Origin: Nitrospirota bacterium
Lineage (GTDB): Bacteria; Nitrospirota; Thermodesulfovibrionia; SZUA-242
Direction of reading: 5' to 3'
Assembly (NCBI GenBank): GCA_016212095.1
Contig: JACRHH010000018.1
Coordinates: 3,126-67,125 of the forward strand
DNA length: 64,000 nt
This document shows positions 1-64,000 of the stretch, in pieces. Numbering within the stretch: the first letter of the stretch is position 1; each line of letters opens with the position of its first letter. Under the pieces are notes generated by a model. That model was not told the DNA's origin, did not search any database, and worked only from the letters and a program-made list of their open reading frames with translations. The position numbers and the translations under genes were made by a program.

Positions 1-1
1 C

Positions 2-151
2 GGCGATGAACAGGCTAAGGAGATTCAGGCACTCTTTGAGTCAACGCGCAAGGGTGATTTCGCTCAAATCCTTGCTGATAAGATAAGCGAGGGGGCGGCT
101 TTCATCGTTCCAGTGTATATAAAGGACGCCATTGAGGCTCTCGTAAAATGA
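2..151 (+). CDS. 3' end of an upstream gene (partial, function unknown)
   Basis: Frame open from window edge (..GDEQAKEIQALFESTRKGDFAQILADKISEGAAFIVPVYIKDAIEALVK), stop TGA 149-151 overlapping the next ATG in an ATGA arrangement. Confidence 0.3.
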   Translation, partial: GDEQAKEIQALFESTRKGDFAQILADKISEGAAFIVPVYIKDAIEALVK

Positions 152-1907
152 ACGGGTGCATGTTCAATCCGACACCAGAGCAGCAAAAGGTCATTTACCA
201 TGAAAGTTCGGCCTTCATAACGGCTTGCCCCGGCGCTGGTAAGACCCGTGTAATGGTCGAACGGGCACGGCATATGCTGCGGACAAACCATAACGGGCGT
301 GGCGTCGCATTTTTGTCGTTTACGCGCGCGGCCGTGTCGGAGCTTGAAGAACGATTGCGGCAGGAAGCATTGCTCTGTTCCCCAGTGTTTCCGCATTTCA
401 TCGGCACATTCGATAGCTTCATATGGCAATTTGTCGTCGCACCGTTTGGAATAACGGGCATAGAAGCCGTGCCTCGCCTTATTCCTGATAAGGGCTGCCG
501 CATAGTTCAGCCCTTCGAAAAGGCCCAGCCCCTTCCTCTTTCCTGTTTTGATCGCGTAACAGGCAAGATTGATGCCGTCGCTACGCTTCGGCTTCGTTTC
601 GATGTAAACAAAAAAAACCGGCTCTCATAAAGGCATTCGAAACCGCTGCCATAAAGATGCAAACCCGGTTCCGTGAACGGGGGGAGCTAGATTTTGACGA
701 TGCGAGGGCGCTGGCTGTAACCCGGCTTCAGTGTGCTGATTTTTCCAAACGGCTCTCCACGGCTCTCGCTGCACGATTCCGTGAAATCATCATTGATGAG
801 GCACAGGACTGCAATCCGGCAGATCTGGATATCATCAGATGGCTTCGTGATGCCGGGATTCCAACAAAGGTAATCTGTGACCCGCACCAGTCAATTTTTG
901 AGTTTCGCGGCGGCGTCACCGATCAGCTTTTCGCCTTTGCCGACACCTTTGGTAATGACGACCAGCTTGGTATGAGCGGGAATTTTCGGTCCAGCGGTAA
1001 TATCTGCAAAGCGATCGTGATGTTAAGGGCGGCAGAGTCCAGAAATATTGTCGATGCGCCATTTGGTGAATTCAAAAACGAGCAGGCACGTATCTGCATT
1101 TTATCCTATTCGAGCAAATCTGTCTCCGCAGCGATCGGTGAGAAATTTGTCAACCTTTTGAAGGAGGTGCAAATTGATGTTGCCAAAGCCCCAGTATTGG
1201 CCGCAACCAAAAACAGCGCATTCAATGCTATCGGCCGGCCGGTGGTCAAAGCGAAAAGGGATCTAACCCTGCGGCTTGCGGAGGCTGTCAGCGATTTTTA
1301 TTTCGCCTTCGAGTCTGGCAAGCAGAAATCCGCAATTGAGAAGTTTCACGCTGTTTTCTTGGAGTTGCAGGGGAGATTGCCTGGCAAAAGCTATTACCAG
1401 TATATGGTCGAGCATGATCTGAAGCCAGACGAATGGCGTCCAGAAATGCTGCAAATTCTTCGTGCGCTCCGGTATGATCCCGAAATTTACGACGATGCTG
1501 ATACATGGCACAACAGCGCGAAGGAGCTTCTCAAACCGTCTCTGCCTCCAAATAGCCCATCAATCTCTCAGAAGCTCAAGAAAAACAAAGACATTGCGGA
1601 CGTTCTTAGACTACCCTCAACTGAGAGTCCGCCGGCAAAGACTATCCATTCGGTGAAAGGGATGGAGTTTCCTGCCGTTTGCATCGTGACGGTTGCTCAG
1701 ACGCTGAAAGGCATTCTGGATTATCTCGAAACAGGTGCGCCGGTTGAGAAAGCCGAAATGGCACGCGAATTTTATGTCGCCGCGTCAAGAGCTCAGCGCC
1801 TTTTGGCAATTGCAGCGCCCAGAAGCCAAGCAGCAAGGTTTGCCGCACACCTTCGAATGGCTGGCGCAACTGTGACTGTGGTAGACATCAATATTGAGAA
1901 GCAGTAA
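148..1907 (+). pseudogene. UvrD/Rep-like superfamily 1 helicase, split into two ORFs (148-630 and 657-1907) by a frameshift at an A8 homopolymer (610-617)
   Basis: Walker A ACPGAGKT, motif Ia LSFTRAA, motif II IIIDEAQD, motif III VICDPHQSIFEFRGG, motifs V/VI KTIHSVKGMEFPAV and YVAASRA; downstream reading frame is open back to 609 across the A-run. Confidence 0.6.
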
Positions 1908-1922
1908 CCATCAGGAGCCCCC

Positions 1923-2762
1923 ATGCCCACCAGCAAGCATAAAAACGCCGTTACACCCGCCACCGGCGAGTTGCTTCTCTACCAGACCGTGGAGGGTAAG
2001 ACGCGGATCGAAGTCCGTATGCAGGATGAAACGGTCTGGTTGAGCCAAAAGCAACTGGCCGATCTGTTTCAGACCTCAATTCCCAACATCAACATGCACA
2101 TTAAAAACATTTTCGATGAAGGTGAGCTTTCCGATGTTTCAGCTATTCAGGAATTCTTAATAACTGCCGCAGACGGCAAGAACTACCAGACAAAATTTTA
2201 CAACCTCGACGTGATCATCTCCGTCGGCTACCGGGTAAACAGCATTCGCGGCACACAGTTCCGCATCTGGGCAACCCAACGGCTGCGGGAATACATCATC
2301 AAAGGGTTTGCAATGGATGACGAACGCCTCAAACAGGCGGGCGGCGGCAATTACTTCGATGAGCTACTGGCCCGCATTCGCGACATCCGGTCGTCGGAAA
2401 AGGTTTTCTGGCGCAAGGTGCTGGATATTTATGCAACCAGCATCGATTATTCCTCGAATACGGAAACCTCGCGCAAATTTTTCGCCGCGATCCAGAACAA
2501 GATGCACTGGGCCGCGGACGGACACACCGCCGCCGAGATCATTCACGAACGGGCAGACGCGGCAAGGCCGAACATGGGATTGACCGCATGGTCGGGCGAC
2601 GCGCCGCGCAAGGCCGATGCTGAGGTGTCGAACAGGTCTGGAACGAAAACCTCTACACCATGCGCGGGCGCGACGTGCATGAGCATGTGCATGAGGAGTC
2701 GTCCCACGATCTTGCCGGTGTGCGAATGGAACGCGCCCTGCCAGTCTGGTCAAGGCGGCTAA
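1923..2762 (+). CDS. RhuM-family protein, C-terminus apparently truncated or out of frame after about codon 235
   Basis: YNLDVIISVGYRVNSIRGTQFRIWATQRLREYIIKGFAMDDERLKQ block matches my recollection of RhuM proteins; last ~45 codons are Cys/Ser/Thr/Pro-rich and overlap the cas4 frame. Confidence 0.55.
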   Translation: MPTSKHKNAVTPATGELLLYQTVEGKTRIEVRMQDETVWLSQKQLADLFQTSIPNINMHIKNIFDEGELSDVSAIQEFLITAADGKNYQTKFYNLDVIISVGYRVNSIRGTQFRIWATQRLREYIIKGFAMDDERLKQAGGGNYFDELLARIRDIRSSEKVFWRKVLDIYATSIDYSSNTETSRKFFAAIQNKMHWAADGHTAAEIIHERADAARPNMGLTAWSGDAPRKADAEVSNRSGTKTSTPCAGATCMSMCMRSRPTILPVCEWNAPCQSGQGG

Positions 2763-3169
2763 ACCTTACCGGAAAGGCCGATATGGTGGAATTCCGCTGT
2801 GACGTTCCGTATCCTGTCGAGTACAAGTCCGGCAGGCAGAGGAAAGGCCGCCACGAGGAACTGCAACTCTGCGCCCAAGCGGTCTGCCTTTCGGAAATGT
2901 TCGGCGTGACGGTGGATCGCGGCGCGATATATTGGCACGGCTCGCGCGAGCGGCGGGAAGTTCCCTTCACTGACTCACTGCGTCTGGAGGTGGAACACGT
3001 TGCAGCCGCAGTGCATGAAATGATGGCGGGTTCGACGATTCCCCCGCCTGTAAACGACAAGCGATGCCGCGATTGCTCGCTCAGGGAATCGTGCCTGCCG
3101 AATGTGGTGGCGGCAAAGGGAAGAAGCCGCAAGGCTGTGCTGGAACTTTTCGAGGTGATGACGCCATGA
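2624..3169 (+). CDS. cas4: Cas4 RecB-like nuclease, 5'-truncated (first ATG at 2660; frame open from 2624)
   Basis: RecB-nuclease-type D..E.K pattern (GKADMVE...VEYKSG), QLCAQAVCLSEMFG, C-terminal Cys cluster CRDCSLRESC; the N-terminal region that normally carries the first Cys ligand is absent (in-frame stop at 2621-2623). Confidence 0.65.
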   Translation, partial: GVEQVWNENLYTMRGRDVHEHVHEESSHDLAGVRMERALPVWSRRLNLTGKADMVEFRCDVPYPVEYKSGRQRKGRHEELQLCAQAVCLSEMFGVTVDRGAIYWHGSRERREVPFTDSLRLEVEHVAAAVHEMMAGSTIPPPVNDKRCRDCSLRESCLPNVVAAKGRSRKAVLELFEVMTP

Positions 3170-4200
3170 AACAACTCCTTAACACGCTGTACGTCATGAC
3201 GCAGGGCGCGTATGTCTGCCTAGACCACGAAACGGTGAAGGTGGAGGTGGAGGGAAAAGTTCGGATGCAGGTTCCGCTTCATCACATCGGCTCGATTGTG
3301 ACGATGGGCAACGTAATGCTAAGCCCGTTTATCATGGGCCGATGCGCCGACGACGGCAGGGCGATTGTGATTCTGGGCAGAAGCGGACGCTTCAAGTGCC
3401 GTGTTGTCGGCAAGACAAGCGGCAACGTGCTTCTTCGTCATGCCCAGCACGAGGCGGTGCGCGATGGCGGGAAATCGATCCCGATTGCCCGCAACATCGT
3501 GGCCGGGAAGGTGAAAAACGCCAGACATATTCTACTGCGCGGAGCGCGCGAGGCCGACAACGCCGATGACGCAGGCGTTCTGAAAAACGCAGCCGACATT
3601 CTGGCCAATACGCTGTTTCATCTCAAGGATTGCGCCGACATCGACCGGGTGCGCGGCATAGAGGGCGAGGCGGCGAACGCCTATTTCGGCGTATTCGACC
3701 GGATGGTGAAGGAAGAAGCGCGCACGGTTTTCAGGTTCGACGGAAGAAACCGCCGTCCGCCGCTCGATCCGATGAACGCACTGCTGTCGTTTCTCTACAC
3801 GCTTTTGCTGTCCGACTGCGTAAGCGCGGCTGAAGGCGTGGGCCTCGATTCCCAGATGGGTTTTCTGCATGTGATGCGGCCCGGACGCCCGTCGCTGGGG
3901 CTGGACATGATGGAGGAATTCCGCGCCGTTCTGGCCGACAGGCTGGCGCTTACACTGATAAACCGCCGTCAGATAACGGAAAATCATTTCGAGCCAAGGC
4001 CCGGCGGCGCGGTTTACTTAAACGAAGACGGGCGCAAAACAGTTGTGACCGAATACCAGAAGCGCAAGCAGGACGAGCTTCATCATCCGCTGCTTGATGA
4101 AAAAGCGCCGTTCGGGCTTGTTCCGCACATTCAGGCCCGGCTTCTTGCGCGTCACCTTCGCGGCGACATGGATGAATATGTGCCGTTTTTGTATTCCTGA
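3166..4200 (+). CDS. cas1: Cas1 integrase (type I-C-like)
   Basis: ATGA overlap with cas4 stop; 344 aa; N-terminus [26 protein letters not shown] typical of Cas1; position cas4-cas1-cas2-array. Confidence 0.85.
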
Positions 4201-4214
4201 GCGAGGGCAAAACT

Positions 4215-4508
4215 GTGTGGGTGCTTGTATCGTATGACGTTTCCACCGAAACGCCGGAAGGCCGCAAAAGGCTCCGCCGCGTGGCGCAGATATGCAAGAA
4301 CTATGGACAGCGAGTGCAGAAATCGGTGTTCGAGTGTCAGGTGAACGAGATGAAGTTCGAGGAACTGCGGCGCGAGCTATTGCGGATTATCAATAAGGAT
4401 GAGGATAACCTGCGGCTCTATCGCCTGACGGAGCCACGGGAGCGGCATGTGGAAAGCTACGGCTTGATCAAAACGATATTGTTTGACGACGAGCCGCTGA
4501 TTGCGTAG
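4215..4508 (+). CDS. cas2: Cas2 (GTG start)
   Basis: 97 aa, [10 protein letters not shown]...[23 protein letters not shown] typical Cas2; directly after cas1 and before the repeats. Confidence 0.8.
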
Positions 4509-4598
4509 CGCGAACCTGTTGTGCATGAGAAAATGCCGGGAGGTTCGCGGATGGCGCAACAGCTTGATTATTGGAACATTTATTTGAAGCCGTCAAGC

Positions 4599-4794
4599 GT
4601 TGCGTCCGGTCGCAAGACCGGGCGAGGATTGAAACGCGGAAAGGATGGTATAACTTGCTGTAAGTTCACGCTACAACAGCGTGAGCGTCGCGCCCGGTCG
4701 CAAGACCGGGCGAGGATTGAAACCGGTCGTCTCTCTCCGCGCTGGTTATCAGGCACGGTCGCGCCCGGTCGCAAGACCGGGCGAGGATTGAAAC
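4599..4794 (+). CRISPR. CRISPR mini-array: three 37-bp repeats (4599-4635, 4687-4723, 4758-4794), spacers of 51 and 34 bp
   Basis: Consensus GTCGCGCCCGGTCGCAAGACCGGGCGAGGATTGAAAC with 9-bp stem/GCAA loop and ATTGAAAC 3' handle typical of type I-C; first repeat has 2 mismatches. Confidence 0.75.
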
Positions 4795-4805
4795 TGCGCG
4801 GCGGC

Positions 4806-4823
4806 GCATCGCAATGCGTCTCT
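4806..4823. repeat. Partial inverted copy of the palindromic element that is tandemly repeated at 6042-6131
   Basis: GCATCGCAATGCGTCTCT matches the reverse complement of the 30-bp unit core (GACGCATCGCAATGCGTCT). Confidence 0.3.
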
Positions 4824-5343
4824 ACCTGCACGCGGCCTGCACCGTTGAGATTGGCAGAAATAGTTGCAGTGGATGATCTGGAATCGCCAGAAACCCGAAT
4901 TGCTCATAAAATCGTCCGGCTTCGTCATCCTTTGCATCGACAAAGAGGCCGATTACGCCTGCATGTCCAGCGATAAGCGATGTCCGGTGAACCGCATCGG
5001 CAAGCAGCAGTTTGCCGTACCCTTTGCCCTGTTCCTTCCGGGATACCGCAAGACGGGCAAGACGCACCGCAGGCAGACCATGCAGCGGGTATTTCCGGGC
5101 ATAATCATCAGGAAGTTGCTCGACAGACAATTCGCAGAGCGTGAGAGTGTAGAAGCCGAGCATGGCTGGCGTGCCGGCGGTCAGCACGAATGTCCGTGAA
5201 ATACCTTTCGACGAATGCTGACGCGCGATTGTCCGGAGGAACTCGTTCAGCGCCGGAACGCCGCAGTCGAAACCGTTACGGTCATGGATGCGGTCAAGAA
5301 GGGTTATTTCCGGCAATGGTTTTATTGTGCTGACGCATGGCAT
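4822..5343 (-). CDS. GNAT-family acetyltransferase toxin (TacT-like)
   Basis: 173 aa; acetyl-CoA motif RLAVSRKEQGKGYGKLL; paired with an upstream DUF1778-type gene. Confidence 0.7.
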   Translation of the reverse strand: MPCVSTIKPLPEITLLDRIHDRNGFDCGVPALNEFLRTIARQHSSKGISRTFVLTAGTPAMLGFYTLTLCELSVEQLPDDYARKYPLHGLPAVRLARLAVSRKEQGKGYGKLLLADAVHRTSLIAGHAGVIGLFVDAKDDEAGRFYEQFGFLAIPDHPLQLFLPISTVQAACR

Positions 5344-5584
5344 CCATCAGGTATTCGTTCGGTTCAGGCGGATTCTCGATGAGCGAAAACACCGCATCCG
5401 CCGAAGCGGTTGAAAGCTTGATTATGCGCTCTCCCTCAAGAATCGCATTGGCTTTCTCAAGGGCGGACTGGACGACAAACTGGTTAAGCGTTGCGCCAAC
5501 CGATTGAGCGGCTTCCAGTATCCGCTCATACACGGCTGTCGGCATACGGGCCGGTATTCGTTCCTCGGCGATTGTGCGTGCCAT
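5294..5584 (-). CDS. DUF1778-family antitoxin (TacA-like), start at the internal ATG 5584
   Basis: MARTIAEERIPARMPTAVYERILEAAQSVGATLNQFVVQSALEKANAIL; GGAGGTGA ribosome-binding site before the ATG; overlaps toxin start. Confidence 0.65.
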   Translation of the reverse strand: MARTIAEERIPARMPTAVYERILEAAQSVGATLNQFVVQSALEKANAILEGERIIKLSTASADAVFSLIENPPEPNEYLMDAMRQHNKTIAGNNPS

Positions 5585-5681
5585 TGATGTCACCTCCGGA
5601 TAGATTTTAATAAGGTGGCGCCAAAATGGCAACTTTATAATCGTTTCCGCCCGGCATATACTAGACCGTGCAAGGATCGAA

Positions 5682-6041
5682 ATGTTGAAGTCTAATTCTG
5701 ATGGCATTGTCTACTCCACCGGGCAGGGCAGAATCTGTTCCGCCTGCGGCAGGCCCGCGGCCAACTGCGAATGCGGCCGCAGGCAAGCGCCGCCAAATGG
5801 CGATGGAATCGTCCGTGTCGGCATCTCGACGAAAGGCCGCAAGGGCAAGGGTGTTACCGTGATCAGCGGCGTTCCCCCTGGCGAAGGCGGTCTCGACGAG
5901 TTGGCGCGGCGGCTCAAGCAGAAATGCGGGGCCGGAGGAACCGTGAAGGACGGCGTTATCGAAATTCAGGGCGATTTCCGCGACATCCTGGTGGCGGAAC
6001 TGACGAAACAGGGCTACAAGGTGAAACGCGCTGGCGGGTAG
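5682..6041 (+). CDS. yciH: Translation initiation factor SUI1/YciH family protein
   Basis: GKGVTVISGV...KCGAGGTVKDGVIEIQGDFRD..L...GYKVKRAGG matches the SUI1 fold signature. Confidence 0.7.
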   Translation: MLKSNSDGIVYSTGQGRICSACGRPAANCECGRRQAPPNGDGIVRVGISTKGRKGKGVTVISGVPPGEGGLDELARRLKQKCGAGGTVKDGVIEIQGDFRDILVAELTKQGYKVKRAGG

Positions 6042-6131
6042 AGACGCATTGCGATGCGTCTCTGCTGATCAAGACGCATTATGATGCGTCTCTGCTGATC
6101 AAGACGCATTATGATGCGTCTCTACTGTTCG
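6042..6131. repeat. Three tandem copies of a 30-bp unit, each containing an 8-bp-arm palindrome
   Basis: AGACGCATT(GC/AT)GATGCGTCTCTGCTGATCA x3 immediately after the yciH stop. Confidence 0.8.
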
Positions 6132-6201
6132 TACATTACCCGTCCGCAGTCGCGCATGTCGTAGCCGCCCCATTTCCAACCCATTCCCTATAATTCTATA
6201 A

Positions 6202-7623
6202 TTGCGGATTGCGGCCATGACCGCCTTACGCCACGCCATCAGGAGAGATGATTTGAAGATACTGAAAGCCGCGCTGCTTTTTCTTGCCATCACGGTTGTT
6301 TCGATCCGGACACCCGCCCTTGCCGCCATGAACATTGTCGAGGAATCGCTGGAAAACGGCCTGAAGGTGCTGGTTCTCGAAGACCACAAGGCCCCGGTTG
6401 CCACGTTTCAGGTCTGGTATCGCGTGGGCGCAATCGACGATCCCTCCGGAGCAACCGGAGCGAGCCACCTTCTTGAGCACATGATGTTCAAGGGCACGAA
6501 GAACTTCGGGCCGAAGACGTTCTCGCAGACCATAAACCGCGCCGGCGGAACCGACAACGCGTTCACCTCGCACGATTACACCGCCTATCACGAAACGCTT
6601 TCGTCAGACAGAATAGGCATCGCCATCAAGCTTGAGGCCGACCGGATGCGGAATCTCTTGCTCGATCCGGCGGAGGTCAAGACTGAGCTTGAGGTGGTGA
6701 AGGAAGAGCGGAGAATGCGCTACGAGGACAATCCGCAGAGCCTCGTTCACGAAAGCACCATGGCTGCGGCCTTCATGACGCATCCGTACAGAAACCCGGT
6801 GATCGGCTGGATGGCCGACCTGAACGACATGACAGCGGAAAAGCTGGCCGCTCATTACCGCCGGTATTACGCGCCAAACAACGCGGTGATAATCGTGATA
6901 GGCGATGTTGACGCGAAAAAGATCATCAGCGATATTCGCGTTTCCTACGGGCATATTCCGAAAAGCGCCGGAGTTGAAAGGATGTCGATGAACGAGCCGC
7001 CCCAAAACGGCGAGCGGCGGGTTTTCGTGAAGAAAGAAGCCCAGCTTCCGTACATCGCCTCCATTTACAAAATGCCGTCTTTCCCCGATCCCGACTCTTT
7101 CCCGCTCGACGTGCTCTCGATGATTCTCTCAGAGGGTAAAAGCTCGCGCCTCTACCGGGCGCTGGTTTACGAAAAGCGGCTTGCGCTCTCTGTGGACACC
7201 GGCTACGACGGAGTGGGGCGCGGCCCGGCCACGTTTTACGTCGGCGGAACAGTCGCGCCGTCCGACACCCCGGCGGGCAACAGCGCCGAGACGCTTGAGG
7301 CCGCCATCCGCGAGGAGACCGAGCGGATAAAGCGCGAGCATCCCAGCGAGCGCGAGGTTCAAAAAGCGAAAAACCAGGTGGAGGCCTCGTTCATCATGGA
7401 GCAGGATTCGCTCTATTCGCGGGCGATGACCATCGGAAGCATGGAGATGGCAGGCGGCTGGCGGCTTATCGACCGCTATCTGGACGGCATTCGCGCGGTT
7501 GCGGCGGATGATGTCTCAAGGGTTGCGCGGAAGTATCTGATAGACGACCACAAGACAACCGGCGTGCTTGTTCCGGTTCAGGCGGCAAATTCGGTTGCGG
7601 ATGGCGAAAAGGAGAAAAAATAA
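6202..7623 (+). CDS. M16-family zinc peptidase (catalytic subunit), secreted
   Basis: HLLEHMMFKGT inverted zinc-binding motif (HxxEH); N-terminal signal-like hydrophobic segment. Confidence 0.8.
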   Translation: MRIAAMTALRHAIRRDDLKILKAALLFLAITVVSIRTPALAAMNIVEESLENGLKVLVLEDHKAPVATFQVWYRVGAIDDPSGATGASHLLEHMMFKGTKNFGPKTFSQTINRAGGTDNAFTSHDYTAYHETLSSDRIGIAIKLEADRMRNLLLDPAEVKTELEVVKEERRMRYEDNPQSLVHESTMAAAFMTHPYRNPVIGWMADLNDMTAEKLAAHYRRYYAPNNAVIIVIGDVDAKKIISDIRVSYGHIPKSAGVERMSMNEPPQNGERRVFVKKEAQLPYIASIYKMPSFPDPDSFPLDVLSMILSEGKSSRLYRALVYEKRLALSVDTGYDGVGRGPATFYVGGTVAPSDTPAGNSAETLEAAIREETERIKREHPSEREVQKAKNQVEASFIMEQDSLYSRAMTIGSMEMAGGWRLIDRYLDGIRAVAADDVSRVARKYLIDDHKTTGVLVPVQAANSVADGEKEKK

Positions 7624-8957
7624 TGAACCGGATCATAACCAGATATTTTTGCATTGCCGCCATGCTGCTTTCGGCGCTTGCTTCAAACGCCGCCGCATCG
7701 GAGCCGCTTGCCGCGCGCGAGACGCTTCCTGGCGGGCTTGTGCTGATGCATTCGCAGAAATCGACGCTTCCTATAGTTCGCATCGTTGTCGGCATAGGCG
7801 CGGGACAGTTGGCCGATCCGCCGGGCAAGGCCGGGCTGGCAAGCCTCACTGCGATGCTGCTGAAGGAAGGAACGACGCGTCGCACCTCGAAGCAGATCAG
7901 CGAGGAGATCGAGTTCGTGGCCGGTTCGCTTTCGGCCTCCGGCGGCGGCGAGTACGCCACCATCAGCCTGTCGGTGCTTAAAAAAGACCTTGATACCGGT
8001 TTTGAGATCATGTCCGACATCATGCTTAACCCCGCGTTTTCCAACGAAGAGATTACGCGCAAGAAGGCTCAGGTGAAAGGCGCGATACGGCGGCGGATGG
8101 AAGACCCCGGCGATGTGGCATCAAAGGCGTTCATGAAGGAACTGTATCCGAACCACCCGCTCGGCTTTCCGTCGGAGGGAACTCCGGAGACGCTCGACGC
8201 CATAACGCGTGACGACATCGTGTTGTTTCACCGCGCATGGTATGCGCCGGACAACGCATGGATGGCGGTTGTGGGCGACGTGACAAGGCAGGAGGCGGGC
8301 GCGCTGATCGACAAATATTTAAACGGCTGGACAGCCCGCGGCGCGAAACTCGCATTTCCTCCCGTGCCGCGGCTTGCCAAAACGTCGGTTATCGCCATCG
8401 ACAAAGACATAACGCAGGCCAATATAATTCTTGGCCACGCCGGGCCAACCCGCAACGATCCCGACTACTACGCGGCGCTAGTGATGAACTACATCCTTGG
8501 CGGCGGCGGATTTTCGTCGCGCATGATGGACAGCATCCGCGACAACATGGGCCTTGCCTACGACGTCGGCAGCCATTTCGCGCCCGGCAAGCATAACGGC
8601 GTGTTCACCGTGGACATGCAGACCAAAAACGCGTCGGCCAAGACCGCTATTGACGAAGCGCTGCGCCAGATCGAGCGCATCCGCGCGGAGCCCGTGGCCG
8701 ACATGGAGCTTGCCGGAGCGAAGGCGTACATAACCGGCAGCTTCCCGCTTCGCATGGACACCTCCGCCAAGATAGCCAACCTGCTGTCGTCTGTCGAATA
8801 CTTCGGCCTTGGAATGAACTATGTTGACGACTACCGCAGGGCGGTTGAGGCGGTCACGAAGGAGGATGTGCTTCGCGCGGCGAAGAAGTTTCTGCACCCC
8901 GACAGATATGTGCTGGTTGTCGTGGCTAAACAGGCCGAGGCCGGAATGGTGAAATAG
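7623..8957 (+). CDS. M16-family peptidase, non-catalytic partner subunit
   Basis: M16 architecture without HxxEH; TAATG junction with the upstream gene; signal peptide. Confidence 0.7.
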   Translation: MNRIITRYFCIAAMLLSALASNAAASEPLAARETLPGGLVLMHSQKSTLPIVRIVVGIGAGQLADPPGKAGLASLTAMLLKEGTTRRTSKQISEEIEFVAGSLSASGGGEYATISLSVLKKDLDTGFEIMSDIMLNPAFSNEEITRKKAQVKGAIRRRMEDPGDVASKAFMKELYPNHPLGFPSEGTPETLDAITRDDIVLFHRAWYAPDNAWMAVVGDVTRQEAGALIDKYLNGWTARGAKLAFPPVPRLAKTSVIAIDKDITQANIILGHAGPTRNDPDYYAALVMNYILGGGGFSSRMMDSIRDNMGLAYDVGSHFAPGKHNGVFTVDMQTKNASAKTAIDEALRQIERIRAEPVADMELAGAKAYITGSFPLRMDTSAKIANLLSSVEYFGLGMNYVDDYRRAVEAVTKEDVLRAAKKFLHPDRYVLVVVAKQAEAGMVK

Positions 8958-9057
8958 GGGGGGATGTTATTCTGATTTGCATGCGAAGCCTTCCGGATTT
9001 GAATCAAGCCCTGTAAGGGCGGAATAATAATGTTGACCGGGGCGCAAGCCCGGTTAT

Positions 9058-9336
9058 TCATCTGCTAATTGGAATAACGCCGTTTCGCATACGCAAATCG
9101 TCCAGGAGTTCTGACGGCACTTTATCGTGGGTTTTGTGGACGATTATCCGCAGGTCGCTCGAAACCCGCACAGACCAGAAGTTTTTATCCCTGGCATTGT
9201 CGGGCTTGTGGAACCGCATTCCCGAGCTGGCCGGGTTAAGTTGCAGATCGAAGGCGGTGGTCTTTGTGGCCTTCTGCTCGTCGCCGGTAAGTTTGGCGAG
9301 GCTGTCGGTGAAGGTGTCGGAGATGCGGAAGTTCAT
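9058..9336 (-). CDS. Small protein (93 aa) of unknown function; C-terminal half RelE/ParE-like by eye
   Basis: MNFRISDTFTDSLAKLTGDEQKATKTTAFDLQLNPASSGMRFHK...FWSVRVSSDLRIIVHKT; first ~43 codons duplicated at 10708-10842; no strong ribosome-binding site. Confidence 0.4.
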   Translation of the reverse strand: MNFRISDTFTDSLAKLTGDEQKATKTTAFDLQLNPASSGMRFHKPDNARDKNFWSVRVSSDLRIIVHKTHDKVPSELLDDLRMRNGVIPISR

Positions 9337-9373
9337 GTCATCGTTTTTCGAACTGATGATTTTGAAATAATTG

Positions 9374-10564
9374 TTACTGCATCCAATCGTCACCAGGCAT
9401 GATTCGATGCATAAACTCATCGAACATAGGGACTGTGAATATTGTATCGCCATGATGGGGACTCCAAACCATGCCTTTGGAGATTAACTGGCTTCTGGTC
9501 GGACCGAGAGAAGTTACTTCACGTCCCAGCTTTTCAGCAATGCCTCCTGACCGATGCGGTCCGGGGCCAAGTTCAGCCATCGCACGGAGGTATATTTTCT
9601 CTGAGGGGGTGAGTCTATCAAACCTTACACGAAAGAAACTTTCATCGAGTGCGGCTATGGCGGAGGCTGACGCGTTTTTAACGTCCTCTTCTGTGATTGG
9701 CGACGCTTCCGCTGCATCCCACGAATGCTTGCCCCATTCCTGCACAAAATAAGGGTAGCCGCGCGTCTCTTTCACAATGAGGTCTAATGCTTCAGGGGTC
9801 ACTTCGACACCCTGATCTTTCGCCGGTTTCGCAATGGCCAGTTTTGTCGATTCCGGAGTAAGCGGCCCGATATCGGGAAAGTCGAACAGCCGTTCCGCAT
9901 AAGATTTCGCTCGACCCATCCGGCCCCTCAATTGCGGTAATCCAGCACCCACGAGAACGACAGGAAGACGGCGCTGGGCGGTACGATGCAGTGAGGTGAT
10001 GAGGGCCGCGAGCTCTTCCTCCCTTACATACTGTAACTCATCAGCAAAGATCACCAAGGCCGTGCCTGCTGCTTGCGCAGCTGCTCCGGCAGCCTCCAGC
10101 AACGCCTGCAGATCATGCTCCAGATCACCGTTGTCTGCCAGTCCAGGCTCAGGATCAAAGTCAAATCCCACCTCGATGTCTTCATATTTCACTTTGAGTG
10201 ACTTGGCGAATCCCGCCAGTGCCCTGAGCGCCCTCTGGGCAAGACTCTTGGCTTTCTCATTCCGTGAAAGCCTGAGCAGTGCCTGGCGTAACTGGGGAGA
10301 TAGGAGTGCCGGTAATGAACGATTTTCAGGAGCCTCTACCCGCAATGTCTGAATGCCGGTTCCTTCCGCATCATCTCTCATTCGATCCAGCAATACTGTT
10401 TTACCTACGCCTCGAAGTCCTACCATCAGGATACTCTTTGTGGGCAGACCTCGCCGCACGCGTTCGATGGCCACGCGGACAGTTTCCCGCACATCATCCC
10501 GGCCGGCGAGTTCTGGCGGCGGCGTACCCGCACCAGGAGCAAAAGGGTTTGTTATGGGATCCAT
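9374..10564 (-). CDS. AAA+ ATPase (ORC1/Cdc6-like)
   Basis: Walker A GLRGVGKT, Walker B VIFADELQ, 396 aa. Confidence 0.65.
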   Translation of the reverse strand: MDPITNPFAPGAGTPPPELAGRDDVRETVRVAIERVRRGLPTKSILMVGLRGVGKTVLLDRMRDDAEGTGIQTLRVEAPENRSLPALLSPQLRQALLRLSRNEKAKSLAQRALRALAGFAKSLKVKYEDIEVGFDFDPEPGLADNGDLEHDLQALLEAAGAAAQAAGTALVIFADELQYVREEELAALITSLHRTAQRRLPVVLVGAGLPQLRGRMGRAKSYAERLFDFPDIGPLTPESTKLAIAKPAKDQGVEVTPEALDLIVKETRGYPYFVQEWGKHSWDAAEASPITEEDVKNASASAIAALDESFFRVRFDRLTPSEKIYLRAMAELGPGPHRSGGIAEKLGREVTSLGPTRSQLISKGMVWSPHHGDTIFTVPMFDEFMHRIMPGDDWMQ

Positions 10565-10707
10565 CGAAGAATTATACCAAAATTAGCAAGTTTATAAAAC
10601 AAACATAAACCTGATAAATTTACTCAAATTAAACCCGCCTGATTTTGTTCAATAAAATGATACCCTAAAAACCTTCATCACCTCATCCCCCCCAATGAGT
10701 TATTTAC

Positions 10708-10842
10708 TCATCGGTAGAACCGCATTCCCGGACTGGCCGGGTTCAGTTGCAGATAGAAGGCGGTGGTCTTTGCGGCCTTCTGCTCGTCGCCGGTCAGTTT
10801 GACGAGGCTGTCGGTGAAGGTGTCGGAGATGCGGAAGTTCAT
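10708..10842 (-). pseudogene. Truncated paralog fragment of the 9058-9336 gene (first 44 codons then stop)
   Basis: About 130 bp nearly identical to 9199-9336 starting exactly at the ATG; followed by a relic resembling the 3' end of the methyltransferase gene. Confidence 0.45.
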
Positions 10843-10861
10843 GTGACAGCCAAGCAGCAAG

Positions 10862-11698
10862 TTACTCAGCCAATACTGGCTGTTGTGGATCGGCACCGAG
10901 GCTGATGTGATCCAGACGCCACTTCTTCAACGCCTTCGATTGGCGATAACTCATGGCTTCCTCGGAAATTACATCAACGTATCGAAGTTCTATTCCCTGC
11001 CAGTTGCCTGTTTCAGCGTTAAACAGCCTTGCCCTGAAAGCTTGTTCGATTTCAGCTTGCGCTTGATTGGCGGCGGCTTCCGCAGCATAAAAATCAGGCT
11101 CGGTCGTATGAAGGAGCGTTACGTCAAGCACATAAACATCATCAAGTCCTTCGTGGCATATCTCTTGCCCCTCGTCAACATCGAAAAATACAGCGGTAAT
11201 CATTTTGCCATGCGGTTTTACGGCTTTGGCAATCTTGTCTGATAACTTTGCGGCACTCAAGCGACGCTCAAATTCGTTCGGGAATGCAGATCGACGGTAT
11301 CGTGATGCCAGCCAAAGTTGAAAAGTAACAAGTTCCGAAGGAGAAAGCCGGGAATCATTATCTGGTGTAAAGTCTATGAGCGACTCTTTGAGAATGCTGC
11401 GTTTTTCTGCGGAAACAAATTCAGCCAGCAACGGCTTGTTGCCTTCGAACTCCAAATGGAGCGTCCGTGGCGATTTCGCATGTGTATTCAGGCCATTAAG
11501 TTTCTGAATCCGATACCCAACAATTACCTCTACATGTGGTTCCCTATCTGGGAGTTGGGTTAAATCGCAGTGATGAGTTGCAACGATAACCACCGTATCG
11601 CCGGGATGTGTCGGATGTATCAGACCAAGTGCTGCTACAGATTCACTTGCAAGCAAATGTCCTTGCCGCCATGGCGTATCCCTCGTCCATTCCGGCAT
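10862..11698 (-). CDS. Hypothetical protein, 278 aa, no recognisable motifs
   Basis: Long ORF co-directional with neighbours; visibly AT-richer than flanking genes. Confidence 0.45.
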   Translation of the reverse strand: MPEWTRDTPWRQGHLLASESVAALGLIHPTHPGDTVVIVATHHCDLTQLPDREPHVEVIVGYRIQKLNGLNTHAKSPRTLHLEFEGNKPLLAEFVSAEKRSILKESLIDFTPDNDSRLSPSELVTFQLWLASRYRRSAFPNEFERRLSAAKLSDKIAKAVKPHGKMITAVFFDVDEGQEICHEGLDDVYVLDVTLLHTTEPDFYAAEAAANQAQAEIEQAFRARLFNAETGNWQGIELRYVDVISEEAMSYRQSKALKKWRLDHISLGADPQQPVLAE

Positions 11699-11703
11699 GG
11701 CGG

Positions 11704-12378
11704 CTACTGCACCACGTCGTTTTCTGCCATCAGATCGGAATCGGCAGAGCTTTGAGACATTTTACGGTTGGCAAAACGCGCATCAAGGCGTTCTCTTTGA
11801 CTTGTCTCCTGTTCGACAATCTGGCGGAGTAACTGCGCGGCATCACGGGCCGATCCACCATCTTGAATCATCTCGAAAATATTCCTGCCATTGAATACCT
11901 TGCGTTTCAATAGAGCCCCATTAACCGGAATTCCTGCTTCGGCAAACATGTCAGCCGCAACTGCAAGTTCGCTCATCTTGGCTAAATGCTCGGGTGTGGG
12001 TTGCTCCCCCCTCAACCAGTTGTAAATTGTCTGGCGTGATACGTTAAAGGCCTTGGCGAGATCGGATATAGCAGGGGAAAGGACTTTGCGAATTTGCTCC
12101 ATGTCCTCGGCAGGTGTTCTTGCGGATACTGCCTTTACAGCGTTAGAACGTATGAAACCGGATGATAGTAACTCATTATTTCGATGAAGCTGCAACCGGC
12201 CAAGATCGTCTGCAAAAGCACCCGTTCCTTGGGCAACCAGCAATCCAGCCGTAAATAAAGCAACCTTTGACAAGCTGCATACACATGAAGAAGCGCCAGT
12301 TGAATATGGTCGATCATTAAACCATCCACCTTGCCTGGAATATCCCGCTTCCATTCTGTAATCTCCTGTTATTCCCAT
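11704..12378 (-). CDS. XRE-family helix-turn-helix protein (true start possibly the ATG at 12102, giving 133 aa)
   Basis: HTH segment LSPAISDLAKAFNVSRQTIYNWLRG; the upstream part of the ORF may be non-coding. Confidence 0.5.
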   Translation of the reverse strand: MGITGDYRMEAGYSRQGGWFNDRPYSTGASSCVCSLSKVALFTAGLLVAQGTGAFADDLGRLQLHRNNELLSSGFIRSNAVKAVSARTPAEDMEQIRKVLSPAISDLAKAFNVSRQTIYNWLRGEQPTPEHLAKMSELAVAADMFAEAGIPVNGALLKRKVFNGRNIFEMIQDGGSARDAAQLLRQIVEQETSQRERLDARFANRKMSQSSADSDLMAENDVVQ

Positions 12379-13163
12379 GAATTAAGGGCAAATTGCGTGA
12401 CTGTTGCCCGAAACGATTTCTCGATTTCAACGTGAAGCGCAACCAGTCTGGAAGCAATTGTTTCAAGGCTGAAGGCCTCGCGTTGTGCATAAAATGCATC
12501 GGAATCAATTATTGCGTGACGGCCTTCCTGCGCGGTAAATCGTGGATGTATCTGCGGTGCAAACGGAATTATTTCCTGTGGCAGTCCGACCCGGCCATCT
12601 TGAATAATTACCCGCGATACAAGTTGTCCACTTGCGTTAATAGTGACTGTTTCACTGTATGTATGTGCCAGTTTGCCGTCAAGCTTATGCGAAAGCCCTA
12701 ACACTTCTTGTGCAAGGTAGTCAGAAAACGACTCATCGGGTTTTGGCAGCACGGCATCAAAATAACGCAGCCCAACACGCTCGGTAAAATCAAGTCGCAC
12801 AACGTCATGAATAGTGCCCAATCCATCCAGCAGCGTCTTGAAAAACGTCTCGGAAGTGTCATAATCGGTTGTCTGAAGAGCCAGCGCGTTATGTTCCAGA
12901 ACAAACTCTGTGGTGCGATTAATATTTCCGAAAACGCAACGAGCCTGAGGAATGAATGACGGTTTTGGGGCCTGACTTCCGTCACTTGGCGAGCCAAATT
13001 GCAAGACGATTTTTTGAATTGTTTCCTGTTTAAAATCCGGAAAGTGTGCAGCCCTCATCCGTTCCTGAATGGTTGGCAAATACCCCTCCATTTGAAGAAC
13101 AGGATTGAACTGAACTTGTGCCACAGTAAAGTAGACCGGCGCGTTTTTCATTTTCTTGCCCAT
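12369..13163 (-). CDS. Hypothetical protein, 264 aa (tentatively TIGR04255-like)
   Basis: ATG with GGAGG ribosome-binding site; N-terminus MGKKMKNAPVYFTVAQVQFNP; family assignment is from memory only. Confidence 0.45.
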   Translation of the reverse strand: MGKKMKNAPVYFTVAQVQFNPVLQMEGYLPTIQERMRAAHFPDFKQETIQKIVLQFGSPSDGSQAPKPSFIPQARCVFGNINRTTEFVLEHNALALQTTDYDTSETFFKTLLDGLGTIHDVVRLDFTERVGLRYFDAVLPKPDESFSDYLAQEVLGLSHKLDGKLAHTYSETVTINASGQLVSRVIIQDGRVGLPQEIIPFAPQIHPRFTAQEGRHAIIDSDAFYAQREAFSLETIASRLVALHVEIEKSFRATVTQFALNSWE

Positions 13164-13182
13164 AATAGTCCTCCACTACAGC

Positions 13183-13223
13183 GGTTTACACTGAGGTTTA
13201 CACTTTACACCCAAGTTGACACT
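13183..13223. promoter_or_regulatory. Iterated direct repeats TT(T/G)ACAC upstream of the 264-aa gene
   Basis: GGTTTACACT at 13183-13192 and 13195-13204, TTTACAC 13204-13210, TTGACACT 13216-13223, just upstream of the ribosome-binding site on the minus strand. Confidence 0.3.
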
Positions 13224-13270
13224 ATTGCAAACAATGAACATCCACACCGTTGATGCGCCTCAAATTCCAG

Positions 13271-16057
13271 TTACACCCGAAACACCTTCATAACCTCATC
13301 CCCCAAATGATTAATCACCTTCACCGCAATCCGCCCGGTTTTCGGCTTTTCAAATGGTCGCGATGTGTCGCTATTCAGCGTAGCCCAGGCGTCTTCGTTG
13401 ATCTCGGCTTTGAGAGTGGTTTTCAGCGCCTTGTACGGGTCGTTTGCTCCAAGGAAGTAGGCGTGGCGGACGAAGAAGCTTTCTTCATTATAATCTGTGT
13501 CGATGAACCAGCAGGCTATTCCTTCGGCGCCGTCGCTGCGGACTTCGCCGGTGTTGGGGTGGAACACGTCCACGCCGTTGACTTTGACCCGCACTTGTCC
13601 GTCTTCGGCATCGAGAATATCAATATCCGGCTCGCCGAAGATGACGAAGAGGTTGCCCTTGCCGGTGTTCTTGAGGTCGTCTGCCATGTGTAGGTCGGCG
13701 TTCATGCGAGCCTTGAGCACGGGGATGCGGCCAAGTTTGTTGAATTCCGACGAATGGGCGTCGTAGTTGAAGGCGCAGGTGATCAGCGCGTCGAAACCGG
13801 CGTCGCCGGCCTCGCGGGCGGCGGCCACCAGATCGGGGCGGGAGACTGTGCCGAATTCGGGGCCGATGAAGATGGCGGCGCGTTTTTCACCGCCAGCATC
13901 CGCAAAGCGTCCTTCGGCGCAGATAAGATAGCCCGGCCAAGGGGTTAGCGCTGTGAAGATGACTTTATCTTCCTTGTGCGCCTGTTGAACCCCGGCTGTC
14001 TTGAGGTTTTCCAGAATCATCTGTACGAAGTTCCGCTCCGTGCCGTAGCCTTCCTTCGGTTCCGCCACGGTGTCGATCAATTCGTCGTCCACTCCCACAG
14101 CCAGAACCCGGTGCGGCAACAGGCTCTCCACGGTGAACGGCCCGGCAACGCGAACACTTTTCTTGTCGTCGTAGGGTTTATCGTAGAGATATTCAAACTC
14201 GGCCTTGGCGGCGATGGATGCGTCGATTGCCTTTTGCCGGGCGATGCGTTGCCGCCACCAGTCGGCGTGCAGCTTCTTCGCCGCCTCCGGCCATTTTTCG
14301 TCGGCCTCGCGGGGAATTTCCCACTCCTGCCAATTTTTACCGAGTGACTGGTTAAGCTGCTGGCGCAATGGCTCCAGCGTCTGTTGGAACTTTTCCCAGA
14401 TAACGTCGATTTCGGCGTTGTTGGCGATGGATTTTAGGGTGATGTGCGGCACGCGCTCATAAACAAAGCCCTGCCGGATGTCGCCACGAGTGGGCTGGGT
14501 CGACGGCAAGGTTCGGGTGATCTCGGCTTCCTTGCGTTGGCCGTCGGGCGAGTCAGCCAGCAGATAGAAAGGGTAGCGCGCTCCCATGATCCGGGCACGG
14601 GCCAGCGCCAAAGCAACGCGCGAGGTGTCGATGGTGATCCAGCGGCGGCCCCACTGTTCAGCTACATAAGCAGTAGTGCCTGAACCGCAGGTTGGGTCGA
14701 GAACCAAGTCGCCGGGGTCGGTCGCCAAAAGAATGCAGCGCGCAATGACCTTCTGGCCTGTTTGAACAACGTATGTCTTGTCCTCGGAAAATCCGGTCAT
14801 CTTTACGTCGTTCCAATAGTTTGCAATTGGAACAACTTCGAAGTCTTTCAAAAATCGTTTGTACATGAGAGATTTGCCAATTGGCCTTAAACGCCCAGTT
14901 TTCGCAAGCTGCGTCAGGCCCTTGGCATCGGTCTTAAACGTGCCCTTGCCAGGAGAAAAAGCTACACCGTTGTAGATAAAAGACGTGACGTCGGTTCCTT
15001 GTGCTGGTCGCTGGCTGGTCAAGTTGTCACAAGCAAAAACTTTCGTCTTATCTATGTTGCCGCCGTTTCCTTCTATCTCACTAGAATTAAGCCGTCGATC
15101 TACGCCATCGCCTTCATCAAACCAAGTGTATTGGGTAGTTCCCGCTTCGCCTAGGACTTTGAGTCGAAATGGTGGTCTAAATTTGAGTGCCGCACGATCT
15201 TTGGCAAACCAAAGGATGTAATCACTAATCGAAGCAAGGCCTTCTGTCGAGGTGCTGCTCGTTTTCTCGAATGAGATTTCTGACACAAAATTCTCCTCCC
15301 CAAACACCTCATCCATCACCGCCCTCACCCGATGAACATTCTCATCCCCAATCTGCACAAAGATCGACCCGGAATCCGTCAATAAATCCCGTGCCACAGT
15401 AAGACGGTCACGCAGATAAGTCAGATACGAATGAATCCCATCCCGCCAAGTATCGCGGAACGCCTTGACCTGTTCCGGCTCGCGGGTGATGTGGCCGACG
15501 TTGCCATCCTTCACGTCGCGGCTGGTGGTGCTCCACTGAAAGTTGGAGTTGAACTTGATGCCGTAGGGCGGATCAAAGTAGATGCACTGCACCTTGCCGC
15601 GCAGACCTTCGCGCTCGGCCAGCGATGCCATGACCTGGAGGCTGTCGCCAAGGATCATGCGGTTGGCCCAATGGGCGTCGTGCTGGTAAAACTCGGTCTT
15701 GGCGCTCTCGCTTGGGAGCCCGTTGAAGTCGGCGAAGAGGTCAGGCTGAACCTGCCTGCTCTTTTCCTCACGGGTTTGACGCAACAGGTCATCGATCAAC
15801 ACCTTGGGGTGAACCTTCTCCTGAATGTAGAGAGGCGGGGCATGGACTACCAGATCAGACCAATCCTTTTCGTCCTTGCCGCGCCAGACGAGCTGTGGGT
15901 CGAGGTCGCGGTTGCGGCGTTCGTAGGCAACTCGCACCGGGCTTTTGTCCGCATCGTGCATTATCGACTGATGCTCGGCGGTGGGAATGTTCTTGCGTGT
16001 CGCGTCCTCGTGGGTGAGGGTTTCGACGGTGAGTGGGGTAATTGGTCTGTTGGCCAT
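13271..16057 (-). CDS. DNA methyltransferase, beta-class (Type III Mod-like), 928 aa
   Basis: Motif IV IYFDPPYG precedes motif I DPTCGSGTT; NRMILGDSLQVMASL resembles the Mod N-terminal region; long C-terminal extension. Confidence 0.75.
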   Translation of the reverse strand: MANRPITPLTVETLTHEDATRKNIPTAEHQSIMHDADKSPVRVAYERRNRDLDPQLVWRGKDEKDWSDLVVHAPPLYIQEKVHPKVLIDDLLRQTREEKSRQVQPDLFADFNGLPSESAKTEFYQHDAHWANRMILGDSLQVMASLAEREGLRGKVQCIYFDPPYGIKFNSNFQWSTTSRDVKDGNVGHITREPEQVKAFRDTWRDGIHSYLTYLRDRLTVARDLLTDSGSIFVQIGDENVHRVRAVMDEVFGEENFVSEISFEKTSSTSTEGLASISDYILWFAKDRAALKFRPPFRLKVLGEAGTTQYTWFDEGDGVDRRLNSSEIEGNGGNIDKTKVFACDNLTSQRPAQGTDVTSFIYNGVAFSPGKGTFKTDAKGLTQLAKTGRLRPIGKSLMYKRFLKDFEVVPIANYWNDVKMTGFSEDKTYVVQTGQKVIARCILLATDPGDLVLDPTCGSGTTAYVAEQWGRRWITIDTSRVALALARARIMGARYPFYLLADSPDGQRKEAEITRTLPSTQPTRGDIRQGFVYERVPHITLKSIANNAEIDVIWEKFQQTLEPLRQQLNQSLGKNWQEWEIPREADEKWPEAAKKLHADWWRQRIARQKAIDASIAAKAEFEYLYDKPYDDKKSVRVAGPFTVESLLPHRVLAVGVDDELIDTVAEPKEGYGTERNFVQMILENLKTAGVQQAHKEDKVIFTALTPWPGYLICAEGRFADAGGEKRAAIFIGPEFGTVSRPDLVAAAREAGDAGFDALITCAFNYDAHSSEFNKLGRIPVLKARMNADLHMADDLKNTGKGNLFVIFGEPDIDILDAEDGQVRVKVNGVDVFHPNTGEVRSDGAEGIACWFIDTDYNEESFFVRHAYFLGANDPYKALKTTLKAEINEDAWATLNSDTSRPFEKPKTGRIAVKVINHLGDEVMKVFRV

Positions 16058-16058
16058 G

Positions 16059-17147
16059 CTATCGACTGCCTTCCATCATGGATTCCTTGGTCAAAATCGC
16101 ATTCAGCGCGAGGTTGATGTAGTAGTTTGTGCGCCCCTTTTTCTGCTTTTGGAGAAAGCCGCCCTGTGTCAAGGTGTCGAGATACTTGGTGGCGGTTAGC
16201 CGCGAAACTTTGAGATCACGTTCGACAAACTCGATTTTGGTGTAGGGGTGGGTAAAGAGGTTGTTGATCAAATCCTGACTGTAAAATTTGTATTGCGCAC
16301 GGATGCGGTGCTTGGCATCCATCAACGCTGCCTTGATGGCATGAATGGTTTCTATGGTATCGGTGGCGGTGGACTCTATGGCTGTGAGCATGTAAAGCGC
16401 CCACTCTTCCCAAGTGTTCTGTTCACGCACCGATTGCAGCAGGCGGTAATAGTCCGGCTTGGTGCGGACGATGTAGCGGCTGAGGTAGAGCACGGGAATG
16501 TCGAGCAGGCCTTCCTTGACCAGATAGAGGACGTTTATAATGCGCCCGGTGCGGCCATTGCCATCGTAGAACGGGTGAATGCTTTCAAACTGGTGATGGA
16601 TAAGCGCCATTTTGATGAGAGGGTCGGCTGCGAATAGCTCGCTATCGTTCATGAAGCGTTCCAGATCACGCATGAGTGCGACTATGGCTTCCGGTTCCTG
16701 CGGCGGTGTATAAACCGTCTGACCGGCGCCATTTTTTAGCGCAGTGCCTGGCAGCTTGCGGAATCCGGCGTTGTTCTGTTCCAGTTCGGCCTGTATCTGG
16801 ATGATGTGGTTGGCGGTGAGCAGTCCACTTCGGCGAACCTGTTCATACCCTACCCGCAGAGCCTGACGGTAGCGCAGCACCTCCTTGGCGGACGGGCTGG
16901 CCAGGTTTTCGGGAAAGAGATCATCCTGAAACAGCTCATCATGGGTGGTGACGATGTTCTCGATAGCGGAACTGTCCTTGGCCTCCTGCATACCAAGTGT
17001 GCTGATGAGAACGCCCTGATTGGGGATTGAAGCGGCCACCCCTTTGAGTTCGGCCAGTTTGCGGCTGGCTAATGTCAGCTTTTTGAGGATGGCTGGGGTA
17101 TCGAAGCGCTCGGTCGGCAGTTGTTCCAACGGCTGCATGGTGGTCAT
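16059..17147 (-). CDS. Fic/Doc-family protein
   Basis: Fic motif HPFYDGNGRTGR; 362 aa; sits between the res and mod genes. Confidence 0.8.
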   Translation of the reverse strand: MTTMQPLEQLPTERFDTPAILKKLTLASRKLAELKGVAASIPNQGVLISTLGMQEAKDSSAIENIVTTHDELFQDDLFPENLASPSAKEVLRYRQALRVGYEQVRRSGLLTANHIIQIQAELEQNNAGFRKLPGTALKNGAGQTVYTPPQEPEAIVALMRDLERFMNDSELFAADPLIKMALIHHQFESIHPFYDGNGRTGRIINVLYLVKEGLLDIPVLYLSRYIVRTKPDYYRLLQSVREQNTWEEWALYMLTAIESTATDTIETIHAIKAALMDAKHRIRAQYKFYSQDLINNLFTHPYTKIEFVERDLKVSRLTATKYLDTLTQGGFLQKQKKGRTNYYINLALNAILTKESMMEGSR

Positions 17148-17168
17148 TACCCCCCTCCTTCTTGAACA

Positions 17169-17202
17169 ATATGCATAGAAAAGAGACGTTTTCTATACAT
17201 AT
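17169..17202. promoter_or_regulatory. 14-bp-arm inverted repeat (operator-like) between res and fic
   Basis: ATATGCATAGAAAA-gagacg-TTTTCTATACATAT, one mismatch; lies just upstream of the fic ribosome-binding site. Confidence 0.4.
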
Positions 17203-17250
17203 TGCCTGCTTCATGTATACAACAGGGCAAAACAGTATGCATTACAGGTT

Positions 17251-20200
17251 TCATCGCAACTCTCCCCATTCCCCCTTCACGATATTTCCGATCATCTTGT
17301 CAAACTCCGCCGCTACCTTGGCATCGAAGTCGGACTCCATGCGGTAAACCTCGGTAAACTCGGCAAAGGCCCATCGGCCATAGCTTTTCAGGTTATTAAC
17401 GCCGGGAACCCAGTAGGTTTCCATGGTGGCCTTTTTCTCCTTGGCGTCCTCGCGGCGGTAGCCCTTGATCTCGACGATCAGGCGCAGCGGGTCATCTTCG
17501 CCATGTCCGTCGTCAACCAGAACGATGAAGTCGGGGATGTATTTCCGCGTTTCCGAGCCGTAACGGTATGGAACCTCAAGGCCAAGATTGTGATTTTTGA
17601 CGTAGGCTTTCACTTTGGGGTGCGCTTCGGCCACCCGGCAGAATTCGGCTTCCCAATCGCTGTCGAGGATAATCCAGTTGATCTGACAGCGGCGGGCGTC
17701 AGTCTCCCATCGATCCTTTTTGGATGTGTTAAAATTCACATGGATGGTGGAGCCGACGGGATTGTAGGGATCGAGTACCGCCTTAATGGGGCTTCCGCCG
17801 ATATGTTCACGGTTGATTCCCGCCATAATACGCTCGCAGGCCATGTCAGCAAGCATCTTGTATTTAAGCTGGGCCGGATATGTTTTCCCCGTGCAAACAA
17901 GGTAGTTATCAAGCCATTGTCTGGCAATGCGCTTTATCTGTCCGAATAGATGAAGCTGTGGTTCTCCGTTAGCATCACGCCACCTTGTCAAAAGAAGGTG
18001 TGAAGTTAATTCATAGACAACCTGTGAGTGTCTTATATCTCCCGTATGAACGAGGTTAAGATCAACCGATGCACCAATGATCCCGGAATTTCTGGTCTCT
18101 GTTGCACCAACCAGGTCGGGGGTCAACTCCATCACAGAGTCATCGTTGAACTTTGCGCTCAGCCGTTCCTCTGGAAGTTCGACGCGATAGCCTGCAACGC
18201 GGGGAAAGCGAATTTCGAGTGGATCTCGATCAGGTCGAACAGCCTTGACTTGAATGGTCTCGCGCGGAGGCTGAGGCGGCGCTATCACCGGCTTCGCGGT
18301 GAAGTCGAAGGGAATACCCAGCACATCGGCATATTCCACGTTGAACAGCCCTTCCTCATTCAGATCGTAAGACTGGCGGCGAAGCGCCCGGCCAATGACC
18401 TGCTCGCACAGAAGCTGAGTGCCGAAGGCGCGAACGCCCAAGACATGTGTCACGGTGCTGGCATCCCAACCCTCGGTAAGCATGGAGACAGAGACGACGC
18501 AGCGTATCGCTCCGCCCAACTGGCCGGGCTTGCCCACTGTATTCATAACCTCGCGGAGAAGAGTCACGTCATCGAGTTGTTTCCCTTGTTGCATTTCATC
18601 GGCGAGCTTTCCCCCGCGTTCTACGATCTCGCGGCGGAAGCGTTCAATCTCATCAGCAGCCATGCTGCGGAAGCTATCGTCGAGCGCTTCACCGGATTCG
18701 AGTTGCTCGCTGTCAATGAGTAGTGTGTTTGGACGAGCAAGCGGATTGCCGTGTTCATCGGTATTGCGGAACAACGGCAAACGGCCAAATTCGAGCTGGC
18801 TTGTGCCGTCCTTGTTCTGCCGTTGAAACCCGGAGATATAATCGTACACCAGCTTGGAGGTGGAGGTGTTATTGCAGACAATAATGAAACATGGCGGCAC
18901 CTTAATTCCACTCTGCTGCCAAAGGTTGTAAGTTTTTTCGTAATGCCCATAGAGCGCTTCCAGTGCGGTTTGCAATTGTGGCGGCAGGTCAAGCGGGTTC
19001 AGGGCCTCGGTCTTCCCGCGCCCCTTTTTCGGCATCTTTGTACGAATGTGTTCCCAGAGGTTGCGAAACATCGGCATTTCGCCGCCGGGGATGTTGTCGG
19101 CCACCGGCACGCGCGGGAGCTTTACGATGCCGCATTCGATGGCGTCCATAAGCGAAAAGTCGCTCATTGTCCAGGGGAACAGAGTTCCTTCGGCATAGCC
19201 GGAGCCGCTCAGGAAAAACGGGGTTGCCGACAAGTCGATTACGCGAGCAAGCCCAAGCGTCCGGTTTACGATTTCAATGCCTGAAATCCAGAGCCGGGCC
19301 GCTTCGTTGTTCTTTTCGGCTTCCTTCTTCTCGTCGCCGGTCAGGTTCTCATCTTTGGCGTTATGGTTTGGTTTCTCACGGTAGCAATGGTGCGCCTCGT
19401 CGTTCAACACCATGATGTTCTTCAACCCCATCAGGCCGGGCATCACCCGCTGAATCATCTGCCCTTCGGTTTCCAGTGTGTCAAGCTCCCCGCCGCCGCG
19501 CCCTTGCAGCAACAGGCGGCCACCCTTTGACAACTCCATCCGTTCGCGCAGCTTGAAGGCATGGTAATTGGTTATGACGATTTTTGCCTTTTGCAGTTCA
19601 TCCAGCATGTCGCCTGGTATAAGCTCCCGGCTTTGGTAGTAGCTGTCAGGATCGTTGGGCTGAAGCACCCGAAGCCTGTCGCGGATGGTCAAACCGGGGG
19701 TGACGACCAGAAATCCCCGCGTAAACCGCTTGCTGGTTGGCCGACGCACCGCATTTATGGTTTGCCACGCAATCAGCATCGCCATGACCGTGGTTTTGCC
19801 CGCGCCGGTAGCAAGTTTCAGCGCCAGACGCATCAACTCCGGGTTGGCGTCGTTGTTTGCGTTGGCCAGATGCTCAAGGAAGCGTTTCTTGTGTTTATCG
19901 ACATTTGGGGCAACTTCGGTAAGCCAGATGGCGGTTTCAACAGCCTCGATCTGACAAAAAAACGGACGGATGCCATTGAACTGATGATGTCGCCAATGCT
20001 TTAGCAATCGCTCTGTTTCCGGAGAAACATGCCAGTCTTTCGGATTTTTGAGGCTGCGCCACTGATCAACGTGTTGACGCAGTTCATTTATGATGGAAGT
20101 GGCATCATACTGCTGCCCCTCTGTTGAAAGCCCCAAACCTTCATCAAAGACGAAACGCGGCTGTTCAGCGGCAACCTTGCGCTTCTTCGGCTTGGGTATT

Positions 20201-20433
20201 GGCGTGATGAATTCAGCCCGGCGGCGTTTTTCGATGATCTGCTGGGTCGGCTGCCCTGATGAATCAAGCTCCCAATGGCGAAGCGGATACCCGTATGGGG
20301 AATTAAGGATCGGCTGTTCGAAAAAGCGGTTATTCATTGACAGGAGAGCCTCCCGGTTGCCAACAGGTATTTTTTCTGAAACATTCCGTGATTCCGGACA
20401 AAACGATGTTGAAGATTGCCGTTTTTCCCTCAT
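17251..20433 (-). CDS. Type III restriction enzyme Res-like subunit: SF2 helicase with C-terminal PD-(D/E)xK nuclease
   Basis: Motif I LATGAGKTT, motif II VLNDEAHH, motif VI QVIGRALRR, C-terminal PDFIVLV...LIVEIKG. Confidence 0.7.
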   Translation of the reverse strand: MREKRQSSTSFCPESRNVSEKIPVGNREALLSMNNRFFEQPILNSPYGYPLRHWELDSSGQPTQQIIEKRRRAEFITPIPKPKKRKVAAEQPRFVFDEGLGLSTEGQQYDATSIINELRQHVDQWRSLKNPKDWHVSPETERLLKHWRHHQFNGIRPFFCQIEAVETAIWLTEVAPNVDKHKKRFLEHLANANNDANPELMRLALKLATGAGKTTVMAMLIAWQTINAVRRPTSKRFTRGFLVVTPGLTIRDRLRVLQPNDPDSYYQSRELIPGDMLDELQKAKIVITNYHAFKLRERMELSKGGRLLLQGRGGGELDTLETEGQMIQRVMPGLMGLKNIMVLNDEAHHCYREKPNHNAKDENLTGDEKKEAEKNNEAARLWISGIEIVNRTLGLARVIDLSATPFFLSGSGYAEGTLFPWTMSDFSLMDAIECGIVKLPRVPVADNIPGGEMPMFRNLWEHIRTKMPKKGRGKTEALNPLDLPPQLQTALEALYGHYEKTYNLWQQSGIKVPPCFIIVCNNTSTSKLVYDYISGFQRQNKDGTSQLEFGRLPLFRNTDEHGNPLARPNTLLIDSEQLESGEALDDSFRSMAADEIERFRREIVERGGKLADEMQQGKQLDDVTLLREVMNTVGKPGQLGGAIRCVVSVSMLTEGWDASTVTHVLGVRAFGTQLLCEQVIGRALRRQSYDLNEEGLFNVEYADVLGIPFDFTAKPVIAPPQPPRETIQVKAVRPDRDPLEIRFPRVAGYRVELPEERLSAKFNDDSVMELTPDLVGATETRNSGIIGASVDLNLVHTGDIRHSQVVYELTSHLLLTRWRDANGEPQLHLFGQIKRIARQWLDNYLVCTGKTYPAQLKYKMLADMACERIMAGINREHIGGSPIKAVLDPYNPVGSTIHVNFNTSKKDRWETDARRCQINWIILDSDWEAEFCRVAEAHPKVKAYVKNHNLGLEVPYRYGSETRKYIPDFIVLVDDGHGEDDPLRLIVEIKGYRREDAKEKKATMETYWVPGVNNLKSYGRWAFAEFTEVYRMESDFDAKVAAEFDKMIGNIVKGEWGELR

Positions 20434-20561
20434 CCGGTTTCACGCATTGCAATGAGAATTATATCCGTCAGCCTTTTCCGTAAGCAATGAAAATAGTGAA
20501 CTAACCGATGTGTTGCGGACATGATCGCCTCCAAACACACGGGGAGATAAGGGAAAACCGT

Positions 20562-21224
20562 TTACCGCAATCTGCTTGCGAAACCGGAAACAGCCTCCGC
20601 CGTGTGCGCCGGAACCTTGCCCGACGCCATCAGCCGCGCCAGGTCTTCGGGGGTGTCGATGTCGAATCCCGGCTGAATGCGGGCGGTTGCAAGCCCAGCC
20701 GCCCGCGCCGCATCTTCGGACTGCGCCAAAACATGCGGCGTTGACCACTCAACTCCGGTAAATATTGCGCTACATGCCGGTTTTTTGATTCCCACCAGAT
20801 AATAGCCGCCGTCATCCGCCGGGCCGAAAACCACATCGGCGCTGTCGAGCGCGGCAAGCGCGTCGTCAATTGCGCCGGAATCGATATGCGGCATGTCGGT
20901 TCCGATCAGAACCGCTTTTTCCGCGCCGAACGACATGACGCGGTGAAGCGCCCGGAACATCCGCCCGCCAATATCGCCGTCGCCCTGCGGGAATGCCGGA
21001 AGGCCGAATAGCTCGAAATATCGTGAATTATCGGGCGTAAAACAGATCGAAACGGCAATATCGTCGCGGCCCGCGAATTTGTCGAGAACGTCGGCGATGA
21101 ACCCCTCCTGCAAGCCCGCGCACTCATCGGCGGTCAATGTTGGCATGAACCGCGTTTTCACAAGCCCCGGCTTCGGCTCTTTCGTGAATATGACGAGCGC
21201 CGGTTTCGTGCCGCTATCGTTCAT
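20562..21224 (-). CDS. DUF2064-like protein (nucleotidyltransferase-like fold); start taken at MNDSGTKPALVIF
   Basis: PALVIFTKEP...IGTDMPHI...GPADDGGYYLVG pattern; overlaps the upstream GT2 gene. Confidence 0.5.
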   Translation of the reverse strand: MNDSGTKPALVIFTKEPKPGLVKTRFMPTLTADECAGLQEGFIADVLDKFAGRDDIAVSICFTPDNSRYFELFGLPAFPQGDGDIGGRMFRALHRVMSFGAEKAVLIGTDMPHIDSGAIDDALAALDSADVVFGPADDGGYYLVGIKKPACSAIFTGVEWSTPHVLAQSEDAARAAGLATARIQPGFDIDTPEDLARLMASGKVPAHTAEAVSGFASRLR

Positions 21225-21915
21225 CCGGATAGTTGGCAGCAAGCAGGGCCGGATCGGCATCGAAAAGCGTGTATCGCAAGGCGCGCAGCCAGTCTTCAAG
21301 AACCGTGCGGACGACGCCCCTGCTTGCAAACCGGCGGGCGGACGCCAGAACCGGCTTGTTTACAAACGCGATTCCGCCGAGTTTCTTTAATCTGCCGCTG
21401 AGTTCGATGTCTTCCATCAGCGGAATGTCGGCGAATCCGCCGATGCGCCCGAACACGCTTTTTGTCATGAACATGGCCTGATCGCCGTAAGCTATGCCGG
21501 TTGCGCGCGAGCGGGCATTTGCCCACCATGAAATGATCCGGTAGCGCGGCAGCGGCGAATCGATACGCAGGTCGAATGCACCGGCGGGCGCGCAGCCACG
21601 CTCTATGACAGCGCGCATGGCCTGAATCGCGTCAGCCGGAAGTCGGCAGTCGGCATGAAGAAAGACAAAAATATCGCCTTGCGCCGCGCCGGCTCCGGCG
21701 TTCATCTGGCCGGCCCGCCCGCGCGGCGACATAACGAGCTTCACCGGCGGCGCGATGCCGCGCGAGGAATATTCCTGAACGATTTTGCGCGTCCGGTCAA
21801 CGCTTCCGCCGTCCACAACGATGATTTCGCATACGTTGTGCCGCGATGCCTCGGCCAGTGTTTCGGCGATGATCTTCTCTTCGTTCAAAACCGGAATTAT
21901 GATCGATATATTCAC
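21214..21915 (-). CDS. Family 2 glycosyltransferase
   Basis: ISIIIPVLNEE...IIVVDGGSVDRT. Confidence 0.6.
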   Translation of the reverse strand: MNISIIIPVLNEEKIIAETLAEASRHNVCEIIVVDGGSVDRTRKIVQEYSSRGIAPPVKLVMSPRGRAGQMNAGAGAAQGDIFVFLHADCRLPADAIQAMRAVIERGCAPAGAFDLRIDSPLPRYRIISWWANARSRATGIAYGDQAMFMTKSVFGRIGGFADIPLMEDIELSGRLKKLGGIAFVNKPVLASARRFASRGVVRTVLEDWLRALRYTLFDADPALLAANYPDER

Positions 21916-21924
21916 GATACAGGG

Positions 21925-22269
21925 CTACACTTCGAACGCGTCGCGGATGAGTTCCGCCTCGAAATCGCCATCGGCGTCGGCGATGCTCACAACATCGAAG
22001 CGGCATGGCGGAAGCGGATTGAAGCGCTTGAGATAGAAAAGCGCGGCTGAAGCCATTTTTCTTCTTTTACGGATGGTTACAGACTCGAACGGATGGCCGT
22101 AACGCAGGCTTTCGCGCGTTTTAACCTCCACGAACACCAGCGTCTCGCCGTCGCGGGCGATAATGTCGATCTCGCCCGCCGGCGTGGTGAAGTTCGATTC
22201 AACGATACGGTATCCCCGCCGCTGCAGGTATGTTCTGGCGAAGTCCTCGCCGCGCTTGCCGAGATTCAT
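21925..22269 (-). CDS. YraN-family (UPF0102) endonuclease
   Basis: 114 aa, GEIDIIARDGETLVFVEVKTR. Confidence 0.65.
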   Translation of the reverse strand: MNLGKRGEDFARTYLQRRGYRIVESNFTTPAGEIDIIARDGETLVFVEVKTRESLRYGHPFESVTIRKRRKMASAALFYLKRFNPLPPCRFDVVSIADADGDFEAELIRDAFEV

Positions 22270-22283
22270 AACAGTTGAGGAGA

Positions 22284-22368
22284 TGGTGCGAGGGGGGGGA
22301 CTCGAACCCCCACGGTGTTAGCCGCCAGATCCTAAGTCTGGTGCGTCTGCCAGTTCCGCCACTCTCGC
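22284..22368 (-). tRNA. tRNA-Leu (anticodon UAG), 85 nt
   Basis: Reverse complement reads GCGAGAGTGGCGGAA...CAGACTTAGGATCTG...long variable arm...GGGGGTTCGAGTCCCCC...CTCGCACCA with anticodon loop CUUAGGA and encoded CCA. Confidence 0.85.
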
Positions 22369-22533
22369 ACTCTCATACGGCATCTGAAACTATGAACGAA
22401 AGCCGGAGCCGGAGTCAATGAACAGCCCCCTCCTGAACCCTCCACAACCTTCCCACAATCTGTCCACAGCGAAAATGCCGGAGAATCAATGGGATGCGTA
22501 TAATTTTATGACACCCCCGAAAAAAGCTTGACA

Positions 22534-22549
22534 CACACAACATATTGTG
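22534..22549. promoter_or_regulatory. Possible NrdR box upstream of nrdJ
   Basis: CACACAACATATTGTG is a near-palindrome resembling the NrdR consensus; preceded by TTGACA at 22528-22533. Confidence 0.3.
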
Positions 22550-22603
22550 GTTTCATAGCCCAGGCCATCTAGATAGCCCATATCAAACCTTGCGAGGGGA
22601 AGA

Positions 22604-24883
22604 ATGAACAGTGCCATGCCTGCCAATCTCGGACTAACTGGAAATGCGATAAAGGTGCTGGAGAAGCGCTATCTGAAGCGCGACAGGGAGGGGAAGGTTC
22701 AGGAAACCCCGCTCGATCTTTTCAAGCGCGTGGCGCGCACAATAGCCCGCGCCGACCTCAACTTCGACCGCCCGCTGGGCGAGGTTCAGGCCCTCGAAGA
22801 CCGCTTTTTCGATATGATTTCAACCACCGGTTTCCTGCCAAACAGCCCCACCTTGATGAACGCGGGCAGAAGGCTCGGCCAGCTTTCGGCCTGTTTTGTG
22901 CTGCCGGTTGGCGATTCGATGGATTCCATATTCGACGCGGTTAAAAACGCCGCGATGATACACAAATCCGGCGGTGGAACCGGATTCAGCTTTTCGCGGC
23001 TTCGCCCAACCGGAGACGTCGTGGGCTCGACCAAGGGCATATCGTCCGGGCCGATCTCGTTCATGACCGTTTTCGATGTGGCGACCGAGACCATCAAGCA
23101 GGGCGGAACCCGCCGCGGGGCCAACATGGGCCTTCTTCGGGTGGATCATCCGGACATAATCGACTTCATAAGGGCGAAGGACGTCAACAACCGCCTGAAT
23201 AATTTCAATATTTCCGTTGGAATCACCGAGGCATTCATGCGCGCGGTTGAGGCCGGCGAGGAATACGACATTCTTAACCCGCACGGCGGAAACGTGGTGC
23301 GCCGTGAAAGCGCGCGCAAGGTGTTCGACCTGATCGTCTCGCACGCATGGCAGAACGGCGAGCCCGGCATCGTTTTCCTCGACCGGATTAACGCGGGCAA
23401 TCCCACTCCTGCCGTAGGCGAAATCGAATCCACCAATCCGTGCGGCGAGCAGCCGCTTCTGCCCTACGAATCGTGCAATCTGGGCTCGATCAATCTTGCC
23501 CTCATGGTGAAAGACGGCGCTGTTGACTGGGACAAGCTGAAGGCCGTCACGCGCGACGCAGTGCATTTTCTGGACAACGTGATCGAGATCAACCGCTATC
23601 CGCTCAAGGAAATCGAGGAGACAACCAAGTCGAACCGCAAGATCGGCCTTGGAGTTATGGGATGGGCCGACATGCTGATACAGCTCGGCATTCCTTACAG
23701 TTCGGAATCGGCGTTCAGCCTTGCCGGAGACGTCATGAACGTTATTCAGGCAGAGGGCAAGAACGCCTCCGAGGAACTTGCCAACATGCGCGGCGATTTT
23801 CCGAATCATGAACTTAGCATATTCGCGGGCGAACGCCGCATGAGAAACGCCACGATCACTACCATCGCCCCAACCGGCACGTTATCGATAATTGCCGGAT
23901 GCTCAAGCGGCGTGGAGCCGCTGTTTGCGGTCTCGTTCGTGCGAAACGTGCTTGAGGGAACGAAGCTTGTCGAGGTGAACCCGTATTTCGAGCGAATCGC
24001 GAAGGAGCGCGGTTTCTGGTCGCGGGAGTTGATCGAGAAAATATCCGAAACCGGAAGCGTTGCCCACATGGACGAGGTTCCGGATGACGTGAAGGCCGTT
24101 TTTGTGACGGCGCACGACATATCGCCGCTTGACCATATCAAGATGCAGGCGGCGTTCCAGAAGTTCACCGACAACGCGGTGTCGAAAACGGTGAACTTCC
24201 CGAACCACGCCACAAAGGCCGACGTCGAGGAGGTCTACCGCCTGGCCTACACGCTTGGATGCAAGGGAGTGACGGTCTATCGCGACGGCTCTCGCGAGGA
24301 TCAGGTTCTTTCCACCGGTTCGTCGAGCCAAACGGCGGACAAGGAATTGGCACAGCCCGAAACAACCGCAAGCGGCAAGATCATGCCCAAAAAGCGGCCC
24401 GATGTGATGCGGGGCGAAACCCGGCTTCTTAAAACCGGCTGCGGCAATCTCTATGTGACCATAAACGCGGATGAAAACGGCAATCCGTTTGAGATATTCA
24501 CGCAGATGGGCAAGGCCGGCGGATGCGCGGCAAGCCAGGCCGAGGCCATCGGACGGCTCGTCTCGATGGCGTTCCGGTCGAACGTCGATCCGGCGGAGAT
24601 CGTCAAGCAGCTTAAGGGAATAAGCTGCCACAGCCCGGCATGGGGCGAGGGCGGGCGCATACTTTCCTGCTCCGATGCCATTGCCTCGGCAATCGAAGGT
24701 TTTTTAAACGGAAGGCGCGCGGCTCCTGTTACAAAAACGGATACGCATTCACAGTTGCCGCCGCATAACGACGGCGAGCATCAGGTCATGCGCCAGGGCG
24801 CGTGTCCGGAGTGCGGCGGCGCGGTTGAGCACGAGGGCGGCTGCGCCGTCTGCAGAAGCTGCGGCTTCACGAAATGCGCGTGA
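22604..24883 (+). CDS. nrdJ: Adenosylcobalamin-dependent (class II) ribonucleotide reductase
   Basis: 759 aa; NSPTLMNAG, FVLPVGDSMDSIF, TNPCGEQPL, C-terminal CPECGG...CAVCRSCG. Confidence 0.85.
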   Translation: MNSAMPANLGLTGNAIKVLEKRYLKRDREGKVQETPLDLFKRVARTIARADLNFDRPLGEVQALEDRFFDMISTTGFLPNSPTLMNAGRRLGQLSACFVLPVGDSMDSIFDAVKNAAMIHKSGGGTGFSFSRLRPTGDVVGSTKGISSGPISFMTVFDVATETIKQGGTRRGANMGLLRVDHPDIIDFIRAKDVNNRLNNFNISVGITEAFMRAVEAGEEYDILNPHGGNVVRRESARKVFDLIVSHAWQNGEPGIVFLDRINAGNPTPAVGEIESTNPCGEQPLLPYESCNLGSINLALMVKDGAVDWDKLKAVTRDAVHFLDNVIEINRYPLKEIEETTKSNRKIGLGVMGWADMLIQLGIPYSSESAFSLAGDVMNVIQAEGKNASEELANMRGDFPNHELSIFAGERRMRNATITTIAPTGTLSIIAGCSSGVEPLFAVSFVRNVLEGTKLVEVNPYFERIAKERGFWSRELIEKISETGSVAHMDEVPDDVKAVFVTAHDISPLDHIKMQAAFQKFTDNAVSKTVNFPNHATKADVEEVYRLAYTLGCKGVTVYRDGSREDQVLSTGSSSQTADKELAQPETTASGKIMPKKRPDVMRGETRLLKTGCGNLYVTINADENGNPFEIFTQMGKAGGCAASQAEAIGRLVSMAFRSNVDPAEIVKQLKGISCHSPAWGEGGRILSCSDAIASAIEGFLNGRRAAPVTKTDTHSQLPPHNDGEHQVMRQGACPECGGAVEHEGGCAVCRSCGFTKCA

Positions 24884-24885
24884 GA

Positions 24886-24925
24886 CCTCACCCCCGGCCC
24901 CTCTCCTGAAGGAGAGGGGAGAAAG
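24886..24925. repeat. 40-bp palindromic element, copy 1 (identical to 26067-26106)
   Basis: CCTCACCCCCGGCCCCTCTCCTGAAGGAGAGGGGAGAAAG with hairpin CCCCTCTCC-TGAA-GGAGAGGGG directly after the nrdJ stop. Confidence 0.8.
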
Positions 24926-24962
24926 GGAGGGGTGGAACCATGTAAATCACAAGGAGTATTTT

Positions 24963-25214
24963 GCAATGGCACTTGATCTGCTGAAAATACGTCCGATGGA
25001 GGAAGACGCGGCGTTTCCGCCGGGCGTAAGGATTTTTCTGAACAAGAACACTGTGGGCGGCAGGGGCGATTATCTGCTCCTGAGCCCGTTCTGCATGGAC
25101 AGAAGCGAACTTGACGCGCATGTCGATCTCATAAAGGAGAACCTCGACCGGATTCGCGAGGAGGCGTACCGTTTTTTCGACGAGGCAGCCGCCAGCGCCG
25201 GATATAACAAATAA
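24963..25214 (+). CDS. Hypothetical small protein (83 aa)
   Basis: AAGGAG ribosome-binding site before the ATG; no recognisable motif. Confidence 0.4.
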   Translation, partial: AMALDLLKIRPMEEDAAFPPGVRIFLNKNTVGGRGDYLLLSPFCMDRSELDAHVDLIKENLDRIREEAYRFFDEAAASAGYNK

Positions 25215-25317
25215 GGATGCAAATAATTTAGCTTCCGTGAAATGCTTCGCGGGGCTATAATGGTTGCACGCCATATGCGCGTTACATATCAGATATTTTC
25301 CTGACAAGGAGGAATTT

Positions 25318-26046
25318 ATGCGGTTAAGGATTATCGCGGCTTTATTTCTGTCTGTGCTTATTTCGGCTCCAGCCTTCGCGCTCGGCCCGGTCGATATCGA
25401 TCTTGAGGTTGGCGGGCTGAAATCCGGCCTCTCCGGCGAGGCAAAATACAAGGGCGACTCGATCAATCTGGAGGATGACCTCGGACTGAAGGACGACGAG
25501 ATTTCGATGTTCGTGCGCGGACGTCTGCATGTCATGATGCTTGGCAATCTCTACGCCGCATACACCCCGGTCAAGTACGAGGGCGACCATACGCTTACGA
25601 AGAGCATCACCTTCGGTGATCAGACATTCAACGCAAGCGGCAATGTTTCGTCCAAAGTTGACCTGAAGATGTACGATGTCGGCTGGACAATGACGCTTAT
25701 CGACGCCGCAGTGGCCGAGATAGAGCTTGGCGTAAACGCCAAATTTCTTGATGGAACTGTCAGCGTAAACAGCCAGACAGCCGACTTCAAGGCTCCGGTT
25801 CCGATGCTGAAGGCGGTTGTCCGCGTGAACGTGCCGCTTGTCACCGGCGAGGTCGACGCCATGGGCATCGCCTACGGCGACAATCATTTCTACGATGTAA
25901 CCGGGCAGGTGAAGGTGAGCCCGCTACCGTTTTTCTACGGCGCGGTTGGCTACCGCTACATCGACATGCAGGTGAAGGACGGAAGCAGCAAGAAGGCGAC
26001 GGTCAAGAGCCAGGGGCCGTTCGTAGCGGTCGGATTCGATTTCTAG
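25318..26046 (+). CDS. Outer-membrane beta-barrel protein (signal peptide, C-terminal Phe)
   Basis: Signal peptide with AFA cleavage context; alternating hydrophobic pattern; ends ..VAVGFDF. Confidence 0.5.
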   Translation: MRLRIIAALFLSVLISAPAFALGPVDIDLEVGGLKSGLSGEAKYKGDSINLEDDLGLKDDEISMFVRGRLHVMMLGNLYAAYTPVKYEGDHTLTKSITFGDQTFNASGNVSSKVDLKMYDVGWTMTLIDAAVAEIELGVNAKFLDGTVSVNSQTADFKAPVPMLKAVVRVNVPLVTGEVDAMGIAYGDNHFYDVTGQVKVSPLPFFYGAVGYRYIDMQVKDGSSKKATVKSQGPFVAVGFDF

Positions 26047-26066
26047 CCTCACGATTCGGTTTTCAA

Positions 26067-26106
26067 CCTCACCCCCGGCCCCTCTCCTGAAGGAGAGGGG
26101 AGAAAG
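26067..26106. repeat. 40-bp palindromic element, copy 2
   Basis: Exact 40-bp match to 24886-24925, directly after the stop of the beta-barrel gene. Confidence 0.8.
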
Positions 26107-26304
26107 AGAGGGGGAGGGAAAATGGTGGAGCAGACAACTAAAAGCGGCGCAAAACGCCGCTTTTTTCATGCCGGTTGCGGAGTGCAGAAAAAATGAATTG
26201 ACTTATTTTTTCGCCCTGTGTTAAACATACGTGCCGTTTTCTGTCCTTGGAAACGCGTTGTTTCGGGACGCGATAATCTCCGTACGAAAGAGTGCAGCCG
26301 CGAA

Positions 26305-26604
26305 ATGGTGCTGGGCATCATAGCAAAGACTGACAGGTTTCCCGACAGGGTGGCGGGTTTGGCGCGGGCAGCGTCAGGCAGCGGCCACCATGTATCCATA
26401 TTCATGACCGCCTCAGGTGTTCGCCTCTGCCTCGACGAAAGAATACATGTCTTGAGCGGACTGCCGGAAGTTGATCTGGGTCTATGTCATCACAGCGCCA
26501 GGGAGCTTGGCGTTGCAGACGCTATCCCCGACGGCATTGCGCGCGGAAGCCAGTACAACAATGCGTCCATGATTCAGCGGGCGGACAGGGTGGTCTGCTT
26601 CTAG
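26305..26604 (+). CDS. DsrE/DsrF-like (TusD-like) sulfur-relay protein
   Basis: MVLGIIAKTDRF...HHVSIFMTASGV...ADRVVCF resembles the DsrE fold pattern. Confidence 0.4.
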   Translation: MVLGIIAKTDRFPDRVAGLARAASGSGHHVSIFMTASGVRLCLDERIHVLSGLPEVDLGLCHHSARELGVADAIPDGIARGSQYNNASMIQRADRVVCF

Positions 26605-26649
26605 CGCATGGCACAATCATGCGCATGGCGCAATCATAAATGATCAGGC

Positions 26650-26943
26650 ATGAATGATCAGGCAGAAAAGAAAATAGCCATGCTGGTCATGAATGATCAG
26701 GCCGAGGCTCTCCGGGTTGCGGGCGGCATCACGATCCTGAACGAAAACGTGGATATTTTCCTTCTGGACAGGCAGCTCGATATTTCCGGAGCGGCATCAG
26801 CGCCCTTTGAGATGATTCGGGAGCTTGGACTTAAGGTATTCACCAATATCAAGGAGATGGACAAACCGGACGGTTTTGAATATCTTCCGACCGATGTTTT
26901 GGCCTGCAGGCTTCTGGAGTACGATCATGCGCTTGCGTTTTAA
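26650..26943 (+). CDS. DsrE/DsrF-like protein
   Basis: IAMLVMNDQAEALRVAGGITILNENVDIFLLD; N-terminus shaped by short DNA repeats. Confidence 0.4.
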   Translation: MNDQAEKKIAMLVMNDQAEALRVAGGITILNENVDIFLLDRQLDISGAASAPFEMIRELGLKVFTNIKEMDKPDGFEYLPTDVLACRLLEYDHALAF

Positions 26944-26948
26944 CCGGG

Positions 26949-27119
26949 ATGACGATTCTTCACCTTCTCAATGATCCGCCGTCTGCAACCGTGACGGCAA
27001 TTATTGAGGAACATCGCAGGCTGCACGATGTTACGGTGAGGGAGCTTTTCAGACCGGATGTTTCATACGACGAAATAGTGCGGCTCATTGAGTCGCACAA
27101 CAGGGTTTTCACCTGGTGA
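26949..27119 (+). CDS. Small ORF (56 aa), possible third member of the DsrE-like set
   Basis: Self-translated, not in the ORF track; position between DsrE-like genes and YeeE. Confidence 0.25.
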   Translation: MTILHLLNDPPSATVTAIIEEHRRLHDVTVRELFRPDVSYDEIVRLIESHNRVFTW

Positions 27120-27157
27120 TGTAAAAAAACTCTCTCGAAGGAGGGGCGGCTGACACT

Positions 27158-28288
27158 ATGTTAATGACTGTGGTATCCGGGCTTCTTATCGGCATGGCGG
27201 CTGGAGTGGTTCTGCAGCGCGGACGGTTCTGCATGAACTCTGCGTTCAGGGACACGATTTTCATTCAGGACTACACGTTTCTGAAGGCTGCAATGATCGC
27301 GCTTCTTGTGGCGATGGTTGGGGCTAATTTTCTTGAGGACATCGGCCAGATTCAGGCATTGCGGCGGCAGGTATTCGCGCCGGTCGGCAACATTCTGGGC
27401 GGCTACCTGTTCGGAATGGGCATCGTCATCGCGGGCGGCTGCGGATCGGGCATCTGGTTTCGCGTGGGCGAGGGCCTGGTTTCGGCCTTCTTCAGCGTGC
27501 TGGGCTTCATGATCGCGATTTTGGCTTCGCAGGCCGGCATATTGAGCCCGCTGGTCAATGCGCTCAGAAGCTATCGCGTGGGCCTTGACGACGACGGCAA
27601 GTTCGTGACAGGCGGCGACATCACGGAGCAGCTATCGCTGTTTAACATGTTCGGGGTTCACGATGTCTTCGGCATCCCGATGAAATGGATCGTGATCGCC
27701 ATTCTGGCGGCTGTGGCGCTTCCATTCATATTCAAGGAGAAGTTCGCCCGCCCGAAGAAGGGCTTTCCCCCGCATGTGACCGGACTCCTCATGGGTCTTG
27801 TAATCATCGCGGCGTGGTGGGCCTCCGAGGTTTGGGGCGGCGGCGCGCGCGGCGTTTCCTACACCGGCCCCACGGCTGAGCTTTTCCGCTCGATCCTTAA
27901 CGCCAACCTGATTCCGGACGCGCTTTACAGCGAGGAGGTTGTCGATCTCCTCAGCGAGCAGAATATCTCGCTTCCCGAAAAGCAGTGGCCGCCCACATGG
28001 AGCGCATTCCTTGTGTTAGGCACTCCGATCGGAGCCTATTTCAGTGCGCGCAGCATGAAGGAGTTCAAGTGGGTTGTGCCGGACGCCCAGACGATGGTGA
28101 AGGTTTTCGGCGGAGGCCTTCTGATGGGCTTCGGCGCGGTGCTTGGCGGCGGATGCAACGTCGGCCACAGCCTCACCGGCTTTTCGACGCTCGCGATGTC
28201 GAGCATCGTCTCCACGATATTCATAATACTTGGCAACTGGACGATGGTGTACTTCCTGTTCATCAAGCCGATGCAGGATCTGGAATAA
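27158..28288 (+). CDS. YeeE/YedE-family sulfur-compound transporter
   Basis: Polytopic membrane protein; RGRFCMNSAF and two GGC-containing segments in the two halves. Confidence 0.7.
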   Translation: MLMTVVSGLLIGMAAGVVLQRGRFCMNSAFRDTIFIQDYTFLKAAMIALLVAMVGANFLEDIGQIQALRRQVFAPVGNILGGYLFGMGIVIAGGCGSGIWFRVGEGLVSAFFSVLGFMIAILASQAGILSPLVNALRSYRVGLDDDGKFVTGGDITEQLSLFNMFGVHDVFGIPMKWIVIAILAAVALPFIFKEKFARPKKGFPPHVTGLLMGLVIIAAWWASEVWGGGARGVSYTGPTAELFRSILNANLIPDALYSEEVVDLLSEQNISLPEKQWPPTWSAFLVLGTPIGAYFSARSMKEFKWVVPDAQTMVKVFGGGLLMGFGAVLGGGCNVGHSLTGFSTLAMSSIVSTIFIILGNWTMVYFLFIKPMQDLE

Positions 28289-28361
28289 TCTTGTTGTATC
28301 TTTATGAATGCAGGGTATTGCCCCTGATTTAAGGATTACCAGGAGAGGAGGTGAAACAGGA

Positions 28362-28655
28362 ATGAAAAAGTGGATATCATTTGTTATCGCATTGGCCATG
28401 GTGCTTGGAATGAGCGGAATGGCGCTTGCGGCAGGCATGAAGGCCAGCGGCAAGGTTGTTGCGGTTGACGAGGCTGCCAGCACGATTACCGTTCACGACA
28501 AGGGCGGCAAGGATGTTGTGATCTCGGTCAGCGCCGACGACGCCAAGAAGGCGAAGAAGGGCAGCAAGGCCACCGTGGACTATCACGAGGCCGGCGGCAA
28601 GAACGTTGCCGACAAGGTAACTCTCAAGGCTGCCAAGGCCGCCGAGGGCTGCTAG
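28362..28655 (+). CDS. Small secreted protein (97 aa), function unknown
   Basis: Signal peptide MKKWISFVIALAMVLGMSGMALAA; Lys/Ala-rich mature part. Confidence 0.35.
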   Translation: MKKWISFVIALAMVLGMSGMALAAGMKASGKVVAVDEAASTITVHDKGGKDVVISVSADDAKKAKKGSKATVDYHEAGGKNVADKVTLKAAKAAEGC

Positions 28656-28738
28656 TATCAAATATGCAAATGTGCATTTACAGCCGGGTGCCAATCGCCC
28701 GGCTGTTTTTTTTGAGGACATAAGCAGTAAAATATCTC

Positions 28739-29956
28739 TTGGAGTTCAACGCCTTGCACATATCGATATTCGGGATAGCCAAAAGAAACCTGAAACGCAA
28801 GTTCTTCCGCAGCGTCGCAATAGCCTTGAGCGTTGCGGTTGTTGCGGGTACCCTGTTTTCGATCACCACCGTCATGGAATCGGTCGAACTCAGTATCATG
28901 CGCGGTACAGCCCGGCTTGGGGCCGACGTAATGGTCGTTCCATCCGATGCGGAGTTGAAGGCCCGCGCCGCGCTTCTTGCCGGTGATGTAGCAACATTCT
29001 ACATGCCGTCGGGCGTGATGGACAGTGTGAGACGGAGCAAGGGCGTGGCTGCGGTTTCGCCGCAGATATTCATCGAATCGGCCACGTTCGATTGTTGCGA
29101 CATCGCCGATCTGCGCCTCATCGGCTTCGATCCGGCAACGGATTTCACCATAACGCCATGGCTCAAGGAGCGCCTTAACCGGGAGCTTGCCTCGAACGAA
29201 ATCCTCGTGGGACATGAAGTTGCGCGCGAAACCGGCCAGAGGATGAAGTTCTACGGCAACAGCTTCACCGTGGCGGGCAAGCTCGAATCGACCGGAATGC
29301 GCTTTATCGATAATTCGGTTTTCATGCCGATGCAGTCGGCCCGGCGCATGATAAGCGAATCGGCCACCAAATCGAAAAAACCGCTTGCCATTGCGGAAGA
29401 CAGGATATCAGCCGTGCTCGTGCAGGTGGATCCGGCTTATCAACCGGCTCAGGCGGCAATCTATATCGAAAACGCGATCAAGGGCGTGAAATCGGTCGTT
29501 TCCGAGGAGGTTATCTCGTCGGTGCGCAAGCAGCTTTTCGTGCTGCTCAAGAGCATTCTCATGGTGAGTGTCGTGCTCTGGATAATGGCGCTATTGATGA
29601 TCGGCGTGATCTTTTCGATGATCGTGAACGAGCGTCAGCGCGAAATCGGCCTGCTTCGGGCGATGGGCGCGCGAAGAAACACGGTATTCGGCCTGATCAT
29701 GCTTGAAGCTGCGGCGCTGTCGGCATTGGGCGGTGTTGTCGGAATTGCGGCGGGCGGCGTTTTGCTGTTCAGCTTCAAGAATCTCATCCGGGCATCGCTT
29801 CATATCCCGTATCTCTGGCCGGAGCCGTCGCGGTTTGCGCTGCTTATAGCGGTAAGCCTTGCGCTTGCGTTTCTCACCGGAATCGCGGCGGCGCTGTATC
29901 CGGCTGCGCGAAGCTCGCGCATGGAGCCGTTCGAGGCGATTCGAAAAGGGGATTAA
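28739..29956 (+). CDS. ABC transporter permease (FtsX/MacB-like)
   Basis: 405 aa; N-terminal transmembrane segment, large periplasmic domain, C-terminal transmembrane bundle. Confidence 0.7.
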   Translation: MEFNALHISIFGIAKRNLKRKFFRSVAIALSVAVVAGTLFSITTVMESVELSIMRGTARLGADVMVVPSDAELKARAALLAGDVATFYMPSGVMDSVRRSKGVAAVSPQIFIESATFDCCDIADLRLIGFDPATDFTITPWLKERLNRELASNEILVGHEVARETGQRMKFYGNSFTVAGKLESTGMRFIDNSVFMPMQSARRMISESATKSKKPLAIAEDRISAVLVQVDPAYQPAQAAIYIENAIKGVKSVVSEEVISSVRKQLFVLLKSILMVSVVLWIMALLMIGVIFSMIVNERQREIGLLRAMGARRNTVFGLIMLEAAALSALGGVVGIAAGGVLLFSFKNLIRASLHIPYLWPEPSRFALLIAVSLALAFLTGIAAALYPAARSSRMEPFEAIRKGD

Positions 29957-29962
29957 CTTCGC

Positions 29963-29982
29963 CCTCCCCTGAAGGGGAGGGT
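29963..29982. repeat. GC-rich hairpin with TGAA loop, related to the 40-bp element
   Basis: CCCTCCCC-TGAA-GGGGAGGG between the permease and ATPase genes. Confidence 0.4.
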
Positions 29983-30004
29983 TTATATGGAGTAAGGAGT
30001 TTTC

Positions 30005-30670
30005 ATGATAGAGATAAAAGGGATAACCAAAACTTACAGGGCCGGGAGCGAGATATTCAAGGCGGTTGACAACGTAAGCCTGAGCATAGGCAAGGGCGAG
30101 CTGATGTCGATCGTCGGGCATTCCGGAAGCGGAAAGACAACGCTTCTAAGCCTGATCGGCGGCCTGACGCGGCCCGATTCCGGTACGGTGGTGATCGGAG
30201 GAACCGATCTCTGGTCTATAAGCGACGACGAGCTTTCGGCCTTCCGCAACCGCCGCATTAATTTCGTGTTCCAGTTTGCAAGCCTCATCCCCACGCTCAC
30301 CGCGCTTGAAAACGTGATGCTGCCCACAGCATTCGGCAAGTGGGATGGAAACGTGGCGGCGAAGGCGGAAGAGCTTCTTGGCATGGTCGGGCTTGGCGAC
30401 AAGATCAACAATTACCCATCGCAGCTTTCCGGCGGTCAGCAGAGGCGCGTGGCAATTGCGCGCGCCTTCATCAACGACCCTGAAATCGTGCTTGCCGACG
30501 AGCCTACCGGCGACCTCGACGAGGAGACCGAGGCCGACATATTTCAGCTTTTCCACCGTTTCAACAGCGAAAAGGGCGTGACGTTCATCATCGTTACGCA
30601 TAACAAGGAACTGGCCGCCAAAACGCGGCGTCAGGTTCGCATGGTTCATGGAGTGATGGGCGAGAGCTAG
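30005..30670 (+). CDS. ABC transporter ATP-binding protein
   Basis: Walker A GHSGSGKTT, signature LSGGQQQRVAIARA, Walker B IVLADEPT. Confidence 0.85.
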   Translation: MIEIKGITKTYRAGSEIFKAVDNVSLSIGKGELMSIVGHSGSGKTTLLSLIGGLTRPDSGTVVIGGTDLWSISDDELSAFRNRRINFVFQFASLIPTLTALENVMLPTAFGKWDGNVAAKAEELLGMVGLGDKINNYPSQLSGGQQRRVAIARAFINDPEIVLADEPTGDLDEETEADIFQLFHRFNSEKGVTFIIVTHNKELAAKTRRQVRMVHGVMGES

Positions 30671-30679
30671 AGGCTTGCC

Positions 30680-31426
30680 ATGACCGACAAGGTGATACTG
30701 GCAGCCATACTGGCAGCCTACGCGCTAAGGCTTTACAGCGCATTTGGGCAGGGAGGCATTCTCCGCTCAATATTCGCCGTTGCCGCGCTGACGCTGCACG
30801 GCGGATATATTTTGTGGCGCGGCGTCTCGCTTGGCCGCCTGCCGCTGATGGGCGTGCATGACACCGTGCTTTTCTACGCATTCTGCGCCGCGGCGTTTGC
30901 GCTGATAGTTGAATGGCGCAGGAAGATCGCCGGTCTTTCGATCCGGGTGCTTCCGATTGTTATCACTCTGGTTCTGGTGGGTATATTCTCGCAAAAGGTA
31001 GATTCACCGCTTCCGCCCGTGCTGAACACCTACTGGTTTGAACTGCACGTTGCGCTGTCGTTCATAAGCTACGCGCTTTTCACGCTCGGCATGGGGCTTG
31101 GGCTGATCTACCTGAAAACCGGCGACATGGGCGATGAGCGCGTTCAGTATTCCACAATCCTTACCGGCTACAGCCTGTTTTCGCTGTCGATGGTTTTCGG
31201 CGGAATCTGGGCGCAGTACGCCTGGGGAACCTACTGGCTCTGGACGCCCAAAGAACTATGGACAACAATCCTCTGGCTGTACTACAGCCTTTACCTGCAT
31301 GGCCGTCTCGTGCGCGGATGGTCGGGCCGCCCGGCGGCGTGGCTTGGAATAGCGGGCTTTGCGCTCATGATGTTTCTGTATCTGGGCGTGAGCGTGCTTT
31401 TGAAGAGCTCTCACACATTTTCTTGA
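30680..31426 (+). CDS. Cytochrome c assembly protein (CcsA/ResC-like)
   Basis: Trp-rich motif WGTYWLWTPKELW in a polytopic membrane protein. Confidence 0.55.
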   Translation: MTDKVILAAILAAYALRLYSAFGQGGILRSIFAVAALTLHGGYILWRGVSLGRLPLMGVHDTVLFYAFCAAAFALIVEWRRKIAGLSIRVLPIVITLVLVGIFSQKVDSPLPPVLNTYWFELHVALSFISYALFTLGMGLGLIYLKTGDMGDERVQYSTILTGYSLFSLSMVFGGIWAQYAWGTYWLWTPKELWTTILWLYYSLYLHGRLVRGWSGRPAAWLGIAGFALMMFLYLGVSVLLKSSHTFS

Positions 31427-33367
31427 TTGCCTCGCACACGCTCTCTTGGATATAGTTATTCCATGAAAACGCTGCAACGCTTTTCCTTCAGGCCGTCGGT
31501 TGCTTTCTTCACCGGCATAATGCCGTTCACGCTCGTAAACCTGGTTGTCACTCTCACCGTTTCATGGCCGATTTTCCGGGCGGGAAACAGCGATCTGGAC
31601 GCATGGAGCCAGGTTGTCGCGTTCGTGCCGTTTGTGTCTCACTACTTCATGCTGAGCCTGTTGCTTGGGCTTGCTGTCTGGGGACTGTCATGTTTTGCTG
31701 GAAGAAAAGCGGTGACGCCGGCGGCTGTGATCCTGTCAGGCCTTTTTCACGCGCTGATAATCATCGACACCCGCATATACACGATATTTCATTTCCATAT
31801 CAACTCCCTTGTCTGGAACATTGTCGTGACCGAGGGCGCGTCGGATTCGATCATGCTGGGCAAGGGAACGCTTGCCACGTTTCTTGGGATAATGGCCGCG
31901 ATAACCGCGGTTGTCTGGGCTGCAATACGATATACGGTGGGCAACAGTTCCCTGCTGCACGATGAAAATCGTTTCCGTGGAACGCTCAAAGCGTCGAAAA
32001 TCATCTTTGCCGCCGGCATCGCGCTTCTGGCCGCCGACAAGGGCATGTACGCATGGGCCGATCTTCACAACAATACGGACATAACGAAGAACGCGAAGCT
32101 ATATCCGCTCTATCAGCCGCTGACGGTGAAGCGCCTGGCGTCAAAGGTGTTCGGAATGAACGTCAACCGCGAGGACGGCGTGAGCGTGCAGAAGGGCGGC
32201 GGAATGCTGAACTACCCGAAACAGCCGCTCCGGTTCGACAATGCGGTCAAGCCTCTGCCGAACATCGTCGTGATCGTGATCGACGGGCTTCGCTTCGACA
32301 TGCTGGACAAGGAAATCATGCCGAACGCGGTTGCGCTTGGCGGCGAAGGCATCGTGTTTGAAAACCATTTCAGCGGCGGAAACGGAACCCGATTCGGCAT
32401 ATTTTCCCTGTTTTACGGCATTCAGGGCACATACTGGCACAACTTCCTGGGCGCGCGCCGCTCTCCGGCGCTCATGGACACGCTTATCGACAAGGGTTAC
32501 GCGTTCAAGATACTTTCGAGCACGAAACTCACCTTCCCGGAGTTCCGCAAGACGGTTTTCGCGCGCGTGCCGGACAGCATCGAAGACGAGGTTTCTCCGG
32601 AAGACGCATCCGTGCGCGACAGGATAATCACGAACAAGTTCGTTGAATTCATTTCGCCGCAACAGATGAAACAGCCGTTCTTTTCGTTCATATTCTACGA
32701 TTCCACGCATCTGCCGATCCGCTATCCGCCCGCGTTCGAGAAGTTCCGTCCGACCGCCGAGACGAAGGAGCTGAATTTCTTCCGCGACATAGGGCCGGAG
32801 CAGATGCCGGTGCATAGAAACCGGTACATGAACGCCGCCCGCTACGAAGACAGCCTGATAGGCGAAGTGGTTGCCGCATTGAAGAAAAACGGCATGTTCG
32901 ACAACACGGTCATTCTTGTTACAGGCGACCACGGCGACGAGTTTTTCGAAAACGGCTATTTCGGTCATACATCGTCGTTCGACGACTATCAGGTTCGCAC
33001 GCCGTTTGTGCTGCATCTGCCCGGCGAAGCTCCGGCGGTTGTGTCGCGAATGACATCGCATCTCGACTTCGTGCCGACAATCATGGAGGCGCTCGGCTGC
33101 ATATCGCCGCCCGGCGATTATTCGCAGGGCATCTCACTGCTGCGTGACAACAACCGCCGCTTCGTGAGCATATCGAACTGGGACAACGCCGCCGTTGCCG
33201 GGCCGGATGTGCGGATTGTGTTTTCGACCGAGACATACAACATGAGCACGTTCGAGTTCCGGCGCGGCTCGGACTACAAGCTTCTGGACAACACGCCGGA
33301 GATGATGAGCAGTTACAGGGCTGAACTTGTGGATCAGGCGAAAAGAATGTCGGAGTTTTACAGGTGA
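31427..33367 (+). CDS. Membrane-anchored sulfatase-like protein (YejM/PbgA-like); alternative ATG start at 31463
   Basis: N-terminal transmembrane region then IVVIVIDGLRFD and TGDHGDEF blocks of the alkaline-phosphatase superfamily. Confidence 0.55.
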   Translation: MPRTRSLGYSYSMKTLQRFSFRPSVAFFTGIMPFTLVNLVVTLTVSWPIFRAGNSDLDAWSQVVAFVPFVSHYFMLSLLLGLAVWGLSCFAGRKAVTPAAVILSGLFHALIIIDTRIYTIFHFHINSLVWNIVVTEGASDSIMLGKGTLATFLGIMAAITAVVWAAIRYTVGNSSLLHDENRFRGTLKASKIIFAAGIALLAADKGMYAWADLHNNTDITKNAKLYPLYQPLTVKRLASKVFGMNVNREDGVSVQKGGGMLNYPKQPLRFDNAVKPLPNIVVIVIDGLRFDMLDKEIMPNAVALGGEGIVFENHFSGGNGTRFGIFSLFYGIQGTYWHNFLGARRSPALMDTLIDKGYAFKILSSTKLTFPEFRKTVFARVPDSIEDEVSPEDASVRDRIITNKFVEFISPQQMKQPFFSFIFYDSTHLPIRYPPAFEKFRPTAETKELNFFRDIGPEQMPVHRNRYMNAARYEDSLIGEVVAALKKNGMFDNTVILVTGDHGDEFFENGYFGHTSSFDDYQVRTPFVLHLPGEAPAVVSRMTSHLDFVPTIMEALGCISPPGDYSQGISLLRDNNRRFVSISNWDNAAVAGPDVRIVFSTETYNMSTFEFRRGSDYKLLDNTPEMMSSYRAELVDQAKRMSEFYR

Positions 33368-33389
33368 ATTTCCGAATGGAGGCAGCGTC

Positions 33390-33617
33390 ATGACATCGTA
33401 CAAGGTTGGCGTGGTGATAGAGAAAGACGATTCCGGCTACTACGCTTATTGCCCGGAACTGGATGGATGCCAGACGCAGGGGGATACCTTCGAGGAGGTT
33501 ATCGCCAACATCAGGGAAGCCGTGGGGTTGTATGTGGACACCATGACGGATGACGAGGCGCGGGAGCGCCTGAGCCGGGAAATATTGACCACAACACTGG
33601 AGGTTGCGGTTGCCTAA
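33390..33617 (+). CDS. HicB-like (UPF0150) antitoxin-fold protein
   Basis: YKVGVVIEKDDSGYYAYCPELDGCQTQGDTFEEVIANIREAV. Confidence 0.45.
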   Translation: MTSYKVGVVIEKDDSGYYAYCPELDGCQTQGDTFEEVIANIREAVGLYVDTMTDDEARERLSREILTTTLEVAVA

Positions 33618-34386
33618 GCTTCCTCTTTCAGTATTCGTTCTTGCGTACAACTCCGCCGACAAAATCCGTCAGTGCCTCGAAAGCGTCACCTGGGCCGATG
33701 AGATCGTTGTGGTGGATTCCTTCAGCGCCGACGGAACCGAGGCCATCGCCCGCGAGTTCACCGATAAAGTTATTCAGCATGAATTCAAGGGCTTCGGCGA
33801 GCTTCGAAACTTCGCGCTTTCGTGCCTGACTCATGACTGGGTGCTGAGCGTGGACTCCGACGAGGTTGTCACGCCCGAATTCCGGGCCGAGATAGAGGGA
33901 ATGCTTGAGCGCGGGCCGGACGCCGACGCCTACTTCGTGCCGCGCATCAACTTTTTTCTCCGCAAATACAAGATCTTGCACGGCGGCTGGTATCCGGACT
34001 ACCGCCAGCCGCAGTTTTTCAACCGGAACAAATTCCGCTACCGCGAGGATCAGCTTGTACATGAAGGCTTCGTCTGCGACGGACGGGTGGGATATGTGAA
34101 GGAGCATGTGATTCAGTACCCGTTTCTTACGCTGCGGGAATTTCTGGACAAGATGGACAGATACTCAAACCTGATGGCGCGGCAGAGGGGCAAGGGCGGC
34201 AAGCGTTTCAAAGCCGTCAAACTGATCTTCAGCCCGCCGGTGTTTTTCCTTAAAATGTACATCTTCCGGCGTGGCTTCATGGACGGCCTGCCGGGGCTGG
34301 TTCTGGCGCTTCTGTACGCAAACTACACGTTGCTGAAATACGTGAAGCTGTGGGATATGGAGCGGAATGCTGAATTTAATGAGTAA
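33604..34386 (+). CDS. Family 2 glycosyltransferase
   Basis: LSVFVLAYNSADKI...VVVDSFSADGT...VDSDE. Confidence 0.65.
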   Translation: MRLPKLPLSVFVLAYNSADKIRQCLESVTWADEIVVVDSFSADGTEAIAREFTDKVIQHEFKGFGELRNFALSCLTHDWVLSVDSDEVVTPEFRAEIEGMLERGPDADAYFVPRINFFLRKYKILHGGWYPDYRQPQFFNRNKFRYREDQLVHEGFVCDGRVGYVKEHVIQYPFLTLREFLDKMDRYSNLMARQRGKGGKRFKAVKLIFSPPVFFLKMYIFRRGFMDGLPGLVLALLYANYTLLKYVKLWDMERNAEFNE

Positions 34387-35329
34387 GGAACGATTTCGCT
34401 ACGAGGCGGCTCGCCTAAGAAAGCTGTATTACAAAATCACAGGCAGATACCTGCACATGGACGTTGCCAGAACCCATTATTACGGCAGGCCAATTTTGGG
34501 CAAGACGGAAGGCAATAGCCTTATTGCCGGACTGATTACAGGCGGCTCTCCGTTCATGGCGACCAGGTTTGGATCGGTGGAGCTGGCGTGCGTCAGAAAC
34601 CATATAGACAACATGTTTCACGGCAAAACTATTTTCAGAGACAAAACCAGGCGCACAATGGCAAACAACGCAGGCTTTTTTCCGCCAACCGACCGGATGC
34701 TGGAACGATTCAGTCGGTTGATGCTGGAAGACATGCGGGAAATTGACGTATTGGGAACATGGAACAATAATCTGGAAGACTATGTTGTAAAGCGTTATTG
34801 CCCGGATTCGATCAATCTGACCACGCTGGCGGCAATCGAGCCGTTTTTCTGCGATATCCCATGGAGTTCAGGGCTTGCCCACAAAAAGGTTCTGGTGATT
34901 CATCCCTACAAGGAAACAATTATCAGGCAGTACGCCAGGCGCGAGTTACTGTTTCCGGGAACCGCCATATTGCCGGAATTCGAGCTTAAAGCTATCCGGT
35001 CGGTTCAGTCGATTGCCGGAGCGCCAACCGGTTTTGCCGACTGGTTTGAGGCGCTGGACTCGATGCGCGAAGAAATAGCCAAAACGGATTTCGATATTGC
35101 GCTTATCGGCGCGGGCGCGTATGGATTTCCACTGGCGGCGTTTGTCAAAAGACTTGGCAGACAGGTTGTGCATATGGGCGGATCGCTGCAACTATTGTTT
35201 GGCATCATGGGGAAGCGTTGGGACGACAGGGAGCACAGCACGGCTTATTACAACCAATACTGGGTTCGTCCCGATTCGAGCGAAACGCCTCAGCACGCGG
35301 AAAAGGTTGAGGGCGGATGCTACTGGTAG
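34367..35329 (+). CDS. Hypothetical protein in glycan cluster
   Basis: 320-aa ORF co-oriented with overlapping neighbours; no motif recognised. Confidence 0.35.
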   Translation: MLNLMSKERFRYEAARLRKLYYKITGRYLHMDVARTHYYGRPILGKTEGNSLIAGLITGGSPFMATRFGSVELACVRNHIDNMFHGKTIFRDKTRRTMANNAGFFPPTDRMLERFSRLMLEDMREIDVLGTWNNNLEDYVVKRYCPDSINLTTLAAIEPFFCDIPWSSGLAHKKVLVIHPYKETIIRQYARRELLFPGTAILPEFELKAIRSVQSIAGAPTGFADWFEALDSMREEIAKTDFDIALIGAGAYGFPLAAFVKRLGRQVVHMGGSLQLLFGIMGKRWDDREHSTAYYNQYWVRPDSSETPQHAEKVEGGCYW

Positions 35330-35339
35330 GTGGTAGTCA

Positions 35340-37013
35340 ATGAGTAGATGCCCCATCGCGCTGTTCGTCTACAATCGTCCGGAACATACGGAAAAGGCGA
35401 TAAACGCTCTTCGCCAATGCCCGGAAGCCGCTGAAAGCAATCTGTTCATCTTTTCAGATGCCCCCAAAACAGACAAAGATCAACCTGGTGTGCTTGCGGT
35501 AAGAAGGATCGTCCGCTCGGTGGACGGATTCGGCAATGTCACGCTGATCGAGCGAGAGGAGAACATGGGGCTGGCTCGTTCGATCATCAGCGGCGTTACC
35601 GAATTGGTGAACAGGCATGGACGGCTTGTCGTCATGGAAGACGATCTTGTTGCCTCGCCCCATTTCCTTGCTTACATGAACAATGCCCTGGACTATTACG
35701 AAAGCGACGAGCGTGTAATAAGTATTCATGGCTATGTCTATCCGGTGAACGAAGCGCTGCCTGAAACTTTTTTCCTGCGCGGAGCCGACTGCTGGGGATG
35801 GGGAACGTGGAAGCGCGGCTGGGCTCTTTTTGAGCAGGACGGGGAAAAATTGTTGAAGGAGTTGCACAAGCGGCATCTTGAGCGCGAGTTCGATTTCTCC
35901 GGCAGTTTCAGATACACGAAGATGCTTGAGCGGCAGGTGCGCGGAGAGATCGACTCCTGGGCTATCCGCTGGCACGCGTCGGCATTCCTGGGCGACAAGC
36001 TCACCCTGTATCCCGGACGATCACTGGTTCAGAATATCGGCCATGACGCAAGCGGTTCGCATTGCGGAACAACGGAAAGCTTTGATACGGACTTGGCACG
36101 GAAACCGGTAACGATTCGCGACATTCCGGTCAGTCATGATGAACGCGCGGCGGAGGTGTTTGCAACCTACTTCCGGTCGCTTAAGCCCGGACGCATTGAA
36201 GCCCTCTCCGCAAGTATTGTTAAGCGGGCTCGGCGTATATCCGGGTTATTGGCCTGCTTGCGCGGCAGAAAACCCGGATACCACGGAGACTATGCATCAT
36301 GGGCCGACGCCGCGCGCGATTCAGGCGGTTACGATTCAGACAAAATTCTGGAGAAGGTCAAGGCCGCCATGATGCAGGTGCGTGATGGAAAGTCGGCTTA
36401 TGAGCGCGATTCGGTCACATTCGATGAAATTGAATATTCCTGGCCCCTGCTTGCCGCCCTGCTCTGGATAGCCTCGCGACATCGAAACCGCCTGAGATTG
36501 ATAGATTTCGGCGGCTCGCTGGGCAGCGGCTACTACCAGAACCGCGGATTTCTGTCGCATCTCGACGAGCTTGCCTGGAACGTGGTGGAACAACCGTCCT
36601 TCGTTTCCTGCGGCAGGACGCATTTTGCGACCGAGAACCTGCATTTTTACCATTCAATGAGGGATTGCCTTGAGGTGTCGGAGTGCGAAGCGATTCTGTT
36701 TGCCAGCGTGCTGCCGTATATCGAGATGCCTTACCATCTTCTTGACGAAACAATCGCAGCCGGTTTCAGGTATATTCTCATCGACCGGACTCCGGTCATC
36801 GATGGAAGCCGCGATCGCCTCACGGTGCAGATCGTGCCGCCTTCGATTTATGAGGCCAGCTATCCGGCATGGTTTTTCGGCGAAGAGCGCCTGCTCACAC
36901 ATCTCGCCAAGAAATACGAACTGGTGGCATCTTTCGATTCGCTTGTGAGCAAGATCGATCTGGGGAATATTACGGCCCGTGAAAAGGGTTACATCTTCAA
37001 ACTGAAGGATTGA
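35340..37013 (+). CDS. Two-domain protein: N-terminal GT-A-like glycosyltransferase plus C-terminal methyltransferase-like domain
   Basis: IALFVYNRPEHT...VMEDDLV at the N-terminus; LIDFGGSLGSGYYQ in the C-terminal half. Confidence 0.45.
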   Translation: MSRCPIALFVYNRPEHTEKAINALRQCPEAAESNLFIFSDAPKTDKDQPGVLAVRRIVRSVDGFGNVTLIEREENMGLARSIISGVTELVNRHGRLVVMEDDLVASPHFLAYMNNALDYYESDERVISIHGYVYPVNEALPETFFLRGADCWGWGTWKRGWALFEQDGEKLLKELHKRHLEREFDFSGSFRYTKMLERQVRGEIDSWAIRWHASAFLGDKLTLYPGRSLVQNIGHDASGSHCGTTESFDTDLARKPVTIRDIPVSHDERAAEVFATYFRSLKPGRIEALSASIVKRARRISGLLACLRGRKPGYHGDYASWADAARDSGGYDSDKILEKVKAAMMQVRDGKSAYERDSVTFDEIEYSWPLLAALLWIASRHRNRLRLIDFGGSLGSGYYQNRGFLSHLDELAWNVVEQPSFVSCGRTHFATENLHFYHSMRDCLEVSECEAILFASVLPYIEMPYHLLDETIAAGFRYILIDRTPVIDGSRDRLTVQIVPPSIYEASYPAWFFGEERLLTHLAKKYELVASFDSLVSKIDLGNITAREKGYIFKLKD

Positions 37014-37016
37014 ACA

Positions 37017-37982
37017 TTGCCGGAAGCTTCAACATTACATTTCTGCACCCTTTTCGATTCAAACTATCTCACACGCGGGCTTGCGCTCCATCGGTCACTT
37101 ATTGCTCACTGTCCGGAATTTATCCTTTATGTGTACTGTTTTGACGATGAAACCCATCGAATCTTAAGCAAAATGAGACTGCCGCGCCTGGTTCCGGTCT
37201 CGCTTGCCGAGTTCGAAACCAGGGAATTACTGGACATAAAGCCCACCCGCACGAGAGGGGAATATTGCTGGACGTGTACGTCGCATGTCATACGTCATGC
37301 CTTGGAGACATACTCACTGAACAATGTGACTTATCTCGACGCCGACATTTTCTTCTTCTCGGATCCCCGGATTCTGATCGATGAGATGAACGCAGCCGGT
37401 GCTTCCATTCTTGTAACCGGGCACAACTACACCCCGCGATACGATCAGAGCCGCGATTGCGGCATCTACTGCGTTCAGTTCATCTCGTTCAACGCGGACG
37501 GCAACGGCATGTCGGTTCTGCGGTGGTGGTGCGACCGGTGCATCGAATGGTGCTTCAACCGAAAGGAAGACGGCAGATTTGGAGACCAGAAATACCTCGA
37601 CGACTGGCCTGAGCGTTTCAAGGGTGTTCACGTCCTCAGGAATACAGGCGGCGGTGTAGCGCCGTGGAATATTCAACAATACCGTGTTGCAAGAAAAGAC
37701 TCCGGCCCCACAGTAGACGGCGTCCCGGTGGTCTTTTACCATTTTCACAATCTCACATGGCATGAGGACGATTCGTTCATGCTCGATCATTACCGCATGT
37801 CTCGCAACGTTCCGGATATAATCTATCGTCCATACGTCGAGGCGATGCGGCGGAGTCTGGCAGACGTTCGCGCCTGCGCTCCCGGCTTCAGCCGGGGCAT
37901 GTCTCAGGTTCCCGAAAGGAAAACACCTTTCTGGAAAACGCTCGAAAACAGTCTGAAGGGGAAATATCGTGTCATTCACTGA
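37017..37982 (+). CDS. Nucleotide-diphospho-sugar transferase-like glycosyltransferase (TTG start)
   Basis: HFCTLFDSNYL...LYVYCFDDE...YLDADIFF. Confidence 0.4.
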   Translation: MPEASTLHFCTLFDSNYLTRGLALHRSLIAHCPEFILYVYCFDDETHRILSKMRLPRLVPVSLAEFETRELLDIKPTRTRGEYCWTCTSHVIRHALETYSLNNVTYLDADIFFFSDPRILIDEMNAAGASILVTGHNYTPRYDQSRDCGIYCVQFISFNADGNGMSVLRWWCDRCIEWCFNRKEDGRFGDQKYLDDWPERFKGVHVLRNTGGGVAPWNIQQYRVARKDSGPTVDGVPVVFYHFHNLTWHEDDSFMLDHYRMSRNVPDIIYRPYVEAMRRSLADVRACAPGFSRGMSQVPERKTPFWKTLENSLKGKYRVIH

Positions 37983-38955
37983 CAAAGATGTGCTTATAAC
38001 CGGCGGCGCCGGCTTCATCGGAAGCAATCTGGCAATCCGCCTTGCGGAACTTGGCGCACGGGTGACCGTAATCGATTCGATGCTCCCGGATTACGGCGGC
38101 AACCTGTTCAATCTGGAGCCGGTGCGCAACCGGATCGCACTTAACTTCTCAGATATCAGGGATCAGTACAGCCTGTCATACCTTGTGAAGGGGAAGGACT
38201 TCATCTTCAACCTCGCCGGACAGGTCAGCCATCAGGACAGCATGAACGATCCGTTGATGGATATGGAGATAAACGTTCGAGCACAGTTGTCGCTTCTGGA
38301 TGTCTGCCGCAGGTTCAATCCGGAAGCGATTATCGTGTACGCCAGCACCCGCCAGTTCTACGGGCAGCCGCAATATGTCCCAGTTGACGAACGCCATCCG
38401 ATCAATCCGCCGGACGTCAATGGAATCAACAAGTTCGCCGGAGAACAGTATCATCTGCTCTATTCGCGTGTGCATGGGCTTAAAACGGTTTCCCTTCGTC
38501 TGACCAATACATACGGGCCGCGTCAACTCATAAAAAATGCCCGACAGGGCTTTATCGGCTGGTTTGTTAACCGGGCAATCACCGGCAACGCAATCCAGCT
38601 TTTCGGCGGCGGCGACCAGGTGCGGGACTTCAACCATGTTGACGACGTGGTTGAGGCGTTTCTCATGGCCGCCGCAACTCCCGCATGTTACGGCGGCTAC
38701 TTCAATTTAAGCGGAGAAAAGGCTTCGCTTGGCAAGGTTGCCGACATCCTTGTTGCTGCAAGCGGCAAGGGAAGCGTTGAGAAGATTCCTTTCCCGGCTG
38801 AACGCAAGAAGATCGACATCGGAGATTTCTGGGGTTCTTCGGAACTGTTTTCAGGCTTGACGTCATGGAAGCCGGCCGTAAGCCTGAGCGACGGGCTGGA
38901 AACCACCATAGGATACTATCGCGATCACGCCGCGCGTTATCTGGAGACGGCATGA
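37969..38955 (+). CDS. NAD-dependent sugar epimerase/dehydratase (SDR family)
   Basis: VLITGGAGFIGSNL Rossmann motif; YASTRQFYG catalytic region. Confidence 0.8.
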   Translation: MSFTDKDVLITGGAGFIGSNLAIRLAELGARVTVIDSMLPDYGGNLFNLEPVRNRIALNFSDIRDQYSLSYLVKGKDFIFNLAGQVSHQDSMNDPLMDMEINVRAQLSLLDVCRRFNPEAIIVYASTRQFYGQPQYVPVDERHPINPPDVNGINKFAGEQYHLLYSRVHGLKTVSLRLTNTYGPRQLIKNARQGFIGWFVNRAITGNAIQLFGGGDQVRDFNHVDDVVEAFLMAAATPACYGGYFNLSGEKASLGKVADILVAASGKGSVEKIPFPAERKKIDIGDFWGSSELFSGLTSWKPAVSLSDGLETTIGYYRDHAARYLETA

Positions 38956-40067
38956 ATACGATTCCATTTTTCGACATCGGACAGATGAACGCCACCGTCT
39001 CCGACGAAATTCATGCCGCGGCTCGCCGCGCGCTGGACAGCGGCTGGTATATCCTCGGCAGGGAGTGCGAAGGTTTTGAGCGTAATCTGGCGGCGCAGCT
39101 TGGAGCCGGACATGTTGCCGGATGCAATTCCGGAACAGACGCGCTTCGGCTCTCCCTCCTTGCGGCGGGAGTTGGCCATGGCCATGAGGTTATAACCGTA
39201 TCAAATACCGCCATCCCAACTGTTGCGGCCATCTGCTCGACCGGAGCCGTGCCGGTGTTCGTGGATGTCGATACGGATACATGGCTGATGGATGCCAAGC
39301 GCGTGGCGGAAGCTCTCACGGTTCGCACGAAAGCCGTCATGGCGGTGCATCTGTACGGCAACATGGTTGACATGTCACGGCTAAACAGCGTGCTGTGTGA
39401 AGCCGGGCGCGGGGATGTGGCGGTAATCGAGGATGTGGCTCAGGCCCAAGGTTCGGCTCTTGCCGGTCGTCAGGCCGGAACCATTGGCCGGTTCGGAGCG
39501 TTCAGTTTTTATCCGAGCAAGAACATCGGCGCTCTTGGAGACGGCGGCGCGGTTTGTTGCGCGGGCGAAGCCGACTCCGGCGCGGTACGAATGCTCCGCA
39601 ACTACGGACAGCGGGACAGATATAATGCCGAGATGGCGGGCGGCATCAACAGTCGTCTTGATGAGGTTCAGGCGGCGATTCTTTCGGCGAAACTTCCCCA
39701 TCTCAATGAATGGAACAGCCGTAAGGCTATCATCATGAACAGATACCGCGAGGAACTGCGCGGCCTGCCTGTAATATTCCAGGAGGTGACGGATGGCTGT
39801 CGACCGGCGTGGCATCTTTGCGTTATTGCATTGGAGAACGGCACGGTGCGCGGCGGGCTTCAGGAGCATCTCCGAAGCCGGGGAATTCAGACGCTGATTC
39901 ACTACCCTATACCGTGCCATCGCCAGCCCGCTTTTGCTTCAGCGCAATCGACTGATCTTTACATCACGGAAAAACTGGCCGGGCGAATACTATCGCTGCC
40001 GCTTAACCCCGTGCTTTCCGATGCCGAGCAGTCGCGTGTCATCGCATCGATAAGGGATTTCTTCTGA
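38952..40067 (+). CDS. DegT/DnrJ/EryC1/StrS-family sugar aminotransferase
   Basis: ATGA overlap with the epimerase; IPFFDIG...SFYPSKNIGALGDGGAV. Confidence 0.8.
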   Translation: MNTIPFFDIGQMNATVSDEIHAAARRALDSGWYILGRECEGFERNLAAQLGAGHVAGCNSGTDALRLSLLAAGVGHGHEVITVSNTAIPTVAAICSTGAVPVFVDVDTDTWLMDAKRVAEALTVRTKAVMAVHLYGNMVDMSRLNSVLCEAGRGDVAVIEDVAQAQGSALAGRQAGTIGRFGAFSFYPSKNIGALGDGGAVCCAGEADSGAVRMLRNYGQRDRYNAEMAGGINSRLDEVQAAILSAKLPHLNEWNSRKAIIMNRYREELRGLPVIFQEVTDGCRPAWHLCVIALENGTVRGGLQEHLRSRGIQTLIHYPIPCHRQPAFASAQSTDLYITEKLAGRILSLPLNPVLSDAEQSRVIASIRDFF

Positions 40068-40852
40068 TGCCTCCATTGCTCAGCATAATCACCGTTGTGC
40101 GCAATGACATCGAGCGGTTGCGTCGAACACTGGAGAGCATTCGAAGCTGCCGGGGCAATCAGACGGAGTTTATAGTGATCGACGGAGCTTCAACAGACGG
40201 CACTCTGGAATGCGTTCGCCGGGCATCGCAAGCCGTCGATGTTTGCATCAGCGAACCGGACGGCGGCATTTATGAGGCCATGAATAAGGGGCTTGCCCTG
40301 GCCCGCGGCGATTATGTTCTATTTCTGAACGCCGGAGACGAATTGCTCATGAACCCGGAGGAACTGCTTGCCGGCGCGGAGGATCAGTCTGTAATTGTTT
40401 ACGGACGCGCCAACATGCTCAATCCCGACGGCTCGTTGAGCTACATAAAAGGCAAGAGGCTGAAGGGCTTGCGCCGATTCCTCAAGGGAATGCCGCTCTG
40501 CCATCAATCTGTGCTTTATCGCAGGGCTGCAATGCCGCCCTACGATCTTCGTTACCGCATCATGGCCGACAGGGTACTGACCTACCATATGCTGAAACGC
40601 CACGGCCTTGCGCGTTCCAGGTTCGTTGACAGGATTTTCGTGAATTATTACGAGGGCGGGTTCAGTGGAAGCGTTTCCAGGGATGTATGGCGAAGCGAGG
40701 AAAACATGTTCTACCGGGATGTCGGCAAGCGGCACTATATCGCAATCAAACAAATAAATGCGATATTCAAATACAGGATTAAACGCCCGATTCTGAGGTT
40801 TCTGGGTAACATGCTCAAGGAGCATGATCGGAATTCGGGACGAAGGACATGA
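40067..40852 (+). CDS. Family 2 glycosyltransferase
   Basis: LSIITVVRND...FIVIDGASTDGT. Confidence 0.7.
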   Translation: MPPLLSIITVVRNDIERLRRTLESIRSCRGNQTEFIVIDGASTDGTLECVRRASQAVDVCISEPDGGIYEAMNKGLALARGDYVLFLNAGDELLMNPEELLAGAEDQSVIVYGRANMLNPDGSLSYIKGKRLKGLRRFLKGMPLCHQSVLYRRAAMPPYDLRYRIMADRVLTYHMLKRHGLARSRFVDRIFVNYYEGGFSGSVSRDVWRSEENMFYRDVGKRHYIAIKQINAIFKYRIKRPILRFLGNMLKEHDRNSGRRT

Positions 40853-41517
40853 AAATGAAATCTATCGTAAGCAGCGTGGTTTCAACCGCGTTTCCACAAT
40901 GCCACCTTTACTTCAAGGCATTCAAGTTGCTGATAAAGAACGAGAATTCTTACTTGCATTCTTCGGGTTGGATGAGAAGCTTGAAGGAAGGCAAGCCTGT
41001 TGACAATGCTGGAAACGTAATCCCGTGGATGAACTATCCTGTCTTGGAGTTTCTTGCGAATCGCCTGGAAAAGGATTTTCATCTATTCGAATTCGGCAGC
41101 GGTTACTCAACCGGGTTCTACGCAAGGCTGGTCAACCGGGTTACTTCAGTGGAATACGATGCGTCCTGGTTTCGCCTTGTGAAGGATACTCTACCTGAGA
41201 ATGTTGCGCTCATTTACAAAGAGAAGGATGTTGATGGTGAATACTGCAGGGTTATCCGTTCCACAGGGAATAAGTATGACGTTGTCGTGGTTGATGGAAG
41301 GGACAGGGTGAACTGCATAAAACAGGCAATCGGGGCATTAACGGACAGGGGAGTTATTTTACTTGATGACTCGCAGAGGGATGAATATCGCGAAGGCATT
41401 TTACATGCTAAGCAGATGGGCTTTCGGGATTTAAGCCTTGAGGGTTTGAAACCAACCGGGAGCGGCATGGACAGAACAACCATTCTTTATCGTCACGACA
41501 ACTGTTTTGGGCTGTGA
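40849..41517 (+). CDS. Class I SAM-dependent methyltransferase-like protein
   Basis: FEFGSGYSTGFY glycine-rich motif; VVVDGRD. Confidence 0.45.
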   Translation: MKMKSIVSSVVSTAFPQCHLYFKAFKLLIKNENSYLHSSGWMRSLKEGKPVDNAGNVIPWMNYPVLEFLANRLEKDFHLFEFGSGYSTGFYARLVNRVTSVEYDASWFRLVKDTLPENVALIYKEKDVDGEYCRVIRSTGNKYDVVVVDGRDRVNCIKQAIGALTDRGVILLDDSQRDEYREGILHAKQMGFRDLSLEGLKPTGSGMDRTTILYRHDNCFGL

Positions 41518-41626
41518 TATGCACCATCTGACGATGCGGCAGACTACTTGAGCAAAACGCCGGTTTCCTTTAGAATAAGCGGAATCTTTACCGGGCTGTT
41601 CAGCCCATTTCCCGGAGGTGACTTAC

Positions 41627-42517
41627 ATGAGCGATTACGGAATCCACACTATCCATAGGTTGACGGCTGTTGCGGCAATTGCATCAATGATTATGATCGG
41701 CGGCGGATGCGCCACGAAGAAAACTGTTGTCAAGGCCGACGGGCAGCCGGTGAAAGAGGCGCAGGCAGTAGTGACGAAGGCGGACAGACCGGTTACTCCG
41801 GGTGTTGGGCCGGGCGTTGAAGTGGCTGAGCCGATCAGGGCCGGAGACAAGCCTCAGCCTGTGGTTGTGCAGGGAATGCAGGGCGACAGGATTACGGTTT
41901 CAGGGCTTGGGCCGGACGCAAAAGCAGAACCACGGCCAACTGTGCAGCCCGGCACAACAACTGTCACGGAAAACATAGCCGAGCCAGCCGGCGCCGTCGT
42001 TGCCGCCGCTTCCGCGCCAGCTTCCACGCCGGCTTCAGCCATGGCTACGCCACCGGCAGCAATTGCCGCGCAGCCGGCTCAAACAGCGTCACAGTCGCAG
42101 CAGCCATCTTTGCCCATAACGCCGCAATCCCCCGCGCCTGCTCCTGATACGGCCAGCAAGACGGCTGCCGCCACAACCTCGCGCAACGGCTTCTCCGACA
42201 TTCATTTCGATTACGACAGATACGACATCAGGCCGGACGAAAAGCCTGTTTTGGGCAAGGTGGTGGACTGGCTTATGAATAATCCAAAATCGCGCCTTAC
42301 CATCGAGGGGCATTGCGATGAGCGTGGAACAAACGAATACAATCTGGCGCTTGGCGAACGCAGGGCATCGGCTGCAATGAAATTCCTGACAGCCATGGGC
42401 ATCGACAAAGGCAGAACCGCCACGGTTTCTTATGGAGAGGAACGTCCTGTTGACACGGGGCATAACGAGGAAGCCTGGGCCATGAACCGCCGCGCTCACT
42501 TCGTCGCGGAGAATTGA
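41627..42517 (+). CDS. pal: Peptidoglycan-associated lipoprotein (OmpA family)
   Basis: Lipobox GGGC; Pro/Ala-rich linker; C-terminal OmpA-like domain NEYNLALGERRASA; GGAGGTGA ribosome-binding site. Confidence 0.7.
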   Translation: MSDYGIHTIHRLTAVAAIASMIMIGGGCATKKTVVKADGQPVKEAQAVVTKADRPVTPGVGPGVEVAEPIRAGDKPQPVVVQGMQGDRITVSGLGPDAKAEPRPTVQPGTTTVTENIAEPAGAVVAAASAPASTPASAMATPPAAIAAQPAQTASQSQQPSLPITPQSPAPAPDTASKTAAATTSRNGFSDIHFDYDRYDIRPDEKPVLGKVVDWLMNNPKSRLTIEGHCDERGTNEYNLALGERRASAAMKFLTAMGIDKGRTATVSYGEERPVDTGHNEEAWAMNRRAHFVAEN

Positions 42518-43539
42518 TGACAGGAACCGCCATGATTCCCTGCACAAACAGACCGGGCTTTCTCATTCCGACGGTTCTCATTATTGCGATGTCCGCTGCC
42601 GGATGCGCCACATCAACAGACATGCGCGCGGTTCAGACCGATCTCAATGAGGCAAGACGCGTGGCGTTTGAGAGCAGGAACATGCTGGGCGAATTGTCCG
42701 GCAGGCTTGAGTTGATCGAAAAACGCCTGGCGGCTGTTGAAAAGCCTGCCGAGACGGCAGCGGACAGGGAGATGCTGACCACGATCAGGCAGAATCAGGG
42801 CGAACTGGCGCTCCGCCTTGAAGAGGTCGGGCGTGAAACACGCAGTCTCCAGGGGCGAATAGAGGAGACGCAGTACGCGTCGGAGCGGGGAATAAAGGAC
42901 ATGAACGACCAGAAGGAGCTTCTGGTCATTCGCCTGAGCGCTCTGGAGGAGCGTTTCCGCCTTCTTCCCGCGCAATCGGCTTCATCCCTCACGGCTGCTC
43001 CTCAGCAGGAGGTTGCTTCGCCGAAATCCCCATCAGTCGCCGAGACAGCCGCACCTGGCCAGCCTGAGCCGAATCAAGACACACAAGCGGCTCCTCCGGC
43101 GACTGCCACACAGCCGGCGGCTGATGCGTCAACAATCGGAGCAGCCGTGAAACCGGAAGCCGAGGAAACGCCGCAGATGGTGTATGAGCGCGGTCAGACG
43201 TACTACAAGTCGCGCGATTTCGTGAAGTCGCGGGATACGTTCCGTCTATATATCGAACGTTTTCCGAACGAGCGTTATGCCGGTAACGCGCAATTCTGGA
43301 TAGGTGAAACGTACTATTCCGAGGGGGACTACGAAAACGCGATACTGGCCTACGAGGATGTGCTGCGCAAGTACAAGCAGAGCGACAAGACCGCCGCCGC
43401 CATGCTCAAGCAGGGTTTCGCGTTTGCGGCGATAGGCGACGAAAAGACCGCCCGCATACTTCTGGACAGGGTGGGCAAGAAATTCCCAGGCTCGTCTGAA
43501 GCCGAAATTGCCGCGTCTAAACTCAAGACATTGAAGTGA
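42514..43539 (+). CDS. cpoB: Tol-Pal system protein CpoB/YbgF (coiled coil plus TPR)
   Basis: N-terminal coiled coil; C-terminal TPR region [25 protein letters not shown]; immediately after pal. Confidence 0.65.
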
Positions 43540-43546
43540 CGCGATC

Positions 43547-44032
43547 ATGACCGGCAAGCTTTCACACGTCGATTCGCGCGGCCATTGCCGCATGGTTGAG
43601 GTTGGCGGGAAACCTGTTACCCTGCGCGAAGCCGTTGCGGAGGGCAGCATCGCCATGAAGCCGGAAACAATGCGGCTTATCATGGAGCATGGCGCGCCAA
43701 AGGGGGACGTGCTTGCCGTGGCGCGCGTGGCCGGGATAATGGCGGCCAAGCAGACGCCGTCGCTCATTCCGTTATGCCACCCGCTTAACCTGGGCTCAGT
43801 CGAAATCGATTTCAGGTTTGAGGAAGGTTCGGCTGCCGTCAAAATAAGGGCTGTCGTGCGGCTTGAAGGCAAAACAGGCGCCGAGATGGAGGCGCTGACC
43901 GCCGTATCGGCTGCCGCGCTCACAATTTACGACATGTGCAAGGCGGTTGATCGCGAAATGACGATAAACGGCATTCGACTTATGAGCAAAAAGGGCGGGA
44001 AAAGCGGGGAGTTCTTACGGAAGCCGGGGTGA
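43547..44032 (+). CDS. moaC: Cyclic pyranopterin monophosphate synthase
   Basis: [18 protein letters not shown]...[16 protein letters not shown]...[12 protein letters not shown]. Confidence 0.85.
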
Positions 44033-44066
44033 TTAATCGTACACCGGCTTTCATGTTATGCCGTTC

Positions 44067-44711
44067 TCAGGATATTGTTTCGAGATTAACCCTGTATTCG
44101 CCCTTCTTCTGAAGCATGCGCTTGTAGCCATCCACAAACGCTTTGAGTGCGGTCTGCTGCTTGAGCAGAAGCGAATTATCCTTGTCGGAACCGGATGCGG
44201 CGCCGTAGGTTTCGAGTATCAGCCTGCGTATGCGTTCGGTGGCCAGTTCGTCGCGCTTGCTCTGCTCGTACTGCGAGGGCGATATGCGGTTGAGTTGAAG
44301 CGTGCGAAGGTAGATATTCCTGTCGAAATGGCCGTCGCGCATGAAGGTTGAATCGCTCATGATCGCTTCCTGAAGCTGTCGGTCGGTCACCTTGATTCCA
44401 TTTTCCTCTGCCGCAATCAGCAATATCTTCTGCTGAACCAGTTCATCGAGAACCTTGTTCTTCAGATCGAGCGCTTTAAGCATCTCCTCGTTGAACTGTT
44501 CCTTGAGAACGCTTCTGTAATAACTCGCCATCTGCTCGTAAACGCGCCAATAGTGCTGCGCATCGAGCTTGTACGGCCCGATCTCGGCCAGAACCTGCGA
44601 CGTCGGCGAATCCTGTTTCGTTCCAACGCCCCAGAAGATGAACGAAACAATGATCATGGCGAAGGGGAGGATGAACCATTTGACATTTTTCTGCATGTAT
44701 TGTAGTAGCAT
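44067..44711 (-). CDS. SurA N-terminal-domain periplasmic chaperone-like protein
   Basis: N-terminal transmembrane anchor then chaperone-like region ...QKILLIAAEENGIKVTDRQLQEAI. Confidence 0.5.
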   Translation of the reverse strand: MLLQYMQKNVKWFILPFAMIIVSFIFWGVGTKQDSPTSQVLAEIGPYKLDAQHYWRVYEQMASYYRSVLKEQFNEEMLKALDLKNKVLDELVQQKILLIAAEENGIKVTDRQLQEAIMSDSTFMRDGHFDRNIYLRTLQLNRISPSQYEQSKRDELATERIRRLILETYGAASGSDKDNSLLLKQQTALKAFVDGYKRMLQKKGEYRVNLETIS

Positions 44712-44969
44712 GGTTTCGAAGTATACTTAACGCAAATTGAAAAGGCAAGCTCTCTCGAAATTAACCAGAGAAAATTCTGCTTGCAATCGTTCCACTATTG
44801 GAGTAAAAATATCTGAGCTTGGCCGGAAAAAAAAAGAACTGTAACTACCGGCAGGCGCTTCAAACGATAATGTAAATCAGTTCCGGAGGTTTTACGACGT
44901 CATGGACTGTAAAATCCGCCTTTCGGCGGCGCTTTATCACCAATCGGTTGCAAAGGCAACGGCAATAAG

Positions 44970-45004
44970 GGCATCCGTGGTTCTATCCGCGGATGCCTTT
45001 TTTC
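44970..45004 (+). terminator. Intrinsic terminator (11-bp stem, 6-nt loop, T-tract)
   Basis: GGCATCCGTGG-ttctat-CCGCGGATGCC followed by TTTTTTC. Confidence 0.6.
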
Positions 45005-45044
45005 TTGGCAGCAGGCTTCCAAACTAATCTCAGGAGGTTTCAGC

Positions 45045-45236
45045 ATGGAAAAAGCAAAATGCAGCAGGTGCAACGAGGAGATGGAGTACAGGAATTTCTA
45101 CAGCCGCACGATCTTTCCGCCGACCGAGGGAACACAGCTTGTTTGCAACAAGTGCCTTGAATCTGGCCGCACACTCTATCGCGCCGCCATGACGGCAAAG
45201 CCGACACACCAGCCCGCCAGTCACGCCGTGATGTGA
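45045..45236 (+). CDS. Small zinc-ribbon-like protein (63 aa)
   Basis: CSRCNEEM...CNKC Cys pairs; AGGAGG ribosome-binding site 7 nt upstream. Confidence 0.35.
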   Translation: MEKAKCSRCNEEMEYRNFYSRTIFPPTEGTQLVCNKCLESGRTLYRAAMTAKPTHQPASHAVM

Positions 45237-45259
45237 CCTCACCCGCAGGGGTGTGGGTA

Positions 45260-45283
45260 GGGGCGAACGGCCGTTCGCCCCTA
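45260..45283. terminator. 24-bp perfect palindrome between convergent genes
   Basis: AGGGGCGAACGG/CCGTTCGCCCCT; no T-tract. Confidence 0.45.
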
Positions 45284-45302
45284 CGAATGATTTGGAAATG
45301 AT

Positions 45303-46049
45303 TTACCTAAGCCGCTCCAGTTCCTTCCGCGAGGCGGCCCCCATCTCGGAATCTGGCGCGAGGTTCATCGTTTCGTAGAAGTGTTGCCGCGCCTTTGGCG
45401 TGTCGCCTCGTTTCAGATAGAGACCGGCGAGCGCGAAGTGCGCCTCGGCGTAGCCCGGATGCCGCTCAATCAGACGCGCAAGCTCCCTTTCGGCGTCATC
45501 GTCCCTGCCTGTGCGCTCATAGGCAAGGGCCAGATTGTAGTTTGCCTGCGGAATCGGGCGGCGAAGCAGCGCTTTTTTAAATGAGTCGATGGCCTTGTCG
45601 TTCTCGCCCTTCATCATCTGTGCGTAGCCCATGGTGTTCAGCGCGGTTTCCGGCACTTCGTAAAGAGGGTCTTCAAGCGCCTTGGAGCATTCGGCAATCG
45701 CATCGTCGAAGCGGCCAGTCATCACAAATGTCATGGCCAGATTGTGATGCGCGTCTGAAAAGCCGGAATCGATTTCGAGCGCGTCGCGATATGAGGCAAT
45801 CGCCTTGTCGTATTCGCCCAGAATGGCGTAAACCTGCCCAAGCATGTTGCGGGCGTCCTTGTTGCGAGGGTTTTCGGCGACAGCCTTCTGGAACTCAAGA
45901 AACGCATCCTGAATGCGGTTCTGGGCGAAATACGAGTTGCCCATCATGTAGTGCGACCGCGACTGTCTGACGCTTTTCGATTCGCCGCCCAGCGACGCGC
46001 ACCCGTAAAGCATCAGCAATACTGTGAGCGCGGCTGATATTGGGCTCAT
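45303..46049 (-). CDS. TPR-repeat lipoprotein
   Basis: Lipobox LYGCAS; several TPR units. Confidence 0.6.
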   Translation of the reverse strand: MSPISAALTVLLMLYGCASLGGESKSVRQSRSHYMMGNSYFAQNRIQDAFLEFQKAVAENPRNKDARNMLGQVYAILGEYDKAIASYRDALEIDSGFSDAHHNLAMTFVMTGRFDDAIAECSKALEDPLYEVPETALNTMGYAQMMKGENDKAIDSFKKALLRRPIPQANYNLALAYERTGRDDDAERELARLIERHPGYAEAHFALAGLYLKRGDTPKARQHFYETMNLAPDSEMGAASRKELERLR

Positions 46050-46072
46050 CCGGCTCAGGCGGCCTCCGGCTG

Positions 46073-47059
46073 TCAGGGCAGTTTCATCGCGCTTCGCACG
46101 GCGCTCATGGTTTCGGCTGCGGCTGCCGAAGCCTTGCGGCTGCCCGCTACGGCTATTTCCTCAAGCAGCCGCGGGTTTGCGATGTACTCCTGCCGCTTTG
46201 TATAAATCGGTTCAAGAAGCGCAAGCACATGAGTAATAAGTACTTTTTTGCAGTCCATGCAGCCGATGCCCGCCGTCTTGCAGCCATCCGCGCAGTAGCT
46301 CCGCTCATCGTCTGATGAGAAAATCTTGTGCAGATCGAAGACCGGACAGACGTCCGGATTGCCGGTGTCGGTTCTGCGCGCGCGCGCCGGGTCGGTCATC
46401 ATGGTGCGAATCTTCTTGTCGTTAAGCTCCGGAGAATCGGACAGATACAGGCAGTTGTCGTAAGACTTCGACATCTTGCGCCCGTCCACGCCCGGAACCT
46501 TCGGGAATTTCGCAAGCAGTCCTTCCGGATCTGGCAGGACATCGCCGCCGTACAGATGATTGAAACGCCTGGCGATCTCGCGCGTGATCTCAAGATGCGG
46601 CAACTGGTCAACTCCAACCGGCACGAACGCCGGGCGGTATATCAGGATGTCCGCCGACTGAAGCACCGGATAGCCGAGAAACCCGTATGTTCCAAGGTCG
46701 CGATCTTTTATCTGATCCTGTTTTTCCTTGTAGGTCGGCACTCGTTCCAGCCAGCCAAGCGGCGTTATCATGCTCAAAAGCAGATGCAGCTCGGCGTGCT
46801 CCTTCACCATCGACTGAATGAAGACGGTCGAACGTTCGGGATCGAGTCCGGCTGCCAGCCAGTCGGCCAGAACATTGCGCGTGTTTTCGGCAACCGCCGA
46901 GGTGTCGGCGTAGCCGGTTGTGAGCGCATGCCAGTCGGCAACGAAATAGAAGCAGTCGTAATCGTCCTGAAGATACACCCAGTTCTGGAGCGCGCCAAGC
47001 AGATTGCCAAGGTGCAGCCGCCCGCTTGGCTGCATTCCGGAAAGAACACGTTTTTTCAT
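46073..47059 (-). CDS. trpS: Tryptophan--tRNA ligase
   Basis: RVLSGMQPSGRLHLGN (HIGH-type motif) and KMSKS present. Confidence 0.85.
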   Translation of the reverse strand: MKKRVLSGMQPSGRLHLGNLLGALQNWVYLQDDYDCFYFVADWHALTTGYADTSAVAENTRNVLADWLAAGLDPERSTVFIQSMVKEHAELHLLLSMITPLGWLERVPTYKEKQDQIKDRDLGTYGFLGYPVLQSADILIYRPAFVPVGVDQLPHLEITREIARRFNHLYGGDVLPDPEGLLAKFPKVPGVDGRKMSKSYDNCLYLSDSPELNDKKIRTMMTDPARARRTDTGNPDVCPVFDLHKIFSSDDERSYCADGCKTAGIGCMDCKKVLITHVLALLEPIYTKRQEYIANPRLLEEIAVAGSRKASAAAAETMSAVRSAMKLP

Positions 47060-47739
47060 ATAAGGCCGCCGATCCATTCAAGAAATCCGAAGACGAGATT
47101 CACCGGCACTGTCACTATGTGGCGCGTGAATCCGGAGAAGATAAGTATCATGAGGATGAGAAAACCGTACGGCTCGATCCTCGAAAACGAATTCGCGGCC
47201 TTCCTGGGCAGAATGCCCATAAGAACCCTTCCTCCGTCGAGCGGAAGAAGCGGAATCATGTTGAAGACCGCCAGATAGGTGTTCCAGATGATCGAGGCGT
47301 TCAGCATCAGGCTGATAGGCACAACCGCCGCCATGACGATGTCCGGGGGGCTCATGCCGATTACAAGCTGGAAAAGCCGAAGCAAAATGACGCTTGCAAC
47401 GGCAAGCAGAATATTCACGGCAGGCCCGGCGGCTGCGGCGATTGCCATGCCCTGCGTGGGGTGGCGAAAGTTCGCGGTGGTTATCGGAACCGGGCGGGCG
47501 TAGCCGAATATCGGCCCGCCCAGCGCAAGCAGCATGAGCGGCATGAGCACCGTGCCGATGGGGTCGATATGCGGAACCGGATTGAGCGTGAGCCTGCCCA
47601 GCATCCGAGCGGTCGGATCGCCGAGGCGGTTCGCGGCCCAGCCGTGGGCAACCTCGTGCAGGATTACCGAAAACAGCAAGGGAAGCGCGTTTATCGCTAT
47701 CTTCTGGATTATGTTCGCTAAATCAAGTTCTGGTGTCAT
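47056..47739 (-). CDS. M50-family (site-2 protease-like) membrane metallopeptidase
   Basis: ILHEVAHGWAA HExxH motif in a transmembrane segment. Confidence 0.6.
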   Translation of the reverse strand: MTPELDLANIIQKIAINALPLLFSVILHEVAHGWAANRLGDPTARMLGRLTLNPVPHIDPIGTVLMPLMLLALGGPIFGYARPVPITTANFRHPTQGMAIAAAAGPAVNILLAVASVILLRLFQLVIGMSPPDIVMAAVVPISLMLNASIIWNTYLAVFNMIPLLPLDGGRVLMGILPRKAANSFSRIEPYGFLILMILIFSGFTRHIVTVPVNLVFGFLEWIGGLI

Positions 47740-47794
47740 GGAATTATTGTATTACCTTTTGGCAGGCAACTATAAGTTGTGGGCTGATGTGAAG

Positions 47795-48205
47795 TCAAGA
47801 ACCTGAAAAATGGGCTTCTACAAGCCAATGCTTTGCCCATGCCAGGAAATCCCTGCCATCATCAAGAATTCTCCGTGCCTGCGCCTCGCTTACATCGCAC
47901 TGGGTATCGTAGTCGCCCCAACTTCTCAGATTGAAAGCGTTGCGCAGCATTCGTGACCACTGCAACGGAACTTCGCCCTTATTGACGAACTCCCTGTCCA
48001 GCAGTGAAAGAACTCCGGAATGCTTCGACGATCCCATCCCTTTCGTAAGCAGAATAGCGGATGCCGCATAAAACATGGCGTAATACCCCCGGTTCACAAC
48101 CCCGAAATACTGATCGATGCCAAACAGCGCCTCAGCCTGAGTCAATGCGTCCTCGGCCTTCCGAATGTAGTTTGCAATCAGTATTGCGGAATCGCCATCA
48201 TTCAC
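47795..48205 (-). CDS. HEPN-domain protein (putative toxin of a HEPN/MNT pair)
   Basis: 136 aa; overlaps the upstream nucleotidyltransferase gene by 4 bp. Confidence 0.55.
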   Translation of the reverse strand: MNDGDSAILIANYIRKAEDALTQAEALFGIDQYFGVVNRGYYAMFYAASAILLTKGMGSSKHSGVLSLLDREFVNKGEVPLQWSRMLRNAFNLRSWGDYDTQCDVSEAQARRILDDGRDFLAWAKHWLVEAHFSGS

Positions 48206-48558
48206 AGGACGATTCCTTCGCTATGGATGGCCTTGATGAACGGCGCGGCGCGGCGCGGCGTATTCCATACTTCGTCCTCGGTGTAAACAACAGTCTGAAT
48301 GACAACACCGTGTTTATGCCCGACTTCCCAAGCCATATCATCTATTTGTGCCCGCGTCGACTCGATCTCGTATCCGTTTGGAACCTCAATGTAAATATCG
48401 AGATCGCTATCCCATTGCCATTTCTTTCCGGTAGCGGAGCCGAACAGTATTATTGACGCGTCGGTTACAACGCGTTTTATGGCTTCAGCCAATTCGCGCG
48501 CAATCTCCACAGGTGAGACCGTTACCCCGGCGTCATTGTTTGCGGTGGCAAGCAGCAT
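48202..48558 (-). CDS. Minimal nucleotidyltransferase (MNT antitoxin-like)
   Basis: LFGSATGKKWQWDSDLDI motif (GS...DxD). Confidence 0.65.
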   Translation of the reverse strand: MLLATANNDAGVTVSPVEIARELAEAIKRVVTDASIILFGSATGKKWQWDSDLDIYIEVPNGYEIESTRAQIDDMAWEVGHKHGVVIQTVVYTEDEVWNTPRRAAPFIKAIHSEGIVL

Positions 48559-48561
48559 CCA

Positions 48562-48990
48562 TCACCCAACCGGAATATTTCCGCCGCCGGCTGTCTTTGG
48601 AACCATCACCGTAAGCACGCCGTCGTCGAACTGCGCCGTCACGCCATCCGGATCGGGCGAAACCGGCAGGGAAAATACGCGGGTAAAAATGCCGTAGGAT
48701 CGCTCAACCCTGTGATACTGCTCCATGTTCCTGTTTCTGGCCGGGCGGCGCTCGCCGCGAAGCGTGAGAATATTCTGGCAGAGCGAAATGTCCACGTCCT
48801 CAGGCAGAACCTCCGGAACCTCCACCTTCACGACTATCGCGCCCTCGGTTTCATAAACGTCCGCTGCCGGAAGCCATGTGCCGTCCTGCACGCGTCCGCT
48901 CTGCTGAAGCCTGAAATCGTCGAACAGCTTGTTCACGCGGCGTTGAATCGCGTTAAGCTCCTTCATCATGTCGCCCGGCGAGTTACCCAT
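48562..48990 (-). CDS. Hsp20-family small heat-shock protein
   Basis: Alpha-crystallin domain WLPAADVYETEGAIVVKVEVP...GVLTVMVPK. Confidence 0.8.
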   Translation of the reverse strand: MGNSPGDMMKELNAIQRRVNKLFDDFRLQQSGRVQDGTWLPAADVYETEGAIVVKVEVPEVLPEDVDISLCQNILTLRGERRPARNRNMEQYHRVERSYGIFTRVFSLPVSPDPDGVTAQFDDGVLTVMVPKTAGGGNIPVG

Positions 48991-49021
48991 GACCCCAACC
49001 TCCAGATATTAATACAACAGA

Positions 49022-49426
49022 TTAAAATGACGAGAGCGCCGTAAGCAGGCAGACTCCCGCGAATAACGATGCAACAACCATTACGGCCATGCGCCTGCCG
49101 CGATGCTCGCCGTATCGATCGATGAACGGCACGGCAGCCACGGCGGCGAACATTACAACAGGAATTATAACCGTTCCGAGCGCCGCTGTCCTGCCCGGAA
49201 AATACCTTATAAGCTGATAGAGCCAGAGGAAATACCACTCAGGTTTCGGCTGATACTGCCCCATCAGGTTTATCGGCCTGCCCGGATGCGGCGGAAAAAG
49301 CAGCGCGAGCACCAGCAGAACCTGAAGCGCAAGCAGGATTGAAACCAGAATCTCGAAAAGATAATCGGGATAGAAGCGTTTGCCTTCGCTATCGTCGCGC
49401 CCGCTCATGCTACATGCCCCCGGCAA
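49022..49426 (-). CDS. Cytochrome b C-terminal domain / subunit IV-like protein
   Basis: PEWYFLWLYQLIR motif. Confidence 0.6.
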   Translation of the reverse strand: MPGACSMSGRDDSEGKRFYPDYLFEILVSILLALQVLLVLALLFPPHPGRPINLMGQYQPKPEWYFLWLYQLIRYFPGRTAALGTVIIPVVMFAAVAAVPFIDRYGEHRGRRMAVMVVASLFAGVCLLTALSSF

Positions 49427-50081
49427 TCCCGCGGCGCTTTATCATGTGAAAATGCGCCCAGAGCATCACGAACGTCACGACCGGCAGCCAGTGCGTGTGG
49501 ATGGAATAGAACCGCACAAGCGTTTCGCCGGTCACGTCCTCGCCGCCACGGAACAGCAACGTCAGGCCCTCGCCTATAAGCGGCAGCGTTCCGGGCATCG
49601 CCGTACCCACAACCGTGGCCCAGTACGCCTTCTGGTTCCACGGAAGCAGATAGCCGGTGAATCCGAACGCCAGAGTGATTACCAGCAGGGCTGTTCCGGC
49701 AACCCATGTCAGCTCGCGTGGATGCCGGTATGCGCCGTGAATGAACACGCGCGCCATATGGACAAGCATGGCCACAACCATCAGGTTTGCCGACCATTTA
49801 TGAATTGCGCGTATGAGCGCGCCTGCGAAAACCGTCTCCTGTATCCGCACGATCGATTCATACGCATGTTCCTCCGAAGGCGAGTAGTAGACCGAAAGAA
49901 GAAGCCCGGTGAAGAGAAGCATCAGAAACAGCGTGAACGTGATGCCGCCGAAACAGTATAAATAGTTCAGCCGCTCTTTCAACCTGTCGGGCAGCCGCCG
50001 CTCCAGAAATCTTCCGTGCGGACGCTTGAACCCGAAAAGCCGGTCAATCGAATCGGTCATTATGCGAATGGGCGTTCGCAC
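49410..50081 (-). CDS. Cytochrome b6-like (cytochrome b N-terminal domain)
   Basis: Haem-ligand His in consecutive helices (..RAIHKWSAN.., ..HMARVF..); split from the subunit IV-like gene. Confidence 0.75.
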   Translation of the reverse strand: MRTPIRIMTDSIDRLFGFKRPHGRFLERRLPDRLKERLNYLYCFGGITFTLFLMLLFTGLLLSVYYSPSEEHAYESIVRIQETVFAGALIRAIHKWSANLMVVAMLVHMARVFIHGAYRHPRELTWVAGTALLVITLAFGFTGYLLPWNQKAYWATVVGTAMPGTLPLIGEGLTLLFRGGEDVTGETLVRFYSIHTHWLPVVTFVMLWAHFHMIKRRGIAGGM

Positions 50082-50088
50082 CGTCTAT

Positions 50089-50532
50089 CTACACCATGAT
50101 CCCGACATGAATCCGGTCGCCGTCTATCTTTACAGGCATTCGCTCAAGCGGAGCCGGCGGCGGCCCGGCAAGGCGGTTTCCCGCAATATCATATCGTCCG
50201 CCGTGGCAGGGACAGATGAACTCGTTCCTGTTTCTGTCCCAACTGACCGAACACCCAAGATGCGTGCAGCGCGACGACAGCGCGATAAGCCCGCCTCCAT
50301 CCGCAACCAGAAAGGCGCGCGTTTCAAACTTCCGTCCGCCCGCCACATATGGAACCGTGATGTTTTTCACGCCCCTTCGGGGCGCGTCTTCTGCGTTCAG
50401 CACAGGAAAGAATTCGAGCTTCTTTTTCCTTACGCCAGCCGGATAGACCGACAGCAACAGCCCGGCGGCTCCCGCCGACAGCAGAGCCGCAATCCATGCA
50501 ATCGCTTCCTTTAGAAGCTCCCGTCTTTTCAA
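50089..50532 (-). CDS. Rieske [2Fe-2S] iron-sulfur protein
   Basis: CTHLGCSV ... CPCHGGRYD boxes. Confidence 0.75.
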   Translation of the reverse strand: MKRRELLKEAIAWIAALLSAGAAGLLLSVYPAGVRKKKLEFFPVLNAEDAPRRGVKNITVPYVAGGRKFETRAFLVADGGGLIALSSRCTHLGCSVSWDRNRNEFICPCHGGRYDIAGNRLAGPPPAPLERMPVKIDGDRIHVGIMV

Positions 50533-50822
50533 AGACCCGGCGTTTTTCCGTCCACCATCTCCTTCATCTCCTTGCCGACCTTGAAAAACGGCACTTTCTT
50601 GATCGGCACTTCAACAGTGGTTCCGGTCTTCGGGTTCCGCGCCCTGCGCGAACGGCGTTCCCGCAGGCGGAAATTCCCGAACCCGCGTATTTCCACCTTC
50701 TCTCCCCGCGCAAGCGCATCCTTGATTCCGTCAAGTATGGCCTTGACGATCTTCTCCGTGTCGCGCCTTGTAAGGCCGCCCACCTTCTCGGTCACAATCC
50801 CGATCAACTCGGAACGAGTCAT
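50529..50822 (-). CDS. HU/IHF-family DNA-binding protein (IHF beta-like)
   Basis: 97 aa; GFGNFRLRERRSRRARNPKTG arm. Confidence 0.8.
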   Translation of the reverse strand: MTRSELIGIVTEKVGGLTRRDTEKIVKAILDGIKDALARGEKVEIRGFGNFRLRERRSRRARNPKTGTTVEVPIKKVPFFKVGKEMKEMVDGKTPGL

Positions 50823-50922
50823 ATGTGCATACCCCTTTCGTAAGAGTTTTTTGGTTGCTTCCCTCCCGCGGGCATGTCGTTCTTTTTGTGTTTGCCAACC
50901 GCGTGCTGCATGAAATCTGTAA

Positions 50923-51882
50923 TTACGGAGACATGAGGAATCTAACCTGCATTCCGGACGCCGGATTTGCCCTGCCGAATATGTGCCCGAACATCTGTCC
51001 CATGTCCTCCTTAAGTAACTCCCTTATGGATAACCCTTTTTTCTTTGTCACAACCTCCGGCTCGCCCTCTATTCCGGCAAGCTTTGCAGCCGTTTTCACC
51101 GAGTCTTCCAGCGTGCCTATTTCATCGACAAGCCCCAGCTCCTTGGCCTGCCTGCCTGTAAACACCCTGCCGTCCGCAAGCTCCCGCACCTCGGCAACGT
51201 CCATGTTGCGGTTGTCGGCCACCGCCTCGATAAACTGGTCGTGAACATCGTCCAGAAGCCGCTGCAATATCATCCGCTCTTCGCGAGACATCGTGCGCCA
51301 CATCGATGCCATGTCCTTATGGCTTCCGGCCTTGATAACCTCTGTGCGCACGCCGACCTTGCCCATCAATCCCTCGACATTCGGAATCTCCATGATAACG
51401 CCGATCGAGCCGGTAAGCGTTCCCGCATTGGCAACGATCTTGTCTCCTGCCACCGCAATATAGTAGCCGCCCGATGCCGCCAAGGAACCCATCGAGACGA
51501 CAACGCTCTTTTTAGCGCGCAATTTGCGCACAGCCTCGAAAATCTCCTGCGACGGCGCGACCGCGCCGCCGGGGCTGTTTATGCGGATGACCACCGCGCT
51601 GATGGAGTTGTCGTCGCGGTAGTCCTGAAGTTCCTCGACAATGGTGGATTCATCAATATCAAGGCCAAGCACGCCCTCGATCTTGACCATCCCCACCTTG
51701 CCCTTGCCCACCTTGCCCTTGTCCGCAAGCGTGATCAGAAGGCTTAGCAGCAGAAGAAGCGACAGAAACACCGCGCTTATCACGCAGCTTTTCTTTTTCG
51801 TCCAGTGCGCGCCGGGTTTAATTTCCGGGATTGGCGTATTCGGCTGATTTGCCGGCTGTTCGTTCACCGATGGATCATTCAT
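50923..51882 (-). CDS. sppA: Signal peptide peptidase SppA (S49 family)
   Basis: N-terminal transmembrane segment; S49 core MGSLAASGGYYIA. Confidence 0.7.
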   Translation of the reverse strand: MNDPSVNEQPANQPNTPIPEIKPGAHWTKKKSCVISAVFLSLLLLLSLLITLADKGKVGKGKVGMVKIEGVLGLDIDESTIVEELQDYRDDNSISAVVIRINSPGGAVAPSQEIFEAVRKLRAKKSVVVSMGSLAASGGYYIAVAGDKIVANAGTLTGSIGVIMEIPNVEGLMGKVGVRTEVIKAGSHKDMASMWRTMSREERMILQRLLDDVHDQFIEAVADNRNMDVAEVRELADGRVFTGRQAKELGLVDEIGTLEDSVKTAAKLAGIEGEPEVVTKKKGLSIRELLKEDMGQMFGHIFGRANPASGMQVRFLMSP

Positions 51883-53477
51883 TGGGGAACACCGTGCAGA
51901 CTGAGCCCTATCTTTCGTTCGTGAGTATCCACCTTGATGATCTTCACCTTTATGCCGTCGCCCGGCCTCGCCTTTCCGCGTATTTCCATGGCATCGTCGC
52001 CGCTTATTTCCGACGCATATACAAGCCCCTCCATGCCGCCGTCAAGCTCCACGAAGATTCCGAACTCCACAACCTTTATCACGCTTCCGGCCACAATATC
52101 GCCCACGCGGAACCGCTGGGTTATCCCCTCAAGCCACGGATCCGGCCCAAGCTGCTTTATGCCCAGCGACATGCGCTCGCGCGCCGCGTCTATCGCAAGC
52201 ACAACCGCATCGACAACATCGCCCTTCCTCACGATTTCGGACGGATGCCTCACATGCTTCGTCCACGACATGTCCGACACGTGAACCAGACCGTCTATGC
52301 CGTCCTCAATCCTTACAAAAGCGCCGAAATCGGTCAGATTCCTGACCTCGCCACTTACAAGCTGCCCCGGTCTGAATCGCTGCGCGACAGCCTCCCACGG
52401 ATTCGGCGAAAGACGCTTGATGCTGAGCGAGATGCGGCGTTCCTGCGTATCTACCTTGAGGATGACGGCATTGATGACCTGTCCGCGCGAAAGCAGTTCC
52501 GCCGCGCTTTTAGGGCGCGAACCCCATCGGAGTTCCGAAACGTGAACAAGCCCTTCAACGCCTTCCTCTATCTCGACAAAAGCGCCGTACTCTGTCAGTC
52601 CCATCACCTTGCCGCTCACAATGTCGCCTATGCTGTAACGCTCATTGGCAAGCGACCACGGATCGGGCTTCAACTGCTTGTGGCCAAGCGTCACTTTTCC
52701 GGCCTCGGCATCGAAATCGAGAACAACTACCTGCAATGAGTTGCCGGGGCTGAATCGCTCCGCCGGATTTGAAATCCTGCCCCACGAAATATCCGAAACA
52801 TGCAGAAGCCCGTCTATTCCGCCAAGATCCACGAAAACGCCGTAATCGGTCAGGCTTTTTACCGTTCCATCAATCACCGCGCCCTTTGTGAGTCGTTCAA
52901 GCGTCTGCCTTCGTTTTTCCTTCAGTTCGTCTTCAAGGTACAGCTTCCTGGAAACAATGGCGTTCCTGCGGCGCTTGTTGACCTTTAGAACCTTGAAAAA
53001 CGAAACCGTTCCGATCATCTCCTCCGGATTTCTGACAGGGCGCAAGCCGATATGCGAGCTTGGCAGGAAAACCGTCTCGCCTTCCATCCTCACGCTCATG
53101 CCGCCCTTGATAATTCCGTCGATAACGCCTTCCACGGGCAAGCCGCTTTCGGCGGCCGCTTCAAGCCTGTCCCATACGCGAAGCGCGTCGGCCCGCCGCT
53201 TCGAAAGGTATACAACGCCCTCTCCCTGATTGATGCGCGTGATGAAGACCGATATGACATCGCCGGGCTTGAGCGCGGCAAGCTCGGAATCCGCAAATTC
53301 GTCCGGGGGAATCACGCCCTCCGACTTGTAGCCGATGTCCACAACCACGCCGGAAGCGCCTGCCGCAACGACAACGCCGTCAACAAGCGTGCCGCTGCTG
53401 AGCGCGCGAAGGCTCTCCTCGAAAAGCCCGTCGAATTCGCCGCCGTCCTCGATCTCCTCGTCGGTTGAATCGATCAT
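51879..53477 (-). CDS. rpsA: 30S ribosomal protein S1
   Basis: Repeated S1 domains (G.V..v.dfGaFV.i..g..GLvHvS..); classic ispH-rpsA adjacency. Confidence 0.85.
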   Translation of the reverse strand: MIDSTDEEIEDGGEFDGLFEESLRALSSGTLVDGVVVAAGASGVVVDIGYKSEGVIPPDEFADSELAALKPGDVISVFITRINQGEGVVYLSKRRADALRVWDRLEAAAESGLPVEGVIDGIIKGGMSVRMEGETVFLPSSHIGLRPVRNPEEMIGTVSFFKVLKVNKRRRNAIVSRKLYLEDELKEKRRQTLERLTKGAVIDGTVKSLTDYGVFVDLGGIDGLLHVSDISWGRISNPAERFSPGNSLQVVVLDFDAEAGKVTLGHKQLKPDPWSLANERYSIGDIVSGKVMGLTEYGAFVEIEEGVEGLVHVSELRWGSRPKSAAELLSRGQVINAVILKVDTQERRISLSIKRLSPNPWEAVAQRFRPGQLVSGEVRNLTDFGAFVRIEDGIDGLVHVSDMSWTKHVRHPSEIVRKGDVVDAVVLAIDAARERMSLGIKQLGPDPWLEGITQRFRVGDIVAGSVIKVVEFGIFVELDGGMEGLVYASEISGDDAMEIRGKARPGDGIKVKIIKVDTHERKIGLSLHGVPQ

Positions 53478-54319
53478 CTATCGCCCTGTTCCTGAAGCCG
53501 TTTTTTCACATCCGAGATTATCCAGTCCGGAGTTGACGCCCCGCCTGTCACTCCAACTGTGCGCGCACCCTCAAGCCAACTGTCGTCGATCTCATCGGAT
53601 GTTTCAACATGATACACCCTGACCCCCTTTTCCTCGCAGAGGGTTTTCAGGCGCTGTGTATTGGCGCTGTTCTTTCCGCCCACCACAAGCATCAGGTCAA
53701 CCCTTTCCGCGAGGCCTATTGCTTCGGCCTGCCTCTGCCTCGTGGCATTACAGATCGTGTTATGCACCTTGAGTTCGGAAACCCTCGGCAAAACAGCAAG
53801 AACCACGCGCGACAGATTTTCGAACGACTGCGTGGTTTGAGCAATTATACCAACTTTACGCTTTATTGAGAATTGTTCAATGCCGTCTTCCCTGCCGATT
53901 ACAAAGGCGTCGGCCCCGGCATATCCGAGTATTCCCCGCACTTCCGGATGCGACTCTTCCCCGACGATGATAACCTGATACCCGGCCTCGCTCAGTTTCC
54001 GCGCATGTTCCTGCGCGGTCTTCACAAACGGGCATGTCGCGTCAATCATGCGAAGCCCACGGTTTTCGATCTCGCGATAGACGGACGGCCCCACTCCGTG
54101 CGACCGGATAATCAGGATTCCGCCGTCCTCCGCGCCGCCCACGGAATCGATAACTGTCACGCCCTCGCCCGCAAGCCGCTCCACAACCTGCGGATTGTGG
54201 ATGATCGGGCCAAGGGTATGCACCGGCCCGGCGCCGCTTTTCGCGGTGTCGAAGGCAAGCTGTATGGCGCGCTTCACCCCAAAGCAGAAACCCGCGCCCT
54301 CGGAAACAATCACCTTCAT
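53474..54319 (-). CDS. ispH: 4-hydroxy-3-methylbut-2-enyl diphosphate reductase
   Basis: GFCFGVKRAI N-terminus; 281 aa. Confidence 0.85.
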   Translation of the reverse strand: MKVIVSEGAGFCFGVKRAIQLAFDTAKSGAGPVHTLGPIIHNPQVVERLAGEGVTVIDSVGGAEDGGILIIRSHGVGPSVYREIENRGLRMIDATCPFVKTAQEHARKLSEAGYQVIIVGEESHPEVRGILGYAGADAFVIGREDGIEQFSIKRKVGIIAQTTQSFENLSRVVLAVLPRVSELKVHNTICNATRQRQAEAIGLAERVDLMLVVGGKNSANTQRLKTLCEEKGVRVYHVETSDEIDDSWLEGARTVGVTGGASTPDWIISDVKKRLQEQGDR

Positions 54320-54966
54320 TTACGTGTTGCTTTCATCATGGACAATACCATGTCGGCAACCTGCCCGGCGTTTAGCCCGTCGGTGAGAATGTATATCGCG
54401 TCGTCGGCCCTGCGAAGCGGCGCGGCCTCGCGCGACGAATCGCGCTCGTCGCGAACCCGCACATCCTCAAGCACCGCCTCAAGCGTTGTCTCTATTCCCT
54501 TTGCCGAAAGCTCCAGAAAACGCCTTCGCGCCCGTTCTTCAATGGATGCGTCGATGAAAAACTTGTTTATAGCGTCCGGAAACACAACCGTACACATGTC
54601 GCGCCCGTCGGCAACAATTCCCTGTTTCTCGCCAATACGGCGCTGGAGCGGAAGAAGCATCTCGCGCACAACAGGAATGGCCGAGATAACGGACGAAAGA
54701 TGGCTTATTTCAGGCGTTCGTATCGCCTCGCTCACGTCCTCGCCGTCAAGCAGAACCCTTGCGCCGTCAAAGCTTATTACGATCTCTTCCATCATTCGCC
54801 GAAGCTGCGGCGAATCCTCAAGCGCAAGCCCCAAACGATGCGCTTTCAGCGCAGATGAACGATAGAGAGCGCCGGTGTCGAGGTACGAAAACCCAAGTTT
54901 CGCCGCAACGAGCTTGGCCACCGTGCTCTTGCCCGCGCCGGCGGGGCCGTCCATCGCTATAACCAA
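54316..54966 (-). CDS. cmk: Cytidylate kinase
   Basis: IAMDGPAGAGKSTVAK P-loop; LDTGALYR. Confidence 0.85.
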   Translation of the reverse strand: MVIAMDGPAGAGKSTVAKLVAAKLGFSYLDTGALYRSSALKAHRLGLALEDSPQLRRMMEEIVISFDGARVLLDGEDVSEAIRTPEISHLSSVISAIPVVREMLLPLQRRIGEKQGIVADGRDMCTVVFPDAINKFFIDASIEERARRRFLELSAKGIETTLEAVLEDVRVRDERDSSREAAPLRRADDAIYILTDGLNAGQVADMVLSMMKATRK

Positions 54967-54969
54967 AGG

Positions 54970-56262
54970 TTAATTCCCTCCGCCCTGCAAGCGCCGCAGG
55001 CAGTCCCAGAAATCGGGGAACGACGTGGCGATGCATTCGTCGCCCTCGATGACCGAATCGCCGCTTGCGCGAAGCCCGGCAACCGCCATCGACATCGCTA
55101 TGCGGTGATCGCCACGGCTGTTGAATCTGCCGGACGAAAGGTTTTTCACGCCGGAAATGATCATGCCGTCCGGAAGCTCCTCCACGGAAACGCCCATCGC
55201 GCCAAGACATTCGGCCATCGCGCGAATTCGGTCGGACTCCTTCACCCGAAGCTCGGCTGCGTCGCGAATCATGGTTTTCCCATCGGCAAACGCCGCGGCA
55301 ACGCATACAGCCGGAAACTCGTCTATCGCCCGTGGAATGACGCTTCCGCCGATCGTTATGGCCTTAAGGGAACTGTAACGCGCCAGTATGTCGGCAACCG
55401 GCTCGCCCGAAACCGTGCGCTCGTTCTGAATTCGAATATCCGCGCCCATTTCAAGCAGGATGTCGATGATGCCGGTTCGCGTGGGATTCATCCCCACGTT
55501 TTCTATCAAAACCTCTGAGCCCGGAACAATCAGCGCCGCCACGATGAAAAACGCCGCGCTCGATATATCGCCCGGCACGGTCATGTCCATGCCGGAAAGC
55601 TTTGCGCCGCCGGTTACGCGAACCGCCAGGCCGTCCACTTCCAGACTTGCGCCGTAGGCCGGAAGCATCCGCTCTGTGTGATCGCGCGAACGTTCGGGTT
55701 CCACAACCTCGGTCACGCCGTCGCAGAACAGTCCGGCAAGCAATAGCGCGGTTTTTATCTGGGCGCTTGCAACCGGCGAGACAAAGCGAATCGGTTTCAA
55801 CTGTCCGCCCTGAACCGCAATCGGCAGCAATCTGCCGCTATCGCGGCCAAGGAATCTCGCGCCCATCTCCGAAAGCGGGCCGGTAACGCGGCTCATCGGG
55901 CGGCGGCGAAGCGATGCGTCGCCTGTGAGAACCGAGAAAAACGGCTGGGCCGCAAGCACGCCGCAAAGCAGGCGGGCGGTTGTGCCGGAGTTGCCGCAGT
56001 CGATCACATCGGACGGCTCTGTCAGGCCGCGCAGCCCGTTTCCGCGTATGATTATTTCGCCGTCTTCGCCGTCGCGAGCCTGAACTCCCATCAGCCGGAA
56101 GGCTGCAAGCGTGCTCATCGGGTCTTCGGCCCGGAGCGGATTTCTGATGACAGACTCGCCTTCCGCAAGGCTCGAAAAGATAATCGCCCTGTGCGTGATC
56201 GACTTGTCTGCCGGAACGGTTATCGTTCCCTTGAGCGGGCCTGAAGGCTTAACCGTTTTCAA
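54970..56262 (-). CDS. aroA: 3-phosphoshikimate 1-carboxyvinyltransferase
   Basis: 430 aa; LKGTITVPADKSITHRA, GNSGTTAR. Confidence 0.85.
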   Translation of the reverse strand: MKTVKPSGPLKGTITVPADKSITHRAIIFSSLAEGESVIRNPLRAEDPMSTLAAFRLMGVQARDGEDGEIIIRGNGLRGLTEPSDVIDCGNSGTTARLLCGVLAAQPFFSVLTGDASLRRRPMSRVTGPLSEMGARFLGRDSGRLLPIAVQGGQLKPIRFVSPVASAQIKTALLLAGLFCDGVTEVVEPERSRDHTERMLPAYGASLEVDGLAVRVTGGAKLSGMDMTVPGDISSAAFFIVAALIVPGSEVLIENVGMNPTRTGIIDILLEMGADIRIQNERTVSGEPVADILARYSSLKAITIGGSVIPRAIDEFPAVCVAAAFADGKTMIRDAAELRVKESDRIRAMAECLGAMGVSVEELPDGMIISGVKNLSSGRFNSRGDHRIAMSMAVAGLRASGDSVIEGDECIATSFPDFWDCLRRLQGGGN

Positions 56263-57109
56263 GACTCTCCCTCGCTTCCCTTGCCTTCGCCAATTCCGCG
56301 CAAAGAGTGTCGAAGTCAGACGCCTCGATCAGCGCGCGGTAGCGTTTCAGCACCGTCTCGAAGCGGTCGAGCGAAGCGATTAAATTATCCCTGTTCATGC
56401 CGAATATGTCGCGCCAGATCTCCGGCGGGCTTCCGGCGATGCGTGTTGTGTCGCGAAATCCTCTGCCGCCATGGAGCATAAGGCCATCTTCGCCGGAGAC
56501 CGCGCCAACAAGGGCATAGGCCAGAAGATGCGGCAGGTGGCTGACCGCCGCGAAAATTCTGTCGTGCTCGTCCGGCTCCATGATCTCGACAGTCGATCCA
56601 AGCGCCCGCCATAGCGATTCGACTTTCGCCAGAGCCTGTGGATTCGTTCCGGCTGTCGGCGTGATGATGCACCGCGCGCCAACAAACAGATCGGCGCGGG
56701 CCGATCCGGCCCCGGACGTCGAGCCGCCCGCAATGGGGTGGCATCCGACAAAAGAGACGCCATCGGGCATCAGCGATTCCATATTAGAAACCAAGCCGCC
56801 CTTCACGCTTCCCACATCGATGACAATGCAGCCGGATTCAAGGCTGCCGGAAACGGATTCAGCAATCGCCGAAAGCGAGCCGACCGGCGCGGCAAGAACC
56901 ACAAGATCGGCGTTGCGCACGCCCGATGCGGCGTCGTGAGTGAATTCGTCAATCGCGCCGATCGAAACAGCCCGTTCGAGGTTTTCGCGCGAGCGCCCCA
57001 CGCCGGCCACATGCCCGGCAAGGCCGCGCGATCTGGCTGCCAGCGCAAACGACGCGCCCAGAAGTCCGACGCCGATAACGGCGACGCGGTGAAATAACGG
57101 CTCTGTCAT
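56249..57109 (-). CDS. tyrA: Prephenate/arogenate dehydrogenase
   Basis: Rossmann VAVIGVGLLGASFA. Confidence 0.7.
   Translation of the reverse strand: MTEPLFHRVAVIGVGLLGASFALAARSRGLAGHVAGVGRSRENLERAVSIGAIDEFTHDAASGVRNADLVVLAAPVGSLSAIAESVSGSLESGCIVIDVGSVKGGLVSNMESLMPDGVSFVGCHPIAGGSTSGAGSARADLFVGARCIITPTAGTNPQALAKVESLWRALGSTVEIMEPDEHDRIFAAVSHLPHLLAYALVGAVSGEDGLMLHGGRGFRDTTRIAGSPPEIWRDIFGMNRDNLIASLDRFETVLKRYRALIEASDFDTLCAELAKAREARESLENG

Positions 57110-64000: not shown

Follow-up and report, generated by a model that had tools for sequence, protein, structure and literature searches.

A BPTD_3080-type, Type III-like restriction–modification locus with a SoFic-type Fic gene in a variable defence-gene slot

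The 64,000-nt stretch of Nitrospirota DNA analysed here (the window) carries a fic gene between the two genes of a Type III-like restriction–modification (R-M) pair, res and mod, and thereby raises the question of whether Fic is a part of the R-M system or a guest within it. An earlier note had described the order res–fic–mod as atypical and the Mod protein as unusually long, and had suggested that Fic may act as a regulator or second effector. We compared the locus with its 80 nearest relatives, 72 of which, from many phyla, hold both res and mod. We favour, with a probability of about 70%, the reading that the window holds a BPTD_3080-type Type III-like R-M locus together with an independent Fic effector. 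The locus is an ordinary copy of a widespread, already catalogued R-M family, and Fic is a known stand-alone anti-phage gene, here placed in a variable defence-gene slot. The features are listed in Table 1.

Table 1 Features of the locus and of the region downstream of mod (window coordinates)
Feature	Position	Strand	Remarks
res	17251–20433	-	BPTD_3080-family restriction endonuclease; SF2 helicase-like ATPase and C-terminal PD-(D/E)xK nuclease
Operator-like palindrome	17172–17199	.	TGTATAGAAAAC-GTCTC-TTTTCTATGCA; res–fic spacer; part of the SoFic cassette
fic	16059–17147	-	SoFic-type class II Fic AMPylase, 362 aa; embedded cargo of slot 1
mod	13271–16057	-	Beta-class Type III-like DNA methyltransferase, 928 aa; starts 1 nt past the fic stop
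Mod target-recognition domain (aa ~261–430)	14768–15277	-	Only variable part of the protein
Mod C-terminal extension (aa 495–928)	13274–14575	-	Conserved; modelled as helical hairpin, restriction-endonuclease-like alpha/beta domain and beta-sandwich
Three-gene cassette	10862–13163	-	Slot 2; between mod and helicase remnant
TIGR04255-family protein	12369–13163	-	Three-gene cassette
HTH protein	11704–12378	-	Three-gene cassette
278-aa protein	10862–11698	-	Three-gene cassette; no assigned family
Helicase fragment A	10711–10842	-	Codons 1–44, then stop; tblastn 59% to residues 1–44 of the helicase of locus L081
Copy of mod 3′ end, 30 nt	10662–10691	-	Codons GDEVMKVFRV; direct repeat D4, 90% identical to 13275–13304
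AAA_16/STAND-like ATPase	9374–10564	-	396 aa; Pfam AAA_16, 1e-18; second cassette of slot 2
Helicase fragment B	9058–9336	-	Codons 1–69 (71% identical), 23 unrelated codons, stop

The three open reading frames lie on the minus strand where the earlier note had placed them, their catalytic motifs are all intact, and the E-values of their domain matches are far beyond chance. The assignment to a Type III-like pair was borne out by both proteins. Res scores 1367 bits against the NCBIfam model NF046055 (BPTD_3080 family restriction endonuclease; cut-off 800) over its full length, with residues 38–1039 on profile positions 1–969 of 970, and combines an SF2 ATPase with a C-terminal PD-(D/E)xK nuclease, as judged from its motifs (GAGKT 210–214, DEAH 345–348, SATP 402–405, QVIGRALR 678–685 and PD-x17-EIK 967–990) and its Pfam domains (ResIII and RE_endonuc). 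It comprises 1060 aa if counted from the first ATG; since a 100% identical NCBI protein from a Nitrospirae MAG (P0001) has 1028 aa and homologues begin with MNNRFF, translation probably begins at M33 (20337). Against the PADLOC MTase_III model PDLC03632, Mod reaches 1448 bits (profile positions 73–983 of 983); it also matches Pfam N6_N4_Mtase and, in the PDB, the Type III Mod structures 6k0w and 4zcf. It is a beta-class N6A/N4C methyltransferase with motif IV (DPPY, 162–165) ahead of motif I (DPTCGSG, 454–460) and the target-recognition domain (TRD) between them; the lack of catalytic residues that the earlier note had considered does not apply. Neither does a BREX or DISARM identity: when Res, Fic, Mod and seven ORFs around them were scanned with PADLOC, the only models matched were REase_III (weakly by Res, E 3e-4 to 8e-3), MTase_II/III, SoFic and, weakly, mad1/mad2, with no component of BREX, DISARM or Hma among them. 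MANTIS was rejected as well; MANTIS/Gao_RL is a different four-gene system and had no PADLOC match.

Type III R-M systems recognise a short asymmetric site and methylate one strand of it; Res is Mod-dependent and performs ATP-dependent cleavage ~25–27 bp away from one site of an unmodified pair in inverse orientation. The window pair resembles the EcoP1I/EcoP15I type in consisting of two proteins, a beta-class amino-methyltransferase whose TRD is flanked by DPPY and FxGxG and a Res composed of an SF2 DEAH ATPase and a C-terminal PD-(D/E)xK nuclease. It differs in that (i) res precedes mod, whereas in EcoP1I mod comes first and res is translationally coupled to it (PMC3874151), an order that is typical of Type III, not defining; (ii) Mod is ~290 aa longer and has a conserved C-terminal region; and (iii) its family usually has a third conserved gene, encoding a helicase, and genes embedded between the subunits. 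Within this family, res lies 5′ of mod on the same strand in 72 of 72 loci, and Mod proteins of ~900–1000 aa with the conserved C-terminal region occur throughout, so that neither gene order nor Mod length is atypical, contrary to what the earlier note had held. Similarity of Res to EcoP15I Res was not detectable, either by phmmer or with a 19-sequence profile against the PDB, so that a Type III mechanism is an extrapolation from the domains present. By this analogy and that of a methylome-typed homologue, Mod would recognise a short asymmetric site through its variable TRD, methylate one strand and recruit Res, which would cut unmodified DNA.

The methylome-typed homologue comes from Geopsychrobacter electrodiphilus (L083), whose Res and Mod are 80% and 78% identical to those of the window. 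The sole Type III methyltransferase listed for this genome by Blow et al. 2016 (PMC4752239, S4 table) is M.Gel16401II (D888DRAFT_2937), which modifies GGACCG (m4C, 93% methylated) and is partnered by Gel16401IIP. The Geopsychrobacter Mod (ARWE01000001.1, ~3,087,108–3,089,885) is most likely this enzyme, as assigned by elimination and by locus-tag position, without an accession match. Both pairs share gene order and Mod length; the window differs in carrying fic in slot 1, in having no intact helicase and in its TRD, which is only ~35–40% identical, so its recognition site should not be GGACCG.

Comparison with 56 family Mods locates the variability of the protein. Identity to the window residues is 17–49% in aa 261–430 and exceeds 85% in the catalytic blocks. 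The C-terminal extension, put at roughly 400 aa in the earlier note, does exist and measures about 430 aa (residues ~495–928); its conservation excludes it as the TRD, since the variable block is aa 261–430. AlphaFold2 modelling of the extension, with a pLDDT of 77 when diverse representatives were used and 47 with a shallow alignment, shows a restriction-endonuclease-like fold in the predicted structure. A conserved catalytic PD-(D/E)xK triad was looked for in the extension and not found, and sequence searches of the PDB and Pfam with the extension and with Res returned nothing beyond known domains.

The comparison of loci further reveals the native layout of the family: res, cargo slot 1, mod, cargo slot 2 and a UvrD-like helicase gene. 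Slot 1 is occupied in about 60% of loci (42/70 to 46/72) by unrelated genes (Fic, Bro-N, YhcG, Schlafen-like, GmrSD, PIN and HEC-01), and in 26 of the 72 family loci it is empty, with res and mod adjacent. Slot 2 is occupied in 30 of 40 loci, and of 103 cargo ORFs, 94 run in the same direction as the core genes. The closest relatives among the matches listed carry different cargo; in a neighbour-joining tree of Res, which is star-like, cargo types do not group into clades, a pattern compatible by itself with cassette transfer or with its absence, and Fic itself falls into three distinct slot-1 lineages (67–78%, 47% and 32% identity). The fic gene of the window, lying between core genes, co-oriented with them and replaced elsewhere by other defence genes, is thus embedded cargo, one of many alternatives, and not a built-in part of the system. 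Turnover of cargo would rely on recombination within conserved core-gene ends.

The slot-1 Fic has the Fic_N, Fic and SoFic-like C-terminal winged-helix domains (Pfam PF13784, PF02661 and PF21248), a catalytic motif HPFYDGNGRTGR at 191–202 that fits HxFx(D/E)GNGRxxR and, as the check proposed in the earlier note brought out, the class II inhibitory motif SSAIEN at 59–64, fitting (S/T)xxxE(G/N), with Glu63 as the inhibitory residue. It matches PADLOC SoFic with 387 bits over residues 5–353 of 362 and the SoFic entries 3eqx, 3zcn and 9tc4 in the PDB with E ~1e-75, and misses the cut-off of the NCBIfam SoFic equivalog model (NF046030; 361.8 bits vs 550). Judged by these scores, it is a close SoFic relative, not an equivalog by the NCBI threshold. 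Anti-phage activity and AMPylation of host targets are known only for the SoFic homologues of E. coli and Shewanella (PMC12249575; 10.64898/2026.07.09.737422): in E. coli, SoFic reportedly works as a single gene that is inhibited intramolecularly and, in one case, also has a small antitoxin (PMC12249575), and the Shewanella protein is reported to target EF-Tu. The window Fic shares with this single-gene defence the three-domain architecture, the Fic motif, the class II inhibitory helix and an upstream palindrome; unlike it, it is flanked by res and mod, only 1 nt from the latter, and has no AS1-like small gene downstream. By analogy with characterised SoFic, Fic would be an auto-inhibited AMPylase serving as an independent second-line abortive-infection effector, which modifies host proteins and so arrests the infected cell.

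The palindrome lies in the 103-nt res–fic spacer, where a promoter scan gave no site above chance; promoter and terminator scans overall did no better than on shuffled sequence. The loci, 1.59 Mb in total, contain only five such operator-like sites. Four are located just upstream of fic, in all four orthologous cassettes (the window, L021, L032 and L049), and the fifth lies just upstream of a fic deletion scar in L085, the closest relative among the matches listed (Res 89% identical), where fic has been lost except for its last ~45 nt, which stand immediately before mod together with the operator. Slot 1 of the window thus contains a self-contained SoFic cassette of operator and fic. The sequence also confirms that fic and mod are separated by a single base between the fic stop TAG and the mod ATG, and the two genes are probably co-transcribed from the fic promoter/operator, which the Fic winged helix would probably repress. 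These observations could be taken one step further, to a dedicated, C-protein-like controller of the R-M system that would dock on the palindrome by its winged helix and govern when and how strongly mod is expressed and, indirectly, restriction; PDB 3eqx was indeed deposited as a 'Fic domain containing transcriptional regulator', and in L085 the operator still stands directly before mod. We nevertheless consider such a controller unlikely. The palindrome also precedes SoFic genes on the plasmids L088 and L089, and the same operator is found upstream of SoFic genes that stand alone or lie within a Type I R-M, from which it follows that it serves fic and not the BPTD_3080-type R-M. Moreover, family loci with an empty slot 1 or with unrelated genes there dispense with Fic, L085 works, or at least persists, without it, and the intact catalytic and inhibitory motifs argue for an enzymatic role. 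Of the two roles offered by the earlier note, second effector is accordingly the better reading, and regulator is plausible only with respect to Fic's own promoter.

An effector could also be wired to its host system. PrrC, embedded in EcoprrI (cited in bioRxiv 10.1101/2024.01.29.577857), provides a precedent for a guard arrangement in which the Mod/Res complex would hold Fic inactive until a phage anti-restriction protein disables the R-M system and releases it. The recruitment of three Fic lineages into slot 1, the embedding of the same Fic lineage within a Type I R-M and the tight fic–mod coupling are compatible with this arrangement, but SoFic reportedly works as a lone gene with intramolecular inhibition (PMC12249575), genes of this SoFic type are also found without a neighbouring R-M, and a Fic–Mod contact is purely hypothetical. 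We regard a guard as quite improbable and retain the independent effector.

The third conserved gene of the family, the UvrD-like helicase, lies 3′ of mod in 43 of the ~57 loci whose sequence reaches far enough downstream, co-oriented with mod and often overlapping it at start and stop. It matches generic UvrD models only, and it co-evolves with Res (correlation of Res and helicase distances r = 0.75, Mantel p = 0.001). In the window, slot 2 extends to ~9058 and holds two stacked cassettes. No homologues of the three-gene cassette were found in the other loci compared; a homologue of the AAA_16 ATPase (53%) lies between Mod and helicase in L060, and a promoter-like site ahead of the ATPase gene (10598–10571) comes from a scan that performed no better than on shuffled sequence. 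Helicase fragment A belongs to a 131-nt direct repeat with 94% identity. The copy of the mod 3′ end beside it has the appearance of a recombination scar, and a junction of the same type, helicase 5′ end to mod 3′ end, is present in L005. The body of the helicase is absent from the whole window; L085 and L086 have an intact copy. Integration linked to a tRNA was considered and rejected; the only tRNA gene (Leu, 22284–22368) offers no obvious attachment site, because two unrelated genes separate it from res.

If the truncated helicase is required, restriction may be impaired at this locus. Such a requirement would define a non-classical Type III system with the helicase as obligatory third component, of which the window copy would be a decaying remnant, at most methylating. 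This would fit the conservation, orientation and overlap of the helicase gene, its co-evolution with Res, the truncation and scars in the window, the lack of detectable similarity of Res to EcoP15I Res and the additional conserved Mod region with its modelled nuclease-like fold. Three observations make it rather doubtful: the Res, Fic and Mod ORFs of the window are intact with all motifs present, about a quarter of the loci with sufficient sequence 3′ of mod lack the helicase, and a divergent cyanobacterial relative is a plain Res–Mod pair.

Embedding of defence genes is known for Hma, BREX, DISARM and Type I R-M, and 62.7% of Hma systems carry embedded genes (bioRxiv 10.1101/2024.01.29.577857), an occupancy comparable to the ~60–75% per slot in BPTD_3080-type loci. 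In these hosts as in the present family, embedded genes are oriented like the genes of their host system, and HEC-01, HEC-05/GmrSD and PDC-S02 are cargo families common to both. The BPTD_3080-type host differs in being Type III-like, a class absent from the list in that study, in having Res, Mod and helicase proteins that match no Hma, BREX or DISARM model, and in its two defined slots with visibly duplicated core-gene ends. Literature searches for 'BPTD_3080' found nothing and those for a Type III architecture with an embedded UvrD found nothing relevant; in the searchable literature we came across no description of embedding on such a scale in a Type III-like family, or of the helicase partner. 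The helicase as third family gene, the second cargo slot and the fic operator had likewise not been described in the earlier note. We tentatively propose, as a conjecture that may well prove wrong, that the BPTD_3080 family is a system of Res, Mod and UvrD-like helicase in hundreds of species from many phyla, whose two gaps form a platform on which defence cassettes are swapped and stacked by recombination in conserved gene ends, and that the window is a fossil of this process.

For the locus itself, little changes, as it combines a catalogued R-M family with a known defence gene in a form of embedding that was already recognised. The wider interest lies in the family, which is very widespread, with more than 595 species-level genomes among the matches listed. 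Owing to its two cargo slots, candidate defence genes can readily be drawn from it by 'guilt by embedding', for example the TIGR04255–HTH–278-aa cassette, and the conserved SoFic operator offers a testable handle on the control of SoFic expression. Further features of use are an unstudied helicase partner that co-evolves with Res and a Mod with a conserved, predicted nuclease-like extension. Together with the cargo slots, these features suggest that the mode of action of the BPTD_3080-type 'Type III' family may not be that of EcoP15I.

Three long minus-strand open reading frames lie where the earlier note had placed them, and the single-nucleotide gap between fic and mod is confirmed: between the TAG that ends fic and the ATG of mod there is a single base, and a Shine-Dalgarno-like GGAAGG is located within the fic 3' end. 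Motif positions were checked by regular expression. Res carries the expected helicase motifs (GAGKT 210-214, DEAH 345-348, SATP 402-405, QVIGRALR 678-685) and a C-terminal PD-ExK (PD-x17-EIK, 967-990); in Mod, DPPY (162-165) precedes DPTCGSG (454-460), the beta-class order; Fic contains HPFYDGNGRTGR at 191-202 and the class II inhibitory motif SSAIEN at 59-64, the sign of the auto-inhibitory helix for which the earlier note proposed a check. Only the start of Res needs correction: homologues all begin with MNNRFF, at M33 of the ORF, and so does P0001, a database protein (Nitrospirae MAG) identical to the window Res.

Res is a full-length match to NF046055 ('BPTD_3080 family restriction endonuclease', NCBIfam; 1367 bits, cut-off 800 bits) with the Pfam domains ResIII and C-terminal RE_endonuc. 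Mod matches the PADLOC Type III methyltransferase model PDLC03632 (1448 bits, profile positions 73-983 of 983) and the solved Type III Mods 6k0w and 4zcf. The match of Fic to the PADLOC SoFic model extends over its whole length (387 bits), and solved SoFic structures are hit at E ~1e-75; against the NCBIfam SoFic equivalog Fic scores 362 bits, under the cut-off of 550. No BREX, DISARM, Hma or MANTIS components were found at the locus, and the BREX or DISARM identity of Mod and Res considered in the earlier note was rejected. The parts are thereby identified, and the locus falls into known categories: its R-M family is a curated one, and both the defence gene and the phenomenon of embedding have been described before.

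Coordinates of features in the window and in related loci
Feature	Locus	Position	Strand	Remark
res	window	17251-20433	-	1060-aa ORF
fic	window	16059-17147	-	362-aa ORF
mod	window	13271-16057	-	928-aa ORF
helicase 5' copy A	window	10842-10711	-	codons 1-44, then stop
helicase 5' copy B	window	9336-9130	-	codons 1-69, 71% identity; then 23 unrelated codons to 9058
131-nt direct repeat	window	9208-9338, 10714-10844		helicase 5' end, 94% identical
30-nt mod 3' end duplicate	window	10662-10691		versus 13275-13304; directly after helicase copy A
AAA_16/STAND-like ATPase	window	9374-10564		396 aa; promoter-like site 10598-10571
slot-2 cassette	window	10862-13163		three tightly packed genes: TIGR04255-family, HTH and 278-aa proteins
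tRNA-Leu	window	22284-22368		~1.9 kb upstream of res; DUF2064 and glycosyltransferase genes between
fic palindrome	window	17172-17199		upstream of fic
fic palindrome	L021	7572
fic palindrome	L032	13126
fic palindrome	L049	13216
fic palindrome	L085	13166
SoFic palindrome	L088	5914		plasmid
SoFic palindrome	L089	1909, 1949		plasmid
res-mod spacer	L085	13082-13244		163 nt
helicase gene	L081	13016-15109
helicase gene	L085	18947-21019
reverse transcriptase and partner	L085	16044-18918		652 aa and 307 aa; slot 2
AAA_16 homologue	L060	16550-17719		slot 2; 53% identical
hel5'-mod3' junction	L005	21956-22124
AAA ATPase-S8 subtilase pair	L012	10640-14150
Type I R-M system	L088	3812-13077		three embedded genes

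Relatives of Res were sought in one genome per GTDB species, and at least 595 loci encode one. Among the nearest 80 (L001-L080), Res is 67-80% identical over at least eight phyla (Proteobacteria, Nitrospirota, Acidobacteriota, Planctomycetota, Chloroflexota, Firmicutes, Verrucomicrobiota and others) and its tree is star-like, which implies that the unit has spread horizontally on a large scale. Flanks vary among these loci and further relatives: some copies, such as those of Geopsychrobacter electrodiphilus (L083) and the close relative L085, have an integrase a few kb upstream, and others, such as L086, lie directly between housekeeping genes. Each of the 72 loci that have both genes carries mod on the strand of res and downstream of it, and the alignment to the window Mod spans its entire 928 aa; the res-first order and the long Mod, read earlier as atypical and unusual, are therefore the family norm. 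EcoP1I and EcoP15I differ from this BPTD_3080-type family in that mod precedes res (PMC3874151).

A third gene follows. Annotated plasmid copies carry downstream of mod a ~695-aa protein named '3'-5' exonuclease' by PGAP, the main part of which is a UvrD-like SF1 helicase (Pfam UvrD-helicase, AAA_19, UvrD_C) and the N-terminal ~100 aa of which give a weak RelE/HigB-like signal. The gene is co-oriented and downstream of mod, at 6 bp to 5.8 kb, in 43 of ~57 loci with enough sequence. All-against-all clustering of ORFs from 82 loci yielded as broadly conserved families only Res (81), Mod (72) and the helicase (40), all others being sporadic, and pairwise distances correlate between Res and helicase with r = 0.75 (Mantel p = 0.001), compared with 0.53 for Res and Mod. 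By conservation and distances, the helicase is a third core gene co-evolving with Res. The family layout is res / slot 1 / mod / slot 2 / helicase, complete with both slots occupied in a Rhizobium relative (52% identical); a cyanobacterial relative (45% identical) is a bare Res-Mod pair.

In 26 of the 72 loci res and mod are <160 bp apart; in the other 46 the distance is 370-4660 bp. Inserts in this slot 1 encode unrelated proteins, nearly always in the orientation of the core genes: Fic (in five further loci), Bro-N and ORF6N proteins, YhcG/DUF1016 nuclease (PADLOC PDC-S02), Schlafen AlbA_2/HATPase_c_4 proteins, GmrSD-like proteins (HEC-05), 23S-IVP four-helix proteins, PIN, NYN and DUF1828 proteins, AAA_21 with DUF4276 (HEC-01), IrrE-HTH with DUF4411, and PDC-S11. 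The window Fic lineage recurs in L021 (78%), L049 (75%) and L032 (67%), and two further loci hold Fic proteins that are much less closely related (47% and 32% identity), so that Fic was recruited to slot 1 more than once. The same lineage is found within a Type I R-M system of an Azotobacter plasmid (73% identical) and stand-alone on other plasmids; fic is cargo of the R-M family. The Type I system (L088, Azotobacter chroococcum plasmid NZ_CP066312.1) has the order hsdM-Fic-hsdS-Fic-PD-(D/E)XK nuclease-hsdR, the first Fic being the 73% relative. Embedded defence genes are known in Hma, BREX, DISARM and Type I R-M; the share of occupied Hma systems is 62.7%, and co-orientation reaches 96.7%. 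Type III systems are absent from the hosts named there (bioRxiv 10.1101/2024.01.29.577857), whereas the host here is Type III-like.

The Fic cargo carries a putative control element of its own. A palindrome, TGTATAGAAAA-N5-6-TTTTCTATrCA, lies 30-60 nt upstream of the fic start in all four orthologous cassettes, in a spacer that is otherwise not conserved, and is absent upstream of the two distant Fic genes. The pattern occurs five times in 1.59 Mb of locus sequence. The fifth occurrence is in L085, within the res-mod spacer. Behind it come ~45 nt from the very end of fic, with the ribosome-binding region of mod, and then mod itself: this locus lost fic through internal deletion and kept the palindrome. 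The palindrome also precedes SoFic where the gene is embedded in the Type I system and in one copy that stands alone on a plasmid; its contexts are diverse (Type III-like, Type I, stand-alone). It probably serves as an operator for SoFic autoregulation, bound by the Fic C-terminal winged helix. We infer that mod is read through from the fic promoter, for which a generic promoter scan returned nothing informative, and fic and mod would share one transcript.

Of 40 loci, 30 have cargo in slot 2, among it AAA and S8 subtilase pairs (the AAA ATPase-S8 pair recurring in five loci), ABC/AAA_21 ATPases, SNF2 and DEAD helicases, a GHKL ATPase and a reverse transcriptase. In the window, two 5' copies are all that was found of the helicase in 64 kb, its body being absent; the gene is truncated, and the missing helicase may be obligatory for the system. 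The 131-nt repeat of its 5' end brackets the AAA_16 gene, which has no PADLOC match, and in L060 (Chloroflexi) the order is Mod-AAA_16 homologue-Hel. The repeated core-gene ends together with this arrangement indicate that the AAA_16 cassette came with flanking mod and hel ends from another family locus; it is stacked behind the resident TIGR04255-HTH-278-aa cassette. The latter is, by position, a candidate new defence system; its 278-aa protein has no family match, and no homologues of the cassette were found in 80 related loci. G+C is 48-52% over the slot-2 cargo (9000-13000) versus 55-58% around it. L005 shows an independent junction with other breakpoints and other cargo, and Res or Mod ends are duplicated in L016, L034 and L079; such repeats and junctions are scars left where cassettes were stacked through recombination within core-gene ends. 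Cargo differs widely among the three closest relatives (Res 89% identical): in L085 slot 1 is empty and slot 2 holds a reverse transcriptase, and L086 and L087 carry a 510-aa uncharacterised protein in slot 1; since cargo types are also scattered over the Res tree, cargo turnover is fast relative to core divergence.

Conservation across 56 family Mods separates catalytic blocks (86-98%) from a hypervariable stretch between motifs IV and I (residues ~261-430, 17-49%), which is the target-recognition domain (TRD), placed as in classical Type III enzymes. Conservation of the C-terminal ~430 aa is 64-95%, and for this reason they were rejected as specificity domain. In Geopsychrobacter electrodiphilus DSM 16401 (L083), Res and Mod are 80% and 78% identical to the window proteins and DPPY is kept. 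Of four methyltransferases reported there by Blow et al. 2016, M.Gel16401II (locus D888DRAFT_2937; partner Gel16401IIP) is the only Type III entry and acts on GGACCG (m4C, 93% of sites) (PMC4752239); by elimination and locus-tag position it is most likely the L083 Mod. As the two TRDs are only ~35-40% identical, the window Mod is predicted to recognise a site other than GGACCG.

The Mod extension had no match among Pfam and PDB sequences. An exhaustive search returned 5405 cluster representatives containing it, many of them fragments; where placeable, it is C-terminal in Mods that reach ~1050 aa in length. Modelled with AF2 on a diverse alignment (pLDDT 77), the extension comprises a long helical hairpin, an alpha/beta domain and, at its C-terminus, a beta-sandwich, with weak Foldseek hits to AspBHI and BamHI (E 0.04-0.09); a catalytic D...(D/E)xK set is not conserved across the wider alignment. 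Tentatively, the modelled fold is probably a non-catalytic nuclease-like module, which may serve as a docking surface for Res or the helicase.

In the mechanism we propose, the TRD of Mod would recognise a short asymmetric site, of which one strand is methylated, and Res, recruited by Mod, would cut unmodified DNA in an ATP-dependent manner. SoFic reportedly protects against T5, with toxicity relieved by mutation or antitoxin, and in Shewanella targets EF-Tu (PMC12249575; bioRxiv 10.64898/2026.07.09.737422); because of these reports, Fic would by analogy be a separate auto-inhibited AMPylase acting as a second-line abortive-infection effector; as rival readings, it may play a C-protein-like role or stand in a PrrC-like guard arrangement. 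The searchable literature yielded no description of a Type III-like system with two cargo slots, of a co-evolving UvrD-like third gene or of visible recombination scars in such a family. It is these three features, rather than the embedded Fic itself, that give the locus its moderate interest.

Follow-up and report, generated by a model that had tools for sequence, protein, structure and literature searches.

The G/C-rich intergenic repeat known from E. coli and other bacteria as BoxC, PIT or TM_ECO was reportedly described by Bachellier et al. in the 1990s and by Hoyne et al. in 2000. It is an element of about 35–60 nt in which a 9-bp hairpin is joined by a third block mirroring the stem. On its G-rich strand, the minus strand in the case presented here, a pyrimidine block, a loop, a purine block, the trinucleotide CCG and a G-rich third block follow one another, and by this order single-stranded DNA should be able to fold into an intrastrand purine-motif triplex. 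In a survey of proteobacterial genomes the motif was formulated as CCCTCNCCC-N3-6-GGGNGAGGG-N3-GGGNGAGGG, type B being characterized by CCG as loop 2 (Holder et al. 2015, PMC4666352). Triplex formation of the E. coli motif was not detected in living cells (PMC4666352), so that the triplex part of the proposed mechanism draws on in vitro work and deduction. The same E. coli loci have been approached from the G-quadruplex side as HPGQ G-quadruplex/hairpin 'switch' motifs, intergenic sequences with a conserved C-rich flank that often form pairs with one member on each strand (Kaplan et al. 2016, PMC5100583).

The window, i.e. the whole 64-kb stretch of DNA analyzed here, belongs to a Nitrospirae MAG and contains the 40-mer CCTCACCCCCGGCCCCTCTCCTGAAGGAGAGGGGAGAAAG exactly twice; the two occurrences, 24886-24925 and 26067-26106, lie on the plus strand. 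In 100 dinucleotide-preserving shuffles this 40-mer found no match, even with 3 mismatches tolerated. An identical 40-bp hairpin behind the stop codons of nrdJ and of a β-barrel gene had been reported in the initial annotation; this is correct, except that the true repeat unit is slightly longer, namely 48 nt with 1 mismatch and 41 nt in exact agreement. The two units are direct repeats spaced 1.18 kb apart, copy 1 starting 2 nt past the nrdJ stop codon and copy 2 starting 20 nt past that of the β-barrel gene (Table 1). Including a third, eroded copy, all members of the family in the window are located between annotated ORFs, 2–20 nt past stop codons, with the C-rich strand in the mRNA sense.

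The core of both copies is a perfect 9-bp stem closed by a TGAA loop, CCCCTCTCC-TGAA-GGAGAGGGG. The fold energies, proposed earlier as a check, are those of a stable hairpin: as RNA and including their flanks the copies fold with -31.8 and -35.9 kcal/mol, and the 34-nt core folds as DNA with -9.7 kcal/mol, all of these values considering Watson-Crick folding only. The G-rich tail of copy 1, GGGAGGGGTGG, which pairs with the 5′ block, extends to about position 24937, and the degenerate G-rich tail of copy 2 reaches about position 26127. At its gathering thresholds Rfam assigns no family to either element, the matches being CRISPR repeats and one tRNA only; a CRISPR-like array was considered and rejected.

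Table 1. Coordinates of the repeat copies, their blocks and the surrounding features in the window.
Feature	Position	Strand	Remarks
nrdJ, B12-dependent ribonucleotide reductase	22604..24883	+	NCBIfam NF006417, 1213.7 bits
Copy 1, BoxC/triplex-motif repeat	24885..24932	+	48-nt unit common to copy 2
Copy 1, putative third (reverse-Hoogsteen) block	24886..24894	-	minus strand GGGGTGAGG, plus strand CCTCACCCC; all 9 positions form purine-motif triads with the purine block
Copy 1, loop 2	24895-24897		CCG
Copy 1, core hairpin	24898..24919	.	CCCCTCTCC 24898-24906, TGAA 24907-24910, GGAGAGGGG 24911-24919
Enclosed 82-aa ORF	24966..25214	+	no Pfam or NCBIfam match; kept and syntenic in sister lineages
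Enclosed TIGR04219 outer-membrane β-barrel gene	25318..26046	+	112.8 bits, cut-off 105
Copy 2, BoxC/triplex-motif repeat	26066..26113	+	blocks 26067-26075, 26079-26087, 26092-26100
Canonical intrinsic terminator downstream of copy 2	26140..26167	+	AAAGCGGCGC-AAAA-GCGCCGCTTTTTT
Old, eroded family member	29962..29981	+	hairpin CCCTCCCC-TGAA-GGGGAGGG

Read on the minus strand, both copies have the structure CCCCTCTCC-TTCA-GGAGAGGGG-CCG-GGGGTGAGG. All nine positions of the stem form Watson-Crick pairs, and all nine positions of the third block satisfy the antiparallel purine motif (G*G.C / A*A.T / T*A.T, ≤1 mismatch allowed), namely with seven G*G.C, one A*A.T and one T*A.T triad. A generic triplex-motif scan of the window returned the two copies only, and nothing in 20 shuffles. 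With BoxC/PIT/TM_ECO the window elements share three 9-nt blocks in equal order, CCG as loop 2 as in type B, and the T within GGGGTGAGG. Further common traits are the intergenic sites, presumably several copies per lineage, and presence/absence together with small indels among close strains. Aligned with a type B copy of E. coli K-12, the window element is identical at 32 of 41 positions. The published TM_ECO pattern itself has no literal match on either strand of the window, because the blocks are shifted by one base (G-runs of 4+2 instead of 3+3), i.e. GGAGAGGGG and GGGGTGAGG take the place of GGGAGAGGG and GGGTGAGGG. A second difference concerns the arrangement, since the copies in the window are single and carry a degenerate G-rich tail, whereas the motif in K-12 often occurs as a pair of an inverted type A (TTA-like loop 2) and a type B, as in the hrpB-mrcB spacer. 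In five metagenome contigs (L245, L247, L249, L251, L252) the same 40-mer is partnered with an inverted motif containing a TTG loop. The window element differs from HPGQ motifs in that its minus strand has no more than two runs of at least three G, so that the core does not encode a canonical quadruplex of four runs.

Judged by their sequence, the two palindromes are copies of the known E. coli BoxC ("G/C-rich intrastrand triplex motif"), and the family is not new. The locus very probably comprises two young copies and one old copy, at 29962, of BoxC/PIT/TM_ECO, which neither mobilize genes nor terminate transcription.

The old copy is the hairpin that had been noticed near position 29963 as a relative of the two palindromes. 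It does exist and belongs to the family, although its coordinates had been given one base off. Flanked by the genes of an FtsX-type permease and an ABC ATPase, it occurs in diverged form at one and the same site in each of the three lineages compared here. The sister lineages still possess the third block, and due to a 5-nt deletion relative to them a separate third block is missing in the window.

For comparison with relatives, contigs L253-L255 (β-barrel protein 90% identical) and L256 (79%) as well as the 99%-identical strains L002 and L003 were used. L253-L255 and L256 share with the window the gene order nrdJ, 82-aa gene, TIGR04219 β-barrel gene and DsrE-like gene, and in neither lineage is an element found downstream of nrdJ or of the β-barrel gene. 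Thus, the elements show presence/absence polymorphism between lineages, since the two nearest sister lineages lack both copies in the corresponding intergenic regions. In L002 and L003, copy 2 exhibits a substitution in the loop and a 9-nt deletion in the tail, and the adjoining terminator is deleted; indels accumulate fast beside the elements. Comparison of filled with empty sites, here and in E. coli, depicts ragged boundaries and no recognizable target-site duplication. The E. coli hrpB-mrcB locus occurs as full, collapsed and empty alleles, the full pair being present in 3536 of 5426 genomes.

Both copies probably represent recent gains in the lineage of the window, a direction that is favored but not proven. 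Parsimony is rejected as proof of gain because the three lineages show a mosaic of identities from gene to gene. L253 and L256 may be sisters, and the absence in both could then reflect one loss per site. With respect to rooting, the nearest other nrdJ genes (79–80% identity) are followed by unrelated genes and no motif, the more distant homologues of the β-barrel gene lie in a different, gammaproteobacterial context, and no outgroup with the same synteny was found.

The position of the two genes between identical repeats had been pointed out earlier, together with the proposal to check whether the segment is absent in related strains. The copies might delimit a mobile unit, composite or MITE-bounded, or be recombination sites by which a cassette of the 82-aa ORF and the β-barrel gene is moved or excised. 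The arrangement as direct repeats of 48 nt immediately behind stop codons would suit such a unit, and the β-barrel gene may have been transferred long ago, as its nearest homologues outside this lineage are gammaproteobacterial and lie in a different context. Nevertheless, this explanation is extremely unlikely: the same two genes occupy the same place in both sister lineages, which carry neither element, and all three 99%-identical strain contigs retain both genes. Moreover, the family is found singly at unrelated sites in many phyla. Since the sisters keep both genes in place without elements, the segment of two genes does not constitute a cassette, and its bracketing is incidental. An integron attC site with its gene cassette was rejected for the same synteny and because the core sites (GTTRRRY / RYYYAAC) are, by inspection, absent in and beside the elements. 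A riboswitch or leader of the 82-aa ORF was rejected as well, the element being absent in the relatives.

A further question is whether the pair belongs to a dispersed family in this organism at all, or arose by local duplication or by gene conversion between neighboring spacers. The loop and 13 nt of the tail, which vary between genomes, are common to both copies, and there are only two full copies in 64 kb. However, in metagenome Ga0233425, where the 90% relative occurs as well, three other contigs contain the exact 40-mer with loop and tail. The tetranucleotide composition of these contigs correlates with that of the window with r = 0.96, 0.92 and 0.89 (≤0.87 for unrelated loci), and one of them encodes a metK 97% identical to metK of a Nitrospirae MAG. 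Thereby, three more loci are attributed to the same Nitrospirota group, in addition to the third, older copy that lies only 4 kb away in the window. The 40-mer is also found in unrelated high-G+C organisms. A purely local origin of the pair is very improbable. In total, the metagenome scan with the 40-mer yields at least 9 loci, a lower bound because the window's own locus is missing from that scan.

The initial annotation had alternatively suggested a recombination-prone family of terminators, and transcription terminators or attenuators after nrdJ and the β-barrel gene would resemble the elements in some respects. As in rho-independent terminators, a G/C-rich and very stable hairpin is located in sense orientation just past stop codons, and a terminator role has been speculated for copies of the motif inside E. 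coli operons (Kaplan et al. 2016, PMC5100583). In contrast to such terminators, the stem is followed by AGAAAG instead of a T-run, and the consensus terminator scan makes no call; without a U-tract the elements are not intrinsic terminators. The real terminator is situated 40 nt 3′ of copy 2 as a separate structure. It is ancestral, predates the element and is kept in relatives lacking the element. Furthermore, copies in the same lineage are present in either orientation relative to the neighboring genes. For the PIT elements of E. coli, the passage of PMC4666352 that cites Maher's laboratory states that they showed neither promoter nor terminator activity. That the elements terminate or attenuate transcription is therefore very unlikely, and the suggestion of a terminator family does not hold.

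An RNA hairpin of such stability might instead be retained as a stabilizer of mRNA, at the 3′-end or between cistrons, that tunes the expression of nrdJ against that of downstream genes in the manner of some E. coli REPs. Consistent with this are the sense orientation of the C-rich strand in all three window copies at 2–20 nt behind the stop, the RNA fold energies mentioned above, and the viral contigs described below, where a crude ORF-based count of co-directional neighbors gives 43 sense versus 18 antisense copies. This count is derived from a home-made ORF caller that labelled about 40% of the matches as genic, which is regarded as an artifact, and co-directional counts alone were used. 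In the genome sample the same procedure reveals no orientation bias (19 versus 17). Of the three other copies in the lineage, two have an antisense orientation relative to the neighboring genes, the sister lineages dispense with the elements at these sites, and the E. coli motif has neither an orientation bias nor a link to gene function (PMC4666352). Retention for the sake of transcript stability is thus considered unlikely.

Beyond the Nitrospirota group, exact matching of the pattern CCTCACCCCCGGCCCCTCTCC-N3-6-GGAGAGGGG found the unaltered 30-nt core in no fewer than 120 genome stretches, which represent at least 12 phyla and all have unrelated flanks. Among the matches listed are Bacteroidota, Planctomycetota, Chloroflexota, Acidobacteriota, alpha-, beta- and gamma-Proteobacteria, Myxococcota, Armatimonadota, Methylomirabilota, Ignavibacteria, Verrucomicrobiota/Lentisphaeria, Spirochaetota and Peribacteria. 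With the motif relaxed to a 24-base pattern, at least 120 IMG/VR viral contigs match, some of which may include host DNA. Among GenBank phages, a BLAST search with the element retrieved one record, hence the viral signal rests on the IMG/VR contigs. Each genome has its own variants of loop and tail. Hundreds of unrelated sites do carry the motif, a distribution that would have argued against a recently active family had it been accompanied by uniform occupancy, but insertion polymorphism does exist.

Given a core common to at least 12 phyla and present on viral contigs, genome-specific variants of loop and tail, lineage-specific copies and missing target-site duplications, the BoxC/triplex core could be an actively spreading, ultra-small element. 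Its mobilizing machinery, or the repair or replication process generating it, would then be common to many phyla, and phages might serve as a vehicle. We regard this reading as tentative and, on balance, rather doubtful.

According to the history favored here, the two copies would have been gained recently in the lineage of the window by a mechanism that leaves no target-site duplication, and they may persist as largely neutral or selfish DNA. Two effects may be envisaged, namely a very stable hairpin in the transcript from nrdJ to the β-barrel gene, and local errors of replication or repair while the strand is transiently single-stranded. For the window itself these findings carry little weight, as descriptions of the repeat go back to the 1990s and the two genes it encloses are ordinary residents. 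The locus offers a clean example outside the Proteobacteria of a motif that is polymorphic between sister lineages and beside which neighboring sequence, including a functional terminator, is rapidly lost. This rapid loss fits the published link of the motif with local genome instability. The motif should be masked by annotators, being a source of spurious ORFs and breaking short-read assemblies (L001). A Logan contig breaks off within copy 1, which is typical of assemblies at repeats.

The palindromes had also been likened to REP or MITE families. This is right insofar as they are dispersed, short, intergenic palindromic repeats comparable to REPs, and wrong insofar as the target-site duplication expected of MITEs could not be recognized. 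With REP/BIME sequences they share a short, imperfectly palindromic, G/C-rich structure, intergenic sites often past stops, variability between strains and stable RNA hairpins. REPs are, however, species-specific, tied to RAYT transposases and devoid of a third mirror-repeat block, whereas the window element has such a block and its core is common across phyla; to our knowledge, no enzyme is associated with BoxC-type elements. MITEs are similarly small, non-coding and polymorphic for insertion. The window element differs from them by its ragged boundaries and by being much shorter than typical MITEs, and we know of no parent transposon. Like MITEs, full-length copies possess inverted-repeat ends, here of 11 nt, ACCTCACCCCC ... 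GGGGGTGAGGT, as seen in contig L246. In the same contig, a hydrolase ORF extends 20 codons into the element.

The exact 40-mer is found at two places in the window, both on the plus strand, as the initial annotation had described, while 100 dinucleotide-preserving shuffles yielded no match with up to three mismatches permitted. Repeat finder and local alignment place it within a shared unit of 48 nt with one mismatch (41 nt exact). The core of both copies is a TGAA loop on a perfect 9-bp stem. In the RNA fold including the flanks, the upstream CCTCACCCC base-pairs with the G-rich tail, and the two copies reach -31.8 and -35.9 kcal/mol; the DNA fold of the 34-nt core amounts to -9.7 kcal/mol. 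The earlier nrdJ and beta-barrel assignments hold by NCBIfam, and the related third hairpin was recovered as well. The ATG-TAA start-stop pair in the tail of copy 1 is probably a coincidence.

Coordinates of the repeats and neighboring features in the window
Feature	Position	Description
tRNA-Leu (anticodon TAG) gene	22284-22368	minus strand, just 5' of nrdJ
nrdJ	22604-24883	NCBIfam NF006417, 1213.7 bits
Copy 1, exact 40-mer	24886-24925	
Copy 1, shared unit	24885-24932	
Copy 1 tail	24927-24945	Shine-Dalgarno-like GGAGGGG 7 nt 5' of minimal ATG-TAA pair (24940-24945)
82-aa ORF	24966-25214	no family assignment
Outer-membrane beta-barrel gene	25318-26046	TIGR04219, 112.8 bits (cut-off 105)
Copy 2, exact 40-mer	26067-26106	
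Copy 2, shared unit	26066-26113	
Third hairpin	29962-29981	spacer between FtsX/MacB-type permease gene and ABC ATPase gene
CRISPR repeats	4596-4794	three repeats, Rfam CRISPR-DR9, 47.7-54 bits; unit ...GTCGCGCCCGGTCGCAAGACCGGGCGAGGATTGAAAC; spacing 88 and 71 nt
Tandem units	6042-6131	three 30-nt units, palindrome AGACGCATTGCGATGCGTCT in each
Inverted partner of tandem units	4798-4843	46 nt, 78% complementary, 1.2 kb upstream
Direct repeat	9208-9338 / 10714-10844	131 nt, 94% identity, 1.5 kb apart
Short repeat	10662-10691 / 13275-13304	30 nt, 2.6 kb apart

The element belongs to a family that has been known for three decades; new are its Nitrospirae host and a shifted register. Holder et al. 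2015 (PMC4666352) described a G/C-rich "intrastrand triplex motif", TM_ECO, earlier named BoxC (1990s) and PIT element (Hoyne et al. 2000), with the pattern CCCTCNCCC-N3-6-GGGNGAGGG-N3-GGGNGAGGG and a second loop of TTA in type A and CCG in type B. Identical E. coli loci were presented as a G-quadruplex/hairpin switch (Kaplan et al. 2016, PMC5100583), and BoxC is listed as one E. coli stem-loop repeat family (Petrillo et al. 2008, PMC2267715). The minus strand of the window reads CCCCTCTCC-TTCA-GGAGAGGGG-CCG-GGGGTGAGG, thus three blocks identical in kind with a type B second loop, and an explicit check gave 9/9 Watson-Crick pairs and 9/9 antiparallel purine-motif triads. The literal TM_ECO expression fails only because of a one-base block shift, with G-runs of 4+2 in the window versus 3+3 in TM_ECO; the K-12 hrpB-mrcB spacer contains a type B copy identical at 32 of 41 aligned positions. 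A generic three-block scan of the 64-kb window returned the copy 1 and copy 2 loci only, and none in 20 shuffles. In copy 1 a plus-strand motif is also possible, using its own tail.

A loose pattern derived from the element, CTCACCCC-N1-6-CCCTCTCC-N3-6-GGAGAGGG, matched at least 120 viral contigs with wholly unrelated flanks, which rules out a strain-specific element. At least 120 genome stretches matched the stricter CCTCACCCCCGGCCCCTCTCC-N3-6-GGAGAGGGG (30 fixed bases), scanned in one-genome-per-species contigs. Hosts among the matches listed are Bacteroidota (Hymenobacter, Prevotella, Cyclobacteriaceae, Flavobacteriaceae, others), Planctomycetota, Chloroflexota, Acidobacteriota, alpha-, beta- and gamma-Proteobacteria, Myxococcota, Armatimonadota, Methylomirabilota, Ignavibacteria, Verrucomicrobiota/Lentisphaeria, Spirochaetota and Peribacteria; among these same matches the loops vary between genomes but tend to resemble each other inside one genome, and inverted pairs are frequent. 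The 30-nt core, verbatim across phyla, and its looser form on viral contigs are matters for the family rather than for the window locus. Holder et al. (PMC4666352) reported no phage association of the motif. Virus Rctr41k from a DAMO/AAA enrichment (KX853513.1, 21654-21702) matches the window's variant at two places (89.8% over 49 nt) and is the sole GenBank phage record to do so; the looser motif, by contrast, occurs on at least 120 IMG/VR contigs.

Less frequent than the 30-base pattern, the exact 40-mer was found in at least nine metagenome stretches. Five of these stem from high-G+C organisms, where an inverted TTG-loop partner lies within a longer palindromic repeat, in agreement with the type A and type B pairing known from E. 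coli. Three others, L244, L246 and L248 from metagenome Ga0233425, carry the 40-mer in an aspS/htrA spacer, 3' of metK and 3' of a fliA-like sigma factor gene. In tetranucleotide profile only the known relatives come closer to the window than these contigs (r = 0.96, 0.92 and 0.89; r ≤0.87 for about 250 other loci), and the adjoining metK shares 97% identity with its counterpart in a Nitrospirae MAG. By this ranking and the metK identity, the 40-mer subfamily is dispersed in this Nitrospirota group, in both orientations relative to adjoining genes. In L246 (1231-1290) the element codes the final ~20 codons (...SPPDPFPSFSPLLQERGRG*) of an alpha/beta-hydrolase-like ORF (minus strand, 1231-2244); gene ends can therefore be remodelled or falsely lengthened by the repeat. 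Partial tandem duplications of its 5' half (26-27 nt; L244 12039-12065, L246 1202-1228) and a head-to-tail array on viral contig L026 (~1942-2111; at least three complete 39-nt units, four motif matches in ~170 nt) suggest slippage-driven expansion.

An NCBI protein of a "Nitrospirae bacterium" MAG matches the barrel protein at 100% identity, and close homologues occur in just two further lineages, L253-L255 (90%; L253 from metagenome Ga0233425) and L256 (79%). Both share with the window the order nrdJ, 82-aa gene, barrel, DsrE-like, YeeE-type transporter, FtsX, ABC and CcsA, and in both the triplex motif is absent 3' of nrdJ and 3' of the barrel gene. The post-nrdJ spacer is 40 nt in L256 and ~45 nt longer in the window, the extra sequence being located at TGAG. 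An ancestral terminator, AAAAGCGGCGC(G)AAAACGCCGCTTTTTT, is kept 3' of the barrel gene in all lineages, separated from the stop codon by ~70 extra nt in the window. The same gene order without elements shows that the enclosed genes are resident, the elements the variable part and the bracketing incidental, against the meaning initially attached to it. Nor is the enclosed segment absent from related strains, a point that the initial annotation had proposed to check: both genes are present in these relatives and, with both elements, in L001-L003, ~99%-identical contigs from the same species as the window. One Logan contig terminates within copy 1, as expected at repeats. Outside the three Nitrospirae lineages, the nearest barrel homologues (46-57% identity; L257/L258, GCA_947259805.1 and GCA_947259935.1, L259, L260) have a different neighborhood (YfaZ, NUDIX/MutT; one match, P0011, is labelled Gammaproteobacteria), which suggests that the barrel gene was acquired horizontally long ago. 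L257/L258 bear three triplex motifs of their own.

The copies appear to differ in age. The FtsX/ABC spacer holds a three-block element in L253 (CCTCGCCCC-G-CCCTCCCC-TGAA-GGCGAGGG) and in L256 (CCCCACCC-TG-CCCTCCCC-TGAA-GGAGAGGG), while in the window a 5-nt deletion fused the first two blocks; judged from these forms, this copy is old and diverged, and its position is shared by the three lineages. Copies 1 and 2 agree at all but 1/48 positions, over a stretch that takes in the loop and tail, both variable from one genome to the next. Among the ~99%-identical strains copy 2 is already decaying: in L002 it shows a loop substitution and a 9-nt deletion. The adjoining terminator is gone in L002 and L003, where a short duplicated AGTGCCGAAAA(AA) replaces it (L002 1840-1870, L003 1850-1880, versus window 26104-26180). 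Near-identity and decay argue for, but do not prove, recent gain of both copies, because per-gene identities in the three lineages are mosaic (82-aa gene 90/90/96, barrel 90/79/81), so that L253 and L256 may be sisters; an outgroup with the same synteny was sought and none found. The initial reading is right in part: these BoxC/TM_ECO copies are REP-like, differ in presence between lineages and are liable to instability, with the third hairpin as a relative.

According to Holder et al. (PMC4666352), single strands of the E. coli motif fold in vitro into a triplex of high stability, none being detected in vivo by DMS footprinting, and the motif is linked with raised local variability; that paper, citing Maher's laboratory, describes it as devoid of promoter or terminator activity. 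The suggested terminator family is rejected for the window elements, which are not intrinsic terminators since the T-run is missing. The E. coli hrpB-mrcB spacer presents the same picture as the window locus, with three allelic states: full pair (3536/5426 genomes), collapsed single hairpin and empty site, the last having ragged boundaries but lacking a target-site duplication. The window element is a three-block repeat following the triplex rule; it is dispersed and polymorphic, and indels arise rapidly beside it. Its copies would be mostly neutral or selfish DNA, gained by a process without target-site duplication, and may provoke slippage or repair errors while the strand is single-stranded; they would also give the nrdJ-to-barrel transcript a strong hairpin. 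This hairpin may stabilise the transcript, a role that the data do not demand. The three window copies are all sense, 2-20 nt past stop codons, and between co-directional neighbors at the viral loci the C-rich strand is sense in 43 and antisense in 18 cases, but at the bacterial genome loci the ratio is 19 to 17 (crude ORF caller in both).

Among the other repeats of the window, the CRISPR repeats are a very short or degenerate array. The 30-nt tandem units and their inverted partner could be operator sites or element ends, and the 131-nt and 30-nt repeats probably reflect adjacent paralogous genes with similar upstream regions.
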